Part shown: positions 1 through 64,000 of the stretch, piece after piece
How positions within the stretch are numbered: the first letter of the stretch is position 1
Layout: every line of letters starts with the position of its first letter
Source of the DNA: Thermoplasmatales archaeon SW_10_69_26
Lineage (GTDB): Archaea; Thermoplasmatota; SW-10-69-26
Direction of reading: 5' to 3'
Length of the DNA: 64,000 nucleotides
Assembly (NCBI GenBank): GCA_003009755.1
Contig: PXUB01000043.1
Location: forward strand, 16,646-80,645
Made by a program: the position numbers and the translations under genes
The notes under the pieces: model-generated
Seen by the model: the letters and a program-made list of their open reading frames with translations, nothing else
The model's database searches: none
What the model was told of the DNA's origin: nothing

Positions 1-1000
1 CCGCGACGTGCCGATCAACTTCATCTACGTCAACTGCGAAGTCGTGGACACGCAGTACCGGGCGCTCACCCACATCACGAACCATCTCGTGAACGACTGG
101 GACGAGCGGGTCCCCTTCACCGGATGGCCGACCGACGAGGTGTACGCCAAGCTCCGCGAGCGCCTGGAGGCTTCCGAGGGGGTCACGATCATCGTCCTCG
201 ACGAGGTCGACAACCTCGTCTTCAAGGACGGCGACGGTCTCCTGTACAACCTCTGCCGCGTGAACGAGGACATGGAGGAAGCCAAGGTCAGCCTCATCGG
301 CATCTCCAACGACCTCCGGTTCACCGACTTCCTGGACCCCCGCGTGCGGTCCTCCTTGGGGGAAGAGGAGATCGTCTTCCCGCCCTACAACGCCGACCAG
401 CTGCGCGACATCCTGCAACAGCGCGCCGACATCGGCTTCCACGATGCCAAGCTCGACGACGACGTCATCCCGCTGTGCGCCGCCTTCGCCGCCCAAGAGC
501 ACGGGGACGCCCGCCGCGCGCTCGACCTGCTGCGCGTGGCCGGCGAGCTCACCGAACGCGAGGACTCCGAGCGCACGACCCAGGACCACGTCCGCAAGGC
601 CCAGAACAAGATCGAGCTCGACCGCATCACGGAGGTCGTCCGCACCCTTCCGATGCAGAGCAAGGTCCTGTTGCTGGCGATCCTCCTCGGCGAGGAGAAC
701 AACTCCAGCGAGACCGACCGCCAGGCGCTCATCACCGGCGAGGTCTACGACATCTACGAGGAGCTGTGCCAGGCGGCCGACATCGACGTCCTCACCCAGC
801 GCCGCATCACCGACCTGATCAGCGAGCTGGACATGCTGGGCCTGATCAACGCCCAGGTCAAATCCAAGGGACGCTACGGACGCACCAAGGAGATCCAGAT
901 GAGCGTCCCGCTCGACGGCACCAAGTCCGTGCTCCGCGAGGACCCCACCATCGACGAGATCGCGGACTACAACCCGAACCGCCAGGCCCGCCTGATCTGA
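1..1000 (+). CDS. cdc6: Cdc6/Orc1 replication initiator (5'-truncated by window edge)
   Basis: Walker B IIVLDEVD, 'LDPRVRSSL..EEIVFPPYNADQL', 'HGDARRALDLLR' and C-terminal winged helix 'SELDMLGLI..GRYGRT'; frame is open from the window start. Confidence 0.95.
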   Translation, partial: RDVPINFIYVNCEVVDTQYRALTHITNHLVNDWDERVPFTGWPTDEVYAKLRERLEASEGVTIIVLDEVDNLVFKDGDGLLYNLCRVNEDMEEAKVSLIGISNDLRFTDFLDPRVRSSLGEEEIVFPPYNADQLRDILQQRADIGFHDAKLDDDVIPLCAAFAAQEHGDARRALDLLRVAGELTEREDSERTTQDHVRKAQNKIELDRITEVVRTLPMQSKVLLLAILLGEENNSSETDRQALITGEVYDIYEELCQAADIDVLTQRRITDLISELDMLGLINAQVKSKGRYGRTKEIQMSVPLDGTKSVLREDPTIDEIADYNPNRQARLI

Positions 1001-1059
1001 ACCGTGGGCACCGAGGCCCGCCCGCCGGGGCCACCCCCCGGTGGGTCACGGCCGCGGGT

Positions 1060-1068
1060 TTCTTAAGC
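1060..1068 (+). promoter_or_regulatory. TATA-like box (TTAA) of a probably leaderless transcript
   Basis: TTAA at 1063-1066, 26 nt before GTG 1089; same spacing at rtcB (TTAA 10755, GTG 10781). Confidence 0.5.
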
Positions 1069-1088
1069 CGTCACGACAACCGTCCCGC

Positions 1089-2096
1089 GTGGGCGGTCTC
1101 CGCGACTACGTCTACATCGCGCTCGCCGTCGTCGCCGTCTTCGGCGTGCTGTTCGCCGTCACCGGCAGCTGGCCCCCGGTCCTGACGGTGCAGTCGAACT
1201 CGATGATGCACGTCAACGAGACCGAATACCGCGCCGGCCAGGGGCACGCCCGGGCCGAGGACGTCGGCTTCGGTCGCACCGGGACGATCGACCCCGGAGA
1301 CCTCGTGCTCGTCGAAAGCGTCGACGACCCCGAGGACATCGAGACCTTCGCCGGCAGCGACGACACCCGCTATGGCGACGACGGCGACGCGCTCGTCTTC
1401 CAGCGCACCGGCTCCGGCACCGACCTCACCATCGTGCACCGAGCGATGACCTACGTCGAGGCCGAAGGCGAGGGCGACAACCGGACCTACACCGTCGAAT
1501 GGACCGAGGAATGGCTGCTCCCGCCCGAGGAGCTGGCCACGTGCAGCCGCGAGCCGTCCTTCAGGTGCACGTTCGACGAACGCGGTGTGTTCATCCCCGA
1601 GATCGGCGTGTTCGAGTGCCCGCAAAGCGGCCCGCCGTCGCGGGGCGGCCTCGGCGAGTCACGGTGCGAGAACCCCACGCCCAAGCCGTTCCTGGGCTCG
1701 GGGTTCCTGACGAAAGGTGACAACGAGGCCACGAACCCCGGCGCCGATCAGGCGCCCACCCGTCGGGGCGAGACGGCCCTGAACCCCCAACCGGTCGTCA
1801 TGGAGCAGATCCGAGGCGTGGCGCGCGGCGAGCTGCCGGCGCTCGGTGTCTGGAAGGTCGCCTTCTCCGGCACCCAGATCCACAACGCCGAGGTCCAGAA
1901 CCACGACTACTTCCTGCGCATCGGCAACATGGTCGCCCCCGCCGACGTCTGGGCCCTGGCCTTCGGCGAGCTCGTTGCGATCAGCGCCTCACCGATCGCG
2001 ACCACGATCGGCCGCCAGCTGTGGGAGGGTCGAGACGAGGAGCGGGTCCCGGAGCTGTCCGTGCTCCGCCGCGCCGCCGAGGGCAAGGAAACGTAG
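1089..2096 (+). CDS. S26 family signal peptidase I (archaeal type), paralog 1
   Basis: N-terminal TM, 'WPPVLTVQSNSMMH' (catalytic Ser), 'GTIDPGDLVLV', 'IVHRAM' (His), 'FLTKGDN'; GTG 1089 chosen from TATA spacing. Confidence 0.85.
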   Translation: MGGLRDYVYIALAVVAVFGVLFAVTGSWPPVLTVQSNSMMHVNETEYRAGQGHARAEDVGFGRTGTIDPGDLVLVESVDDPEDIETFAGSDDTRYGDDGDALVFQRTGSGTDLTIVHRAMTYVEAEGEGDNRTYTVEWTEEWLLPPEELATCSREPSFRCTFDERGVFIPEIGVFECPQSGPPSRGGLGESRCENPTPKPFLGSGFLTKGDNEATNPGADQAPTRRGETALNPQPVVMEQIRGVARGELPALGVWKVAFSGTQIHNAEVQNHDYFLRIGNMVAPADVWALAFGELVAISASPIATTIGRQLWEGRDEERVPELSVLRRAAEGKET

Positions 2097-2138
2097 ACCG
2101 CCGTCGGGGGATCTTGGGCAGCTTGGAACGTTCCCACG

Positions 2139-2322
2139 CCAGCGGCTTACCAATGCGTTATCGCGTCTGGAAGTTCCGTGGGCCCGGGGCTTCTTGATGT
2201 CGCGTCATCGGCTTGTGGAACGTCATCGCGTTCGGGGGGCTTCGCGGATACCGCGGCCCCCTTTTTGATGGAACGTTCCTGCTTGACTGCGTCTGCACGG
2301 ATACCGCGGGACGGAAAGTTTC
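2139..2322 (-). repeat. Dispersed ~123-bp repeat family, copy A, with one extra tail unit
   Basis: Reverse complement GAAACTTTCCG..GCGGTATCCG..GGAACGTTCCATCAAAAAGGGGGCCGCGGTATCCGCGAAGCCCCCC..GCCGATGAC matches the copies at 10346, 10469 and 33315-33437. Confidence 0.7.
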
Positions 2323-2365
2323 GAGGGCAACCGTTTTCAGTCTGGTCAGCCTCGCCTGGGCTACG

Positions 2366-3388
2366 ATGAGCGACGGGGACAGCCTGGCCCGCGACTTGCT
2401 CGTAGCGGCGGCGGTCGTGGGCGGCATCATCCTGGCCCTCGTCCTCTACACGGGCAACTGGCCACCGCCGGTCGTCGTCGAGTCCAACTCGATGATGCAC
2501 GTCGACGAGGCCGAGTACGAGGGCAACGTCGGCGACACTCGCGCCGAGGACGTCCCCTTCGGCCGAGCCGGTACCATCGATCCCGGCGACCTCGTCCTCG
2601 TCAAGCAGTTCGACACGGTCGAGTCGATCTCCACCTACGCCGACGAGGAGGAGTCACGCTACGGGAGCGTAGGCGAGGTCGTCGTCTACTTCCCCGGTGG
2701 CGACCAGCGACGGACGCCGATCATCCACCGGGCCATGACCTACGTGCAGGTCGACGACACCTCGGAGGGCCCGCGGACCTACGAGGTCCGCTGGCACAGC
2801 GACTGGGACCGCAACGTCGGGTGCGACAGCCCCGACGACAACGAGTGCGTCCAACCGGGCGAGTGCTCGGAGAACGGCCGCGGGCGCCTCACCTGCACGT
2901 TCGAGCACGGGTTCCGCCTGCCGGCGTTGCTTCGCAAAGGCGGCTCGCACGTCTACCAGCCGAGCAACTCCGGATTCATCACGCAGGGCGACAACGTCGC
3001 GGGCAACCAAGCCCCCGACCAGGCCACGCCGGCCTTCGACCGCGGCCCGGTCGAGGGCGAGTGGATCAAGGGCGTGGCGCGCGGCGAGCTGCCATGGTTC
3101 GGCCTGATCAAGCTCGCCGTCACCGGCGAGCCGGGGAACACGGTCGGCGTCCGCGACCATCCGTACTATGCCACGATCGGCTTCATGACGGCGGCCCAGG
3201 ACCTGTGGGTCATGCTCGTCGTGGGGCTCGGCGTCGTCGCCTTCGCCCCCGTCGGCGTCGACTACGGGATCCACCTCGTCCGCCGGCGGCTGTCCACCGA
3301 CCGTCGACCACCACCGGGAACCCGGGAGACGACGGCTCCCCCCGAGGAAGAGGCCGCTGGCGACGAGGTCCGCATCGACCTCGAGTAG
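2366..3388 (+). CDS. S26 family signal peptidase I (archaeal type), paralog 2
   Basis: 'WPPPVVVESNSMMH', 'GTIDPGDLVLV', 'PIIHRAM', 'FITQGDN', 'GVARGELPWFGLIKL'; clear paralog of 1089-2096. Confidence 0.88.
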   Translation: MSDGDSLARDLLVAAAVVGGIILALVLYTGNWPPPVVVESNSMMHVDEAEYEGNVGDTRAEDVPFGRAGTIDPGDLVLVKQFDTVESISTYADEEESRYGSVGEVVVYFPGGDQRRTPIIHRAMTYVQVDDTSEGPRTYEVRWHSDWDRNVGCDSPDDNECVQPGECSENGRGRLTCTFEHGFRLPALLRKGGSHVYQPSNSGFITQGDNVAGNQAPDQATPAFDRGPVEGEWIKGVARGELPWFGLIKLAVTGEPGNTVGVRDHPYYATIGFMTAAQDLWVMLVVGLGVVAFAPVGVDYGIHLVRRRLSTDRRPPPGTRETTAPPEEEAAGDEVRIDLE

Positions 3389-3517
3389 CCCGCGTTCACT
3401 GGGGTGGGGGCGCAGGCTTTTTCCTCCCGAGCCGCATCCCGCCTCGCGGGCCCGACCTCGACGTCACCGGCCACCGCTGGCGGCCGGGTCGCCCCCACGG
3501 GGCAAGAGGGGAGTGGG

Positions 3518-5356
3518 ATGGACCAGGAAACGATCGTCAAGTTCCTATCGGAGCGCGGAACCCTCGTCCAGCCCGAGGCTCTCGACTACCTCTCGCAGCT
3601 GTCGGAACCGATGGACCGGCTCGAGGAGGGCCTGGGCCGCGGCCACGAGGTCCCCTTCGTCCTCACCGTCGACCACGTCCGCCGGATGCTCGACGGGGCC
3701 GACGAGGAACCGGCCGAACCCGACCGCCTACCCGAACCCGACGTCCGGGAGGCCCAACCCCCCCAAAGCGAGACCGAGAGCCCGCCCTCGCCCTCGACGG
3801 GGGAGCCCGAGGACGACGCCGGGCCCGTCCGCGGGGACCCGCTCGGCCGCTCGCCCGAGCCCGACACCGGGACGCAGCCGGACCCACCCAGCGGTGGCCC
3901 TCCCCGCCCGGACCCGCCGGACGAGCAACCCAGCCAGGCCGAGACGCGGACGAACGGCGGCACCGCGAGCCCGCAGGTCCCCGAGAACCCGCCGAGGGCG
4001 GACCCCGCCACCAGCGACTCCTCGGCCCAGACCGAACGCCAGGTCGCCCAGGCCGCCGCCGAGCAGGTCAAAGTCGAGCTCGACATCACCGGCGAGAGCA
4101 CCTGCGAGGGCACGATCGACGACTTCACGAAGCTCTTCCGCGACCGCTACAACAAGATGCGCAGCCTGCTGCGCAAGCGCCGCGACGTGCGCAGCGCCGT
4201 GCGCATCGGCGACCTCGACAAGGGCGGCCAGGAGAAAGCCGTCATCGGGCTCGTCGACGACGTGAAGACGACGAAGAACGGCCACCGCATCCTCACGCTC
4301 GAGGACGACACCGGCCAACTCGTCGCCCTCGCCCAGAAGGACGAGCAACGCCTGCTCGAGCTCTCCGACCGCCTGCTGCTCGACGAGGTCGTCGGCGTCA
4401 CCGGCGAGCTCGTCCGCGGCCGCCGAGGCGACGACCTGTTCATCGTCGAGGAGATCGTCCGCCCCGACGTTCGCATGGACCGCGATCCCAGCGGCGGCGG
4501 CCCCGGCTCGGTCGTGTTCGCCTCCGACGTCCACCTGGGCGCGGACACGTTCATGCGCGACGGCTGGGACACCTTCATCGACTGGCTGGCCGACCGCGTC
4601 GCCACCCGGCCCGGCGAGGACGGCGTCCGCTACCTCGTCGTGCCTGGCGACCTCGTCGAAGGTGTCGGTGTCTACCCCGGGCAAGAGGAGATCCTGCGCA
4701 TCGAAGACATCTACGACCAGTACGCCGCGGCCGCCAAGACGCTCGAGCGGTTGCCCGACGATCTGCACATCATCGTGCAGCCGGGCAACCACGACGCCGT
4801 CCGCCCGGCCGAACCCCAGCCCGCGCTACCCGAGCAGATCCAGGACCTGTTCGGCCCGAACGTCGACTTCGTCGCCAACCCCTGCCGGCTGTCGATCACC
4901 GGCGTCGAGACGCTGCTGTACCACGGCGTCTCCCTGTTCGACTACTTCGAGGCCCTGTCCAACTGCGATCTCACGAAACCGGTGGAAACGATGGAGGAGA
5001 TGCTGCGCCGCCGCCACCTGTGCCCGCCCTTCGGCGGTGAGACCCCGCTGGCCCCCGAACACGAGGACCACCTCGTCATCGACCCCGTGCCCGACATCTT
5101 CGTCACCGGGCACGTGCACGCCGCCCGCACCGGCGAGTACCGGGGCTCGCGACTCGTCAACGCCGCCACCTGGCAAGCCCAGACCGACTTCCAACGCATG
5201 CGCGGCTTCGATCCCGACCCCTGCCGCGCCTTCGAGGTCGACCTCGAGACGCTCGGCGTCACCACCTGGAAGTTCGACCACGCCGAGGGTACCGGCGAGG
5301 CCAAGCCCGTGACCGAGGACGTCTCCCGCGAGAAGCTCGGGGCGGTGAACGGATGA
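3518..5356 (+). CDS. polB: DNA polymerase D small (proofreading) subunit DP1 (polD1)
   Basis: OB fold plus calcineurin-like phosphoesterase motifs SDVHLG, GDLVEG, PGNHD, YHG, RRHLCP, GHVH; overlaps the DP2 start (ATGA). Confidence 0.95.
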   Translation: MDQETIVKFLSERGTLVQPEALDYLSQLSEPMDRLEEGLGRGHEVPFVLTVDHVRRMLDGADEEPAEPDRLPEPDVREAQPPQSETESPPSPSTGEPEDDAGPVRGDPLGRSPEPDTGTQPDPPSGGPPRPDPPDEQPSQAETRTNGGTASPQVPENPPRADPATSDSSAQTERQVAQAAAEQVKVELDITGESTCEGTIDDFTKLFRDRYNKMRSLLRKRRDVRSAVRIGDLDKGGQEKAVIGLVDDVKTTKNGHRILTLEDDTGQLVALAQKDEQRLLELSDRLLLDEVVGVTGELVRGRRGDDLFIVEEIVRPDVRMDRDPSGGGPGSVVFASDVHLGADTFMRDGWDTFIDWLADRVATRPGEDGVRYLVVPGDLVEGVGVYPGQEEILRIEDIYDQYAAAAKTLERLPDDLHIIVQPGNHDAVRPAEPQPALPEQIQDLFGPNVDFVANPCRLSITGVETLLYHGVSLFDYFEALSNCDLTKPVETMEEMLRRRHLCPPFGGETPLAPEHEDHLVIDPVPDIFVTGHVHAARTGEYRGSRLVNAATWQAQTDFQRMRGFDPDPCRAFEVDLETLGVTTWKFDHAEGTGEAKPVTEDVSREKLGAVNG

Positions 5357-8300
5357 CCTCCGGCTACTTCGACTCCCAGACCACCACGCCCTCGATCGAT
5401 CCCGAGGATCTCGACGAGCACCGCATCGAGACCGACGGGGTGGACGTCCACGCCGAGAACCTCGGCGCCCAGCGCGCCTACTTCGAGCGCATCACCGAGG
5501 AGGCCCATCGCTCCTTCGACATCGCCAAGCAAGCCCGCCGGCGCGGGTTCGATCCCGAGCTCGAACCCGAGATCCCTTTCGCCGAGGACCTGGCCTCCCG
5601 CGTGGAGGCCCTCGTCGGCCCCGAGGGCGTCGCCGAGCGGATTCGCGAGCTCGCCGACGAGTACGACCGCGAGAACCTCGCCCTCACGATCAGCAAGGAG
5701 ATCGCCGAGGAGCGCTTCGGCGAGCACGAGGGTCCCGAAAGCGCCCTCGACCAAGCCATCCGCACCGGGCTGGCGATCCTCACCGAGGGCATCCTCGTCG
5801 CCCCGCTGGAGGGCGTCGCCGAGGTCAGGGTCCGCGAGAACAACGACGGCACCCAGTACGCGGACGTCTACTTCGCCGGCCCGATCCGCGCCGCCGGCGG
5901 AACCGGGCAAGCCCTCAGCGTGCTCATCGCCGACGTCGTCCGCCGCGAGCTCGGGCTCGGCGCCTGGCAGGCCACCGAGGCCGAGGTCGAGCGGATGAAA
6001 GAGGAGGTCCCCGCCTACAAGCGGGCCCAGGGCCTCCAGTACACGCCTCCGCCCGAGGAGATCGAGGCCATCATCGCCAACCTCCCCGTCGGCGTCAACG
6101 GCGAGGGCACCGAATCCGAGGAGGTCTCCGGCTACCGCGATCTGCCCCGGGTCGAGACCAACCAGCTGCGCGGGGGCGCCTGCCTCGTCGTGGCCGAAGG
6201 CCTGACCCTCAAAGCCCCGAAGATCCTCAAGCACGTGGACCACCTCGGCCTCGAGGGCTGGGGCTTCCTCGACCAGCTCGTCGGCGGGGGCGACGACGAG
6301 GGCGACGCGGGCGAGGACGACACGACCGAGATCAAGCCCGTCGAGACGTTCATCAAGGAGCTCACCGCCGGCCGCCCGGTGTTCAGCCACCCGATGGCGA
6401 CCGGCGGCTTCCGCCTGCGCTACGGCCGCGTGCGCAACGCCGGTCTCGCCGCGACCGCCGTCCACCCCGCCCTCACCGTGCTCGTGGACGATTTCCTCGC
6501 CGTCGGCACCCAGCTCAAGGTCGAACGCCCCGGCAAGGGCACGATCGTGACGCCCTGCGACGAGGTCGAACCCCCGATCGTGCGCCTCACCGACGGCACC
6601 GTCCGGGAGGTCGACAGCGTCGAGGAGGCCCGCGAGCTCGGCATCACGGTCGACAAGATCCTCGACCTGGGCGAGATGCTGGTGCCCTACGGCGAGTTCC
6701 TCGAGAACAACAAGCCGCTGCCCCGGAGCGCCTGGTGCTCGGAGTGGTGGACCAAGCTCCTCGAGGACCAGGGCGAGGACGTGCCCGAGATCCGCGACGC
6801 CCAGCCCGCGCTGGCCTTCGCCGTCGCCGAAGACACCGGCACCCCGCTGCATCCGCGCTTCACGCTGATGTGGCACGACGTCGACCGCGAGGCGATCGTC
6901 ACCCTCGTCGACGCCATGGACGAGGCCCGCCTCGAGGCCGGCCGCCTCGTGCTGCCCCGCGAGGAGGACGTCAAGCACACCCTTGAGGCCTTGGGCGCCA
7001 CGCACGAGGTCACCGGGGACGACGAGCTCCGCCTGGACCCCCGCTGCTCGGTGCCCGTCCTCCGCGGCGCCGGCTACCGCGTCGACGAGGACCAGCTCGT
7101 CCGCGCCGAGGAACCGCCCGCCGACCTCGAGGACCCCCAGGCGTTGGCCGAGCACCTCTCCGGCGTCCCCCTGGAACGCAAGGCGCCCTGCCGCATCGGC
7201 GCCCGCATGGGCCGACCCGAGAAGGCCGCCGAGCGCGAGATGAGCCCGCTCGTCCACGGCCTGTTCCCGATCGGCAACGCCGGCGGCCTGCAACGCAAGA
7301 TCGGCGACGCTGCCAACAAGGGCACGATCGGGTCCACCGGCGACGAAGCCTTCGACACGATCGACGTCGGCCAACGCGAGTGCTCGAACTGCGAGATCGA
7401 GACGCTCAAGCTCGACTGCCCCGAGTGCGGCGGCCGCACCCGCCCCACCGACGCCGAGTGGCCCGAGCCCGCCGAGATCGAGCTCGGCGACCTCGTGGAC
7501 GAGGCCCTCGACCGGCTGGAGCTCAACCGGCTGCCGGACCCGGTCAAGGGCGTGCAGGGCCTCACCAGCCAGAGGAAGCTGCCCGAACCGATCGAGAAGG
7601 CCATCTTGCGCGCCGAGCACGACGTCAGCGCGTTCAAGGACGGCACCTGCCGCCACGACATGACCGACCTGCCCCTCACCGAGTTCCGCCCCGCCGAGAT
7701 CGGCACCCCTGTCGAGAAGCTGCACGAGCTCGGCTACACCCACGACGTCCGCGGCGACGAGCTCACCGACCCCGACCAGCTCGTCGATCTGCACGTTCAG
7801 GACGTCGTCGTCAACGAGGGCGCGCTGGAGTACATGGCGCGCGTTGCCGACTTCGTCGACGACCTGTTGACCCGCCTCTACGGGATCGAGGCCTTCTACG
7901 ACCTCGACGACCCCGAGGACCTGGTCGGGCACCTCGCCGTCGGCCTCGCCCCGCACACCAGCGGCGGCGTCCTGTGCCGCATCATCGGCACCACGAAGGC
8001 CGCTGGCCACTTCGGCCACCCCTTCTTCCACGCCGCCAAGCGGCGGAACTGCTTCACAGGTGACACCGAACTCCTCGTCTACGACGACGGCGAGGCTCGC
8101 AAAACCCGCCTCGACGAGCTCGTGGACCCCGCCGTCGAGGACAGGGGCCGTCCGATCGACGCCCACGGCACCGAGGCCGCCGAGCCCGACGACGAGCTCG
8201 CGGTCCTCTCGCTGGACCCCGACACCGGCCAACCCACCCGCCACCCGGTGACCAAGCTCATCCGCGGCCGCACCCAGGAGTGGGTCGAGATCGAGACCAC

Positions 8301-10323
8301 CACCCACCGCTCGATCACCGTCACTCCCGACCACGAGATCCTCGTCGAGCGCGAGGGCCAGCTCACCCACGTCCCCGCCAGCGAGGTCGAGGAGGGCGAT
8401 CAGGTCCCCGTGGGCACCAGCCTCCCCCGCGACCCGGACCGGCCCGCGTTCAACCTCGCCCGCCGACTGCACGCAGCCGCACCCGACGAGGCCCTCCGAC
8501 TGCGCGGGGCCGACGACTGGCTTCGCGGCAAGCTCGAGTCGTTGGGCCTCGACGAGGCCCAACGCCTCACCGACGCCGAGGACAGCCTCCGCAACTCTCC
8601 CGCCCGGTGGGCCCGATCGCTGCCGCTGGAACACTACGCCCACCTCGTCGAGGCCGGCCACGCCCGGTGGGACGAGATCCCCGACAGCGCCGAGGTCGGC
8701 ATCGAGCGCGACCACGCCCGTCTGCCCGCCTACCTGCAGGCCGACGACGAGCTCGCCCGGCTGCTCGGCCTGTACCTCTCCGAGGGCCACGCCCGATCCA
8801 CCGACTCGGCCCACCAACTGAGCTGGCGGGCCAACGAGCCCGAGCTGGGGGGCAAGGTCGAGAGCCTCGTCCGCCGCGTCTTCGGGATCGAGCCGACCGT
8901 CGAGGAGGACGGCACGACGGTCATGCTTTGTTCCAAGCTCGCCTACCTCCTCCTCGTCGAGATCTGGGAGACCGGCGAGGACGCCGAGGACAAGCGCGTC
9001 CCGGGCTGGTGCTTCGGACTCCCCGAGTCCGGGATCCAAGCGCTGCTCGGCGGGTTCTTCGACGGCGACGGCAGCCTCAACCACGACCCGCCTCGCCTGC
9101 GCTTCGCCAGCAAGAACCGACGACTCCTCGAGGACGTCGCCACGCTGTTGCAGGCCGTGGGCGTGTTCTCCCGCTTTAACCCCGGCTCGCCCCGCGAGCC
9201 CGGCACCTCCCTCGAACAGCGCTCCGAGGAGACCGACGCCGAAGCTCCCGACCCACTCGATCCGGTCCACCAGCTCGTGCTGACGGGCCGCGACATCAAG
9301 CTGTTCGCCTCGCTCGTCCACACCGACCACCCCACCAAGCGCGACCGCCTGGCGGCCCTCTCCGTCGAGCAGGACACCGGCCGATGGATCCAAGGCGGCG
9401 GCGTCACGGAGCAAGCCGACGAGCGCGCCCACCACCTCCTCGACCGCGTGGACAGCGTCGAGACCCGCGAGGCCGGCGACGAGCCCACCTACTGCCTCGA
9501 CATCGACACCGGCAGCGCGGACCTCGCCACCAAGAACGTGCTCCTCGGCAACGGTCTCTACCAGATCCGCTGCGACGGCGACGAGGACTGCCTGATGTTG
9601 CTGATGGACGGCCTGCTGAACTTCTCGCGGGCCTACCTGCCCAGCAACCGCGGCGGCCAGATGGACGCCCCGCTCACGCTGTCGATCCGCGTCGACCCCG
9701 AGGAGATCGACGGCGAGGCGCACAACGTCGAGACCGTCGAGGAGTACCCGCTGGCGTTCTTCGAAGCGACCCGCGAACACCCCGGCCCCAAGGAGGTCGC
9801 CGAGCACGTCGAGATCGTCGAGGACCGGCTGGGCACCCCCGAGCAGTACGACCGCCTGGCCGCCACCCACGACACCGCCAGTTTCGACGAAGGCCCCCGC
9901 CTATCCGCCTACAAGACGATCGACTCGATGGAGGAGAAGATGGAGGGCCAGCTCGGGCTCGCCGAGCGCCTACGCGCCGTCGACGCCGGCGACGTCGCCT
10001 CCCGCGTGATCTGCGACCACTTCATGCCGGACATCATCGGGAACCTCAAGGCCTTCTCCCGGCAGACCGTCCGCTGCGCCAAGTGCAACTCCAAGTACCG
10101 GCGCGTGCCGCTGTCCGGCCGCTGCCGCAAGTGCAAGAACAAGCTGACGATGACCGTGCACGAGGCCAGCGTCAAGAAGTACATCGACGTCGCGCGCGAG
10201 GTCGCGCGCAACTACGCCGTCGACGACTACACCCAGCAGCGGCTCGAGCTCGTCGAGGACTCGATCGAGAGCCTCTTCGAGAACGACAAGGTCGAGAAGG
10301 CGCAGCTCACCGACTTCATGTAG
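5353..10323 (+). CDS. polC: DNA polymerase D large subunit DP2 (polD2), intein-containing
   Basis: 'EGILVAPLEG', 'AGPIRAAGGT', 'GGFRLRYGR', 'RMGRPEKA', 'HAAKRRN|CDGDED' split by an intein, C-terminal Zn finger. Confidence 0.97.
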   Translation: MTSGYFDSQTTTPSIDPEDLDEHRIETDGVDVHAENLGAQRAYFERITEEAHRSFDIAKQARRRGFDPELEPEIPFAEDLASRVEALVGPEGVAERIRELADEYDRENLALTISKEIAEERFGEHEGPESALDQAIRTGLAILTEGILVAPLEGVAEVRVRENNDGTQYADVYFAGPIRAAGGTGQALSVLIADVVRRELGLGAWQATEAEVERMKEEVPAYKRAQGLQYTPPPEEIEAIIANLPVGVNGEGTESEEVSGYRDLPRVETNQLRGGACLVVAEGLTLKAPKILKHVDHLGLEGWGFLDQLVGGGDDEGDAGEDDTTEIKPVETFIKELTAGRPVFSHPMATGGFRLRYGRVRNAGLAATAVHPALTVLVDDFLAVGTQLKVERPGKGTIVTPCDEVEPPIVRLTDGTVREVDSVEEARELGITVDKILDLGEMLVPYGEFLENNKPLPRSAWCSEWWTKLLEDQGEDVPEIRDAQPALAFAVAEDTGTPLHPRFTLMWHDVDREAIVTLVDAMDEARLEAGRLVLPREEDVKHTLEALGATHEVTGDDELRLDPRCSVPVLRGAGYRVDEDQLVRAEEPPADLEDPQALAEHLSGVPLERKAPCRIGARMGRPEKAAEREMSPLVHGLFPIGNAGGLQRKIGDAANKGTIGSTGDEAFDTIDVGQRECSNCEIETLKLDCPECGGRTRPTDAEWPEPAEIELGDLVDEALDRLELNRLPDPVKGVQGLTSQRKLPEPIEKAILRAEHDVSAFKDGTCRHDMTDLPLTEFRPAEIGTPVEKLHELGYTHDVRGDELTDPDQLVDLHVQDVVVNEGALEYMARVADFVDDLLTRLYGIEAFYDLDDPEDLVGHLAVGLAPHTSGGVLCRIIGTTKAAGHFGHPFFHAAKRRNCFTGDTELLVYDDGEARKTRLDELVDPAVEDRGRPIDAHGTEAAEPDDELAVLSLDPDTGQPTRHPVTKLIRGRTQEWVEIETTTHRSITVTPDHEILVEREGQLTHVPASEVEEGDQVPVGTSLPRDPDRPAFNLARRLHAAAPDEALRLRGADDWLRGKLESLGLDEAQRLTDAEDSLRNSPARWARSLPLEHYAHLVEAGHARWDEIPDSAEVGIERDHARLPAYLQADDELARLLGLYLSEGHARSTDSAHQLSWRANEPELGGKVESLVRRVFGIEPTVEEDGTTVMLCSKLAYLLLVEIWETGEDAEDKRVPGWCFGLPESGIQALLGGFFDGDGSLNHDPPRLRFASKNRRLLEDVATLLQAVGVFSRFNPGSPREPGTSLEQRSEETDAEAPDPLDPVHQLVLTGRDIKLFASLVHTDHPTKRDRLAALSVEQDTGRWIQGGGVTEQADERAHHLLDRVDSVETREAGDEPTYCLDIDTGSADLATKNVLLGNGLYQIRCDGDEDCLMLLMDGLLNFSRAYLPSNRGGQMDAPLTLSIRVDPEEIDGEAHNVETVEEYPLAFFEATREHPGPKEVAEHVEIVEDRLGTPEQYDRLAATHDTASFDEGPRLSAYKTIDSMEEKMEGQLGLAERLRAVDAGDVASRVICDHFMPDIIGNLKAFSRQTVRCAKCNSKYRRVPLSGRCRKCKNKLTMTVHEASVKKYIDVAREVARNYAVDDYTQQRLELVEDSIESLFENDKVEKAQLTDFM
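8050..9570 (+). mobile_element. Intein (507 aa) with LAGLIDADG homing endonuclease in DP2; non-canonical C-terminus
   Basis: Starts CFTGDT after KRRN; block B 'ITVTPDH'; EN motifs 'LLGLYLSEG' and 'LLGGFFDGDGS'; block F 'TYCLDI'; ends 'NGLYQIR' before extein CDGDED. Confidence 0.9.
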
Positions 10324-10345
10324 CTCGGGGAGGTCGGCTGCCTCG

Positions 10346-10591
10346 GAAAATTTCCGCTTCTGCGGTGTCCGCGTCATGTGGTGGGCGAGGAAATTTTCAT
10401 CAAAACGGGGGGCAGCGGTATACCCGTAGCCCCCCGGACGAACGCCGTTACCGTGAGCCGATGACACAGAAAATTTCCGCTTCTACGGTGTCCGCGTCAC
10501 GCGGTGGGCCAGGAATTCCTCGTCAAAACGGGGGGCAGCGGTATACCCGTAGCCCCCCGGACGAACTCCGCTACCGTCGGCCGATGGCCCA
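10346..10591 (+). repeat. Two tandem 123-bp copies (B, C) of the dispersed repeat family
   Basis: GAAAATTTCCGCTTCT.CGGTGTCCGCGTCA at 10346 and 10469 (period 123), each with CAAAACGGGGGGCAGCGGTATACCCGTAGCCCCCCGGACGAAC. Confidence 0.9.
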
Positions 10592-10780
10592 GACCCTTGC
10601 TGTATCCCTCTCCATCTCCCCGTCTCTGTGCCTCCGTGATAGGCGTACCCACCGCGACCGTGTTGTTCGTCAACCGGACGCCGCCTCCCGTCGGCCGGGG
10701 CGCGGAGCCGTCCCAGGAATGAACCGTCCGCAGGGAACGTACCGCGTAACAGCCTTAAGAGGAGCCGGGATAAGGCCGAC

Positions 10781-12238
10781 GTGATGACCTGGGACGGCCC
10801 CCTCGATCGCGTCGACGAGTACACGTACGAGATCCCCGCCTCGTACAAGAAGGAGATGCGCGTCCCCGGGCGGGTGTACGCCAGCGAGGGGATGCTCGAC
10901 CAGATCCTCGAGGACAACGCGATGGAGCAGGTCGCCAACGTCGCGACGCTGCCCGGCATCGTGGACGCCTCGATGGCGATGCCCGACATCCACTGGGGCT
11001 ACGGCTTCCCCATCGGCGGGGTCGCTGCCTTCGACGTCGAGGAGGGCATCATCAGCCCCGGCGGCGTCGGCTACGACATCAACTGCGGCGTCCGCCTCGT
11101 CCGCACCGGCCTCACCGCCGACGAGGTCGAACCCAAGATCGACGAGCTCATCGACACGCTGTTCGCGTACTGCCCCTCCGGCGTCGGCGAGGACTCCCAG
11201 GTCTCGTTCTCCAAGAGCGAACTCGAGGACATCCTCACCCACGGCGTCCCCCACCTCGTCGAGCAAGGCTACGGCTGGGAGGACGACCCGGCGCACATCG
11301 AGCACGACGGCGCCCACCCCGACGCTGCGCACGAGTACGCCTCCAAGAAGGCCAAGGAGCGCGGCCGCACCCAGATCGGCACGCTGGGCGCCGGCAACCA
11401 CTTCCTCGAGATCCAGCAGGTCGGCGACATCGTCCGCTCCGAGGAAGCCGAGGCCTTCGGCTTCACCGAGCCCGGCCAGATCGTGTTGATGATCCACTCC
11501 GGCTCGCGCGGCTTCGGCCACCAGGTCTGCACCGACTACCTCAAGCGCATGGAGCGCTCGCGCGAGGGCATGGCAGACGAGCTCGTCGACAAGCAGCTCG
11601 CCTGCGCCCCCTTCACCAGCGACGTCGGCCAACACTACTACGGCGCGATGTGCGCGGCGATCAACTACGCGTTCGCCAACCGCCAGATGCTGACCCACCA
11701 GGCCCGGCAAGCCTTCGGCGACGTCTTCGGCGAAGGCCCCGACCGGCTCGGCATGGACATCGTCTACGACGTCGCCCACAACATCGCCAAGCGCGAAACC
11801 CACCAGGTCGACGGCGGAGAGCGCGACGTGCTCGTCCACCGCAAGGGCGCCACGCGCGCGTACCCGTCCGGCCACGTCGACGTCTCCGGGGACTACCGCG
11901 ACGTCGGCCAGCCGGTGATCATCCCCGGCTCGATGGGCACCTGCTCGTGGGTGCTCGCCGGCGAGCACGGCTCGATGAAGCGCTCGTTCGGCTCCACCTG
12001 CCACGGCGCCGGCCGCAAGATGTCCCGCACCGAGGCCAAGAACACCTGGCGAGGCCGGACCCTCGTCGAGGACCTCGGCGACCGCGGCATCAAGGTCAAG
12101 CCTGCCAGCATGCGCGTCGCCGCCGAGGAGGCCCCCGGCGCCTACAAGGACGTCTCCGGCGTCGTCGACACCTGCGAGGGCCTGGGCATCTCGAAGAAGG
12201 TCACCAAGCTCGACCCCGTCGGCGTCATCAAGGGCTGA
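10781..12238 (+). CDS. rtcB: RtcB tRNA-splicing/RNA ligase
   Basis: 'MPDIHWGYGFPIGGV', 'GYDINCGVR', 'GTLGAGNHFLE', 'HSGSRG', 'HRKGAT', 'STCHGAGR', 'EEAPGAYK'. Confidence 0.97.
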   Translation: MMTWDGPLDRVDEYTYEIPASYKKEMRVPGRVYASEGMLDQILEDNAMEQVANVATLPGIVDASMAMPDIHWGYGFPIGGVAAFDVEEGIISPGGVGYDINCGVRLVRTGLTADEVEPKIDELIDTLFAYCPSGVGEDSQVSFSKSELEDILTHGVPHLVEQGYGWEDDPAHIEHDGAHPDAAHEYASKKAKERGRTQIGTLGAGNHFLEIQQVGDIVRSEEAEAFGFTEPGQIVLMIHSGSRGFGHQVCTDYLKRMERSREGMADELVDKQLACAPFTSDVGQHYYGAMCAAINYAFANRQMLTHQARQAFGDVFGEGPDRLGMDIVYDVAHNIAKRETHQVDGGERDVLVHRKGATRAYPSGHVDVSGDYRDVGQPVIIPGSMGTCSWVLAGEHGSMKRSFGSTCHGAGRKMSRTEAKNTWRGRTLVEDLGDRGIKVKPASMRVAAEEAPGAYKDVSGVVDTCEGLGISKKVTKLDPVGVIKG

Positions 12239-12294
12239 AGATTTTCTTTTTCTAGGGGCCTTGGCGCCTCTCGACCGGGGAAAAGAAGATCTTC
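12237..12294. repeat. Palindromic terminator-like element after rtcB
   Basis: GAAGATTTTCTTTTT...GAAAAGAAGATCTTC inverted arms around core GGGGCCTTGGCGCCTCTCGA; related copy at 25480. Confidence 0.6.
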
Positions 12295-12587
12295 GCCGTA
12301 AAGGAAAACCCCGGTCGAGAGCGATGCAGGCCCCATCGGCGTTGGTCTTTGACGCGGTTGGATCTTCGCGCAGGACTATCGTCACCTGACGGGCTGACCG
12401 TGCTCGAAGGTCTCGACGCCTGACCATCTCTCGGGAAAAGAGGCGTTCCGGCATGGCCGAGCAACGGGCCCGCCGATCCGTCGTCGGGCCAACGATGCTC
12501 GCGATCGCCGCGCGCCGTGTGAGGCCATACCTCGGACGTGGCAGAAGAACGAAAAGAGTGCAAGGGCGGACCACGGTGGGGCATACC

Positions 12588-13289
12588 ATGAGAGATGCGC
12601 TGATCGTCGTCTCGGAAGAGGGGTACTGGGGCGAAGAGCTGCTGGAGACGCTCGAAGGTCTCGACGACGCGGGCTTCGACGTCGAGATCGCCACGCCCAG
12701 CGGTCGCTACCCGCTGGTCGACCCCCGCAGCGCCGACCCGAACGAGGTCGGGGCCCTGATGGCCGAGCGCGTCGAGGAGCTGGAGGACGACCCCCGGCTC
12801 GAGGATCCCACACCGCTGCACGAGACCAGCGCCGACGACGTCGACGCCGTCGTCTTCCCCGGCGGTCACGGCACCGTCTGGGACGTCAACTAGGACGCCG
12901 ACGCCCGCCGCCTGCTACGCGAGGCCGTCGAAGGGCCCGCCCGGGCGCTCGTCGTCTGCCACGCCGTCGGCCTCGTCGCCTTCACCCGGATGAGGGACGG
13001 GTCCCTGCTAGCCGAGGGTCGCGAGGTCACCGGCTTCCCGAACGCCTGGGAGGACGAGATCGTCGACGAGAACGAGTGCATGCCCGACGGCACCAAGCTG
13101 CCCTACCGCATCGAGGACGAGATCAAGGCCGCCGACGGCAAGTGGGACGCCCAGATCAGCGAGGACACGAGCGTCAAGGTCGACGGCGACCTCGTCACCT
13201 CCCGCGGCCCGGCCAGCAGCGAGGAGGCGATCAACACGCTGCTCGACGAGATGGGTATCGAACGCGGAAGCGGCGAGGACCACGAGTGA
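12588..13289 (+). pseudogene. DJ-1/PfpI (type 1 glutamine amidotransferase-like) gene with in-frame TAG
   Basis: 'GYWGEE', 'FPGGHGTVWDVN*DADARRLL..VVCHAVG..VTGFPN..DGDLVTSRGP' in one frame; TAG at 12891-12893 lies upstream of the catalytic Cys-His. Confidence 0.85.
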
Positions 13290-13366
13290 CCTCGTCGGAA
13301 CCCGTCCGGTGACGATCGTCCTGTGCGGAGGCGGCGGATCCGCGGGGCCGGGAGCGATCGACGACG

Positions 13367-13795
13367 CTATCGTTCCGCCGGGTCGTCGAGGTCCAAGCCC
13401 TCCTCCCGCAACAGCTCGCGGACCCGCAGCCCCAGGTCGTCGCGGGCCCGGCGGAACGCCGCCAACTGCCCGCCCTCTGGATTGTCGATCTCCCACTGCT
13501 CCGGCGAGAGACCCTCGAAGATCGGATCGTCGACGAGACCGGGTCCGATGGCCACGACGGCGTCGGCGGCCTCCAGCTGGGCCCGCTGCACGGGGGCGGG
13601 CGCGATCCCGGTTGTGTCGATCCCGACCTCCCGAAGCGCCGTCAACGCACCCGGCAGGATCCGCCCATCGGGGTTGGTGCCCGCGCTGGCAGCCGCGACC
13701 TCGGGCGAGACCCCCTCCGCGATCGCCGCCGCCATCGGGCTCAACGCGTTGCACCGCTGGCACACGAACGCCAGCTCGACCCCCGACTCCGGCAT
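13367..13795 (-). CDS. LMW phosphotyrosine phosphatase/ArsC-like protein with degenerate P-loop
   Basis: 'FVCQRCNALSPMAAA', 'SAGTNP', 'LREVGID', 'WEIDNP..FRRARD'; the canonical C-x5-R Arg is absent. Confidence 0.7.
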   Translation of the reverse strand: MPESGVELAFVCQRCNALSPMAAAIAEGVSPEVAAASAGTNPDGRILPGALTALREVGIDTTGIAPAPVQRAQLEAADAVVAIGPGLVDDPIFEGLSPEQWEIDNPEGGQLAAFRRARDDLGLRVRELLREEGLDLDDPAER

Positions 13796-13889
13796 GAGAC
13801 CATCAACGACCGCCGACGGCAAGAGCGTTCCGAACCCCTCGGCGCGAGATGGCAGGCTTTTTCAGTCCTGTCGTCGCTCCACTTTCCGC

Positions 13890-14171
13890 ATGGGGGAGCA
13901 GGTTTCTTTCGCCTCGACGGGGGTCCTCGCCCTCGTCGCCGCGGTCGTTCTCGTCCCGATCGCCATCGTGCAGGTCCTCGGAGCTGGGCTCACGGAAGGC
14001 CTGCTCGTCGCGCTCGTCGTGGTCCCCATCCTCCTGGCGGCCCTCTGGGTGTACGTCGACGCTCGTCGGCGAGCCGACGACCACGCCTGGCTGTGGACGA
14101 TTGTCACGCTGGCGTTGCCGCTCGTCGGCCTGATCGTCTACCTGGGCGTCCGGGCGATCGACACCCGCTAG
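13890..14171 (+). CDS. Small membrane protein (PLDc N-terminal-like)
   Basis: Three hydrophobic segments; 'LWVYVDARRR..AWLW..LPLVGLIVYL'. Confidence 0.7.
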   Translation: MGEQVSFASTGVLALVAAVVLVPIAIVQVLGAGLTEGLLVALVVVPILLAALWVYVDARRRADDHAWLWTIVTLALPLVGLIVYLGVRAIDTR

Positions 14172-14479
14172 ACTATCGGTTTTGTTTTGCTTACGCCCCC
14201 GCGCCGGTCTCGGGAGACCGGGTACGGTCTCCCGAGAGGACGAGCTCGGAGGGCTCGTGCGAGGGAGAGTGGCAAGGTCGCGGAGCCCGAGGACGGGAAC
14301 CCTCGAGGGTTGTCGACGGACACTGCCCGAAACAGCGATCCGGGCGAATCCAGCGATCGGTCACCGGCCGATCGGTGGAGAATACGGATCTCCGATTCGT
14401 GTGAACCGTCGTCTCGGCTTCGCGTTTTCACCGCCTGAGGCCGAGCGAGAGCTTACCCCAAGCACAGCCGGCAGTCTAG
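14168..14479. mobile_element. MITE-like non-autonomous element, CTAG-flanked, ~22-bp imperfect TIRs
   Basis: Left CTAGACTATCGGTTTTGTTTTG vs right (reverse complement) CTAGACTGCCGGCTGTGCTTGG; second copy of the right ~143 bp at 63794; internal hairpins; no transposase. Confidence 0.75.
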
Positions 14480-14538
14480 TCCTCGGCCGGCTCGGCCACG
14501 CCAAGGGGCTCAAGTAGGGGCGGACGGCTGGCTACCTC

Positions 14539-15183
14539 GTGTCCGCCCGGAAGCCTCCCTCCTCGCTCGGCGACCTCGCCATCTCGATCGAGCAGCGCGA
14601 AGACGGACTCCGCATCCTCGAGGACGAGGTCTCGATCGCCGTCGACTTCGACGGTGTCCTCTTCGAGCAATCTCGCCACGTGCGCGATCTCTTCCAGGAG
14701 GTCCACGGGATCGATCCCGGCCCGGTCGACGAGTGGCCCTGCGAGCTCACCGAGCACCCGCCGATCAAGGACGAGGGCCTGACCAAGGAGGACACCTGGG
14801 AGGTCTTCCACGCCGTCCACAACGATATCGAGCGGCACCGCGACGACCCGCTCGACCCCGACACGACGACGGTGCTGGCCGAGCTCCGAGCTGCGGGTCA
14901 CGAGGTCGAGATCGTCACCGCTCGCGATCCAGTCAGCCGCGAGCCGACCCGCTTCTTCCTCGAACGCAACGAGATCCCCCACGACCGACTCGTCATGGGG
15001 GACAACGCGAAGACCGGCTGGGACGTGCTCGTCGACGACCTCCCCCCGCACGTCGAGCGCGTCGCCGCCGACGGCTCGCTGGGCCTCCTGCACGACCAAC
15101 CGTACAACCGGGCCTACGAGACCGACGGCAACCCTCGCCGGGTCGCCTCCTTCGAGGAGCTTGGGGCCCTGTTCGGCCACTGA
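14539..15183 (+). CDS. HAD-superfamily 5'(3')-deoxyribonucleotidase-like protein
   Basis: Motif I 'IAVDFDGVL', 'IVTAR', 'K..WDVLVDD', 'QPYNR'; start uncertain. Confidence 0.8.
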   Translation: MSARKPPSSLGDLAISIEQREDGLRILEDEVSIAVDFDGVLFEQSRHVRDLFQEVHGIDPGPVDEWPCELTEHPPIKDEGLTKEDTWEVFHAVHNDIERHRDDPLDPDTTTVLAELRAAGHEVEIVTARDPVSREPTRFFLERNEIPHDRLVMGDNAKTGWDVLVDDLPPHVERVAADGSLGLLHDQPYNRAYETDGNPRRVASFEELGALFGH

Positions 15184-15281
15184 TCCTCCCGGCTGTGGCC
15201 ACCGCTTCCCGGCCCGCTCCACCGGAACCGCACGACGTAAGTGCCTACCGGGTCGGGGCTCGCCACGGGTAAGGGCACCGA

Positions 15282-15296
15282 CGGAAGTGACTTATG
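15282..15296 (+). promoter_or_regulatory. BRE/TATA-like promoter of the ncRNA candidate
   Basis: CGGAAGtgacTTATG; TTAT at 15292, ~27 nt upstream of the predicted RNA 5' end, the spacing seen for leaderless genes in this window. Confidence 0.55.
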
Positions 15297-15318
15297 CGAG
15301 TAGGCTCCATATATGGTT

Positions 15319-16043
15319 GTCCGCGTCGTGTAGGACGCGTGGACGGTCCGACCTCTCGCGTTGGTTGGTCCCCGCGGCGGGTTCGCCCGCCGGAGAGCGC
15401 GCTCGCGAGGGTGCGCGATGGGGCCAGGCGGGATCGGCTCACAGCCGATACCGTCGGACGGTGGAGCCCCGGTTCGCCGGGCGTGCCGCTGGCCACCCGG
15501 ACACATCCGTGTCCGCGGGCTACCCGTCAGGGTCCGGGCGTCGCAGGCGCCCTCAAGCCCGCACGCGAAGAACGGCGTGTCGATCGAGGCGTGCGCTCCC
15601 GCGCGCGTCGAGAGAGCACGTGCGGAGGGCCGTGAAGCAAGGCCCCGGTTCGCCGGGGCAAGGAGGTGTGCCGAAACGGCGAACCTCTCGAGCTGACCGG
15701 CCGGTCTTCGGCGTGCGAACCGGGAAGGGCTCGCGCCCGTTCCGGGTGCCCGCCTCTTGGGTGGGCGAGGCGTGGTGAGCTTCGCGCTGGCCACGCAACA
15801 AGGGCCGCAAGGCCCGCGGGCCGACCGGAGATCGGTCGTTCCGTGGCACGCACCCGCATCTGCCTGACACCGAGCGATCGGTGCTCCTGCGGGTCGACCG
15901 TGCAGCCGCCCGGGTCTGTCCCGCTTCGCGGGAAGGGGCCCGAAGGCAGCGGTCCCGTGGCCGCCTTCGATGGTCGCGGAGACGTTCGGAGAGGAGTCCG
16001 AGCGGGTCAAGCCCGCTCCCGCCACGCGTCCGCGCGGTGCGGC
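15319..16043 (+). ncRNA. Large (~725 nt) highly structured non-coding RNA of unassigned class
   Basis: 5' end 15321-15342 pairs with 3' end 16022-16042 (21 bp, 4 G.U, one A bulge); GUUCGC loops at 15382, 15473, 15649; GNRA loops at 15405, 15807, 15874; followed by TTTT at 16044; no credible ORF. Confidence 0.78.
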
Positions 16044-16054
16044 TTTTCCTCCCC

Positions 16055-16145
16055 ACCTCTGCTCCCTCAGGGACTCCCGCCGCGAGGGCCTTCGGCTCGC
16101 CCGGTGGGAGGCCCTCGCTCGGTCCGTCCCTTCGGTCGCAGAGGT
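16055..16145. repeat. Nested ~90-nt hairpin (palindromic element or terminator)
   Basis: ACCTCTGC/GCAGAGGT, AGGGAC/GTCCCT and GCGAGGGCCTTC/GGAGGCCCTCGC nested inverted repeats. Confidence 0.55.
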
Positions 16146-16799
16146 TCGTCGGCCTCGGCGAAGGGGGATGGGGGGTGTCGGTCTGCATCGAGGTACCGCA
16201 AGGGCGGGGTTCTGTAGCTGTCTCAGCCAGACGGAGTCTATTTGATCTTCAAGGCCTCTACGGCTATATCCGGCCCCTTCATCGCTTCAGCCGTCACGAT
16301 CGCTTCGAGCGACAAAAGTCCGTGGTGGAGGGCCTTGTTGTCGCTAGTTCCTCTCCCAACTGAGACACGTTTAGAACCTCGCCCCAGGGGTACCTCTGCT
16401 TCGAGCTCCTTGCCAGCGGCGAACCTGACGCCGGGCCCTTCGGCCGGCGCCTGAAGGGGCGCTTGCCTCGGTCCGCCCCCTCGGTCGTCGATGTTCGTCG
16501 CAGCGCTATCTCGCCTGACGGGTTCCGGCGTGGCGTCGCTCTCGACGATCGAGGACCCTTAGCCGTAGTGGGTCCCGGCCGGCAGGGTCACCTGGACCGA
16601 GTTCGCGGTGTCTTGACGGTTGCTCGTCTCCGATGCGACCTGATGCCCGAAACGTATTTGTATCACATATCGACCGCTGTCTCGTAGACGATGATTGCTG
16701 CGGGGAGACCCGCGGTGATCTTCTTTCGCCGACCGTCATCAACCAGCTCAGATCATCGCTCGCGCGAGCGTTAGCCTGATCTTCCTGCGCCCCGAGGCC

Positions 16800-18095
16800 C
16801 TAGCGGCCGGCGACGCGCGGACCCTCGGCTTGCGCGTCGTCGAGCACCTCGGCGATCTCGGCCTCGGCGTGGGCCGGCGTTCCCCCAGTCACGCGAGCCT
16901 CGACGCGGGTCCCGATGGGGAGCTGTTCGGGCAACACCACCGGATCGTAGGCGCCGGTCCGGGCCTGCGAGGTCCCCTCGACCACGTGCTCGACGACGGT
17001 GGCCTCCACCGTCTGACCCGCCAGGCGGCTGCGGTGGGCCCTCTGCAGGCGGTCGCGGACCTCGCTCAGTTCGCGCGATCGATCCTTCACGAGCCCGCCG
17101 TCCAGCTGGTCGAGCTCGGCGGCCGGCGTGCCGGGCCGCGGGCTGAACCTCGTGACGTTCACGTGACCGGGCCAGGTCCCTTCGAGCAGATCCACGGTGG
17201 CTCGATGGTCGGCCTCGGTCTCGGTCGGGTACCCCACGATCACGTCGGTCGCGATCGTGACCTCGCCGAGCACCTCGCGCGCCCGCTCGCACACGTGCTC
17301 GAAGTCCTCGACCGAGTGCTCGCGGTCCATCGCGTCCAGCACGTCGTCCGAGCCGGACTGCACCGGGACGTGCAGGAAGTTGTACACGTTGGGGTGGTCC
17401 ATCGCCTCGAGCAGGTCGTCGAGGAACGGGATGCCGAGGAACGGATTCAGCATGCCGATCCGGATGCGGGCCCGGTCGGGCACCTCGCGCACGGCCTCGA
17501 CGAGATCGGCCAGGTTGTGGCCGCGGTCCTGCCCGTAGGCGCCGGTGTCCATGCTCGTCAGCCGGATCTCGGTGGCGCCCCGGTCGACGGCGTCCTGGAC
17601 CGCGTCCTGGATCGACTCGATCGGGTAGGAGCGCAGGCCGGGCCGGGCGAGCTTCGTGATGCAGAACGTGCAGTTGCCCAGACATCCGTCGTTGATGACG
17701 ATCGTGGCGATGCCGTCCTCCAGCGTGCGCGGCAGGCCCGCCTTGTCGACGGGCGCGGGCGTGAACCGCCCCTCCTCGAGCAGCGGAACGAGCTGGTCGA
17801 GGTTCGAGGGCGGCAGCACGAGCGCGTGCGGGGCGATCTCGTGCACCTTGCCGGGTTGGGCGCTGGCCATGCAGCCGGACACGACGAGCGTGTCCACCTG
17901 CTCGTCCAAGGCTTGGATGCGTTCGACCATGCGGCGCTGGGTCTTGTCCACGACGGTGCAGGTGACGAGCACGGCTGCGTCGGCCCGAGCCGGCTCCTCG
18001 ACGAGCTCGTGACCGGCCCGACGGGCCAGAGCCTCCATCGTGGAGCCCTCGGCCTGCGTCGTCGCGCAGCCGTACACCTCGACGTGGACGCGCAC
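16800..18095 (-). CDS. mtaB: tRNA t6A37 methylthiotransferase (MiaB-like, archaeal MtaB/CDKAL1 type)
   Basis: UPF0004 'YGC..TCTV..SGCM', radical SAM 'GCLGNCTFC', 'HVPVQSGSD', 'DVIVGYPTET', TRAM domain. Confidence 0.9.
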   Translation of the reverse strand: MRVHVEVYGCATTQAEGSTMEALARRAGHELVEEPARADAAVLVTCTVVDKTQRRMVERIQALDEQVDTLVVSGCMASAQPGKVHEIAPHALVLPPSNLDQLVPLLEEGRFTPAPVDKAGLPRTLEDGIATIVINDGCLGNCTFCITKLARPGLRSYPIESIQDAVQDAVDRGATEIRLTSMDTGAYGQDRGHNLADLVEAVREVPDRARIRIGMLNPFLGIPFLDDLLEAMDHPNVYNFLHVPVQSGSDDVLDAMDREHSVEDFEHVCERAREVLGEVTIATDVIVGYPTETEADHRATVDLLEGTWPGHVNVTRFSPRPGTPAAELDQLDGGLVKDRSRELSEVRDRLQRAHRSRLAGQTVEATVVEHVVEGTSQARTGAYDPVVLPEQLPIGTRVEARVTGGTPAHAEAEIAEVLDDAQAEGPRVAGR

Positions 18096-18279
18096 GCCTC
18101 CTCCAGCCCGGTCGCCGGCTTGAACCCTTGGCCTTGCAACGTCGGTTGGGCGAACCGTTTAACCGTCCTCCAGCGTATCCCGCGAGTGGGAGGACCACCG
18201 TGGGAGGAAACCTGCCCCGACCCGAGGCCGCCCGACGATCGATGCAGCAAGCCATCCACCGCCCGCCGGAGGTTCGGCG

Positions 18280-20541
18280 ATGAAGACCCGCAGCCTCGTC
18301 GTCGGGTTGGCCCTCGTGACGGCCGGGTTCACGCTGGCCGCCAACGGTGTGCAGGCCGCCGATGGCACCGGCTGCCTGACCCCGCTCGACATCAGCTTCG
18401 TGCTCGACCGGTCCGGCAGCATGTCCGGCGACCCGATCGAGACGGCCCGCGATGGCGCAAGCGAGCTCGCTCGCAGCCTGTCCGACGTCGAGCAGTCCGG
18501 GCTCGTCTCCTACTCGTCCTCCGCCACGCTCGACCAACCGCTGGGCTTCGACCACGAGGCCACCGCGACGGCGATCGAGAGCCTCACCGCCGGCGGCGGC
18601 ACGGCCACGGGCGACGCCATCGACCTCGCCCACGACGACATCCAGACCAACGCCCGCGCTGGCGTCGACGACGTGATGATCCTCCTGACGGACGGCATCA
18701 CGAACGAGGGCAGCGACCCGGTCGTCCAAGCCCAGGCGGCCAAGGACGACGGCGTCGAGATCTACGCCATCGGGCTCGGCTCGGGCATCAACACCCAGGA
18801 CCTGCAGCAGATCGCCTCCGACCCGACCGAGGAGCACTTCTTCCACCCCACGTCCACGGAGGAGCTGTTGGAGGTCTTCCAGACGTTGACCCAACGCCTG
18901 GGCCAAGCTGCGACGGGCGAGGCTCACGCCCTCCGCGGCCAGGGCTCGGCTGACAGCGGCGACCGCGTCATCGTGGACCCGGTCTCCCAGGCGAAAAGCC
19001 CGCCCGACGAGACGCGCTCGAGGGCCCAGACCGTCGTCCCCGCTGGCCCCTACACCGTCGAGATGAACCTCGTCGAGGACGCCAGCCAGGCCGATACGAG
19101 CAACGAGCGGACCAGCGCGACCTCGACGGCGCGCATCTCGTCCCTCGAGATCCGCAACGAGACGACCACGCTCGTCGCCGCCGACACGCTGCAAGCCCGT
19201 GCCCACAGCCAAGCGACGCCGGCCGGCGCCCAGACCAGCGACGACGGCACACGGCTGGCCGGGCTCGAGATTCTCGGCGAGACCGTCGAGGCGACCGTCC
19301 CCCCGAACACCGTCGTCCCCATCAGCGAGGACACCCAGATCGTCCTCAACGAGCAGATCACCGACGAGGCCGAGGACTACGCCTCCCTGCGCGTCAACCT
19401 CGTCCACCTCACCACCGAGCTGCCGGACGGCGGCTCGCTGGAGCTGGTCGTCTCCTCGGCCTACGCGGCCGCCGAGTGCGATTCGCCCCGCGCGGTCACC
19501 AGCCTCGCCGATGCCGCGGACCCGCCGATCCGCTACGAGGGCCCCGACGAGGAGACCACCTACGAGGAGGCCACCGTCAACCGCGGCGGGTGCGCCAGCA
19601 ACACCGTCGCCGTCAGCGGCAGCGGCTGCGCCGCCGGCGCGGCCGCCCTCTCGGCCTTCGGCCCCGCCGACTCCCCGCTGGGCGTGGCCGTCAGCGGCAC
19701 GGACGAGAGCCAGGCCAACACGGGCGCCGCCGTCTCCGGCTTCGGTCCCTCGAACGCCGGCGTCGGCGTCGCGATCAGCGGCACCGACTCGGCCACGGCG
19801 CCGGTCGGGGCTGCCGTCTCGGGCACCGGGCCTGCCGAGGGAGCCGCCGCCGCGTCCGGCACCGGTGACGCCGTCGGCGTGGCTGCCGTGTCCGGCACCG
19901 GCGACACGACCGGGCTCGTCCTGTTCAGCCTCACCGGCGAGTGCAACGAGATGGCCTGCTACGACGTGCAGCCGACCAACGACGCCCACGCCTGGACGCT
20001 GGCCCTCGCGGGCGACGGTTCCGCGCGGACCCACGTCGGCGCCTCCGTCGCCGGCACCGGCACCGCCTCCAACGAGATCGCGGGCGCGGCCGTCTCCGGC
20101 ACCGGGCCCGCCACGTCTCCGATCGGGGCCGCCGTCTCCGGGACGGGACCGGCCGAGGCCGGGCTCGGGGCTGCCGCCAGCGGGACGAACGACGCCTCCG
20201 GCGTCGCCGCCGTCTCCGGCACCGGGGACACCGAGGGCCTGGTCCTGTTCAGCGCCACCGGCGACTGCAGCGACCGGGACTGCTACGAGATCAACCCGAC
20301 CGGCGAGGCCGACGCCTGGACGATGGCCGTCTCCGCCACCGACCCCTCGACGGCCGCCGTCGGCGTCGCCGTGACCGGCACCGACGACGCCCGTACCGAC
20401 ACCGGGGTCGCCGCCTCCGGCACCGATAGCGCCTACGCCGGCACCGGCGTCGGTGTCAGCGGCTGCACCGGCGTCCAGTTCGACCTGATCTTGATCGGCG
20501 GATCCCAGCCCTCGCCGGTGCCCGTGTGCGCCATCCCGTGA
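18280..20541 (+). CDS. Secreted VWA-domain protein with Gly/Ala/Ser/Thr-rich repeat tail
   Basis: Signal peptide, MIDAS 'DRSGSM', 'GGGTATGDAI', 'LLTDG'; many (A/V)AVSGTG-like repeats in the C-terminal third. Confidence 0.85.
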   Translation: MKTRSLVVGLALVTAGFTLAANGVQAADGTGCLTPLDISFVLDRSGSMSGDPIETARDGASELARSLSDVEQSGLVSYSSSATLDQPLGFDHEATATAIESLTAGGGTATGDAIDLAHDDIQTNARAGVDDVMILLTDGITNEGSDPVVQAQAAKDDGVEIYAIGLGSGINTQDLQQIASDPTEEHFFHPTSTEELLEVFQTLTQRLGQAATGEAHALRGQGSADSGDRVIVDPVSQAKSPPDETRSRAQTVVPAGPYTVEMNLVEDASQADTSNERTSATSTARISSLEIRNETTTLVAADTLQARAHSQATPAGAQTSDDGTRLAGLEILGETVEATVPPNTVVPISEDTQIVLNEQITDEAEDYASLRVNLVHLTTELPDGGSLELVVSSAYAAAECDSPRAVTSLADAADPPIRYEGPDEETTYEEATVNRGGCASNTVAVSGSGCAAGAAALSAFGPADSPLGVAVSGTDESQANTGAAVSGFGPSNAGVGVAISGTDSATAPVGAAVSGTGPAEGAAAASGTGDAVGVAAVSGTGDTTGLVLFSLTGECNEMACYDVQPTNDAHAWTLALAGDGSARTHVGASVAGTGTASNEIAGAAVSGTGPATSPIGAAVSGTGPAEAGLGAAASGTNDASGVAAVSGTGDTEGLVLFSATGDCSDRDCYEINPTGEADAWTMAVSATDPSTAAVGVAVTGTDDARTDTGVAASGTDSAYAGTGVGVSGCTGVQFDLILIGGSQPSPVPVCAIP

Positions 20542-20588
20542 TGTCGGACCCGCAACCTTGATGCCGGCGGGCCCGCCAACGGCCTCCC

Positions 20589-21635
20589 GTGGACGCCCAG
20601 GCCTGGCTCGAGGACAACGCCCGGTTCCCCGTCCCCGACGGCGAGTTCGCCTGCCGGGAAGGCTGCGGCTTCTGCTGCACCTACCCGCCCAAGGTCGACG
20701 ACGATCGCCTGGCCGCGATCGAGGCGGCCCGCGGCGACACGCCGACCGGGACCGACGCCCACGGCAACACGCGCCTCGCACTGCAAGGCGGATGCGGGGG
20801 CTGCGTCCTCCTCCAGGATCGCCGATGCCAAGCCCACGAGAACCGCCCCGACCACTGCCGGTTCTTCCCCTTCCACATCTACTTCGGTCGCGAGGTGGTC
20901 GTCGTCGCCGACCGCGTGTGCCCGGGCATCGCTCCCGACGACGCCGACCGAGGCCCCCACGAGCCCGCCTCGCGGTACCCCGCCTGGGAGCAACCGCGCG
21001 AGATCGAGGCCGCCGGCAGGGACGTGCTCACCGCCGCCGACCCCGAGGAGCTCGAGGGCCGAGCCCGCCAGGCTCGCGAAGCCCACGAGGCCGTCGAGGC
21101 GCAGGCCCGCTGGGCCGACGACTGGCGCGAGCCGGCCCACGCGGTCGAGGACCACCTCGAGACCGCCGAGGCCACCCCCCGCGCCTGGCAGCTGGCGACC
21201 GAGGCCTTCCAGGCCCGCGAGCTGGCTCACCTGCCCACGACCGTGATCCCGGGCAAGCAGGGCTTCGAGTGGCGGGCTTGGCGCATCGCCGAGGAGCGGC
21301 TGCACCGCCTACGTTTCGACGAGGCCGGTCGCACGAAGCTCGTCGGCACCGCGCCTGTGCCCGAGGCGCCCGAGGACGACCTCGCGCCGGTCGTGGCCGA
21401 GACGCTGGCGGCGCTGGCCGAGCTGGAACCGTTCGTCGGCGCCTGCATGCACCACGTCGAGCAGGGCCGCTCGATGGACGAGGCGGTCCAACGGCGACTG
21501 GCCGACGTCGCCGCCGGGCTCAGCCTGCACGCCGACCTGCTCCGGGCCGAAGATCTGCCCGTCACGACGGCCTGGCTGCGCTCCGTCTACGAGCCGGAGT
21601 TCTTCACGCTCGAGACCCTGGGCGAGTGGCTCTAG
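20589..21635 (+). CDS. YkgJ-family (CxxxCxxCC) cysteine-cluster protein
   Basis: 'FACREGCGFCC', 'GCVLLQDRRCQAHENRPDHCRFFPF', 'CPG'. Confidence 0.85.
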   Translation: MDAQAWLEDNARFPVPDGEFACREGCGFCCTYPPKVDDDRLAAIEAARGDTPTGTDAHGNTRLALQGGCGGCVLLQDRRCQAHENRPDHCRFFPFHIYFGREVVVVADRVCPGIAPDDADRGPHEPASRYPAWEQPREIEAAGRDVLTAADPEELEGRARQAREAHEAVEAQARWADDWREPAHAVEDHLETAEATPRAWQLATEAFQARELAHLPTTVIPGKQGFEWRAWRIAEERLHRLRFDEAGRTKLVGTAPVPEAPEDDLAPVVAETLAALAELEPFVGACMHHVEQGRSMDEAVQRRLADVAAGLSLHADLLRAEDLPVTTAWLRSVYEPEFFTLETLGEWL

Positions 21636-22066
21636 GCTCGGGCGGCCTGCAGCTCGGCGCGCACGGACTGCGCGAGGCCCGCCTCGTCGACCTCGACCTC
21701 GCCTTGCGCTTGGAACAGCGCGTGGATCGGACCGTGGCGGTCGCTGTCCCATCGTGGCACGATGTGCAGGTGGGCGTGGGGAACCTCCTGGCCGGCGGCC
21801 GAGCCCTCGTTCCACGCCATCGTGGCCCCGTCGGCGCCCACCGCCTCCTGCACGGCGCCGGCGATCTCGGGCACCGGCCGGAAGTAGCGGCCCGCCAGAT
21901 CGGGGTCCAGATCCGAGACGCGCTCGACGTGCTCGCGCGGGACGACGAGCGTGTGGCCCTCCGCGAGCGGGTTCGCGTCGAGGAAGGCGACCACGTCCTC
22001 GTCCTCGTAGACCCGCTCGGCCGGGATCTCGCCCTCGATGATCTTGCAGAAGATGCACTCCGACAT
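21632..22066 (-). CDS. HIT family hydrolase
   Basis: 'CIFCKII', 'GHTLVVP', 'GQEVPHAHLHIVPR'. Confidence 0.93.
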   Translation of the reverse strand: MSECIFCKIIEGEIPAERVYEDEDVVAFLDANPLAEGHTLVVPREHVERVSDLDPDLAGRYFRPVPEIAGAVQEAVGADGATMAWNEGSAAGQEVPHAHLHIVPRWDSDRHGPIHALFQAQGEVEVDEAGLAQSVRAELQAARA

Positions 22067-22125
22067 GGTCGCGTGGCCAACAACTGCCCCCCAACCTATA
22101 AGCCGTCGGTGGACCACCGTCGACC

Positions 22126-23007
22126 GTGGCCCGAGGCTGGCTTCCCGCGGCCTCCACCCTGGCGGTGCGAGGTCTGCTCGTCCTGGCCGGCGCCCTCGTC
22201 GTCGCCACCGGCGCCTACGCCGTCTTCCACCTGGCGCCCGCCAGCCTCGACCCCGAACCGGGCCAGACGCAGGCGGTCACCGAACGCGTCGCGTACTGGA
22301 CCCCCGAGGACGGCCACCAGCAGATCCTGCGCCCCCGCACCGATCACGTCCGCCAGGACGCGGATGGGCTCGAGCTCGTCCGTCGGTTGCAGGGGACCCA
22401 TTCCCCACGCGGCGGCCAGTTCCAGGTCGATCTCGGCGACCGCTGGCGGCTGGCCGAGGAACCGGCCGCTTACGCCGCGTTCCCGCCCACACCGGTCTGG
22501 GAGGAACCGCCGGAGACCGTGCACGTCGGCGTCCCCTGGCAGACCGAGGACGGCAAGCGGATCGGCGGCTTCGACGACTTCCAGCGGCTGCACGAGACCG
22601 AACGCGACGGGCTCGCCCTCGTCAAGTACGAGGCTCGCGAACCCAGCCAGTTCCTCGTCGACGGCGACCAGGTCTGGTTCCGCACCGCCGTGCGGACGGC
22701 CCTCGTCGAGCCCGTCACCGGGACCGTCGTCGACTACCACGACGAGGAGACCCTGTGGACGGCGCCGCTCGAGGGGCCCGACATCGTGCACGAGATCCAG
22801 CCTCCGCGCGAGAACCGTGAGAAGGTCTGGGAGGCGACCGTGGAGCCGACGCCCGCCTCCCAGCAGCAGCGCGTCGAGCAGGCCGAGCAAACGCGCGAGG
22901 ACCACCTCGAGCACGTGCTCGCGCTCGCGGTGCCCGCGCTCCTGGCAGGCGAGCTGTTGATGGGTGCAGGCATCACCGGCCGGCCCAAGCGTTGGCTGAG
23001 CCGGTGA
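22126..23007 (+). CDS. Membrane-anchored hypothetical protein (DUF3068/PorA-like)
   Basis: N- and C-terminal TM segments; 'VEPVTGTVVD' motif; start uncertain. Confidence 0.55.
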   Translation: MARGWLPAASTLAVRGLLVLAGALVVATGAYAVFHLAPASLDPEPGQTQAVTERVAYWTPEDGHQQILRPRTDHVRQDADGLELVRRLQGTHSPRGGQFQVDLGDRWRLAEEPAAYAAFPPTPVWEEPPETVHVGVPWQTEDGKRIGGFDDFQRLHETERDGLALVKYEAREPSQFLVDGDQVWFRTAVRTALVEPVTGTVVDYHDEETLWTAPLEGPDIVHEIQPPRENREKVWEATVEPTPASQQQRVEQAEQTREDHLEHVLALAVPALLAGELLMGAGITGRPKRWLSR

Positions 23008-23174
23008 GGACACCGACGATCGTCCCCCGCCACCAGGTCGGCCCTTGGCCGAGATAGGCTCTATGACGGAGAGGAAGCCTTGCACCGAGTTGTCCCTCAT
23101 CCGCTTTCTATGGGGGCCGGTGAGCCAGGGTTCGGGGAGAAACCATGCGCGATGGAACAACCACGGCAACGAAG

Positions 23175-24278
23175 ATGCAAGCCCTGGTGGTCGGGCTGAT
23201 CACAATGTTCGGGCTGGCCCCGATCGCCAGTGCGGGCGCGAGCACCGCCGACGACGCCGCCGTCTCGCAGGGCGCGGACGAACCGGCCGAGGTAGGCGCC
23301 CAGCCGATGGACGGCGACGGCGAGGAACGCGAGAACGTGACGATCCGCGTGATGAAGCACGTCTGCACGCCGTCCGTGCAGAACATCGACGACTTCGAGA
23401 GCGTCGACCCGAACGGCGACGGTCAGACGACGTTCGCCGACAAGGTCCTGGCCTGTCCGACCGTCGTGCAGCCGGGCGACGAGTACGTCGACGGCGCCGT
23501 CTCGTTCGACGACAAGCACGAGATGCAGTTCGAGATCGAGGACGAGAACGGTGACGTGCACACGATCGAGGACGCGACCTTCCAGCAGCAGCAGGTCTGT
23601 GAGAGCGAGGACGCCAGCGAGGACGAGGACGCCGCCACCGCCGCCCTCGGCGCCGACGTGAGCGGTGACGGCGACCAAGACGACTGCCTGGACACCTCGC
23701 TGTACGTCTACGAAGGCGTCGCCGACGGGGAGGTCACCGTGACCGAGACCCAGACCCCCGGCCTGACCGAGCCGGGCGCCCTGGAGTTCACGCCCCAGGC
23801 GCTGAACCCGAACAACGACGCCGACACGCTGCTCGAGGAGGAGAACGAGGTCTTCGCCGACGACAACATGGTCGAGCTGCGGACGACGGAGGACGACAAC
23901 GGGGCCATCACCCTGCACCTCTACAACTTCGCCGTCTGCCCGACCGTGACCGCCACCGCCAACGATGGCCCGACCAACCGCCTGTCGTGGAGCGCCGTCG
24001 ACGAGGCGGACAGCTACCACGTCTATCGGGCCACCGCGGACGGTGAGATGGAGCAGATCGCCACCGTCGACGGTAACACCACGACCTTCGACGACGGCGA
24101 CGTCGAGGAGGACGTGACGTACCGCTACCAGGTCACCGCGATGGTGGACGGCGAGGAGACCGAGGCCTGCAACACGGCCGAGGTCACCGCGATCCCGGTG
24201 TTCTCCAGCGGCGCCGCCGTCGCGTCCGCTGCCGTGCTCGGGATCGGCGTCTACGCGGCCACGCGCCGCACGAGCTGA
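23175..24278 (+). CDS. Secreted acidic protein with FN3 domain and C-terminal IPVF-TM-basic sorting signal
   Basis: Signal peptide; FN3 'LSWSAVDEADSYHVYR..TTFDD..TYRYQVTA'; ends 'AIPVFSSGAAVASAAVLGIGVYAATRRTS'. Confidence 0.8.
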   Translation: MQALVVGLITMFGLAPIASAGASTADDAAVSQGADEPAEVGAQPMDGDGEERENVTIRVMKHVCTPSVQNIDDFESVDPNGDGQTTFADKVLACPTVVQPGDEYVDGAVSFDDKHEMQFEIEDENGDVHTIEDATFQQQQVCESEDASEDEDAATAALGADVSGDGDQDDCLDTSLYVYEGVADGEVTVTETQTPGLTEPGALEFTPQALNPNNDADTLLEEENEVFADDNMVELRTTEDDNGAITLHLYNFAVCPTVTATANDGPTNRLSWSAVDEADSYHVYRATADGEMEQIATVDGNTTTFDDGDVEEDVTYRYQVTAMVDGEETEACNTAEVTAIPVFSSGAAVASAAVLGIGVYAATRRTS

Positions 24279-24367
24279 CCGGCGCCGCTCGGCCCGCCTA
24301 GGGGCCTCCGCACCGCTGCGGGGGCCTCCTTGCTTCTTCCTTTCTCCAGCCTCCCACGGCTGTCTCG

Positions 24368-24667
24368 CTATCGCAGCTGGAACCCCTCGTCACGCAAGAT
24401 GTCCGGGACCCGGTCCGTGTGATCGCCCTGGAGCTCGATCGTGCCGTCCTCGACCGTGCCTCCGGTCGCCAGTTGCTTCTTCAACCGCGAGGCGAGATCG
24501 TCGAGATCGATCACGTCTGTCGAGAAACCGTCCACGATCGTGACGGCTTTCCCGTACCGGCGGGACTCGGTCCGGACGTTCAACTGCTGAGCTTCCTTGT
24601 CGAGCTCCTCGTCGATGCCGAGCTCTTCGGGAAGGCCTGCGATGCTGGCAAGGTCGTCGTCTGCCAC
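24368..24667 (-). CDS. yciH: Translation initiation factor 1 (aIF1/SUI1/YciH)
   Basis: 'RRYGKAVTIVDG', 'LASRLKKQLATGGTV', 'IELQGDH'. Confidence 0.9.
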   Translation of the reverse strand: MADDDLASIAGLPEELGIDEELDKEAQQLNVRTESRRYGKAVTIVDGFSTDVIDLDDLASRLKKQLATGGTVEDGTIELQGDHTDRVPDILRDEGFQLR

Positions 24668-25060
24668 GTGAGGTTGTGGCGTACCCCTCACACATGTAGC
24701 TTTCGCCGGGCCCCCGAGCCGGACCTCACGACCCGGCGACGACCTGGACCCCGATCCCGTTGCCGGAACGCCAGGTGGTAGAGCCCGATCGTCGGCCGGG
24801 GGCGCTCGGGAGCCTGCGGGGCGTGCTCAAGCACCAGCTCGAAACCGCCGCCAGCTGGCGCGAGCACGAGCTCGTCGCGTCCCGCGACCGGCTGCAGACC
24901 GAACACGTCCTCGCGGAAGCCCCGCTGGGCGGCCCGATCGGCGACCCGATAGCGGACGGCGCGCAGCGGCGATCGCTCGGCCACGCAGCGTGAAGGCCCT
25001 GGGCCGGGTTCAGCCCTCGCCCGAGCAAGGCCTTTTGCCGGCGGCCGCGTTGCCCGGCTC

Positions 25061-25480
25061 GTGAGCTCCTTCCGCATCGTCGAACACACCGCCGACGTCG
25101 GCCTCGAGGCCGAAGCCGACACGCTCGAGGGGGCTGTCGTCGCGCTCGTCGAGGGCTTCGGCGAGCTCGTCTGTCCCGAGGGTGAGGTCCAGGCGAGGGA
25201 GGAGCGGACCGTGTCGGTCGAGGCGCCCGACCTCGACGACCTCGTCGTCGACTTGCTCGACGAGCTCAACTACGTCCACCAGGTCGACCGCTTCGTGCCC
25301 GCCGGCGGGACGGCGAGGATCGAGAAGACGGCCGAGGGCTACCGCGTCCGGCTGCAGGCGACCGGCGAGGGCTACGACCGCGAGGCCCACGGCCACCTCA
25401 TGGAGATCAAGGCGACCACCTACCACGGCCTCGAGGTCGAGGACGAGCCCGGGCGGATCGCTGTGCTGTTCGACGTGTAG
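25061..25480 (+). CDS. Archease (RtcB cofactor)
   Basis: 'EHTADVG', 'EIKATTYHGL', C-terminal 'VLFDV'. Confidence 0.93.
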   Translation: MSSFRIVEHTADVGLEAEADTLEGAVVALVEGFGELVCPEGEVQAREERTVSVEAPDLDDLVVDLLDELNYVHQVDRFVPAGGTARIEKTAEGYRVRLQATGEGYDREAHGHLMEIKATTYHGLEVEDEPGRIAVLFDV

Positions 25481-25539
25481 AGCATTTTTCTTTCAACGGG
25501 GGCTTGGCGCCTCCCGAGGGGGGACAAAGAAAAATCCTC
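25480..25539. repeat. Palindromic terminator-like element after archease
   Basis: GAGCATTTTTCTTT...AAAGAAAAATCCTC arms around core GGGGGCTTGGCGCCTCCCGA; related to 12237-12294. Confidence 0.6.
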
Positions 25540-25997
25540 GGCAACGATCTGGCCGAAGCGGCGCTTCGGCCGCTCCGGAGACCGTGACATCAACGTCGGT
25601 CGCCGGAAGAAACCCACTCAGGAGCGATGCAGCCCCCAACGGCATTGATCTTGGGCGCTGTTGGACCTTCGCGCAGGGTCATCGCTGCCTGACCCGTCCC
25701 TGTGCGGTCACGATGGTGCCCCGCCGCTGGTCGTCCTCCCTGGGCTCCTCTTCGTTCCCGCTCTTCGGTGTGTTCCTTCCCCACCGCGTCCGTGGAGCTG
25801 ATCGGCCGTCACGCAATACCTTGGGCTGCGAGGTCGAGGGTGCGAAGAAAGTGAGCGGGACGTCCACGCCGGGTCGCCCGTAGCAATCACACTCTACGAG
25901 ACAGCGGCCGGTAGGTCATACAAAAGAGTAACGGGTAGGGGGGGCGAGGTGAGCGCCGGCCCGCCCGCGCGTCGGTACCCACCGACCTAACCTTGCC

Positions 25998-26438
25998 TCA
26001 AGACAGGGGCTCGCTTTGCAGCGTAGCCTCGACCTCGATCTCGAGCTCGTCGAGCGCTCCGGACACCGGGCACTGATCCTCGGCGTCCTCGGCGAAGGTT
26101 CGGAACTCGTCGGCGTCGATGCCGGGCACGCTGCCCCTCGTCGACAGGACCACACGCGTGATCTCGGGGCCCTCGTCCATGTCCAACTCGACCGTTGCGT
26201 CCGTCTCGATCGAGTTCGGCTGGTGGCCCTCCCTCGTCAATAGCTGGGTGAGAGCCATCGAGTAGCAGGCGGCGTGGGCGGCGCCGATCAGCTCCTCCGG
26301 GTTCGTGTTGTTCCCCGTCTCGAACCGGCTGGCCGTGTCGTAGGGCGCATCGAGCACGCCGGACTCCGTGGACACGTTGCCTCCCCCAGTCTCGAGATCG
26401 CCCGTCCATCGAGCCGTACCACGTCGCTTGATCGTCAT
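25998..26438 (-). CDS. osmC: OsmC family peroxiredoxin
   Basis: 'ARWTGDL..G', 'TNPEELIGAAHAACYSMAL', 'CPVS'. Confidence 0.92.
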   Translation of the reverse strand: MTIKRRGTARWTGDLETGGGNVSTESGVLDAPYDTASRFETGNNTNPEELIGAAHAACYSMALTQLLTREGHQPNSIETDATVELDMDEGPEITRVVLSTRGSVPGIDADEFRTFAEDAEDQCPVSGALDELEIEVEATLQSEPLS

Positions 26439-26544
26439 GGCGAGACGACGAGACCGTTTCGCGATGGATGAATCCTCTACGAGGGATGTTTCGCCGGCCA
26501 AACGATCGCTGAGCCGGGACGGTGGACGTTGGGCTTGGCACGTC

Positions 26545-26979
26545 TCAGCCGGGGGTCGGCGTCTGCAGGAACGCCTCGACCTCGATCGCTGGGGACAGGA
26601 TGCCGGACACCAAGCTCTCCTCGCTCGCCCGGTGGGCGAGCCTCACGAAGCTCTCCTCGTCGATCGCGTCGGCTCGGCCCTACGTGACGAGCCGGACCGA
26701 CGTAATCTCGCCTCCGTCGGCGTCGAGCTCGACGTCGGCCTCGGTCCGCACGTTGTCCGGCTCGTAGCCCTCTCGCTGGAGCACATCGGTCAACGCCATC
26801 GAGCAGCAGACGGTGTGGGCGGCCGCGATCAGCTCCTCGGGGTTCCTGTGCTCCCCGTCGGCGAACCGGCTGGCCGCGTCGAAGGCTGCCTGGAGGACGC
26901 CGCTGTCCGTCGACAGGGTGCCCTCGCCGGTGTCGAGGTCGCCTTGCCACCGGGCCGTCCCGCGCCGTTTGCGTGTCAC
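26545..26979 (-). pseudogene. Second OsmC paralog with in-frame TAG and lost resolving Cys
   Basis: 'NPEELIAAAHTVCCSMAL..RLVT*GRADAIDEESF..ESLVSGIL..IEVEAFLQ' aligns with the neighbouring osmC; TAG at 26680-26682; CPVS replaced by SLVS. Confidence 0.85.
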
Positions 26980-27087
26980 GGCGACGGCAGAGCTGGCCGC
27001 CTCGAGAGTCCTGCACGGTCGGCGCTTGGCGTGGCCAAGCGGTCGCTTGCAACGCCCGGTGAAGCTAGCCGACCGGCGACCGGGGGC

Positions 27088-28260
27088 TCACCTGTCCAGC
27101 GCTTCGCCGCCGATGAGGACCTTGTGGATCTCGTTGGTGCCCTCGTAGATGCCGCAGATCTTGGCGTCGCGGAAGTACCGCTCGACCGGGTACTCGCTGG
27201 AGTAGCCGTTGCCACCGTGGACCTGCACGGCGCGCTCGGTCACGTCCATGACGGCTTCGGCGGCGTGCAACTTGGCCGTCGACACGGCCTGGGCGTTGTC
27301 CTGGCCCTGGTCGGCCATCCAGGCGGCCTTCCAGACGAGCAGGCGGCTGGTCTCGATCTGCTGGTGCATGTAGGCCAGGTGCTCGCGCACGAGCTGGAAG
27401 TCGCCGATGCGGCGGCCGAAGGCCTCGCGGTCCTCGGCGTAGTCGAGGCTGGCCTCGTAGGCGGCGCGCGCGATCCCGACAGCGCCGGCGGCCACCGACA
27501 GCCGGCCCTTCTGCAGGATCGCGTTCGCGATGTCCCAGCCGTCGCCGATCTCGCCGAGCATGTTCTCCTCGGGCACCCAGCAGTCGTTCGTGATGAGCTC
27601 GGCGGTGTGGCTGGCGCGAAGCCCGAGCTTGTCGTTGCCCATCACGGTGCCGGTCGAGAAGCCCTCGCGCTCGGTCTCGACGACGAACGCGGCCAGCTGG
27701 GACTCCTTGTCGGAGGGATCGTAGCTGGAGCCCTCCTCGCCCACGCGGGCGAACACGACCACGTAGTCGGCGCGGTCGCCGTCGGAGATCCACATCTTCT
27801 TGCCGTTCAGGCGGTAGCCGTCCTCGTCCGGCGTGGCGGTCGTCTCCATCGCCTTGGCGTCCGAGCCGGACTCGTGCTCGGTGAGCGCCCAGGCGCCCCG
27901 CATCTCGCCGGTGCAGATCTCCGGCAGGTAGCGTTGCTTTTGCTCCTCGTCACCGAACATCTCCACCGTGTTCCCGAACAGGGAGGTGTTCACGCTGAAC
28001 GTGGTCCGCAGCGACGAGCACCCGGCGCCCAACTCCTCGGTCAGCAGCGCGTACGTCAGGTCGTCGACGCCGGCGCCGCCGTAGTCCTCGCCGATCGGCG
28101 CGCCCAGCAGGCCCAGCTTGCCCGCCTCGCGGACGACCTCGTCGGGGATCTCACCCTGCTCCTCCCACTCCTCGACGTTCGGCGCGACGTGCTTGTCGAC
28201 GAAGTCGCGCGCCGTCTTGCGGATCATCTCCTGTTCCTGGGTCAGCTCGAAGTCGACCAT
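27088..28260 (-). CDS. Acyl-CoA dehydrogenase
   Basis: 'ALTEHESGSD', 'LNGKKMWIS', 'KLGLRAS', 'REAFGRRIGDFQ', 'VQVHGGNGY', 'IYEGTNEI'. Confidence 0.95.
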   Translation of the reverse strand: MVDFELTQEQEMIRKTARDFVDKHVAPNVEEWEEQGEIPDEVVREAGKLGLLGAPIGEDYGGAGVDDLTYALLTEELGAGCSSLRTTFSVNTSLFGNTVEMFGDEEQKQRYLPEICTGEMRGAWALTEHESGSDAKAMETTATPDEDGYRLNGKKMWISDGDRADYVVVFARVGEEGSSYDPSDKESQLAAFVVETEREGFSTGTVMGNDKLGLRASHTAELITNDCWVPEENMLGEIGDGWDIANAILQKGRLSVAAGAVGIARAAYEASLDYAEDREAFGRRIGDFQLVREHLAYMHQQIETSRLLVWKAAWMADQGQDNAQAVSTAKLHAAEAVMDVTERAVQVHGGNGYSSEYPVERYFRDAKICGIYEGTNEIHKVLIGGEALDR

Positions 28261-28423
28261 GGGCGCACCTACGGCTCGACCAGACGGGGCTCTCTACTTG
28301 AAGGGCCGGTGGCGGAGCCCCTGCGAAGACACGCTTGGGCCCCCGGACGGGCGGCCTGCCCCGTCCCAACCCCGAGTTGGGCAAAACCTTTCTTCCACTG
28401 CTGCGTCGAGCCAAGCGGTCGGG

Positions 28424-30469
28424 GTGCTGCCGGAGGAGGCGCTGATCAAGGCCGCCGCAAGCCTGCTCAGCGGAGCCATCGGCATCTTCGTGCTCGCCAG
28501 CTCGAGCCGGCGAGCCGCCAACGTGTTCCTCGCGGCCTTCGTGTTCCTGCTCGCCGGGAACCAATTCGCCGAGACGATGCGGGTCTTGGGGCTCCCCGGC
28601 ACGCTGGCGAACAGCTCCTGGTTCCGCATCGCCTCGGTCTTCGCCTTCCTCGATCCGCTGGCCCTGTACGCCTTCGGGTCGGTGTTCCCGGAACGCAACC
28701 GCCTCAACGACCCCAGGCTCCTGGCTCTCGTCGCCTCGTTCTGCTCGGGGTTGGCGCTTTGCGCGGGCTTCCTCGGTCCCGACGTGTGGCTGGGGACGGC
28801 TGGCGACCGGCTGCTGACGGTGTGGGCCTTCGGGACCCTCGCGATCTACGGCGCCGTGCTCTTCGAAGCCCTTCGCCAGATCCGCGCCAAGCCCGTCGAC
28901 TCGGCCTACGCCAAGCTCGCCCCCGCCCTGTGCGTGATCACGATCCCGGCGGTCGCCCGCCTGGGGCGTCCCGTCTGGGGCGCCGTGGGCTGGACGGGCA
29001 TCCTGCCGCCCAGCTTGCACTTCCTCGCGTTCGGTCTGCTCACCATCGGGATCGCGGCCTGGGTCGTCGGGACCGCGATCTCGCTCCCGGACGAGGCACG
29101 GATCCCCCGCCGGCTGTTGATCGGCGGAGCCGTCGGTGGCCTCCTGTTCGCCGTGGTCTCCAAACCCTACATCGCGTTCGAGCCGCTCCGGCAGCTCGGC
29201 TACAGCCCGGGCGGATGGTTCCCGGACTACGTGAACGGCGGCGGGGACGCGTTGAAGCTTTTGACCTTCGGCGTGCTCGCGTCCGCGGCCGTGCTGCGGA
29301 ACCAGATGCTCGACCTCAGCTTGAGCAGCCGACGGTGGGCGGCCCGCGTCCTGTCGGCCGTGCTCGTCCTCGGCGGCATCGGGATCGTCGCCGTCGCGAC
29401 CTCGGAGATCCTGGGCGAGGGCGGCCCGCTGGCTCAGCCGGCCATCCTCGCCCTGTTCGTCGTCGTGCTAGTCTCGACGGAAGGGTTCCGCCGGCTCGTG
29501 GACACCATCGGGGAGAAGGCCTACGGCGTCCCACGAGGCTCCCAGCGGGAGGACCGCATCGACGCCTACCGTGCCGCCGTCGAGCAAGCCGTCGAGGAGG
29601 ACCGCGTGCTCGGCTCCGACCCGCGATTGCGGCGGCTTCGGGAGGAGCTCGAGATCGACGATCGCACCGCCCACGTCCTCGAGCGCATGGCCGGGTCCAC
29701 CGCCAGCGGCGGTCCGCTGCAACCCGGCGAGACGATCGACGGTCGCTACAGCATCGATTCCTTCGTCAGCCGCGGCTCGGCCGGCCGGATCTTCCGCGCC
29801 CACGACGAGCTGCTCGATCGCGACGTGGCGATCAAGGAGCTGTTGCACGGCGGCCCTCACGAGAGCGCTCGCGCCCTCGAGGAGGCACGGCTGGCGGGCC
29901 GCCTGGAGCACCCGAACATCGTCACCCTCCACGACATCGTCACGTCTCCCGGCGCCTCCCTGCTCGTCACCGAGTTCGTCCCCGGTCCCACGCTGGCCGA
30001 TCGTCTGGAGGACCGGGGCCCCTTCGGGCTCGACGAGCTGTTGGACGTCGTCGACGGGATCTTGTCCGGCCTGGAAGCCGTGCACGATCAGGACGTCGTC
30101 CACGGCGACCTGAAGCCCGCCAACGTCCTCTTGGCCGAGGGCGAGGTCCCCAAGATCGCCGACTTCGGCACCTCTCGCGTGGCCGACGGCGGCACCCGAC
30201 ACGCTCTCGGCGACGAGCGCGCCCACGAGGGGACCCCCGCCTACATGGCGCCCGAGCAAAAGCGGGGCCAGCCGCCGACGGTCGCCTCGGATCTGTACGC
30301 CGTGGCCACCTTGACCGACGAGATCGCCGAGCATCCGCTCCCCGAGCCGATCGAGCGCGTGCTCGGTGTCGCGCGCGCCCGAAACCCCGACGATCGGTAC
30401 CGCTCGGCGACCGCGATGCGGGAGGCGCTTCGCGAGGCTCAGCGGGCCGACCTCACGAGCGGAAGATGA
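28424..30469 (+). CDS. Multi-TM membrane Ser/Thr (Hanks-type) protein kinase
   Basis: About 9 hydrophobic segments followed by VAIK, HPNIV, HGDLKPAN, DFG, GTPAYMAPE. Confidence 0.9.
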   Translation: MLPEEALIKAAASLLSGAIGIFVLASSSRRAANVFLAAFVFLLAGNQFAETMRVLGLPGTLANSSWFRIASVFAFLDPLALYAFGSVFPERNRLNDPRLLALVASFCSGLALCAGFLGPDVWLGTAGDRLLTVWAFGTLAIYGAVLFEALRQIRAKPVDSAYAKLAPALCVITIPAVARLGRPVWGAVGWTGILPPSLHFLAFGLLTIGIAAWVVGTAISLPDEARIPRRLLIGGAVGGLLFAVVSKPYIAFEPLRQLGYSPGGWFPDYVNGGGDALKLLTFGVLASAAVLRNQMLDLSLSSRRWAARVLSAVLVLGGIGIVAVATSEILGEGGPLAQPAILALFVVVLVSTEGFRRLVDTIGEKAYGVPRGSQREDRIDAYRAAVEQAVEEDRVLGSDPRLRRLREELEIDDRTAHVLERMAGSTASGGPLQPGETIDGRYSIDSFVSRGSAGRIFRAHDELLDRDVAIKELLHGGPHESARALEEARLAGRLEHPNIVTLHDIVTSPGASLLVTEFVPGPTLADRLEDRGPFGLDELLDVVDGILSGLEAVHDQDVVHGDLKPANVLLAEGEVPKIADFGTSRVADGGTRHALGDERAHEGTPAYMAPEQKRGQPPTVASDLYAVATLTDEIAEHPLPEPIERVLGVARARNPDDRYRSATAMREALREAQRADLTSGR

Positions 30470-31169
30470 GCGTGCTCTTCCCGGCCTGGATGACGTCACC
30501 TGGCTCCAGCTCGTGCTCCTCGTCGGCCGACAGCTGGCATCCGTTCACGATGGTCCCGTTCCGGCTGTCCGGCAGATCGCGGATCCGGTGACCATCGGGA
30601 CCGGTCTCCACGAGAGCGTTCTCCGCGCTGACGAACGGATCGGAAGGCAAGGACACGCTCAGCCCTCGGTTGCGGCCCAGCACCCACCGATCGCGTTCGG
30701 CGGGATCCAGGGCGAACACGCGTCCTTCGGGCACGCCCTTGACGAGGACGAGGTGAGGGCCCTCGGCCTCGATCTCGCCGAGCACGGGGTCGCCCTGCAC
30801 GGTCCCCTGGCTGGGGTCCTCGGCGGGGGTCAGCCGGGCCAGATCCCGCAGCTCCTCCGCCATGGCGAACACCCGCTGGTTGTTCAGCATGTACTCAGTC
30901 GTCTCCCCGTATTCGCGTTGAGCCTGCCGGGAGACGACCGCGCCCGCGTCCATCAGCTTGACCAGGTGGCTTTTGACCGTCTGGCGGGCCAGCGGTTTCT
31001 GCCGTTCGGCCTCCGGCTTCCGCAGCTCGATCTCCGTCAACGTCTGCGGATCCCGCAGGAGGGCCAACAGCCGCAACCGGGTCGGGTTGGCCAGCGGATC
31101 CAGGTTCTCAGCGAGCCGGACGAGATGCTGATCGTCGGCCGACCTCACGGCATCCAAGCCCCCGACCAT
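30453..31169 (-). CDS. ArsR-type HTH + FHA domain transcriptional regulator
   Basis: 'LANPTRLRLLALL..QTVKSHLVKLMDAGAV' and FHA 'LGR..DPFVSAENA..DLPDSRNGTIVNG..LEPGDVIQAG'. Confidence 0.85.
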   Translation of the reverse strand: MVGGLDAVRSADDQHLVRLAENLDPLANPTRLRLLALLRDPQTLTEIELRKPEAERQKPLARQTVKSHLVKLMDAGAVVSRQAQREYGETTEYMLNNQRVFAMAEELRDLARLTPAEDPSQGTVQGDPVLGEIEAEGPHLVLVKGVPEGRVFALDPAERDRWVLGRNRGLSVSLPSDPFVSAENALVETGPDGHRIRDLPDSRNGTIVNGCQLSADEEHELEPGDVIQAGKSTLIFRS

Positions 31170-31499
31170 GTCGTGCCTCCCCAAGGCGAACCCATCGACC
31201 CCCCATCGGCTTGGGGACCCTTCAGCGTTCGGCTCCCCGCGGGCGCTGCAGACACGCCCCGCTGGGAGGCGTCGAGAGCTGAAGGAGAGGGGGATCCACG
31301 CCCCGCCTGGGGCGGGCGACGGGGCACCGCGACCGCACGCGAGGCGTGGAGGTGATCGAAGGTCGGACCCTGGGGGTCCTCGGACGGAACAGCCCAGGCT
31401 CCCTGCGGACCGGGCAGGCCCCAGCCCTACAACCCCATCAACCGGGCGCCCGGCACGTCAACCTATGCAGCCACCCGGCTGCCTCCGCGCTCCGCCGGC

Positions 31500-31967
31500 T
31501 CAGTCCTCGACCTCGAGGATCGCGCCGATCTCCACCGCCGTGTCCAGCGGAAGCACGTTGCACCCGACCGCGAACCGCGAGTGCCGGCCGGCCGGACCGA
31601 AGACGTCGCCGAACAGCTCGCTGGCCCCGTTCACGACGCTCGGCTGCTGGGTGAAATCGTCCGCCGACGCCACGAAGCCCTCCACGCGCACGACGCGGTT
31701 GACCCGCGATAGGTCGCCGACCGCGTCCTTCACGGCGGCGAGGATGTTGACAGCGCACCGCTGGGCCGCCTCCTTGGCGGCCTCGAGGCTCACGTCGTCC
31801 CCGACGCGGCCGGTCGCGAGCAGCTGGCCCTCCTCGTCGGTCGGTAGCTGCCCGCTCACGTACACCGTGTTCGCCTCGGTCTCGACGGCGGGCACGTAGT
31901 CGGCCACCGGGTCGGCCACGTCCGGCAGATCGATGCCCATCTCCTCCAGCTTCGCCTCGGGGTCCAT
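31500..31967 (-). CDS. RidA/YjgF family protein
   Basis: 'YVPAV', 'VSGQLP', 'VVNGASEL', 'GRHSRFAVG..LPLD..VEI'. Confidence 0.9.
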   Translation of the reverse strand: MDPEAKLEEMGIDLPDVADPVADYVPAVETEANTVYVSGQLPTDEEGQLLATGRVGDDVSLEAAKEAAQRCAVNILAAVKDAVGDLSRVNRVVRVEGFVASADDFTQQPSVVNGASELFGDVFGPAGRHSRFAVGCNVLPLDTAVEIGAILEVED

Positions 31968-32097
31968 GCGCGGGGGAGTGCCGACCCGCGGCATCAGGCT
32001 TGCGGGGCCCGGCGGTGCCAGAAGAGGCTTCGTCCGCGTGGTGGGACCCCGGTTCCTCTCCGTGGGCTCAAGTAGGCCGACCCGCTCAGCGCCTCCC

Positions 32098-32838
32098 GTG
32101 TCCCACCCGCTGCCCGACGGTGTCGACCTCGAAGCGTGCTTGTTCGGCGGCCAGGCGTTCACCTGGTGGTCCGCCGACGACACGATCGAGGGCCTGACGC
32201 GCGGGACTCGCGTCTCGATCGACCCCGTGCGAGGCACCTGGACCTCGACCCCCGACCGAGACGAGGGTTTCCTGGCCGCCTACCTCGGCCGCGAGCGGAC
32301 GCGGCCTCGCGCACTGGCCGAGGACCCCGATCTGGGGGCCCTCGCGCGCCGCATGCCGGGCCTGCGCCTGCTCGACCAGGATCCCTGGGAGGGCACGCTG
32401 GCGTTCATGATCAGCCCCGCCAACAACGTCCCCCGCATCCAGGCCACGATCGCCAAGCTATGCCGGCGCCTGGGCGACCCGGTCGACGGCACGGCCGCCG
32501 TGCCGGGCCCCCAGGCGGTCGCCGACGCCGAGCGCCCGATCGAGGCCGCCCACGACCGGCTCGTGGAGCTCGACGGCGTCGGACCCAAGGTCGCCGAATG
32601 CATCCTCTGCTACGCGCTCGGGTTCGATCGGGCCTTCCCCGTCGACCGCTGGGTGGCCCGCGCCGGCGAACATCTGCTCGGCGAGGAGCCCACGACCGAA
32701 GCGGCACGCCAGCGATGGGGGGACGATGCGGCGATGGCCCAGCAGGTCGTCTTCCACGGCGCCCGCAAGGGCTACGTCGACGGGATCGAGGCCAGCCCCG
32801 TGGCCGGCTTCGACGCCTGGCGCAGCGTCGAAGTCTGA
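32098..32838 (+). CDS. 8-oxoguanine DNA glycosylase-like (HhH-GPD), apparently internally deleted
   Basis: 'GGQAFTW', 'GLRLLDQDPWE..FMIS.ANNVPRI', HhH 'LDGVGPKVAECI', 'FPVDRW'; the segment before the HhH looks short. Confidence 0.75.
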   Translation: MSHPLPDGVDLEACLFGGQAFTWWSADDTIEGLTRGTRVSIDPVRGTWTSTPDRDEGFLAAYLGRERTRPRALAEDPDLGALARRMPGLRLLDQDPWEGTLAFMISPANNVPRIQATIAKLCRRLGDPVDGTAAVPGPQAVADAERPIEAAHDRLVELDGVGPKVAECILCYALGFDRAFPVDRWVARAGEHLLGEEPTTEAARQRWGDDAAMAQQVVFHGARKGYVDGIEASPVAGFDAWRSVEV

Positions 32839-33016
32839 GGCGCGGTCGGGAGGGAACACGCAGGAGAGCCGAGGGCCAGAGGGCAGCAGAGGGGAAGGCG
32901 AGGGACAGGCGAGGGCGGGCAGAGGAGTAAAGCAGGCCACGACGGAGGATCGCAGGGGACGGGCAAGCCGATCGCGTCACCGGCCCAGGCAAGGTCCTCG
33001 CGGACGGGATGGCGAA

Positions 33017-33345
33017 CAGCGCCATCGGCTTGCATTGCGTGATGGCGGTTGAGGGATGCGGGGCGTGGGTTAGACCTTGCCGGCCTCGATCGGTGCCATC
33101 GGCCTGCGTTGCGAGATCGCGGTCGCGAATCTGAAGCCACGGGCGGAGGGGCTGGGCGACGACCAGCGCCATCGGCCTGCGTCGCGTGATGGCGGTTGAG
33201 GGATGCGGGGCGTGGCGTAGACCTTGCCGGCCTCGATCGGTGCCATCGGCCTGCGTTGCGAGATCGCGGTCGCGAATCTGAAGCCACGAGCGGAGGGGTT
33301 GGGCGACGACCAGCGCCATCGGCCTGCGTTGCGTCATCGCGGTTG
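33017..33345. repeat. Tandem array: 147-bp period made of 73/74-bp half-units sharing a ~30-bp core
   Basis: CAGCGCCATCGGC at 33017, 33164, 33311; core GCCATCGGCCTGCGTTGCG..AT.GCGGT at 33021, 33095, 33168, 33242, 33315. Confidence 0.9.
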
Positions 33346-33437
33346 AGGGGGATCGCAGATACCGCTCCCCCTCTTTTTGTTGAAAATTTCCTCGCCAATT
33401 GCCCGCACGCGGACACCGCGGGACCGGAAATTTTCTG
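33315..33437 (-). repeat. Dispersed ~123-bp repeat family, copy D
   Basis: Reverse complement GAAAATTTCCGGTCCCGCGGTGTCCGCGT..GGCGAGGAAATTTTCAACAAAAAGAGGGGGAGCGGTAT..CCCCC..GCCGATGGC matches the unit at 10346. Confidence 0.8.
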
Positions 33438-33484
33438 TCCGAACCTTCTTCCGCGTGCCTCCGATTGCGGCCTCGAGGGTCAGG

Positions 33485-33952
33485 ATGCACGAAGACGCCG
33501 TCGAGGGCCGCACCGTCGGCGAGGTGTACGAGGACGATCTCCGGCGGGGAGCCATCGTCAGCGACTCCACGCCCCTCGTGAACCTCGTCGAGACGTTGGA
33601 CTTCCAGGACCTCGAGGCCCTCTACGTCGTCGACGCCCGCGAGATCTACTACGGCCTTTTGACCCGCTCGGACCTGCTCGGCTGGCTCGAGCAGGAGCTG
33701 GCCGCCCCGCAGACCCGGACCGGCTTCCCCTGGGACCGCGTCGGCGAAGCGATCGAGGGAGCCCACGCCGGCGACGCCGTCAACCCCGACAGCCGCAACG
33801 TGCCCGTCGAACCCCGCGACCCGCTCGACCGGGCCCTGCGCAACATGATGCAGGCCTCCGTGACCGTCGTCCCCGTGCTCGATCCCGACGGCGGCATCGA
33901 GGGCGAGCTGTCGTTGACGCGCGTGCTACGCGAGGTCCACGACAACCGCTGA
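33485..33952 (+). CDS. CBS domain protein
   Basis: Tandem CBS pattern 'LYVVD..GLLTRSDLL' and 'VVPVLDPDGGIEGELS..VL'. Confidence 0.8.
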   Translation: MHEDAVEGRTVGEVYEDDLRRGAIVSDSTPLVNLVETLDFQDLEALYVVDAREIYYGLLTRSDLLGWLEQELAAPQTRTGFPWDRVGEAIEGAHAGDAVNPDSRNVPVEPRDPLDRALRNMMQASVTVVPVLDPDGGIEGELSLTRVLREVHDNR

Positions 33953-34063
33953 CGGTTGCGAGGGGCACGCGGAGAAGCAGAGGACGGCGGTGCGAAGTGG
34001 ATCCCGGTGCCCTTGCCGGCCAGCGTGGGCTTTGCCGGCCACGGAGCCGCCGGCGTCGATCTG

Positions 34064-34339
34064 CTGCACGAGGGTGCCCACGACGGTCACGAGCGGAGCC
34101 ATCACGAGCGAGAGCCCGTCCAGGCGGAGCGCTGGCTCGACGCCCGACATCGGCACCCAACGGGTCGCCTCGACGAGGGGCCGCCCCGCCGCGACGGTGG
34201 GCGTCCCCGCGATGACGACGGCGGCCACCCCGGCGGGGACGGGCGCCGTCAGCCAGCCCGAGCGATCCCCGACGAGGCGTTGGGCGAGCAAAGCCAGCGG
34301 TGCGAGGACGAAGCCCGCGAGCACCGCGATCGTCAACAT
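34064..34339 (-). pseudogene. N-terminal fragment of Na+/H+ antiporter subunit A (MrpA-like)
   Basis: 'WVPMSGVEPALRLDGLSLVMAPLVTVVGTLV' resembles the MrpA N-terminus; similarity stops after ~90 aa. Confidence 0.6.
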
Positions 34340-34494
34340 CACGATGGGCCCCGCCGAGCATCCGACGAGCCCCCGCACGGCATCCGGCGAGGTCGGGGTT
34401 GCCATCCCCTGTCCAGGTGCTCCAGTCGAAGCAAGCGGCGGCTTGGCTGGGGCCACCCAACGGTTATCTGCCCCCATCGGATAGCTGGCGCTGG

Positions 34495-34917
34495 GTGCTT
34501 CCCTTGGCCTCCCAGCTTGGACCCGCATCCCACGTGCTCGCCATCGTCGACGGTTCCGAGGAGAACCGCGAAGCCGCCGTCGCCGGCGCCGACCTGCTCG
34601 CCGCCACGCCTGGCCTCCAGTTCACCGTCCTCGCCTCCGCCGACGTCGCCCAACCGGCCGGTAGCCCCGAAGCCACCGATCTCGCATCGACGAACGGCTC
34701 CGGCGCGCTCCTGCAACGCGCGCCACAGACCTCGAAGGTCGTGGAGGCGACGCGAGCGATCGAGGACCGCGGCCTGACGACGCGGATGCGGACGGTCGAG
34801 GGCGACCTCGTCGAGCGCGCGATCGAGGTCGCGGCCGCCCACGATCTCGTCGTCCTCCCGCCCTCGATGGCCGACCGTGCCGACGAGTTCCCTGTCCCGA
34901 CGCTCGTCGCCCCCTGA
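34495..34917 (+). CDS. Universal stress protein (USP)-like
   Basis: 'HVLAIVDGSEENREA', 'VEGDLVERAIEVAAAHDLVVL', 'VPTLVAP'. Confidence 0.7.
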   Translation: MLPLASQLGPASHVLAIVDGSEENREAAVAGADLLAATPGLQFTVLASADVAQPAGSPEATDLASTNGSGALLQRAPQTSKVVEATRAIEDRGLTTRMRTVEGDLVERAIEVAAAHDLVVLPPSMADRADEFPVPTLVAP

Positions 34918-34974
34918 GGTGGCGATCCGGCCCGGCCCGAGGGCTAAGTAGACCGGTCTCCATCAGCGGCATCC

Positions 34975-35913
34975 ATGTCCACGATCCTCGTCAACGACCC
35001 GATCCACGAAGCCGGCATCCAACGCCTCGAGGAGGCCGGTCACGACGTCGTCCAGGGCCCGCTCGAGGGCAAACGGCGCGAGCAGGTGCTCGGCGAAGCT
35101 CGGGCCGCGATCGTGCGCTCGGGCACGACGGTCGACGAGGCGCTCCTCGACGAAGCTCCCGAGCTCGAGGTCGTGGCTCGGGCTGGCGTCGGCGTGGACA
35201 ACATCGACCTCGACGCCTGCGAGGCCCGCGACGTGACCGTGTTCAACACGCCGGACGCCTCCACGAACGCGGTCGCCGAGCTGACGCTGGCCCACATGCT
35301 GTCCGTCGCCCGGCACTTCCCCCGCGCCCAGCGCGCCATGCCGCAAGGCGAGTGGCCGAAAAGCGACTGCCGGGGCGTCGAGCTGTCCGGCCGCACGCTG
35401 GGGCTGGTCGGCATCGGCCGGATCGGGGCCCGCGTCGCCGAGCTCGCCCAAGCCTTCGGCATGGACGTCCACGCCCACGATCCCTACGTGGACGAGGCCC
35501 GGGCCGACGAGCTGGGCATCCAGCTGCACGAGGACCCCGGGGCCATGGCGGCCCACCTCGACGTCGTGTCCGTGCACACCCCGCTGACGCCGGAAACCGA
35601 GGGCCTCGTCGGCGGGGCCTTCTTCGACGCTGCCGAGGCTCCCCTCGTCGTCGTCAACTGCGCCCGCGGCGGCGTCGTCGACGAGGACGCGCTGCGGGGG
35701 GCCCTCGAGCAGGGCACCGTCGCCGGCGCCGGGCTCGACGTCTACGAGACCGAGCCCCCCGAGGACCGCGAGCTCCTCCAGCATCCTCGCGTGTCGACGA
35801 CCCCGCACATCGGTGCGCAGACCGACGAGGCCCAGCGCGCCTGCGCGAGGCTGGCCGCCGACGGCATCCTGGCGATCTTCGACGGCAGCGAGCCCGACAC
35901 GCGGATCGTGTAG
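34975..35913 (+). CDS. serA: D-2-hydroxyacid / D-3-phosphoglycerate dehydrogenase (no ACT domain)
   Basis: 'RAGVGVDNID', 'AVAEL', 'GIGRIG', 'NCARGGVVDE', 'LDVYETEP', 'TPHIGAQT'. Confidence 0.85.
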   Translation: MSTILVNDPIHEAGIQRLEEAGHDVVQGPLEGKRREQVLGEARAAIVRSGTTVDEALLDEAPELEVVARAGVGVDNIDLDACEARDVTVFNTPDASTNAVAELTLAHMLSVARHFPRAQRAMPQGEWPKSDCRGVELSGRTLGLVGIGRIGARVAELAQAFGMDVHAHDPYVDEARADELGIQLHEDPGAMAAHLDVVSVHTPLTPETEGLVGGAFFDAAEAPLVVVNCARGGVVDEDALRGALEQGTVAGAGLDVYETEPPEDRELLQHPRVSTTPHIGAQTDEAQRACARLAADGILAIFDGSEPDTRIV

Positions 35914-36210
35914 GACGGCCACGCCTGATCGGCTTCGCAACGTCGACCTTGCGCCTGCGTGACGTTGAAGCGTGTCGCAGGCTTGGATTTCGATGGGCCG
36001 ACCGGACGGCGGTCCCGGTTCCTCCCAACCACCGGGGCGCCTTCGCCGATGCAAGGGTCGGCGGAGCTTGCTCCGGGGGGCGGGCCGGGGGGTCCCGGCC
36101 CGCCCGCCTCCCTTCGTTCCTCTCATCGACACCGGTCGTGCAACGTTCCCGTTACCGCACGGTCAACCTTTTCCCGGTGATGGAGCGTGGTTTCTATCGA
36201 GGCGATTCGA

Positions 36211-36792
36211 ATGAACCTTGGACACGTGGCTGCTGGCTTCCTCGCGCTCACGCTCGTCGTTCCCGCCGGGGCGGCGGCCCCGCTGATCGACCAGATCGAC
36301 AACGGTGGTTTCGAGGACGACCTCGCCGAGTGGCGGGTCGTCGATGGCGACGTCAGCGCGGATGGCGTCCCCTTCGAGGGTTCGGGGGCGGCGAAGCTGA
36401 ACGCCGTCGGCGGGACGACGACCACCACGCTGGCGCAGGAGGTCTCCCTGGACAACGACGATGCGCCGATCGTGCCGAACGCCGAGTACGAGATCGCGTT
36501 CGCGGCCGTGCTGAACGACGGCTCGGAGAACTCCGCGGCCGCGAGCCCGGACGTCTTCGGCCAGATCGTCTGGAAGAACGCCCTCGGCGAAACCACCGAC
36601 GTCGACAGGGTCGAGATCACCGACACCGACGACTACGTCGAGTACAGCCAGACGTTCGACGCTCCCGAGGACGCGACCGCGGCCGACATCCAGTTCCACG
36701 TCGTCCGCGAGAACCTCGAGGACCCCACCGACGCCAACCTGCAGGTCGACGCCGTCGCGTTCGGCCCCGCCGACCCGACCGGGTCGGTCTAG
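36211..36792 (+). CDS. Secreted galactose-binding-like (CBM4/9-like) domain protein
   Basis: Signal peptide; 'IDNGGFEDDLAEW', 'LQVDAVAF'. Confidence 0.7.
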   Translation: MNLGHVAAGFLALTLVVPAGAAAPLIDQIDNGGFEDDLAEWRVVDGDVSADGVPFEGSGAAKLNAVGGTTTTTLAQEVSLDNDDAPIVPNAEYEIAFAAVLNDGSENSAAASPDVFGQIVWKNALGETTDVDRVEITDTDDYVEYSQTFDAPEDATAADIQFHVVRENLEDPTDANLQVDAVAFGPADPTGSV

Positions 36793-36913
36793 ATTCGGTC
36801 CACGGTCTCCGGCCAGGGGAGACACGACGGTGGCACCGCGGGCCGAACGCTCCAACCGTCAATTCCCCTGGCCCTAACCGTTTTGCCGGGCCCTATGGTT
36901 GGGCCGGGTGGAC

Positions 36914-37681
36914 ATGTCTGGGAACAGCACGGTCCGTACGCTGGCAGCGTCCCTCGCGGCGCTGCTGCTGATGCTGAGCACGTTCGCCGGTGGCGCCGCG
37001 GCCGCGGGCGAAGACAACGGCGACGAGATCTCGGACGTCGCAGAGGAGAAGCTATCGACCACCAACTGCCTGCAGGTCTACATCGAGGAGCAGGCGGGCC
37101 CGGCGACCGTCACGTACAACTGCGGCGCCGGCGCCGACGTGGACGAGGACTGGCGTCCGAGCGAGGAGGCCTCGGCCGCCGGTCCGCCGCCCTGTGACGA
37201 CGACACCCGCGTCGAAGCCGGTCCGTTCACCGTCTACCGCGAGGGCTTCTTCTGCGAGCCCCGCGTTGATTACGACGAGGACTGGGAGCCCAGCGTGCCG
37301 ACGAGCACGACCAAGCCCGAGTGCTCGGAGCTCGACGGTGACTCCCAGGTGGGCCCGGTCACCGTGACCGTCGACGACACCTGCCGAACCTCGGCCACGG
37401 TCAACGAATCCTGGTCGCCGGTTTCCGAGACGACGGACGTGGACCCGCCGCAGACCTCCCCGCCGAACTGCTTCTACATCTACTACGAGCGGCAGGCCGG
37501 CCCGGTGACGGTGGTCATGACGTCCTCGTGCTCCGGGAACGTCGAGGTCGACGAGGAGTGGCGGCCGAGCCTCTCGTCCACCGACGACGACTCCTCGCCC
37601 TCCGACCACCCGGTGAAGTGCACGCTCGACGCCAACGACAACCGCGAGATCTTCTACTGCATCTTCGGTAAGCCCTGGTAG
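36914..37681 (+). CDS. Secreted Cys-rich repeat protein
   Basis: Signal peptide; four units of C..(AG/VG)P(V/F/A)TV..C..(VDE/YDE/VNE).W.P. Confidence 0.75.
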   Translation: MSGNSTVRTLAASLAALLLMLSTFAGGAAAAGEDNGDEISDVAEEKLSTTNCLQVYIEEQAGPATVTYNCGAGADVDEDWRPSEEASAAGPPPCDDDTRVEAGPFTVYREGFFCEPRVDYDEDWEPSVPTSTTKPECSELDGDSQVGPVTVTVDDTCRTSATVNESWSPVSETTDVDPPQTSPPNCFYIYYERQAGPVTVVMTSSCSGNVEVDEEWRPSLSSTDDDSSPSDHPVKCTLDANDNREIFYCIFGKPW

Positions 37682-37874
37682 GCCGACGCCGGGTCGCCGG
37701 CTTCTCTCCTCTTTTTCCTCCTTCTCCTCCTCTTGCCTCGGTCAGCCTCGAGGTTGACCCGGCTGCGATCGATAGAGCCGGCCAGCGGCCGCTACTCGCG
37801 GCCCAACAGCCGCGTCTCCCTGGTACGATGACCACCGATACATTCCTATATCACCGCCCTTTTGCCCGGCCCGA

Positions 37875-38246
37875 ATGGCCGGAATCCCCGAGCCATACCT
37901 CCCTGTCGCCATCATGACGGGGATCGGCGTGGCCGTCGTGTTCATCGCCGTCGCTCTCTCGCGGTTCATCACCCCCAGCCGGCCGAGCCGCGAGAAGCTC
38001 ACCGCCTACGAGTGCGGTGAGGAACCCGTCGGTTCGGGTCGCGGACCCGTCGACATCCAGTTCTACCTGTACGTTCTCGTCTTCCTCATCCTGGATCTTG
38101 AGGCGGTCTTCCTCATCCCGTTCGTCGTCGACTTCGCGAACCTCGGTACGAAGGCCATCGTGACGATGGCTGTGTTCGTCTTCCTGTTGCTCGACGGCTG
38201 GATCTACGCGATACAGAAGGGGGCTCTCGAATGGCAAGGATCGTGA
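37875..38246 (+). CDS. nuoA: NADH-quinone oxidoreductase subunit A
   Basis: '[11 protein letters not shown]', '[11 protein letters not shown]', 'KGALEW'. Confidence 0.93.
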
Positions 38247-38827
38247 AGTCCGGCAGCCCCGAGGAGGGGGTCTTCCTCACCTCGGTCGACAAGATGCTGA
38301 AATGGGGCCGCGCGAACTCGCTGTGGCCGATGCAGTTCGGCCTGGCCTGTTGCGCCATCGAGATGATGGCCACCATGGGCCCCCACCACGACATCGCCCG
38401 CTTCGGCTCCGAGGTCTTCCGCGCGACCCCGCGCCAGGCCGACCTCATGATCGTGCCGGGCACCGTCTGCAAGAAGATGGCCCCGCGCGTGCGCAAGCTG
38501 TACGACCAGATGCCCGAGCCGAAGTACGTCATCGCGATGGGCGCCTGCGCCTCCTGCGGTGGCCCCTACCAGAACTCGTACAGCGTCGTCCAGGGCGTCG
38601 ACAAGGTCATCCCCGTCGACGTCTACGTCCCCGGCTGTCCGCCCCGTCCCGAGGCGCTGCTCGACGGGCTCCAGCGTCTGCAGGAGAAGATCCAGCAGGA
38701 CCCCGAGCCCGCCATCCGGTTCGCCAAGGACACCGAGGACACCGAAGAGCTGACCTCCGAACGAGAGGCCAAACAGCGCCGCGACTGGGAGCTTGGCCCC
38801 TCCGAGTTGGGAGGGGAACCGGCTTGA
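38231..38827 (+). CDS. nuoB: NADH-quinone oxidoreductase subunit B
   Basis: '[10 protein letters not shown]', 'PRQADL', 'MGACA', 'VPGCPPRPE'. Confidence 0.96.
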
Positions 38828-39465
38828 GCCTGGCCGACGATGTCATCGACACGGTCCAGGAGCACGTGATCGAGGAGGATGTCCAGAAGGACAAGCCCCT
38901 CCTCGTGACCGATCCCGAGGGCCTTCGCGACGTCATGGCCGAAGCCCAGGACGCGGGCTTCGACCACCTGTGCTTCGTCACGGCCGTCGACTGGCCGAAG
39001 GACGAGATCGAGGACAACGCCGCCTGGCTCGGCTTCACCGAAGAGCGCGAGGTCGAGGACCCCGACGACGAGGAGGACGAGGACGCCACCGAGACCGTCC
39101 CCGTCGAATCGAAGGGCTGGCACCTCGACGACGTCGACGACGGCCTCATGGAGGTCGTCTACAACCTCTACTCCTACGACGAGGGCGACCATCTGGCCGT
39201 CCAGGTCTGGGTGCCGCGCGAGGTCGACCAGTGCTCGGTCCCGACTGTCAGCGACCTCTGGGCCGGTGCCAACTGGCACGAGCGAGAGGTCTTCGACCTC
39301 TACGGAGTCACCTTCGAGGGTCACCCCGACATGAAACGCATCTTCATGCCCGAGGACTGGGAGGGTCACCCCCACAGGAAGGACTACGACCTCGGGGAGC
39401 AGCAGTACATCTACCGCGAGGACGGCATCGACAAGGTGACCAAGGACGCCGGGAAGGGGTGGTAG
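38824..39465 (+). CDS. nuoC: NADH-quinone oxidoreductase subunit C (with acidic insertion)
   Basis: '[25 protein letters not shown]', 'GHPHRKDY'; TTG start overlaps the nuoB stop. Confidence 0.92.
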
Positions 39466-39467
39466 CT

Positions 39468-40619
39468 TTGGCCGAACAGCAGACCCCGAGCGAACAGACC
39501 CCCAAGCGTCGCCTCATGACGCTCAACGTCGGACCCCAGCACCCCGCCACGCACGGCGTGCTGCGGATGAAGATGCTGCTCGACGGCGAGCGCATCGTCG
39601 ACGCCGAACCGATCATCGGGTACCTGCACCGGGGCAGCGAACGCCTCGGCGAGATGGGTACCTACCTCCAATTCATCCCGTACACCGACCGCATGGACTA
39701 CCTGGCGGCCATCCACAACAACATGGCCTTCGTCCATGCCTGCGAGAAGCTCGCGGACCTCGACGTGCCCCCGCGCGCCAACGTCCTGCGAGTGCTCGCC
39801 CAGGAGATCAACCGCGTCGCGAGCCACCTCATCTGGATGGGGACCTTCGGCATCGACATCGGCGCGATGACGACCTTCTTCTGGTGCTTCCGCGACCGCG
39901 AGCGGGCGCTGCGCCTGCTCGAGCGCATGACCGGGACCCGCCTGACGTACTCCTACATGCGCTTCGGCGGCGTCAAGCACGACGTCGACGAGGATTGGAT
40001 CCAGGACACCCGCGAGTGGGTGGATCAGGTCCGCGAGGGCATCCAGGAGCTCGACGACCTGCTCACCGAGAACGATATCTTCGTCGCCCGCACCAAGGGC
40101 ACCGGCGTCGTCTCGACCGAGCAGGCGATCGACTACGGCATGACCGGCCCCAACCTGCGGGCCACCGGCAAGGCGTTCGACCTCCGCAAGGAGGAGCCCT
40201 ACGCCAGCTACGAGACCTACGACTTCGACGTGCCGACCAGCGACGAGGGCGACGTGTTCGCCCGGTACGCCTGCCGCATGGCGGAGATCGAGGAGTCCCT
40301 CGGCATCGTCGAGCAAGCCTGCGACCGCTGGGCCGACGCCGAGGGCAACCACCTCAGCCGCGAGGTCGGCGAGGGCTCCAGCCAGTTCCGGTGGAGCCCG
40401 CCGGAGGGCGAAGCCTACGGCCGCATCGAGTCTCCGCGCGGCGAGCTGGGCTGCCTGGTCGTCTCCGACGGCAGCAACCAGCCCTACCGCGTGAAGATGC
40501 GCGCCCACTCGTTCTCCAACCTGTCCGCGATCTCCGAGCTCGCTCGCGGCGAGCTCATCCAGGACGCCATCATCACGCTGGGTAGCTTGGACATCGTGCT
40601 GGGGGACATCGACCGATGA
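39468..40619 (+). CDS. nuoD: NADH-quinone oxidoreductase subunit D
   Basis: 'GPQHPATHGVLR', 'GYLHRG', 'DRMDY', 'ESPRGE', 'SLDIVLGDIDR'. Confidence 0.95.
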   Translation: MAEQQTPSEQTPKRRLMTLNVGPQHPATHGVLRMKMLLDGERIVDAEPIIGYLHRGSERLGEMGTYLQFIPYTDRMDYLAAIHNNMAFVHACEKLADLDVPPRANVLRVLAQEINRVASHLIWMGTFGIDIGAMTTFFWCFRDRERALRLLERMTGTRLTYSYMRFGGVKHDVDEDWIQDTREWVDQVREGIQELDDLLTENDIFVARTKGTGVVSTEQAIDYGMTGPNLRATGKAFDLRKEEPYASYETYDFDVPTSDEGDVFARYACRMAEIEESLGIVEQACDRWADAEGNHLSREVGEGSSQFRWSPPEGEAYGRIESPRGELGCLVVSDGSNQPYRVKMRAHSFSNLSAISELARGELIQDAIITLGSLDIVLGDIDR

Positions 40620-41632
40620 CCGCCGTCGAGTGGCTCACCGCGCAACTCGCCCCGCTCGTCGGACAAAGCTGGGCCGTCCTCGTGGTCTACCTCGCCCTGT
40701 CCGCGGCCACGATCGGCTTCGTGCTCGCTGCCGCCCCCGGCCTCGTCTGGGGCATGCGCAAGGTGATGGGCCACGTCCAGCACCGCACCGGTCCCTACCG
40801 CGTGGGCCCCTTCGGCCTGCTGCAACCGGTCGCCGACGGCATCAAGCTCGTCAGCAAGGAGGACATCGTCCCGGCCGGCGTCGACGAGTTCTCCTGGAAG
40901 CTGGCCGTCTACGTGCTCCCGGTCCCGGTCTTCATCGTGTTCCTGTTCATCCCCTGGCACCCGGGCTTCGTCGTCTCCAACGTCGCGACGGGCATCGTGC
41001 TGCTGCTCGCCGTCGCCGCCATCTCACCCGTCGGTGAGGTCCTCGCCGGCTGGGGATCCAACAACAAGTACAGCGTGCTCGGCGGCCTGCGCGCGGCCGC
41101 GATGGACGTCGCCTACGAGGTCCCGCTCGTGCTCGCCGCCGCCAGCGTCGTCATCCTCACCGGTTCCATGGAGATGCAGGCCATCGTGGAGGCCCAGCAA
41201 GGCGTCTGGTTCTTCCTCGTCCAACCGATCGGCCTGTTCATCTTCCTGATCGCCGGCCTCGCCAAGATCGGCGTGGCCCCCGTCGACCTCGCCGAGGCCG
41301 AGTCCGAGTTCGTGGCCGGGTTCCACACTGAGTACTCCGGCATGCGGTTCGGCCTGCTGTTCTTGACCCTGTTCGCCAACATCATCCTCATCTCGCTGCT
41401 GACCAGCATCCTGTTCCTCGGTGGCTGGCAGGCGCCCTTGGGCCTGTTCGACGGCGTCTGGTGGTTGCTGGCCAAGACGGTGGTGATCGCCGTGTTCCTG
41501 TTGACCACGTGGTTCACGCTGCCGAGGGTCCGGGTCGACCAGTTCATGAACCTCGGCTGGAAGCTCCTGTTCCCGCTGGCCCTCGTGAACATGGTCATCG
41601 CGGGCGTGCTCGCGAAAGGAGGTATCGTCTAA
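40616..41632 (+). CDS. nuoH: NADH-quinone oxidoreductase subunit H
   Basis: 'GPFGLLQPVADGIKLVSKE', 'SNNKYSVLGGLR', 'DLAEAESE..GFHTEYSG'. Confidence 0.95.
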   Translation: MTAVEWLTAQLAPLVGQSWAVLVVYLALSAATIGFVLAAAPGLVWGMRKVMGHVQHRTGPYRVGPFGLLQPVADGIKLVSKEDIVPAGVDEFSWKLAVYVLPVPVFIVFLFIPWHPGFVVSNVATGIVLLLAVAAISPVGEVLAGWGSNNKYSVLGGLRAAAMDVAYEVPLVLAAASVVILTGSMEMQAIVEAQQGVWFFLVQPIGLFIFLIAGLAKIGVAPVDLAEAESEFVAGFHTEYSGMRFGLLFLTLFANIILISLLTSILFLGGWQAPLGLFDGVWWLLAKTVVIAVFLLTTWFTLPRVRVDQFMNLGWKLLFPLALVNMVIAGVLAKGGIV

Positions 41633-42078
41633 TGTCCGTCTCGCTCGTCGGCATCCTGAAGAGCTTCAAGCAGACGATCAAGCGCCTCTTCTCGAAGCCG
41701 GTCACGGTGCACTACCCCGAGGAGACGGCTCCGATCTCGGAGCGGTTCCGGGGCCGCATCGTGCTCGACATGGAGGCCTGCATCGGCTGCACCCTGTGCT
41801 CGCAGGCGTGCCCGAACGGCACCGACTGCATGCAGGTCATCCCCGGCCGAGAGCAGGCGAACAACAAGCGCGGTCTCTGGCCGCGCGTCAACGTCGTCCA
41901 ATGCATGTACTGCGGCCTCTGCGAAGAGGTCTGCCCGACGGACGCGATCTTCCTCACGCCCGAGTTCCGAACCTCCCGCACCGACCGCGGCGAGTTCGAC
42001 TACGACGCCATCCAGCTGTCCAAGACCGAGGCCGAGCTGACGATGGAAGGGCAAAAGGAGCTCGAGGGAGGGCTCTAG
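41632..42078 (+). CDS. nuoI: NADH-quinone oxidoreductase subunit I
   Basis: 'TVHYPEE..RFRG', two CxxCxxCxxxCP motifs. Confidence 0.95.
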   Translation: MSVSLVGILKSFKQTIKRLFSKPVTVHYPEETAPISERFRGRIVLDMEACIGCTLCSQACPNGTDCMQVIPGREQANNKRGLWPRVNVVQCMYCGLCEEVCPTDAIFLTPEFRTSRTDRGEFDYDAIQLSKTEAELTMEGQKELEGGL

Positions 42079-42106
42079 GCCCATGCAAGAAGGGAGGGGG
42101 GGCTAA

Positions 42107-42586
42107 GTGCTCGACGAGATCGTCTTCCTCGTCCTCGCCGCGATCACCGTCTTCGGGGCGCTCAAGGTCGTCTCCGAGGACGAGCCCGTGCACGCCGCGA
42201 TCTTCTTGGGGCTCGTGCTGCTCGGTGTCGCCGGCATCTACCTGACGCTCAGCGCCGAGTTCCTGGCCGCCATCCAGATCCTCATCTACGTCGGCGCTGT
42301 CACGACGCTGATCCTGTTCGCCGTGATGCTCACCACGCACGCCTCGCCGATGGAGGGCTTCGCCGAGGACCGGACCCCTCTGGCCGCGCTCGGCGTCGAC
42401 GCCCCCAAGGGCATGGACGTCGAGGAGGTCGAAGAGGTGCCTGAGGGCGTCGAGACCGTCGAAGAGGCCGAACGCGAGGCCGACCGCGAAGGCAGCGGCC
42501 ACACGATCAAGAAGGAGGGCGCCGAGCCCGAGGCCGACGACGAGGCCGACACCGACGAGGACGACGAGACCGGAGGACGAGCCTGA
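42107..42586 (+). CDS. nuoJ: NADH-quinone oxidoreductase subunit J, N-terminal half (J1) with acidic tail
   Basis: 'AEFLAAIQILIYVGAVTTLILFAVML'. Confidence 0.88.
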   Translation: MLDEIVFLVLAAITVFGALKVVSEDEPVHAAIFLGLVLLGVAGIYLTLSAEFLAAIQILIYVGAVTTLILFAVMLTTHASPMEGFAEDRTPLAALGVDAPKGMDVEEVEEVPEGVETVEEAEREADREGSGHTIKKEGAEPEADDEADTDEDDETGGRA

Positions 42587-42858
42587 TGACCACGATCACC
42601 CGCGACGACATCCACCTCGTCGTCGCCATCTTCCTCGGTTCGCTGATCGCCGTCCAAGCCTGGGACGTCAGCGACGTCGAACCGATGCAGCAGGTCTGGG
42701 GCGCCGAACCGACCGGGATCGAATCCGTGACCGGCATCGCCGAGAACCTCTACACGACGTGGGCGATGCCCTTCGAGGTTCTGAGCGTGCTCCTGCTCGT
42801 CGCCCTCGTCGGCGGGCTGGCGCTCGCGCTGCGTGAAGAGGAAGGAGGCATCGTCTGA
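42586..42858 (+). CDS. nuoJ: NADH-quinone oxidoreductase subunit J, C-terminal half (J2)
   Basis: 'IAENLY..PFEVLSVLLLVALVGGLALA'. Confidence 0.85.
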   Translation: MTTITRDDIHLVVAIFLGSLIAVQAWDVSDVEPMQQVWGAEPTGIESVTGIAENLYTTWAMPFEVLSVLLLVALVGGLALALREEEGGIV

Positions 42859-43169
42859 TGGCCGTCGAGCTCGCCACCTGGTGGTACGTGGCCCTGTCCG
42901 GTACCCTGTTCGCCATCGGTACCTGGGGCCTGATGAACCGGGACAACGCGATCATGATCCTGATGAGCATCGAGCTGTTGCTCAACGCAGCCAACATCAA
43001 CTTCGCCGCCTTCTCGGCGGCCCACGGCGCCCAAGACGGGTTCACCTTCGCGCTGTTCAGCATCGCGATCGCCGCCGGCGAAGCCGCCGTCGGGCTCGCG
43101 ATCTTCGTCAACCTGTTCCGGCTGCAGGACTCCGTGGACGTCTCGAAGGCCACGCTGTTGAGGGGGTGA
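42858..43169 (+). CDS. nuoK: NADH-quinone oxidoreductase subunit K
   Basis: 'LMSIELLLNAANIN', 'AAGEAAVGLAI'. Confidence 0.94.
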   Translation: MAVELATWWYVALSGTLFAIGTWGLMNRDNAIMILMSIELLLNAANINFAAFSAAHGAQDGFTFALFSIAIAAGEAAVGLAIFVNLFRLQDSVDVSKATLLRG

Positions 43170-43175
43170 GAAGAC

Positions 43176-45209
43176 ATGGTGATGGAGTACGCTTGGCTGA
43201 TCCCTGCGCTACCGCTGGCCGCTTTCGTCCTCGTCACCCTGTTCGGATCGCGGCTGCCCGAACGCGGCGGCTACATCTCCGCGGGCGCCATCGTCGCGAG
43301 CGGCGCCCTGGCCGTCTACACCGCCTGGGAAAGCTGGGGCCGGCTCACCGAGAGCTTCCGAGGCGAGCACGGTCACTGGGGGGAGGCCTTCACGTGGACC
43401 TTCCAGGACGCGCTCGGCACCGCCTGGCTCGAGGCGGGCAACTTCGTCTTCGATCTGGGCGTCTACCTCGACAGCATCACCGCTTGGCTGCTCGGCGCCG
43501 TCGGCATCCTGACCGCCGGCATCGCCCTCTACTCGATCGGGTACATCCGCCCCGAGAAGGAGGGTTACCACCTCGACGACGGCAGCCCCATCCACGTCGA
43601 CGGCCGCCAGCGCTACTACGCCGCGCTCGCGCTGTTCGTCGGCTCGATGCTGGGCTTCGTGCTCGGCTCGAACCTGCTCGAGATGTTCGTCTTCTGGGAG
43701 CTGATGGGCCTTTGCTCGTACCTGCTCATCGGCTTCTGGTACGCCAAGCCCTCCGCGGCTGCGGCGGCCAAGAAGGCCTTCCTCGTCACGCGCGTCGGGG
43801 ACGTGTTCTTCCTCGGCGGGCTCGTCACCCTCGCCGTCATCTTCGGCGACGCCGTCGGGAGCGCCGTCGCTTTGGACCTGTCGACCCTGCTCGACACCGC
43901 GACGATCGAAGCCGTCGCCGCCGCCCACCCGACCGCGCTGGGCCTGTCGGTGCTCGGCCTGTTCCTCGGCGCCGTCGGCAAGTCCGCCCAGCTGCCTCTC
44001 CACGTCTGGCTGCCTGACGCGATGGAGGGTCCGACGACCGTCTCCGCGCTCATCCACGCTGCCACGATGGTCAAGGCCGGCGTCTTCCTCGTCGCCCGGT
44101 TCTTCCCGCTGTTCGACGCCGTCCCCTGGGTGCTCTACACCGTCGCCGTCGTCGGCGCCGTGACCGCGTTCGTCGCCGCCACGATGGCCGTCGTGAACTA
44201 CGACATCAAGCGCGTGCTGGCGTTCTCGACGATCAGCCAGCTCGGCTACATGTTCATGGGCCTGGGCGTCGGCGCCGCCGTCGCCGGCGGGTTCGCCGCC
44301 GGCCTGTTCCACCTGCTCAACCACGCCTTCTTCAAGGCGCTGTTGTTCCTGTGCGCCGGCGCCGTCGGGTTCGCGCTCCACAACTACGACATGCGCGACT
44401 TCGGCGGCCTCAAGGAGTACATGCCGATCACGGCGTGGACGATGCTGGCGGCCACCTTGGCCATCAGCGGCATCCCGCCGTTCAGCGGCTTCTTCAGCAA
44501 GGACGAGCTGCTGGCCGAGGCCTTCCTCGCCGGCAAAGAGCACGCCCTGTTCTACGGCGTCTGGGCGCTGGCCCTCGTCACCGCCGGCCTGACGGCCTAC
44601 TACATGTTCCGCCTGTGGTTCATGACGTTCCTCGGCGACTACCGAGGCGACCACGAGGAGGAGCTGGCCGACGGGACGTGGCACATGAACCTCGTGCTCG
44701 GCGTGTTCGCCGTCTTCACGCTCGTCACCGGCTTCGCCGTGTTCTTCGCCTCCGACAACCTGCTGTTCCACCACGCCCTCGAGGTGACGCCTGCCAAGCT
44801 GGTCACCAGCTGGAAGACCTACCTCAGCCTGGGCGTGGCAGGCGCCGGCATCGCGTTGGCCTGGACCCGCTATGGACCGGACAACGTCGAGGATCACCTC
44901 ACACCGGTCGGCGAAGAGACCGGCGCCGAGGGCGTCATGATCGACCGCTACTACGTGACCGAGGCCTACTACAAGGCCACCGACGCCATCGTGCTCGGCC
45001 TCGCCCGCCTGTTCGACGCCTTCGACACCCACGTCGTCGACTGGTCCGTGGACGCCATCGGCCGCTTCAACGACTGGATGGGTCGCGTCGGCAGCCGCTG
45101 GCAGACCGGCCGCGTCAGCGACTACGCCACCTGGATCCTCTCCGGGCTGCTGGCGTTCGTCGTGATCGTCGTCTACATCCTCCGCTACACCATCGGGAGG
45201 GGTATCTGA
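43176..45209 (+). CDS. nuoL: NADH-quinone oxidoreductase subunit L
   Basis: 'FWELMGLCSYLLIGFW', 'GKSAQLPLHVWLPDAMEGPTTVSALIHAATMV', 'HAFFKALLFL'. Confidence 0.96.
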   Translation: MVMEYAWLIPALPLAAFVLVTLFGSRLPERGGYISAGAIVASGALAVYTAWESWGRLTESFRGEHGHWGEAFTWTFQDALGTAWLEAGNFVFDLGVYLDSITAWLLGAVGILTAGIALYSIGYIRPEKEGYHLDDGSPIHVDGRQRYYAALALFVGSMLGFVLGSNLLEMFVFWELMGLCSYLLIGFWYAKPSAAAAAKKAFLVTRVGDVFFLGGLVTLAVIFGDAVGSAVALDLSTLLDTATIEAVAAAHPTALGLSVLGLFLGAVGKSAQLPLHVWLPDAMEGPTTVSALIHAATMVKAGVFLVARFFPLFDAVPWVLYTVAVVGAVTAFVAATMAVVNYDIKRVLAFSTISQLGYMFMGLGVGAAVAGGFAAGLFHLLNHAFFKALLFLCAGAVGFALHNYDMRDFGGLKEYMPITAWTMLAATLAISGIPPFSGFFSKDELLAEAFLAGKEHALFYGVWALALVTAGLTAYYMFRLWFMTFLGDYRGDHEEELADGTWHMNLVLGVFAVFTLVTGFAVFFASDNLLFHHALEVTPAKLVTSWKTYLSLGVAGAGIALAWTRYGPDNVEDHLTPVGEETGAEGVMIDRYYVTEAYYKATDAIVLGLARLFDAFDTHVVDWSVDAIGRFNDWMGRVGSRWQTGRVSDYATWILSGLLAFVVIVVYILRYTIGRGI

Positions 45210-45210
45210 C

Positions 45211-46692
45211 ATGACCGTCCCCTGGCTCTCCATCGCGATCTTCACGCCCCTGGTCGGCGCCGTGCTCACGATGCTCGCCGGCCGCCGCCAGATCGGCCGT
45301 GTCGTCTCGCTGATCGCCAGCGTCGTCCCGCTCGGCATCGGCGCCGGCGTGCTCGCCCGCACGCCCGGCATCGACGACTTCGTGCTGAAGGAATCGATCG
45401 CCTGGGTCAGCACCGACAGCCTCACGATCACGTACACGATGGCGCTGGACGGCCTCTCGGCGCCGTTGTTCGCGCTGACGGCGCTCCTCGTCGCAGCCGC
45501 GATCCTGTTCAGCTGGGAGGAGACCAAGCGTCCGCTCAGCTTCTTCGCGCTGCTGCTCGTCCTCGAGACGAGCGTGCTGGGCGTGTTCGCCGCGTTGGAC
45601 CTGTTCGTGTTCTACGTGTTCTGGGAGTTCGTCCTCATCCCGATGTTCTTCCTCATCGCGATCTGGGGCGGGGCTCACCGTCGCTACGCAGCGACGAAGT
45701 TCTTCGTCTACACGTTCCTCGCCTCGCTCGTGATGCTGCTGGGCTTCATGGGCATGTACTTCGGCCTGCCCGATGGGGTCCCGGCGACGTTCAACTTCCT
45801 CGAGCTCCAGCAGTACACAGCCGGCTTCAGCGTCGAGCTGCAGATCCTGCTCTTCGTGGCCCTGCTCGTCGGGTTCGCCGTCAAGATGCCCGTCGTGCCC
45901 GTGCACACCTGGCTGCCCTGGGCCCACGTCGAGGCGCCGACCGCCGGCTCGGTCCTGCTGGCCGGCGTGCTGTTGAAGATGGGCGCCTACGGCCTGATCC
46001 GGTTCGCCATCGGCGCCTTCCCGTTCGCTGCCGTCAAGCTCGCGCCGTTGTTGCTCGTGATCGGCATCGTGTCGATCCTGTACGCGGCGTTGGTCTGCTT
46101 GGCGCAGAACGACCTCAAGCGGATGGTCGCCTTCTCCTCGATCTCCCACATGGGCGTCGCGATGCTGGGCATCGCGACCCTGAACGAGATCGGGTTCATG
46201 GGCGCCATCTACATGCTCATCGCGCACGGCCTGCTCAGCCCGCTGGCCTTCATGATGTGCGGCTCGATCCAGCACGGCTGGGGCACGCGCGAGATCGACA
46301 AGCTCGGCGGCATCATGCAGAAGACGCCCACCATGGGCACCTTCACGATGGCCGCCTTCATCGGCTCCCTCGGCTTCCCCGGCTTCGCCGGGTTCATCGC
46401 CGAGATCGCGGTCCTCGTCGGCACCTACCAGGCGTTCGGCTGGATCGTGATCTTCCCCCTGCTCGGCGTCGTGTTGACCGCCGGCTACTACATCTGGGCC
46501 ATCCAGCGCGCCCTCCACGGCGAGCTGACCGCCGAGCACGCCGACAGCGCGCACGAGATGCCGTTCTACGAGACGGCGGCCGTCGGCGTGCTCACGTTCT
46601 TCGCCATCGTCTATGGCGTCTGGCCCGCGCTGCTCACCGAGCACATCAACCCGTTCGTCGAAGGCCTGCTCTCCACCGTGGGGGTGATCTGA
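45211..46692 (+). CDS. nuoM: NADH-quinone oxidoreductase subunit M
   Basis: 'FYVFWE..IPMFFLI', 'KMPVVPVHTWLP.AHVEAPT', 'LLKMGAYG'. Confidence 0.96.
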   Translation: MTVPWLSIAIFTPLVGAVLTMLAGRRQIGRVVSLIASVVPLGIGAGVLARTPGIDDFVLKESIAWVSTDSLTITYTMALDGLSAPLFALTALLVAAAILFSWEETKRPLSFFALLLVLETSVLGVFAALDLFVFYVFWEFVLIPMFFLIAIWGGAHRRYAATKFFVYTFLASLVMLLGFMGMYFGLPDGVPATFNFLELQQYTAGFSVELQILLFVALLVGFAVKMPVVPVHTWLPWAHVEAPTAGSVLLAGVLLKMGAYGLIRFAIGAFPFAAVKLAPLLLVIGIVSILYAALVCLAQNDLKRMVAFSSISHMGVAMLGIATLNEIGFMGAIYMLIAHGLLSPLAFMMCGSIQHGWGTREIDKLGGIMQKTPTMGTFTMAAFIGSLGFPGFAGFIAEIAVLVGTYQAFGWIVIFPLLGVVLTAGYYIWAIQRALHGELTAEHADSAHEMPFYETAAVGVLTFFAIVYGVWPALLTEHINPFVEGLLSTVGVI

Positions 46693-46693
46693 C

Positions 46694-48211
46694 GTGGTGA
46701 TGGAGATGATCGGCGGACTGCTGCCGGAGCTCAGCCTCATCGCCGGCTCGTTCGTCATCCTGTTGGCGATGGCGCGCATCGACGAGGGCCGCTGGCCGGC
46801 CACCGTGGCCTTCGTCTCCCTGGCCTTCGCTTCCCTGTTCACGCTCGCGCAGCTCACCGAGCTGCCCGGCCTGGGGTTCGTGCCGCAATCCGGCACCGTG
46901 CTGGACGTGTACGAGATCTCGGTGTTCGCCGCCCTGCTGAAGCTTTTGTTCCTCGTCGGGACGGCGATCGTCGTCCTCGCCTCACCGGGCTACATGGACC
47001 GCGCCTCGATGCAGGCCGAGTACTACTCCATGCTGCTCCTGGCGACGATCGGCATGATGATCGTCGCCTCCAGCCAGGACATGCTGACCCTGTTCCTGGG
47101 CGTCGAGGTGACGAGCTTCGCCAGCTACATCCTCGCCGGCTCGTTCAAGTCCGAACCGACGAGCGGCGAAGCTGCGACGAAGTACTTCATCACGGGCGCG
47201 TTGAGCTCCTCGCTCGTCATCTTCGGCATGTCGCTGTTGTACGGCAGCGCTGGCACGCTGACCTTCGCCGGCCTCGCCGAGTTCTGGGCCGGCCAGGTGG
47301 AACGCTACGCCAGCCTGGGCCAGCCGGCGCTGTACCTGTTCATGTATGAGCCGATCCAGGCGATCAGCGTCTTCATGGTGCTCGCCGGGCTCGGCTTCAA
47401 GCTCACCGTCGCTCCCTTCCACATGTGGGCCCCCGACACCTACACCGGCGCGCCCGACACCGTCGCCTCCTGGCTGGGCGGCGTCGGCAAGGGGCTGGGC
47501 ATCGTCGCCCTGCTCAAGGTCTTCCTCTGGGCGCTGGCCCCACTGGAGACCGGCTGGGAGCCGTTCGTCGCCGGCTTGGCCATCCTCACCATGACGTGGG
47601 GCAACCTCGTCGCCATCCGGCAGGACGACATCAAGCGGATGCTGGCCTACTCCAGCATCGCGCAAGCCGGCTACCTGTTGATCGTGCTCCCGGTCGGCAC
47701 ATCGTACGCGATCGCAGGCGGCGTCTTCCACACCTTCACGAACCTCCTGATGAAGGGCGGCGCCTTCCTGGTCGTCGCCGCCTTCGCCTACGCCGGCATC
47801 GGCACGAAACTGCAGGACTACGAGGGCCTGGGACGCCGCAACCCGTTCCTCGCGATCTCCCTCACCGTGTTCCTGCTGTCCCTGGCCGGCATCCCGCCCC
47901 TGGGCGGCTTCTGGTCCAAGTTCGTGCTCTTCAGCAGCGCCGTCGACGTCGGCGTCGGCGGATCGTGGCTGTGGTGGCTGGCCGTCGCAGGCATCGTGAA
48001 CAGCGCCATCTCGCTGTTCTACTACGTGCGATGGATCCGCACGATGTTCGTCGAGACGACGATGCACCCCAAGGAGATCGAGCTCCCGGCCGGCATCACG
48101 ACCGCGATCGCCGTCTGCCTCGTCGCGATCGTCGCCGTCGGGTTCGCCGCCACCCCGGTCATCGACTGGGGCCTCCAGGCCGGCGAGGCGCTGCTGGCCG
48201 CGGCGCCGTAG
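46694..48211 (+). CDS. nuoN: NADH-quinone oxidoreductase subunit N
   Basis: 'EAATKYF', 'FKLTVAPFHMWAPDTY.GAP', 'KRMLAYSSIAQAGY', 'SLAGIPPLGGF'. Confidence 0.96.
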   Translation: MVMEMIGGLLPELSLIAGSFVILLAMARIDEGRWPATVAFVSLAFASLFTLAQLTELPGLGFVPQSGTVLDVYEISVFAALLKLLFLVGTAIVVLASPGYMDRASMQAEYYSMLLLATIGMMIVASSQDMLTLFLGVEVTSFASYILAGSFKSEPTSGEAATKYFITGALSSSLVIFGMSLLYGSAGTLTFAGLAEFWAGQVERYASLGQPALYLFMYEPIQAISVFMVLAGLGFKLTVAPFHMWAPDTYTGAPDTVASWLGGVGKGLGIVALLKVFLWALAPLETGWEPFVAGLAILTMTWGNLVAIRQDDIKRMLAYSSIAQAGYLLIVLPVGTSYAIAGGVFHTFTNLLMKGGAFLVVAAFAYAGIGTKLQDYEGLGRRNPFLAISLTVFLLSLAGIPPLGGFWSKFVLFSSAVDVGVGGSWLWWLAVAGIVNSAISLFYYVRWIRTMFVETTMHPKEIELPAGITTAIAVCLVAIVAVGFAATPVIDWGLQAGEALLAAAP

Positions 48212-48397
48212 CGCGTGGCGAAGACGATGCGCTCGGGCTCGGGGGACCGTCTCAGAGGTGAGTCGGCCGGACGGTTTCGGCGGGAAAGCGTCGCCAAACA
48301 CGGTCGGCGGTTGGGCTTTCGATTCGAATGTCGACTGATCGGCGCATCAATCCAGACCGCTGCCGTTAAGCAATAGACCCCTCGTCAGAACACCGCT

Positions 48398-49288
48398 TTG
48401 GCGACCTGGACCGTTCTACGAGAAAAGCTCCGCATCACTCACGCGGATCCCCGCAACCGATCCCACGAAATGCGGATGCAGTTGCGGAACGACGGGGACG
48501 AGGCCAACGAGAACTTCATCATGGCTCTCGAGAAGTTCCTGCCGGGGTTGACCCTCCACGGGTTGCACGGAGAAGAGCCCAGCTATCTTCCGACGTGGGA
48601 CATCGCGGCGAAATTCGGGTCCGAGGAGACATTTCGGGAAGAACTAGCTGACGAGTTGGACATCGAACCTGAGGACCTCGGTCACGTCCTGTGGGTCGTT
48701 TTCCCTGAACCTGTACAGCCAGGACAGGTCGTCACGATCAGGCTTCGCTACGAGGACGAGATCGCTCCCTCGGAGGGTTGCTCGTTCCTTCGGAGCAACT
48801 GGTTCCCGGTCCACGAGGAGAAAGGGCCGGAAGGATACGACACATACGTCGAGGTTGAGGGGCCTCCGGGATCGCGGGTCACTGACGACCTCGGTGAAAT
48901 CGAGCCCTTCGAACCAGAGGCGGCTACCGGCGAGCCTGAAGAACGGCTCCGGGCGGTTCGTCTGCCAAGTTTCCTTCAAATTCGGCTGCCGGCGAACTAC
49001 GGATCCGTGGAGTTCAACTACCAACTGAAGCCGCTGAGGTCCGAAGCGTGGCTCCACCGAACGACTTTCGCGGTCCTCACGGTCCTTCCTCTTGCGATGA
49101 TCGTGGCGACTCTGGGGGGATGGGATCTGGGCGGCCCGGGGAACCGGATCGGCGAGATCGTGGCCGGCCTAGGTGTGACGGGAACGCTAGCCATCATGGG
49201 TTTCTCTCGACCGACCTGGGTCAACCGGCTTTGGTACCTCCTCACCCTCGTCGGCTATCTGGGACTCCTCTTTGTCATATTTTTATAG
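48398..49288 (+). CDS. Hypothetical protein with three C-terminal TM segments, atypical codon usage
   Basis: 296-aa ORF with many A/T-ending codons compared with neighbours; start uncertain. Confidence 0.65.
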   Translation: MATWTVLREKLRITHADPRNRSHEMRMQLRNDGDEANENFIMALEKFLPGLTLHGLHGEEPSYLPTWDIAAKFGSEETFREELADELDIEPEDLGHVLWVVFPEPVQPGQVVTIRLRYEDEIAPSEGCSFLRSNWFPVHEEKGPEGYDTYVEVEGPPGSRVTDDLGEIEPFEPEAATGEPEERLRAVRLPSFLQIRLPANYGSVEFNYQLKPLRSEAWLHRTTFAVLTVLPLAMIVATLGGWDLGGPGNRIGEIVAGLGVTGTLAIMGFSRPTWVNRLWYLLTLVGYLGLLFVIFL

Positions 49289-49588
49289 GCCGAGGTGCCC
49301 TATAGGGTAACCTGGAGGGGACGTATGCCTGGAGACACCGACGGTGAGCTGTCCGCGGCCGAGCGCGAGAAGGTCCTCGAGTCGGCCGTTCGCGTGACGG
49401 TGCCCGACACGAGCGGCAAGAAGCGGGAGACGGACTCCGGCGACTAGCTGTCAGGTGCCTTCCCTCTCTTTCTCCGTACCTGACAGCTCAGTTCCCTCTG
49501 AAGCTAGGCCTCGGCCGACCCGCATCTTCTGCGACGCCCTGGAGGGTTCAAGCCAACGCATAACCTCCTCCACGGCACCTCCTCGCTT

Positions 49589-50029
49589 ATGGCGACTCCG
49601 ACCGAGACCCGGAACGTCGAGACGAGCGCGCTGGACGAGCTGACCGAGACCCTGGGCGAGCACGCCCACTGGGTCCTGCGCGCAGCCTTCGCGGCTGTCT
49701 TCGTCTTCCACGGCGTCGACAAGCTGGCCGCCCCCGGCGGGTTCGCCGAGATGATGGGGCTCCCGCTCGCCGTGGCCGTCCTCGTCGCGCTGGCCGAGAC
49801 CGCCGCCGGCGCCCTCGTGCTCGTCGGCGGCTTCGGGGTCGACTGGGCCACGCGCCTGGCCGGCCTGCTGGCGATCCCCGTGATGCTGGGCGCGATCGCC
49901 ATGGTCCACTGGCCGCGCTGGAGCTTCGTCCCCGCCCCCGAGCAGGGCTTCCCGATGGGCGGCATGGAGTTCCAGGTGACCCTGATCGCGATCGCGGCCT
50001 ACCTGCTGGCGAAGGGCGATCAGCTGTGA
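49589..50029 (+). CDS. DoxX family membrane protein
   Basis: 'LRAAFAAVFVFHGVDKL', 'AETAAG', 'TRLAG..MLGAI..VHW', 'GGMEF'. Confidence 0.88.
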   Translation: MATPTETRNVETSALDELTETLGEHAHWVLRAAFAAVFVFHGVDKLAAPGGFAEMMGLPLAVAVLVALAETAAGALVLVGGFGVDWATRLAGLLAIPVMLGAIAMVHWPRWSFVPAPEQGFPMGGMEFQVTLIAIAAYLLAKGDQL

Positions 50030-50093
50030 GCCGGTCCCACCCTCGCCGGGCGAGCGCCGGCCTTAACCCGGACCGAACGTTTCCCGCGTAGCG

Positions 50094-50753
50094 ATGGCCT
50101 GGATCCACGTCGCGGCCGTCGACACCGAGCCCGGCCCCGTGCTCGCCGGCGTCCGCAAGCTCGGCGCCGAGAGGGTCCTCCTCGTCGCCGGGGACGACGA
50201 TCCCGCCTGTGCCGAGGCACGGGAGGCGCTCGAGCCGCTGGGCATCGGGACCGAGACCCGGGCCGTCGAGGGCAGCATGCTCACCGGCACGCTGCAGCTC
50301 GTGCAGGACATCGCCCTCGAGCACGGCGACCGCCGCGAGGATCTGATCGTCAACCTCGCCTCCGCCGGCCGCTACCGCTCCTGCGCGCTGCTGTCCGCCG
50401 CGTTCGTCGCCGGCGTCCGCGCGATCGATCGCAGCGACGGGGAGATCCGCTTCCTGCCCGCCTTGAACTTCAGTTACGAACGCCTCGTCGGGGCCGAGGA
50501 GCTCGAGATCCTGGAAGCGATCGACAGTCACGAGGCCGAGACGCCCAGCCTCGACGAGGTCGCCCGCGCGACCAGCCTCGACTCGGGCGCGGTCTCCTAC
50601 CTGATCCGCGGCGGTGAGGACGCCGAAGGCCTGGAACCGCTCGGCTTGGTCGACATCGCATCGACCGGCGAGGGCGTCGGGCTTCGACTGACGCCGATGG
50701 GCGATACGCTGGCCGAGAGCATGACCGTCCGGCCCGGTCCGACCTCGGGCTAG
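50094..50753 (+). CDS. Rossmann-like (DUF6293/HFX_2341, CARF-like) + winged-HTH protein, paralog 1
   Basis: 'IVNLASAGR..CALLSAAFVAG', C-terminal HTH 'LDEVAR..SYL..LEPLGLV..LTPMG'. Confidence 0.65.
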   Translation: MAWIHVAAVDTEPGPVLAGVRKLGAERVLLVAGDDDPACAEAREALEPLGIGTETRAVEGSMLTGTLQLVQDIALEHGDRREDLIVNLASAGRYRSCALLSAAFVAGVRAIDRSDGEIRFLPALNFSYERLVGAEELEILEAIDSHEAETPSLDEVARATSLDSGAVSYLIRGGEDAEGLEPLGLVDIASTGEGVGLRLTPMGDTLAESMTVRPGPTSG

Positions 50754-50754
50754 C

Positions 50755-51423
50755 TCAGCTCGCGTCCCCGAGCCCGCGGGCGATCAGCGTCCCCATGCTC
50801 GTCAGCCGGATCGTCAGCGCGCCGCGTCGGCCGCGTTCGACGTCGACGAGCCCGAGCTCGACGAGTCCTTCGCCATCGTCCCCGCCGCGGACGTGGTAGC
50901 TGGCCAGCGAGTCCTGGATGCCGACCTCGTCGGCCAGATCGCGCAGCCGGGTGACCTCCCCGCCCAGCTCCTCGAGCGCAGCCAACAGGTCCATCTTCGC
51001 CTCGCTGACCAGATCACCGTAGGAGAACCGCAGGATCGGGAGGAAGACGATCTCCTCGCCGGGCCGGTCGATGGCTTTCACGCCGGCCACGTAGGCGGCT
51101 GAGAGGGCCGCGCAGGCGTCGTCCTTGTCCGCCGCGGCCAGGTTGACGACCACGTCGTCGGGATCCTCGGTGCGGGCGAGGGTCTCGATCGTCTCGATGA
51201 AGCCGAGGAGCGGGTCGGGTCCGATCTCGCGGACCTCCGTCTCGATCCCCATCGGCCCGACGGCGCCGACGATCTCCTCGATCGTCGCCTCGCCGGCCTC
51301 CCGATGGATCAAGATCAACCGCTGGGCGCCCAGTTCGCGGACGGCGTGGAGGATCGGTTCGGGATCGTCACCGGCGACGGCAACCTGGGTGAAGCCCACG
51401 CCGGGAAGGGCACCGCGCAGCAC
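50755..51423 (-). CDS. Rossmann-like (DUF6293/HFX_2341, CARF-like) + winged-HTH protein, paralog 2
   Basis: 'VVNLAAADK..CAALSAAYVAG', 'LRDLADEVG..SYHVRG..LVELGLV..LTSMG'; paralog of 50094-50753. Confidence 0.65.
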   Translation of the reverse strand: MLRGALPGVGFTQVAVAGDDPEPILHAVRELGAQRLILIHREAGEATIEEIVGAVGPMGIETEVREIGPDPLLGFIETIETLARTEDPDDVVVNLAAADKDDACAALSAAYVAGVKAIDRPGEEIVFLPILRFSYGDLVSEAKMDLLAALEELGGEVTRLRDLADEVGIQDSLASYHVRGGDDGEGLVELGLVDVERGRRGALTIRLTSMGTLIARGLGDAS

Positions 51424-51465
51424 AAGAACGTTGCCTTGGAGACTCCAGGTGGTGCGGCGGCCGTC

Positions 51466-51690
51466 TCAGTTCTCGGCCTCGGCTTCGCTGGAGAGCCAGT
51501 AGACGGCGGTCGCCGGCAGGACGACGGCCGCGAAGACGAGGGACACCGCGAAGACGGCGATCGTGGACCAGAAGTAGCCGTCGCTGTGGGCCCACGGCAC
51601 GAGCGTGATCAGCAGGACGAGGAGGACGAAGACCTCGGCGATCAGCCACCACAGGATCCGTCGTCCCCCCTCCGTCTGCCCGGCTGCCAT
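51466..51690 (-). CDS. Small two-TM hypothetical protein
   Basis: 74-aa ORF with two hydrophobic helices and typical codon usage. Confidence 0.55.
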   Translation of the reverse strand: MAAGQTEGGRRILWWLIAEVFVLLVLLITLVPWAHSDGYFWSTIAVFAVSLVFAAVVLPATAVYWLSSEAEAEN

Positions 51691-51864
51691 CGTCTCGACG
51701 GGGGAGAGCGGTTCCCCAACCTCAAGCTTGCGGCCCGACCGTCGTTGGCCGACGCCCACTGCGCGGCCCGAGGGTCGGGCGCCCTCCGTCGGAAGGTGCC
51801 AGGAGCGGTCGGGAGAACCTCCCGTTCCGCATCATTTAACCCGGACGCCGTGCCAGGGTGGACC

Positions 51865-52770
51865 ATGGGCGTGGCGTGGTCGGGGGTCCTGCCGTTTGCT
51901 CTCGTGCTCGCTCTCGTGGGGGCGCTGGTCCGCACCGGGCGCCTCCGCCAGCGAGAGCCCGAGCCCGCGCTCCGCCAACGACTCGGCATCGTACTCCTGA
52001 CGGCTCCGATCTTCACGCTCGTCGGCGTCGGCCTCGCCTCGATCACCTCCCTCACCGGGTCGACGGCCTCGATCGCGGCCTCGCCCACCATGCTCGCCTC
52101 GAAGGCGCTGTTGCACCTCAGCCTCTACCTGGCCGTCCCGTTCGCCGGGCTCGTCCTGGTCTTGGGCGAATCCTTCTGGACGCGCGCCCGCCAGGCGCTG
52201 ATCCCCTCGCGCGACGAGCTCGTCGGAGGCCTGCGAGCTAGCGCCGGCCTCTCCGCCGCCCTCGGCGTCCTGTTGACGCTGGGCTGGGTCGCCGGCGGTG
52301 GCGAGGGGGGCCTTCTGGCCGTCGACGGTGCCAGCCTGTTCTTCTCCCGGACGACCCCGATGGTCGCGTTGGCGCTCTCGGCGATCGCAGCCATCGCTGA
52401 GGAGCTCGTGTTCCGCGGCGTCGTGCTGGAGTGGCTGCAAGCCCGCGTCTCCGCCGGCCTCGCGGTCGGTGCCCAGGCGGTGGCCTTCGGCCTGATCCAC
52501 GCCGGGTACGGCTCGCTGGTGCACGTCGCCGCCGCGACCGCGTTCGGTGCCGTGGTCGGCGTCCTGGCGCTTCGAGCGGGGCTCGTGCCCGCCATCGGGG
52601 CGCACCTGACCGTGAACCTCGTGATCTTGAGCCTGTGGTCGGGCCACGCGATCTTGCTCGTCCCCGCCGCCCTCGTGCTCGTCACCCTGCTCGGCGTCGC
52701 CCACCTGATCGACGTGGGCCGCTGGCGGCTCACCTGGCTGGGCATCCCGCCCGCTGCCCCCGAGGGCTGA
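51865..52770 (+). CDS. CPBP (CAAX/Abi) intramembrane metalloprotease
   Basis: 'AEELVFRG', 'FGLIH', 'AHLTVN'; multi-TM. Confidence 0.88.
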   Translation: MGVAWSGVLPFALVLALVGALVRTGRLRQREPEPALRQRLGIVLLTAPIFTLVGVGLASITSLTGSTASIAASPTMLASKALLHLSLYLAVPFAGLVLVLGESFWTRARQALIPSRDELVGGLRASAGLSAALGVLLTLGWVAGGGEGGLLAVDGASLFFSRTTPMVALALSAIAAIAEELVFRGVVLEWLQARVSAGLAVGAQAVAFGLIHAGYGSLVHVAAATAFGAVVGVLALRAGLVPAIGAHLTVNLVILSLWSGHAILLVPAALVLVTLLGVAHLIDVGRWRLTWLGIPPAAPEG

Positions 52771-52990
52771 GCCCGGCTGTCTCGTTAAGCAGGGGCCGCG
52801 AGGGACACGAAGGATCGCCAAGGCCACGAAGAGCCTGTGTACTCGCCGCCGGGCGGCGTTGTCACGGCAGCTGCTCCCCTTGGTGCCCTGGCGTCCCGTC
52901 GCGTACTTGGTGGTCCCCCCGTTTCTTATCCTTACAGCGCGGGGCTGAGCGGCCCCAAGGCCTTAGCGGTCGATCGCCATCCCCGGCTCG

Positions 52991-53239
52991 ATGCTGGATC
53001 GGTTGGGCCTCGGCGACGCCGAGACGATCGAGATCGCCGTCTTCGGCCTGGCTTGCCGTCATTGCGAAGCCACCGTCGAGGCCGTGCTCGAGGATCTCTC
53101 CGCCGTCGATCGAGCTGACGTGGATCGCGAAGGGGGCCGTGCCCGCGTCCGCGGGACGGGGGACGTGTCCGCGCAGGCGCTCGTCGCCCAGGTCCGATCG
53201 GTCGGCTATGAAGCCCGGCCTCTTTCAAAGGGAGGGTAG
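52991..53239 (+). CDS. HMA-domain metal chaperone (CopZ-like)
   Basis: 'GLACRHCEATV', 'VRSVGY'. Confidence 0.8.
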   Translation: MLDRLGLGDAETIEIAVFGLACRHCEATVEAVLEDLSAVDRADVDREGGRARVRGTGDVSAQALVAQVRSVGYEARPLSKGG

Positions 53240-53341
53240 GGGAAACGACGCACCCCGGGCGTGCCCTTACCACAAAGCTGAAGAGGAGAGCGATTCAAGG
53301 AAGGGGTGCCGAGGCAGCCCGCACGAACCGAGTTGTTTTCG

Positions 53342-53639
53342 ATCGACTCGCCTCCCAGCAGCCTCCCAAGCCTCCCCGTGCGGGCTCCTCGGTTCCTTGT
53401 CACCTTCCAGGCCTCCCATAGCCCGGGACCCGATTTGCTTCGGGGTAAACAGAATACAAAAGGCCCATCAAAACCGTTTCGACCGTTCCCATCCCGATGC
53501 CGGTCCCGTTCGAACCGGCCTTGAACCGGAGGGGAGGATCGGCAAAGCTTAAGGTCAGCCCTGAGAAGACCAGGGGTGCGGAGGGAGCCGCCGATTCGAT
53601 TCTCATCGACTCGCCTCCCAGCAGCCTCCCAAGCCTCCC
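53342..53639. repeat. Pair of identical 35-bp direct repeats in an intergenic region
   Basis: ATCGACTCGCCTCCCAGCAGCCTCCCAAGCCTCCC at 53342-53376 and 53605-53639. Confidence 0.85.
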
Positions 53640-53778
53640 GCGGCTCCCTCCTCCCTTCCCTCTCACACCTACTCGACGAACCTCGGATCCGGCTCGGGCC
53701 CGCGGTCCCGATCGACGGCCGCCGGTGAACCAGGCGTCTCGGTCAAGAACCAAGTAGGACCAGTCCCACTCTCCGTCG

Positions 53779-54999
53779 ATGCGTGGGAGGAGCCTGCTGG
53801 TGACGACGATCCTGATCGCAGCCGCCTTCGCCGGCTGCATCGCAACCGACCAAGCGACCGATTCGGCCTCGACGACCCCGAACGACGCCGACCAACCGGC
53901 CAACGCGCCCGAGTACGAGCTCCCGGAACAGGTGACCGGGCTCGAGGACGTCGCCAGCGTCGACGCCGACGGCGGCGCGGGGCTCGTCGTCCACGAAGGC
54001 CACGCCTACGTCAGCGCCCAAGGCGGAGGCTTCTACATCGTCGACGTGTCCGACCCCCGCAACCCCGAGAAGGTCGGCACCCTCGACGAGGTCCAGCCTC
54101 GCGACGCCGACATCGTCGAGTACCCCAACCGCACCGTCGCCGCCCTGGCCGCTGGCACCGATGGCATCCACCTCGTCAACGTCACCGACCCCACACAGCC
54201 GGACCTGATCAGCACCCTGACCTTCGACGAGCCCGCCCACAACCTCGCCGTCTTCCCCGGCGAGCAGAAGATCTACAACTCCCGCAGCCTCGGCGATCCC
54301 GTCGAACCCGGGATCGACATCGTCGACGTCTCCGACCCGACCGAGCCCGAGCTCGAAACGGTCTGGACCTTCCCCAACCAAGCCAACGGTCACCCGGTCG
54401 CGACCACCGGCTGCCACGACGTGACCATCTACCCGACCCACGACAGGGCCTACTGCGCCGGCGTCACCGAGACCTTCATCCTCGACGTCTCCGACCCGAT
54501 GACCCCCACCGTCGAGGGCGTCATCGAGAACCCCGCGATCAACATCCACCACTGGGCCATGCCCAACGCCGACCACTCGATCCTCGTCATCGGCGACGAG
54601 TACGGCGGCACGCTGGCCCCGGCCTGCTTCGGCGCCGCGACCCAGGACGAACGCACCGTGTCCACCCCGACCGGCGCCGTCTGGTTCTACGATATCGACC
54701 AACCCGACCAACCGGTTCCCCTGGGCTACGTCTCCCCACCCACCGAGACCGAGAACCCCCAACCGTGCACCTCGCACTTCGGCGACCTCGTCGGCGACCG
54801 CGACATGGTCGCCGTCGGCTGGTACCACCAGGGCCTGCAGCTCATCGACTTCAGCGAGCCCACCAGCCCCCACATCGTCGACCAAGCCGCCGAGGGCCAC
54901 AACATCTGGGACGCCCAGTACACCAACGGCCACTTCGTGACCGGCAACATCGACGGCGGCAGCTCGGTCCTCTCCGTCACCGGCGAGGATGCCAGCTGA
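53779..54999 (+). CDS. LVIVD-repeat (beta-propeller) lipoprotein
   Basis: Lipobox 'AFAGC'; repeats 'FYIVDVSDP', 'IDIVDVSDP', 'FILDVSDP', 'LIDFSEP'. Confidence 0.85.
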   Translation: MRGRSLLVTTILIAAAFAGCIATDQATDSASTTPNDADQPANAPEYELPEQVTGLEDVASVDADGGAGLVVHEGHAYVSAQGGGFYIVDVSDPRNPEKVGTLDEVQPRDADIVEYPNRTVAALAAGTDGIHLVNVTDPTQPDLISTLTFDEPAHNLAVFPGEQKIYNSRSLGDPVEPGIDIVDVSDPTEPELETVWTFPNQANGHPVATTGCHDVTIYPTHDRAYCAGVTETFILDVSDPMTPTVEGVIENPAINIHHWAMPNADHSILVIGDEYGGTLAPACFGAATQDERTVSTPTGAVWFYDIDQPDQPVPLGYVSPPTETENPQPCTSHFGDLVGDRDMVAVGWYHQGLQLIDFSEPTSPHIVDQAAEGHNIWDAQYTNGHFVTGNIDGGSSVLSVTGEDAS

Positions 55000-55873
55000 C
55001 GCCGACCCGCGCCCGGCGCTCCAGCAGCTGGCCGAGGACCGGGCCGCCGGCGCCAGCGAGATCGCCGAGAGCGCCCGCGGGCACCTGGCCCGCCTGCCTG
55101 AGGCCCTACCCGCCGACGAGGCCGCCGCTGGCGCCCGAGAGGCCGCCCTCGCCCTCGTCCGCGGCCACCCCGCGATGGCGCCGATCGTCCACCTCGCCCA
55201 CGAGACGCTGACGATCCTCGACGAGGACGGACCCGCGGGCCTCGCGGCCCTCCCTCGCGAGCCCCCGCTGGCTCGACAGGTCGCCAACCAAGCCCGGCCC
55301 GCCATCGCGGATGCCGGCACGGTGCTCACCTACACCCGGTCGGGCACCGTCCTCGCCGCGCTCGAGCTCGCCCTCGAGGCCACCGAGCTCCGCGTGCTCA
55401 CCAGCGAGGCCCGCCCCGGGGACGAGGGCCTGGCTGTGGCCGACGCGCTGGCCCACGCCGGCGCCGACGTCACGGTCACCTACGATGCCCACCTGCCGGC
55501 GCTCGTCGACGAGGCTGCCCTCGTCGTCGTCGGCGCCGATGCGATCACCGCGGAGGCCATCGTCAACAAGGCCGGCACGCGACCGCTTTTCGCCCGTGCC
55601 CAGGAGACCGACACGCCGGTCCACGTGCTCGCCAGCCGGGACAAGCTGTGGCCCACCGAGCTCCCGCGAGGGCCCCAAGCCGGCCCCGAGGCCGACTGGC
55701 AGCCCGCCGTCCCGGACGGCGTCGACGTCCGGGCGCCCCTGTTCGAGCCGACGCCGCTGGCGCTCGTCGACGCCGTCGTCACCGAGCAGGGCCGGTGCCC
55801 GCCTGCCGAGCTCGCCGGCAGCCTCGCGGACGTCTGTGTCCACCCCACCGTCCAGCGAGCCCTCGAGGCCTAA
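54989..55873 (+). CDS. eIF-2B alpha/beta/delta-like protein (IF-2B/ribose-1,5-bisphosphate isomerase family)
   Basis: 'HPAMA', 'LTYTRSGTV', 'SEARPGDEG', 'VGADAI..NKAGT', 'FEPTP..VVTEQG'. Confidence 0.85.
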
Positions 55874-55963
55874 CCTCCACCCCGAGCCATCGACGGGGCT
55901 GGCTTCGGGAACCGACGTCGCAACCCCGAACAACGTTGCCTCCCCAAGCGGGAAGCGGGCCGG

Positions 55964-56160
55964 ATGCGGGAGCTGGAGGGACCGACCCCGGATCCTGGCC
56001 CTGCTGGCCGAGCCCGCTCGTCGTTCCCAGCGATCGGCGACGAGGTCGGCCTCTGCGGGCCTGCCGTCTCCGATCGGGTCCAACGCCTGCAGGATGCCAG
56101 CATCATCGAGCGGTTCGGCCCGCTCGAGACCGACCCGCGCCTCGCCGAGGACGCCCGAGC
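55964..56160 (+). pseudogene. Frameshifted Lrp/AsnC-type HTH regulator remnant upstream of copA
   Basis: 'MRELE', '[12 protein letters not shown]' and '[28 protein letters not shown]' lie in different frames. Confidence 0.65.
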
Positions 56161-56244
56161 CCGGGCCTCCAGGTCCCCACCCCCGGCTCAGCCGGGGCCG
56201 CGAACGGCAAATGCAGTAAACCAAGAGCCCACAACGGTGCATGC

Positions 56245-58809
56245 ATGGGTGAGACGCGGACCCTCCGGCTCGACGTGCGCGGCATGAGCTGTGCCAACTG
56301 CTCGGCCACGATCGAGGACGCCGTCCGCGAGGTCGACGGCATCGAGCAGGTCGACGCCAACTTTGCCACCGACGAGGCCGAGATCCGCTACGATCCCGAC
56401 CGAGCCCCTCTGGGCGCCATCGTGGCCGCCATCGAGGACGCCGGCTACGACCCCGTCGTCGACACCCTGCAGATCGGCGTCTCCGGCATGACGTGCGCCA
56501 ACTGCTCGGTCACGATCGAGGACGCCCTCCGCGAGGTGCCTGGCGTCGTGGCCGCCGACGCCAACGTTGCCACCGACGAGGCCGAGGTGCGCTACGTCGG
56601 CTCCAGCGCTCGCCGCTCGGCCATCCACGACGCGATCGAGGACGCCGGCTACGAACCGGTCCCCGACACCGAAGGCGAGGAGCAACAGGAGGCCGCCCGC
56701 GACGCCGAGACCCGCCGCCAGCTCGCCTTGACCCTCTTCGGCGCCGCGCTCACCCTGCCCTTCCTGGCGTTCGCGGCGATCCGCTACGGCGTCGACGGGT
56801 TCGCCCTCCCCGAGGAGATCCTCGGTATCGGGTTCGGCTGGGTCGAGTTCGCGCTCGCCACACCGGTCCAGATCGCCCTCGGCTGGCCCTTCTACAAGAA
56901 CAGCTGGACCGCGCTCGCCCGCAACAGGCGCGCGAACATGGACGTCCTGATCGCGCTTGGATCCACGACCGCCTACGTCTACAGCCTCGTCGTCCTGCTG
57001 GGCGTGGTCCCCGGCGGCCTGTACTTCGAGTCCGCAGCCTTGATCCTCGTCTTCATCACGCTGGGCAACTACCTCGAGGCGCGCTCGAAGTCCCGCGCCG
57101 GCCGCGCGCTGCGCGAGCTGCTCGAGATGGAGGCCGAACAGGCGCGCATCGTCGAGGACGGCACCGAGCGCGAGATCCCCCTGTCCGAGGTCGAGGTCGG
57201 CGACGAGATGCGCGTGCGCCCCGGCGAGACGATCCCCACCGACGGAACCGTCGTCGAGGGCGAAAGCTCCGTCGACGAGTCGATGGTCACCGGCGAGAGC
57301 GTGCCCGTCGACAAGCAGCCCGGCGACGAGGTCGTCGGCTCCACGATCAACCAGAACGGCACCCTGCTCGTCGAAGCCGACCGCGTGGGCGAGGACACCG
57401 CCCTCCACCAGCTCGTCGACATGGTGAAAAGCGCCCAGGCCCGCCAACCCGCGATCCAGCGCCTGGCCGACCGCATCTCGGCGTACTTCGTGCCCGCCGT
57501 CGTCCTCAACGCCATCCTGTGGACCGTGCTCTGGTCGCTGTTCCCCGAGGCCCTGGCCGGCTTCGTCGGCCAACTGCCCCTGTGGGGGTTGGTCGGTAGC
57601 GGCCCCGTCGTCGCCGGCGGCACGATCACCGCGCTCGAGTTCGCCGTCGTCGTGTTCGCCAGCGCCGTCCTCATCGCCTGCCCGTGCGCGCTCGGCCTCG
57701 CCACGCCCGCCGCCACCATGGTCGGCACCTCGCTGGGCGCCCGCAACGGCATCCTCTTCAAGGGCGGCGACGTCGTCGAACGCCTGCGCGCGATCGACCA
57801 CGTCGTCCTCGACAAGACCGGCACCCTCACCCACGGCGAGATGGACGTCACCGACGTGGTCGCCTTCGAGGGCGAGAGCCGAGAGATCCTGGCGCTGGCC
57901 GCCCGCGCCGAGCACGCCAGCGAGCACCCGCTGGCCCGGGCCCTCGTCGACCACGCCCACGAGCGAGGCCTCGACGTCGAGCCCGCCGAGAGCTTCGAGA
58001 GCGTGCCCGGTCACGGCGTGAAGGCCGCGATCGACGGCGAGCGGATCCTCGTCGGCAACCGCCGGCTGATGAGCGAGGAAGGCGTCCCCGTCACCGAGCT
58101 CGAGGACACCCTCCACGAGCTCGAACGTGAAGGCAAAACCGCCATCCTCGTCGCCCGCGAGGGCCAGCTGATCGGGGCAATCGGCCAAGCCGACCGCATC
58201 CGGTCGACCGCCGAAGCCGCCGTCGACGCCCTGCGCGCCCGCGGGCTCGCCGTCCACATGGTCACCGGCGACAACGAGCGCACCGCCCGCGCCGTCGGCA
58301 AACAGGTCGGCATCGATCCCGACCGCGTGCAAGCCGGCGTCCTGCCCGACCAGAAGGTCGACGTCGTCGAGGACCTGCAGGCCGACGGCCATCGCGTCGC
58401 GATGGTCGGCGACGGCGTCAACGACGCGCCCGCCCTCGCCCAAGCCGACGTCGGCATCGCGATCGGCGCTGGCACCGACGTCGCGCTCGAAGCCGCCGAC
58501 CTCACCCTGATGCGCTCGGACCCCTTCGACGTCGTCAAGGCCGCCCGCATCGGCGAGGGCACGCTGGCCAAGATCAAGCAGAACCTCTTCTGGGCGTTGG
58601 GCTACAACGTGACCCTGATCCCGCTGGCCTCCCTGGGTCTGCTGCAACCCGCCCTCGCAGCCGCCGCGATGGCCTTCTCCAGCGTCAGCGTGCTCACGAA
58701 CAGCGTCCTCTTCACCCGCTACGACCCGGACCGGGACTACCGGCTGGGCGGCAAGCTTGGCCGGCTGTTCCGAGGGGCGAGAGGTCCCCCGGCCCCCCAG
58801 CAGGGATGA
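56245..58809 (+). CDS. copA: Copper-translocating P1B-type ATPase
   Basis: Two GMxCANC HMA domains, [32 protein letters not shown]. Confidence 0.96.
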
Positions 58810-58840
58810 AGGCCCCCGGCACCACCCCCGGCCCTCTGCC

Positions 58841-59176
58841 ATGAGGTTCATAGCCGTGGCCGGGCATGGGGATGCCGTGTTCCTCGCCGTCTCGTCCCTG
58901 ATGGTCCCCGAGGAACGCCGATCCGGCCGGCAGGCGGCCGTCCGCGATCGGTCGACGCTCGTCGACAGGCACGACGGGTTCCGGCGTCTTTCCCTCGTCG
59001 AACGCCAGGCCGCCGACGCGTGCCTCTCGTTCCTCGACGGGGACAGCCAGGAGGATCTCGAGGCCTCCGTCCAACCCCCGGACGTCGACCACGCCCACGG
59101 GGACCTCGACGACGCGGTCACCCCAGACCCCCTGCAGCGATTCGACGTCCTGCGCGACTCCGAGGAGGGCGATTGA
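58841..59176 (+). CDS. Antibiotic-biosynthesis-monooxygenase (ABM)-like protein, possibly degenerate
   Basis: 'RDRSTLVDRHDGFRRLSL..DSQEDLEA..AH' resembles the ABM/IsdG fold; key Trp residues are absent. Confidence 0.5.
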   Translation: MRFIAVAGHGDAVFLAVSSLMVPEERRSGRQAAVRDRSTLVDRHDGFRRLSLVERQAADACLSFLDGDSQEDLEASVQPPDVDHAHGDLDDAVTPDPLQRFDVLRDSEEGD

Positions 59177-59177
59177 G

Positions 59178-60191
59178 GTGTCCGAGGCCGCCGACCGATT
59201 GGAGGCCGCCTCGGCGAAGATCGCAGCCATCGTCACCGACGACCTGTTCTCGACCCACCCCGAGTGGGAGGCCCGCTGGGAACCCGAGGGCCGGGAGAGG
59301 ACCCGCGAGGATCTCGATCTCACGGTCCAGTTCCTGTCGGCCGCGCTGCGGGAGGACGACGAGGCGATCTTCCACAGCTACGTCGCCTGGCTGCGAAGCC
59401 TCCTGGTCGCTCGCGGCATCCTCGAGAACGTGATCCGCGAGACCCACGACACCCTTGCCGACCATCTGGACGAGTTCCTGCCCTCGTCGACCGCCCGTCG
59501 GGCCCGCGAGATCATCGAGAACAGCCACGCAGCCCTCGAGGGACCGATCGAGGTCGAGGCGGCCGAGGCCGGCGGCCGAGCCAACGAGCTGACCGACGCC
59601 CTGCTCGCCGGCGACGGCGACGAGGCCACCCGGATCTTCGAGGAGGCCGTCGAGGGCGGCATGCAGCCCCTCACCTTCCCGGAGGAGGTCCTGACCCCCG
59701 CCCTGCGCGAGATCGGCCGTCGCTGGCAACTGGGCGAGGTCTCCGTCGCCGAGGAGTACCTCGCGACCGCGACCGCCCGCACCCTGCTCACCGAGATCTA
59801 CCATCGACGGGACTTCCGCTCCGGGCGTGGGTCGGCCCTGATGGCCTGCGTCGAGGGGTGCCGCCACGACATCGGTCTCCAGATCGTCGCCGACCGCTTC
59901 GAGCAGGGCGGATGGGAGGTCGCCCTCCTCGGCGCCGACGTTCCCGTGGAGGACCTCGTCCAAGCCGTCGAAGACCGCGACCCGGCCCTCGTGTGCCTGT
60001 CGATGTCGATGCCCGACCAGATCGCCGCCGGACGGGAGACGATCGCCCACATCCAGGACGGCCCGGTCGATCCCTTCATCCTCGTCGGGGGACGCGTCCT
60101 CAACGAGCTCCCCACCCTCGCCGAGGTCCTCGGCGCCGACGCCTCGGCCACCGACAGCCGCGAAGGAGCCGACCTCGTCCCCGAGAGCTGA
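59178..60191 (+). CDS. Cobalamin (B12)-binding domain protein with N-terminal helical (globin-like) domain
   Basis: Cap 'PALREIGRRWQLGEVSVAEEYLAT', 'EGCRHDIGL', 'LGADVP', 'LSMSM', 'LVGG'. Confidence 0.85.
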   Translation: MSEAADRLEAASAKIAAIVTDDLFSTHPEWEARWEPEGRERTREDLDLTVQFLSAALREDDEAIFHSYVAWLRSLLVARGILENVIRETHDTLADHLDEFLPSSTARRAREIIENSHAALEGPIEVEAAEAGGRANELTDALLAGDGDEATRIFEEAVEGGMQPLTFPEEVLTPALREIGRRWQLGEVSVAEEYLATATARTLLTEIYHRRDFRSGRGSALMACVEGCRHDIGLQIVADRFEQGGWEVALLGADVPVEDLVQAVEDRDPALVCLSMSMPDQIAAGRETIAHIQDGPVDPFILVGGRVLNELPTLAEVLGADASATDSREGADLVPES

Positions 60192-60359
60192 CCGAGGAAG
60201 GCGAACCGCCAACCGACGAATGCACCCACCGCGAGGGCCCAGCGGGCTCGGGCCCGCTCGACAGGGACCATCTCCTTCCGCGCCTTGGCCCCCCGAGCCC
60301 GGCGACCGCCTTTCGACGCTCGTCGACCGCCACGGCGTCCTGTCGGGCGATCGCGCCAC

Positions 60360-60986
60360 CTAGGCGTTCTCGACGATCTGGGCGATGTCCTCCGGTGGGA
60401 CGGCGCCCGGCACCCGCAGCTCGCCGCGGATGAACGTCGGCACGCCCGTGACGCCCGAGCGGTGGGCCTGCTGGAACCGCTGGCTCACCTCCTCGTCCAA
60501 CGCCTCGCTGCCGAGCGCCTGACGCGCCTCGTCCTGCCCGATCCCGGCCTCGGCGGCCAGCTCGACGAGCACGTCCTCGTCACCGATGTCGCGACCGTCC
60601 CGCCACAAGGCGGTGAAGATCGCCTCGTGCAGCCGCTCGAACCCATCCTGGCCGTGCTCTTCCTGCGCGTGGATCGACAGCTTGTGGGCATCCCAGGAGT
60701 CGATGTCCCGGTCCACGTCCCACGTCATGTCGACGTCGTACTCCTCGGCCAGCCGCTCGACATTGTCCCTGGCCCGCTGGAAGTACGCCTCGTCCTTGCC
60801 GTCGTCGATGCCGGGGTCGATCTCCCCGTCGGGACCCCGCTTGTGCCGCCGCAGATCGAAGGCCCGCCACTCGACCTCGGGCGGATCCTCGGCGTCCGCG
60901 AGGTACGCCTCCAGCGACCGCTTCCCCAGGTAACAGAACGGGCACACGTAATCGCTGTAGACGACCAGGGGCTCGGGCTCGGACAT
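60360..60986 (-). CDS. DsbA/FrnE family thiol oxidoreductase
   Basis: 'YSDYVCPFCYLG', 'GVTGVPTF', 'VPGAVP'. Confidence 0.92.
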   Translation of the reverse strand: MSEPEPLVVYSDYVCPFCYLGKRSLEAYLADAEDPPEVEWRAFDLRRHKRGPDGEIDPGIDDGKDEAYFQRARDNVERLAEEYDVDMTWDVDRDIDSWDAHKLSIHAQEEHGQDGFERLHEAIFTALWRDGRDIGDEDVLVELAAEAGIGQDEARQALGSEALDEEVSQRFQQAHRSGVTGVPTFIRGELRVPGAVPPEDIAQIVENA

Positions 60987-61318
60987 CGACCCACCATGGG
61001 CCCGCCGCATCCTTAAGCCTGGCCTCGAAGACCGCCTCGCCCAGGCTCCCAGCGGGTCGACGGTTTCCGGGGCGCGCCGGCCCCCTCCCCCGGTGACGAG
61101 GACGGCAGCGTCGGCTCCTCGCCACCGTCCACCACCGACTCGGGCTGAGCGTCTCCCGGCTGCGGGACGTCCTCGGCGTCGGCTGGGGGAGGCTTCGACC
61201 GGCTCGACACGTTCGCCGATCGATCGAGGCCGGCCTCGGATCGGTCCGTGGACGAACGCGGTTGGTCAACCCGCCGGCCACCGCCTTGCTCGACCGGCTG
61301 CCGAGGTGAGCAGGCGGC

Positions 61319-62389
61319 TCACCCTGCCGGCTCCTCGCCCTTGGGCAACCGCGCGTAGAACGTCGACCCCTCGCCCGGTTCGGATTCGACCCAGATCCCG
61401 CCGCGGTTGGCCTCGGCGATCCGCTTGCACACCGCCAACCCGACGCCGGCGCCCGGCCGCTGGGTCTGGCCCCGATCGAAGAGGTCGAAGATGCTGTCGC
61501 GGATCCCCGGTTCGATGCCCATCCCGTTGTCCTCCACGGCCACCACGGCGTGGTCGTCCTCCTCCTCGCTGCGGACACGCACGACCGGCTCGTCGACGTG
61601 GGCGTGCTCGATGGCGTTCTCGACGAGGTTGCCCAACAACCACACGAGCTTGTCCTCGGGCGCGTACACCTCGGGCAACGGCTCCCGCTCGACCCGGGCA
61701 CCGGTCTCCGCGATCAACGGCTCGAGCTTGGCCAGGACCTGGTCCAGCGCCTCGTCGACGTCGTGGGGCTGGCTGGGTTCGGCCTCGCCGGCCTCAGCGT
61801 AGGCCAGCAGGCCGTCCACCATCGCCTTGGCGCGGTCGACCTCGCGTCGAGCCGTCACCAGGTCGTCGCGTTCGCGCTCCTCGAGCTGGTCGCTCGCGCT
61901 GGCCTCGAGCCGGTCCAGCCGGTCGTCGATCGCCGCCAGGGGCTCGCCCAGGTGGTGGGCGACCGTGTGCGCGAACGCGGTCAGCTCGATCCGGCTGCGC
62001 TTGAGCTTCTCGTCGAGCTCGCTCTTGTGGATCGCGACCTCGATCGCCGTGCGCAGCTCGACCGGATCCACCGGCTTCGAGATGTACCCGTAGGGCCCGA
62101 ACTGCTTGGCGCGGCCCACCGTCTCCGGCTCGGCGTGCGCGGTCAAGAACACGACGGGGATCTCGTGCTCGTCCTGGATCTGTTGGGCCGCCTCGATCCC
62201 GTCCATCTCGCCGGCCAACAGGATGTCCATCAGGACGACGTCGGGCTCGGCCTCGACCGCCGTCTCGATCGCATCCTCGCCCTTGCGCACGATCTCGACC
62301 ACGTCGTAGTCCATCACCGACAGCGTCGCCTCGACGTCCTTGGCCGCCAAGGGCTGATCCTCGACGACGAGCACGTCGGCTCGCGCCAT
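61319..62389 (-). CDS. Hybrid receiver + histidine kinase
   Basis: REC 'VLVVED..LMDI..FLTA..ISKP'; H-box 'FAHTVAHHLGEPL'; 'NLVENAI', 'DNGMGI', 'GAGVGLAVCKRI'. Confidence 0.9.
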   Translation of the reverse strand: MARADVLVVEDQPLAAKDVEATLSVMDYDVVEIVRKGEDAIETAVEAEPDVVLMDILLAGEMDGIEAAQQIQDEHEIPVVFLTAHAEPETVGRAKQFGPYGYISKPVDPVELRTAIEVAIHKSELDEKLKRSRIELTAFAHTVAHHLGEPLAAIDDRLDRLEASASDQLEERERDDLVTARREVDRAKAMVDGLLAYAEAGEAEPSQPHDVDEALDQVLAKLEPLIAETGARVEREPLPEVYAPEDKLVWLLGNLVENAIEHAHVDEPVVRVRSEEEDDHAVVAVEDNGMGIEPGIRDSIFDLFDRGQTQRPGAGVGLAVCKRIAEANRGGIWVESEPGEGSTFYARLPKGEEPAG

Positions 62390-62550
62390 CAGGCTCCCCT
62401 CCAGATGACCCCCGTTGGGGGCAGGTGGTTCGCGGTGGGCAGCCAGCCGTCGCTCAGAAGGGCGGCCATACGGGGCCACGTTGCCCGGCTGACCCCTTAA
62501 CGCCCCGGCGAGCCTGACCTGTTCGCCTCCCCCAGCTCTCAGAAGGGAGA

Positions 62551-62964
62551 TCACCCGCTGCGGCGGATCGCCCACACGCCGGTCGCCCGCGCCACGACCC
62601 GGCCCTCCTCGTCGTGGATCTCGCCGGAGACGTTGGCCGCCAGCGAGCCGCGGCGATCGATCTCGCCGACCGCGCGGATCTCGCCCTCACGCACCGGGCG
62701 CAGGAAGTCCGTCGTCAGCGACTGCGTGGCACACCACTGGCCCTCGTCGAGGTCCAACGTCGCCACGACCGCGCTGCCCATGACGACGTCGAGCGCCGTC
62801 GCCAGGAGGCCGCCGTGCACGACGCCGCCCTCGTTGAGGTGCTCCTCGCGGACCTCGATCTCGGCCTCGACGCGGCCATCCGCGAGCAGGTGCGTCTCCT
62901 CGATCCCGGCGTAGTTCGTGAACCCGTCCGTCGGGTGCGTGCGGGTGCGTTGGGCAGGCGCCAT
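62551..62964 (-). CDS. PaaI family thioesterase
   Basis: 'HLNEGGVVHGGLLATALDVVMG', 'DFLRPV'. Confidence 0.9.
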   Translation of the reverse strand: MAPAQRTRTHPTDGFTNYAGIEETHLLADGRVEAEIEVREEHLNEGGVVHGGLLATALDVVMGSAVVATLDLDEGQWCATQSLTTDFLRPVREGEIRAVGEIDRRGSLAANVSGEIHDEEGRVVARATGVWAIRRSG

Positions 62965-63049
62965 AGCTGCGCGAAGGCCGCCGGGCCTTGTAGCCTTGCG
63001 CCGATCGCTGGAAGGTAACCCTATAGGCCCCCGCGGCTATCCCGCGGGC

Positions 63050-63586
63050 GTGACCCAGCAAGCGCCCGACGTCGAGCTGGTCAACGCCGGCGCCGGACCC
63101 GACCCGCTGAGCCTCAGCGAGCTCGCCGGCCGCGACGACGTGGACGCGATCGTGCTCCTCTTCCAGCGCGACGACTACTGCCTGCAGTGCCGAAGCCAGG
63201 TTCAGGCCGCCAACGACCGCTACGCCGAGTTCACCACGCGCAACGCCTGGGTCGTCAGCGTGCTGCCCGAGACCCTCGACACGGCCCGCGACTGGGTTGA
63301 GAACTACGACCTGATGTTCCCCGTGCTGGCCGACCCGGACGGGGTCGCAGCCGAGGCCTACGACCAACCCACCCGGTTCGGCGCCCTCGGCGAGGCCGTC
63401 GACCTCGTCGGTCGCCTGCCGAAGGCGCTGATCCTCGACACCCGCGAGGGCGAGCTCGAGCCCCGCTACGTGCACGAGGGCGAGTCCACCGGCGACCGCC
63501 CCTCGATGGACGAGCTGCTGGCTCAGGTCACCGAGATCACCGGCAACGAGGGTGTCGATCCCGAGGAGTTCCAGCGGAGAGCCTGA
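63050..63586 (+). CDS. Peroxiredoxin-like (AhpC/TSA, redoxin) protein
   Basis: 'FQRDDYCLQCRSQ', 'FPVLADPD', 'GDRPS'. Confidence 0.85.
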   Translation: MTQQAPDVELVNAGAGPDPLSLSELAGRDDVDAIVLLFQRDDYCLQCRSQVQAANDRYAEFTTRNAWVVSVLPETLDTARDWVENYDLMFPVLADPDGVAAEAYDQPTRFGALGEAVDLVGRLPKALILDTREGELEPRYVHEGESTGDRPSMDELLAQVTEITGNEGVDPEEFQRRA

Positions 63587-63793
63587 CGCGGTGGCGGTCT
63601 CCGCGGCCCACACAGAGACGCAGAGGTACAGAGCCACAGAGGAACGGGGACGGACAGCAGGGGAGGAGAAGCAGATTGCGAGCGGAGAGCGGGGGGAAGC
63701 CCCGGCGGGAACAGAGCGGGTGTCGACCCCGCGATTGGTCGCGGCTCCTCTCTCTTCGGCCCGATCGACACCCCACAGCCCGCCTGATCGGAC

Positions 63794-64000
63794 CTAGACT
63801 GCCGGCTATGCTTGGGTTGAGCTCTCGCTCGGCCTCAGGCGGTGGAAGCGCGGAGCCGAGACGACGGTTCACATGAATCGGAGATTCGTATTCTCCACCG
63901 ATCGGCCGGTGGCCGATCGCTGGATTCGCCCGGATCGACGATCCGGACTCTCGCGAGGATCCGCCCTGACAGGCAGGGATCCTCGCGACATCCCGGAGGG
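63794..64000. mobile_element. Second MITE copy (inverted; runs off the window end)
   Basis: 63794-63937 is the near-identical reverse complement of 14337-14479, starting CTAGACTGCCGGCT. Confidence 0.8.

What the first reader, a model, noticed from the sequence alone, without database searches (positions are those of the whole stretch)
15282..16047. Candidate novel large structured ncRNA (~725 nt) with own promoter, closed terminal helix and U-tract end
Seen: a ~1.6-kb gap without a credible ORF. CCGCGTCGTGT-A-GGACGCGTGG (15321-15342) pairs with CCACGCGTCC-GCGCGGTGCGG (16022-16042), giving 21 bp with four G.U wobbles that work only on the + strand. Between them lies a dense run of hairpins: CGGCGGG-UUCG-CCCGCCG (15375-92), GCGCGCUC-GCGA-GGGUGCGC (15397-416), AUCGGCU-CAC-AGCCGAU (15433-49), CCCGG-UUCG-CCGGG (15468-81), CGGACAC-AUCC-GUGUCCG (15498-515), GCCCCGG-UUCG-CCGGGGC (15642-59), GGGCC-GCAA-GGCCC (15802-15), CACCGA-GCGA-UCGGUG (15868-83, inside ACCCGCA/UGCGGGU) and GAGCGGGU-CAA-GCCCGCUC (16000-18). 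A CGGAAG..TTAT promoter lies ~27 nt upstream and TTTT follows the helix immediately. Known: UUCG/GNRA loops and end-to-end closure typify stable functional RNAs; this is much longer than archaeal SRP or RNase P RNA and lacks their core motifs; its size resembles bacterial OLE/ROOL/GOLLD. Inference: an independently transcribed, undescribed archaeal large RNA (scaffold, ribozyme or RNP core). Any link to nearby rtcB (e.g. circularisation) is speculation.
Basis: partly seen in the sequence, partly recalled or inferred. Interest (0 to 1): 0.92.

Follow-up and report, generated by a model that had tools for sequence, protein, structure and literature searches.

The report
New large structured archaeal RNA
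This stretch encodes a roughly 730-base, highly folded RNA that makes no protein, matches no known RNA family, is conserved in a small group of salt-loving archaea and turns up in RNA libraries, so it looks like a new class of large functional RNA.

Summary
Window 15319-16047 (+) folds far better than shuffles (z -7.1). It is closed by the 21-bp terminal helix exactly as described and lies in a 1.6-kb stretch with no codon periodicity. No Rfam family matches it. The genome has ordinary archaeal RNase P and SRP RNAs elsewhere. Full-length homologues of about 600-840 nt exist in four other genomes of the same family, whose records are titled Thermoplasmata or Thermoplasmatales. They keep the closing helix, four invariant sequence blocks and a BRE/TATA-like promoter. 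On the consensus structure 83.8% of cells pair, against 35-43% when partners are slid, and 61 pairs changed on both sides. Contigs from four RNA libraries of two studies, labelled halite metagenome, lie inside the RNA. It was not found outside this family in 151 sampled genomes of the phylum, nor in viral, plasmid or phage collections. The function is unknown. I read it as the RNA core of a ribonucleoprotein or ribozyme. The rtcB link is not supported. The downstream spacer is made of small repeat elements.

The parts
15282..15298 (+). BRE/TATA-like promoter element (purine-rich stretch followed by ACTTATGC)
   Evidence: The same arrangement lies upstream of all 5 homologues. Each has a purine-rich GGAGAAA-type stretch followed by a TATA-like element: ACATATGC, CATTACGC or GATATGTC. 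In the window, TTAT (15292-15295) lies 26-29 nt before P1. This is consensus-level evidence only. The transcription start has not been mapped.
15319..16047 (+). The RNA gene (about 729 nt; ends inferred)
   Evidence: Fold z = -7.08. No codon periodicity. Homologues align along its full length. Contigs from RNA libraries cover 15352-15994.
15321..15342 (+). 5' strand of closing helix P1 (P1a 15321-15331, bulged A 15332, P1b 15333-15342)
   Evidence: Pair probability 0.98-1.00. P1b is paired in 100% of cells across 5 sequences, with 3 of its 10 pairs changed on both sides.
16022..16042 (+). 3' strand of closing helix P1
   Evidence: Same evidence as the 5' strand.
15343..15367 (+). Invariant block ACGGWCCGACCUCU (15343-15356) and the short hairpin it can form (15344-15352 with 15360-15367)
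   Evidence: Conserved in 5 of 5 sequences, with only position 5 (W) varying, T in four and A in G001. As an exact pattern it found only this family's four other archaeal records among the representative genomes. CCUCU (15352-15356) can instead pair with AGAGG (15990-15994). Both are invariant, so covariation cannot decide between the two pairings.
15530..15580 (+). Conserved central block: two nested hairpins, then hairpin CACG-YGAARRRCGR-CGUG with a conserved purine-rich loop
   Evidence: A dense run of invariant columns. Helices 12-14.
15849..15896 (+). Compound hairpin: outer stem, conserved internal loop CUGCCUGR / YNCCU, inner stem, invariant GCGA loop
   Evidence: The best covariation in the molecule. 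The outer stem is 100% paired and the inner stem 97%, with 4 plus 4 pairs changed on both sides (helices 23 and 25).
15947..15979 (+). Conserved hairpin (helix 28)
   Evidence: 11 pairs, 5 of them changed on both sides, 81.5% of cells paired.
15982..15995 (+). Conserved strand ACGYYYGGAGAGGA (GGAGAGGA at 15988-15995 is invariant)
   Evidence: GGAGAGGA is invariant in 5 of 5. Candidate partners are CCUCU 15352-15356 or 15484-15492 (helix 8).
16000..16018 (+). Hairpin GAGCGGGU-CAA-GCCCGCUC, just inside P1
   Evidence: Stem base GAGCG...CGCUC is conserved while loop size varies. Present in the centroid with pair probability 0.63.
16044..16047 (+). T-run directly after P1 (candidate archaeal terminator)
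   Evidence: A run of 3 or more T follows the helix in 4 of 5 homologues, all but G004. That it terminates transcription is inferred.

Best explanation
Window 15319-16047 (+) is the gene for a new family of large, highly structured non-coding RNA. It is about 730 nt here and about 600-840 nt in relatives.

What is shown:
- It is not coding.
- It is conserved with compensatory base-pair changes.
- It belongs to no Rfam family.
- It is single-copy.
- It keeps a BRE/TATA-like element upstream in all five genomes while its gene neighbourhood changes.
- It is present in RNA libraries from two studies.

Its anatomy is that of a stable trans-acting RNA such as RNase P or SRP RNA. A long 5'/3' closing helix seals the ends. 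A few invariant strands and loops appear to form a core: ACGGWCCGACCUCU, a GAARRRCG loop, the CUGCCUGR/GCGA hairpin and GGAGAGGA. Peripheral hairpins vary in length and number between genera.

What is inferred:
- It is transcribed from its own archaeal promoter, starting near 15319 and ending in the T-run at 16044-16047.
- The closing helix protects it from exonucleases.
- The invariant CCUCU and AGAGG strands pair to pull the 5' and 3' domains together.
- The invariant loops are binding or active sites.
- It works in trans as the RNA core of a ribonucleoprotein or as a ribozyme, in a lineage-specific housekeeping role in acid-proteome, probably salt-in halophilic, Thermoplasmata.

I put about 0.85-0.9 on 'a real, independently expressed structured ncRNA of a new family'. 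Given that, I put about 0.45 on an RNP scaffold, 0.15 on a ribozyme, 0.15 on a regulatory or sponge RNA, and the rest open.
For: Fold: z = -7.08 on + against -3.76 on -.

Non-coding:
- No codon-phase GC signal across 15200-16750, while both flanking genes show one.
- The 303-aa minus-strand ORF has no Pfam hit.
- Indels between homologues are mostly not multiples of 3: 1 of 12 for G005 vs G003, and 2 of 12 for G004 vs G001.

Not a known family:
- 0 Rfam gathering hits in the whole 64-kb window.
- The permissive scan of 15100-16800 gave 5 hits at E 0.72-8.9, all far below their cut-offs.
- The four homologue loci gave 3 unrelated hits at E of 0.29 or more.
- The genome's own RNaseP_arch scores 139.8 bits and Archaea_SRP 190.2 bits, on other contigs.
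- There is no similarity to either beyond 8-10-mers.

Homologues:
- Full-length nhmmer matches of 400-473 bits in G001, G003, G004 and G005 (alignments).
- Pairwise identity is 46-82%.

Covariation on the RNAalifold structure of 180 pairs:
- 83.8% of 864 cells are paired, against 35.3-43.1% with partners slid by 1-3 columns.
- 61 pairs changed on both sides, against 13-21 when slid.
- 0 of 500 shuffles reach any of the five measures.
- P1b and the 15849-15896 hairpin are 97-100% paired, with 3 and 8 double changes.

Promoter-like element in 5 of 5 and a T-run in 4 of 5.

Context:
- The order HAD-like gene, RNA, convergent radical-SAM methylthiotransferase is kept in G001 and G004. In G001 the RNA ends 28 nt from that gene.
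- G003 and G005 have different neighbours.
- The RNA therefore travels as its own unit.

RNA libraries:
- 8 RNA runs of 2 studies hold 31-41% of the sampled words.
- In the 4 runs laid, 10 of 11 pieces lie within 15352-15994.
- These include whole contigs of 599 nt (15352-15950) and 638 nt (15357-15994), with no loose ends.

Single copy in its own genome.
Against: Only five sequences from one family are available, and two pairs are close (82% and 71% identity). The structure tested was derived from the same alignment, which inflates the pairing figures, and the shuffle control ignores relatedness.

Strand and ends are not shown:
- Logan contigs carry no strand or end information.
- The P1 strands themselves (15321-15342 and 16022-16042) are not covered by any laid contig.
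- The mirrored structure on the minus strand still pairs 79% of cells, against 84% on the plus strand.

The tool warns that presence in an RNA library is not proof of transcription.

Nine strain differences were seen in the RNA-library contigs. In the single-sequence MFE, 4 fall at unpaired places, 2 keep a pair and 3 break one, so they give no extra support.

The most conserved candidate tertiary pairing (CCUCU/AGAGG) is invariant and so untested. It competes with a local hairpin and with helix 8.

No partner protein, substrate or phenotype is known. G002, of the same family and 89% complete, has no detectable copy.
Confidence: 0.85

Rival explanations
1. The same RNA, but P1 is a processing stem rather than part of the mature molecule. 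The primary transcript would be cut at or inside the terminal helix, as happens with archaeal rRNA precursors. The mature species would be the 15352-15994 core, linear or circularised.
For: No contig from the four RNA libraries laid reaches the P1 strands. Their ends cluster at 15352-15368 and 15950-15994 in runs of two studies. An RtcB ligase gene is present in the genome.
Against: Contig ends say nothing reliable about RNA ends, as the tool warns. At depths of 5-13, loss of the last 30-90 nt is expected. The P1b sequence is nearly invariant and the internal loop between P1a and P1b is 1-4 x 0-3 nt. By my reading, that is not the two 3-nt bulges four pairs apart of a bulge-helix-bulge site. 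No back-splice joint was reported (table 5: none). rtcB is not linked to the RNA in the other genomes.
Confidence: 0.12
2. A very divergent member of a known RNA family, such as a second RNase P or MRP-like RNA, an SRP RNA, or a group I or II intron remnant, that Rfam models fail to recognise.
For: The architecture (closing helix, conserved core, variable periphery) is RNase P-like or SRP-like. Covariance models can miss extreme divergence.
Against: No hit to any of these families, even at E up to 10, on the window region or at E up to 5 on four homologues. Canonical RNase P and SRP RNAs are present elsewhere, with no shared sequence beyond 8-10-mers. The RNA is single-copy, lies between protein genes and has no reverse transcriptase or endonuclease ORF.
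Confidence: 0.04
3. A cis-acting element of a neighbouring gene: a long 3' UTR of the HAD-like gene, or an antisense or convergent regulator of the methylthiotransferase gene.
For: It lies on the same strand as the HAD-like gene, 136 nt downstream of it. It is convergent with the methylthiotransferase gene, and in G001 lies only 28 nt from that gene's stop.
Against: In G004 the HAD-like gene is about 1.7 kb away. In G003 and G005 neither gene is next to the RNA. In G003 the methylthiotransferase gene sits on contig C2 and the RNA on C202. A promoter-like element is conserved directly upstream of the RNA in 5 of 5.
Confidence: 0.03
4. A relic or cargo of a mobile element or virus, such as a satellite, a MITE-like element or an intron-like selfish RNA, rather than a cellular functional RNA.
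For: Its genomic position differs between genera. The DNA just downstream (16048-16799) is made of repeat elements.
Against: One copy per genome. No match in IMG/VR by two motifs. No blastn match in 72,556 plasmid or 50,697 phage records. Synteny is kept between two genera. The repeats end outside the RNA and are absent in G001, where the RNA abuts the next gene.
Confidence: 0.03
5. A protein-coding gene (for example the 303-aa minus-strand ORF 15114-16025) or chance structure in GC-rich spacer DNA.
For: Long ORFs exist in several frames. GC-rich DNA folds well by chance, and the minus strand also scores z = -3.8.
Against: No codon periodicity. No Pfam hit. tblastn similarity appears weakly in all frames on both strands, as nucleotide conservation would give, and indels are mostly not multiples of 3. 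Conservation with compensatory changes excludes chance.
Confidence: 0.01

Closest known systems
Archaeal RNase P RNA (Rfam RF00373)
   Same: Made from its own gene. The 5' and 3' ends are sealed by a terminal helix. It has a small set of invariant strands that may form a long-range core pairing, variable peripheral hairpins, and is stable enough to be recovered in RNA libraries.
   Different: No model match. The conserved RNase P regions, as I recall them, are not seen. It is twice the length of the genome's own 330-nt RNase P RNA, which sits on another contig. It is confined to one family rather than universal.
Archaeal SRP (7S) RNA (Rfam RF01857)
   Same: A closed, rod-like or multi-helix stable RNA of high GC content with GNRA-type loops. 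It is a housekeeping-style stand-alone gene.
   Different: No model match. The genome has its own 315-nt SRP RNA. No shared sequence.
OLE RNA of extremophilic Bacillota
   Same: It has about 600 nt and many helices, with highly conserved stretches between them. It is found in extremophiles and is well expressed. It works as an RNP whose biochemical role is still unclear (abstracts of PMC9723947 and PMC12054373, seen in the listing).
   Different: OLE is bacterial, not archaeal. No sequence or model match. OLE usually sits next to its partner gene oapA (recalled, not from a call), whereas no partner gene is linked here. I found no kink-turn by eye.
GOLLD and ROOL RNAs
   Same: Very large ornate RNAs of unknown function that matched nothing when they were discovered.
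   Different: They are bacterial or phage-associated and form RNA-only cages (10.1101/2024.12.08.627333, abstract and two passages read). No model match. The present RNA is chromosomal, single-copy and absent from the viral collections searched.
Archaeal rRNA-type processing stems and circular RNAs made by splicing endonuclease plus RtcB
   Same: A long helix formed by the two ends of the transcript. RtcB is encoded in the genome.
   Different: No bulge-helix-bulge geometry in P1 by my reading. No junction reads or contigs. rtcB is unlinked in the relatives.

Membership tests
RNaseP_arch (RF00373) | Match to the family covariance model (P1-P4 core with conserved regions) | tested here: not met
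   No hit at gathering threshold in the window. No hit at E up to 10 in 15100-16800 or at E up to 5 in 4 homologue loci. The same model finds a 139.8-bit copy on contig C30.
Archaea_SRP (RF01857) | Match to the family covariance model | tested here: not met
   No hit. The genome's SRP RNA is on contig C25 at 190.2 bits.
OLE, ROOL, GOLLD, HEARO, raiA and all other Rfam 15 families | Match to any of the 4227 covariance models | tested here: not met
   0 gathering hits. The only sub-threshold hits are to PyrR209, bxd_2, chrB-a, Atu_C4 and snoZ178, at E 0.72-8.9 and 15-18 bits.
Group II intron | Domain V hairpin and six-domain wheel; usually an intron-encoded protein; often several copies | tested here: not met
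   No intron model hit. No ORF with a coding signal inside. Single copy. The 16000-16018 hairpin has 8 bp, no bulge and a loop of variable length, unlike domain V as I recall it.
Protein-coding gene | Codon-phase composition, frame-preserving indels, a conserved protein | tested here: not met
   Flat GC by phase. Indels that are multiples of 3: 1 of 12 (G005 vs G003), 2 of 12 (G004 vs G001), and 5 of 14, 4 of 14 and 4 of 20 for the window against G004, G001 and G005. No Pfam hit for the 303-aa ORF.
Structured non-coding RNA (generic) | Homologues that keep base pairs through compensatory changes | tested here: met
   61 of 180 pairs changed on both sides, against 13-21 in the slid controls. 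0 of 500 shuffles reach the observed values. Caveat: only 5 sequences, and the structure was derived from them.
Structured non-coding RNA (generic) | Present as RNA | tested here: met
   Contigs from 4 of 4 RNA libraries laid (2 studies) lie on 15352-15994, and 8 RNA runs hold the sequence. Strand and ends are not shown, and contamination by DNA is not formally excluded.
Independent archaeal transcription unit | BRE/TATA promoter about 25 nt upstream of a mapped start; oligo-T terminator | tested here: inconclusive
   A conserved promoter-like element in 5 of 5 and a T-run in 4 of 5, but no transcription start or 3' end was mapped.
Bulge-helix-bulge substrate (circular RNA or intron) | Two 3-nt bulges separated by 4 bp in the terminal helix; junction reads | tested here: not met
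   The P1 internal loop is a single bulged A in the window and 4 x 3 nt in G004 and G001. No joints. I checked the geometry by eye only.

The most novel reading that the evidence does not exclude
This is the first large 'ornate' RNA class specific to Archaea. It would be a catalytic or self-assembling RNA, or RNP machine, of about 600-840 nt that evolved in a family of halophilic Thermoplasmata. Its fold would be adapted to molar intracellular salt and its activity would have no counterpart among known ribozymes or RNPs.
Probability: 0.2. Interest if true: 0.92.

Novelty: categorically new. Interest (0 to 1): 0.8.

Why it matters
Very few classes of large structured RNA (over 400 nt) are known outside rRNA, RNase P, tmRNA and self-splicing introns. 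Those found so far (OLE, GOLLD, ROOL, HEARO, raiA) are bacterial or phage-borne, and several proved to have unexpected architectures or partners.

I found no archaeal counterpart in Rfam 15 or in three literature searches.

This candidate already has the three things that make such an RNA worth bench work: covariation, a conserved core, and presence in RNA libraries. It comes from an uncultured, acid-proteome lineage found with halite samples, so it also bears on how large RNAs fold and work at extreme salt. Its sequence is short enough for in-vitro transcription, chemical probing and cryo-EM without growing the organism.

Tried and rejected
**Wider homologue hunt**
- Exact 5' motif over the representative genomes: 8 stretches. 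Four are the known archaeal relatives. The 4 bacterial MAG hits had no nhmmer match, so they are chance.
- Hairpin motif over metagenome contigs: 28 stretches, 0 of 28 confirmed by nhmmer.
- Covariance model R1 (3' domain) over the class (21 genomes). It hit only family f1, apart from a 28.7-bit hit in G014 that lacks the main hairpin, which I discount.
- R1 over 151 genomes sampled from the phylum: 5 of 151, all in f1.
- R2 (5' domain) over the class: the same 5.
- BLAST hits of 27-41 nt in G009 and G016 at E about 1e-3 were not confirmed by either model.
- The first-look filter scores only 17-150 candidates per genome, so weak relatives could have been missed.

**Synteny-guided search with the methylthiotransferase protein**
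- G002 has the gene, but the DNA 3' of it is coding and nhmmer finds no RNA there.
- Nothing lies beside the gene in G007, G010 or G018 either.

**Flanks in the RNA libraries**
- The stretch laid (14300-17500) included both flanking genes and the spacer, and no contig lay on them. The one exception is a 35-nt partial piece at 17352-17386 with loose ends on both sides.
I therefore use this only as a weak hint that the signal is not contaminating DNA, and not as evidence for the RNA's boundaries.

**Other checks that gave nothing**
- Strain differences in the RNA contigs against the MFE: 4 unpaired, 2 kept, 3 broken, so uninformative.
- Strand by wobble pairs: 84% of cells paired on the plus strand against 79% mirrored, which is too small a margin to decide.
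- Kink-turn, 11-nt receptor, C/D and H/ACA boxes and bulge-helix-bulge, looked for by eye only: none seen, and not a formal test.
- Similarity to the genome's own RNase P and SRP RNA: none.
- rtcB linkage: rejected.
- Downstream DNA of G005 compared with G003: only 128 nt shared beyond a roughly 1.7-kb G003-specific stretch, and no conserved partner ORF.
- Literature searches listed nothing describing such an RNA. I saw listings and abstracts only, plus two passages of 10.1101/2024.12.08.627333.
Full report
**What is there.** The 5' strand 15321-15342 and the 3' strand 16022-16042 form 11 + 10 base pairs around a bulged A. Four of the pairs are G.U, and C plus TTTT follow the helix. The 729-nt stretch 15319-16047 folds to -447 kcal/mol on the plus strand. 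Dinucleotide shuffles give -399 +/- 6.7, so z = -7.08 and 0 of 20 shuffles fold as well. The reverse complement reaches only z = -3.76. Both halves of the closing helix have pair probabilities of 0.98 or more.

**It is not coding.** GC content by codon phase is strongly periodic in the HAD/NT5C-like gene (14539-15183, +) and in the radical-SAM methylthiotransferase gene (16800-18095, -; UPF0004 + Radical_SAM + TRAM). It is flat from about 15200 to about 16750. The long ORFs in the list are the usual by-product of 70% GC. The 303-aa minus-strand ORF has no Pfam match. Translated comparisons with the homologues give weak hits in all frames on both strands, and indels are mostly not multiples of three.

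**It is none of the known RNAs.**
- Rfam 15 gives no gathering-level hit anywhere in the 64-kb window.
- The permissive scan of 15100-16800 gives five unrelated hits at E 0.72-8.9.
- The four homologue loci give three unrelated hits at E of 0.29 or more.
- The genome, an archaeal MAG of 2.8 Mb in 49 contigs and 95% complete, carries a normal RNase P RNA (139.8 bits, contig C30) and a normal SRP RNA (190.2 bits, contig C25).
- The candidate shares nothing with either beyond 8-10-mers.

**Relatives.**
- BLAST over 41 related genomes found both ends of the RNA in two genomes of genus g2 (G001, G004) and the 5' block in two genomes of genus g4 (G003, G005).
- Alignment and nhmmer show that all four are full-length homologues of about 605-890 nt as extracted, at 400-473 bits and 46-82% pairwise identity.
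- Their public records are titled Thermoplasmata or Thermoplasmatales archaeon.
- The sixth genome of the family, G002 (89% complete), has no detectable copy.
- Two covariance models, one for the 3' domain and one for the 5' domain, found nothing convincing in the other 15 genomes of the class. The 3' model found nothing else in 151 genomes sampled across the phylum.
- Exact-motif scans found nothing further. The representative genomes gave 8 hits, 4 of them chance. The metagenome contigs gave 28 hits, 0 confirmed. IMG/VR gave none. blastn against plasmids and phages also found nothing.
- As far as these searches see, the RNA is confined to one family and present in 5 of its 6 sampled species.

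**Conservation pattern.** Four kinds of feature are conserved.
- The closing helix P1. In genus g4 it is extended by a further segment, and the 5' end is about 30 nt longer.
- Invariant strands: ACGGWCCGACCUCU right after P1, and ACG...GGAGAGGA shortly before the last hairpin.
- A central block with a CACG/CGUG hairpin that carries a conserved GAARRRCG loop.
- A compound hairpin (15849-15896) with a conserved internal loop CUGCCUGR/YNCCU and an invariant GCGA loop.
Between these blocks, hairpins come and go. The window has about 110 nt that g2 lacks, and g4 has its own insertions. This is the pattern expected of a functional RNA with a fixed core and free periphery.

**Covariation.** RNAalifold predicts 180 pairs on the five-sequence alignment. 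Counted on that structure, 83.8% of 864 cells pair, against 35-43% when the 3' partners are slid by 1-3 columns. Sixty-one pairs changed on both sides, against 13-21 when slid, and none of 500 column shuffles reach the observed values. The cleanest helices are P1b (100% paired, 3 double changes) and the two stems of the 15849-15896 hairpin (100% and 97% paired, 4 + 4 double changes). There are limits: five sequences with two close pairs, a structure derived from the same alignment, and MAFFT misalignment of variable parts.

One question stays open. The invariant CCUCU (15352-15356) can sit in the loop of a local hairpin or pair with the invariant AGAGG (15990-15994). The latter is what the three-sequence consensus prefers. 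The five-sequence consensus instead pairs GGAGAGG with 15484-15492 (helix 8, two double changes at its end). Invariance leaves this untestable here.

**Transcription unit.** All five loci have a purine-rich stretch followed by a TATA-like element upstream of the RNA. In the window TTAT lies 26-29 nt before P1, and in the two g2 genomes a TATA-like element sits at a similar distance. In g4 it lies about 50 nt before the aligned P1, which fits the longer 5' end there. A T-run follows the helix in 4 of 5. Gene neighbours are kept between genera g1 and g2: the HAD-like gene upstream and the convergent methylthiotransferase gene downstream, which in G001 is only 28 nt away. Neighbours differ in g4. 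The RNA therefore behaves as its own gene.

**Expression.** Eight RNA-library runs from two studies, labelled halite metagenome, hold 31-41% of the words sampled from 15150-16250. I laid four of these runs on 14300-17500. Ten of the 11 pieces lie within 15352-15994. They include whole contigs of 599 and 638 nt that are 98-99% identical to the window and have no loose ends. These are assembled contigs. They show that the sequence is in RNA libraries as long pieces. They do not show strand, ends or level. The eight real proteins I checked in the window are acidic (pI 4.0-5.1) and lysine-poor, as expected of a salt-in halophile and in keeping with the halite label.

**What it most likely is and does.** I read it as a stable, trans-acting, lineage-specific RNA. 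It is transcribed from its own promoter and sealed by P1. A conserved core is built from the invariant strands and loops, and the periphery varies. By analogy with RNase P, SRP and OLE RNAs, the likeliest role is the RNA core of a ribonucleoprotein. A ribozyme or a self-assembling RNA remains possible. None of this functional part is shown. Rivals are scored separately. The processed or circular form stays open at about 0.12, and the other four get 0.04 or less each.

**Side findings.** The 750 nt between the RNA and the methylthiotransferase gene (16048-16799) is not part of the RNA. It holds a roughly 200-nt element with 37-nt inverted arms that recurs at 93-97% identity on three other contigs, and a second short repeat found in six or more places. 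G001 lacks this spacer altogether.

Noticed in passing
window 16190-16396: A MITE-like element of about 200 nt with 37-nt inverted arms (16190-16226 and 16360-16396, 78% complementary) and lower GC. Three other copies at 93-97% identity lie on contigs C35, C32 and C2 of the same genome.
   Followed up: partly
window 16647-16716: A second short repeat family of about 55-110 nt, matched at 76-90% identity in at least six other places in the genome, including two elsewhere on the window's own contig.
   Followed up: no
window 16076-16151 and 16424-16500: Two direct-repeat pairs with the same spacing of 348-349 nt (76-85% identity) bracket the MITE-like element. They may be a duplicated stretch of GC-rich hairpin-forming spacer or two copies of another small element.
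   Followed up: no
window 1-64000: No Rfam family reaches its gathering score anywhere in the 64 kb. There is not even a tRNA.
   Followed up: no
window 16771-20781 (-): A 1336-aa open frame without a Pfam hit overlaps the real genes: the methylthiotransferase gene (16800-18095, in another frame) and the VWA-domain gene (18280-20541, +). It is a typical spurious ORF of 70% GC DNA.
   Followed up: yes
G002:C28:16808-17797: The methylthiotransferase match in G002 comes in two pieces (residues 1-139 and 263-420) only about 100 nt apart. The radical-SAM core seems to be missing or diverged there.
   Followed up: no
L018 (G003) about 2700-4590: G003 has about 1.7 kb of DNA directly downstream of its RNA copy that G005 lacks, including a patch of very low GC (about 20-30%). 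It may be an inserted element.
   Followed up: no
window, 8 genes between 10781 and 28293: All 8 proteins checked are acidic (pI 4.05-5.12) with 0-4% lysine, a salt-in halophile signature in a lineage whose records are titled Thermoplasmata.
   Followed up: partly
L019 (G004) 236-1907 and L017 (G001) 5688-6316: The gap between the HAD-like gene and the RNA is 136 nt in the window, about 630 nt in G001 and about 1.7 kb in G004. My GC3 filter found no convincing ORF there, and I did not examine the content.
   Followed up: no
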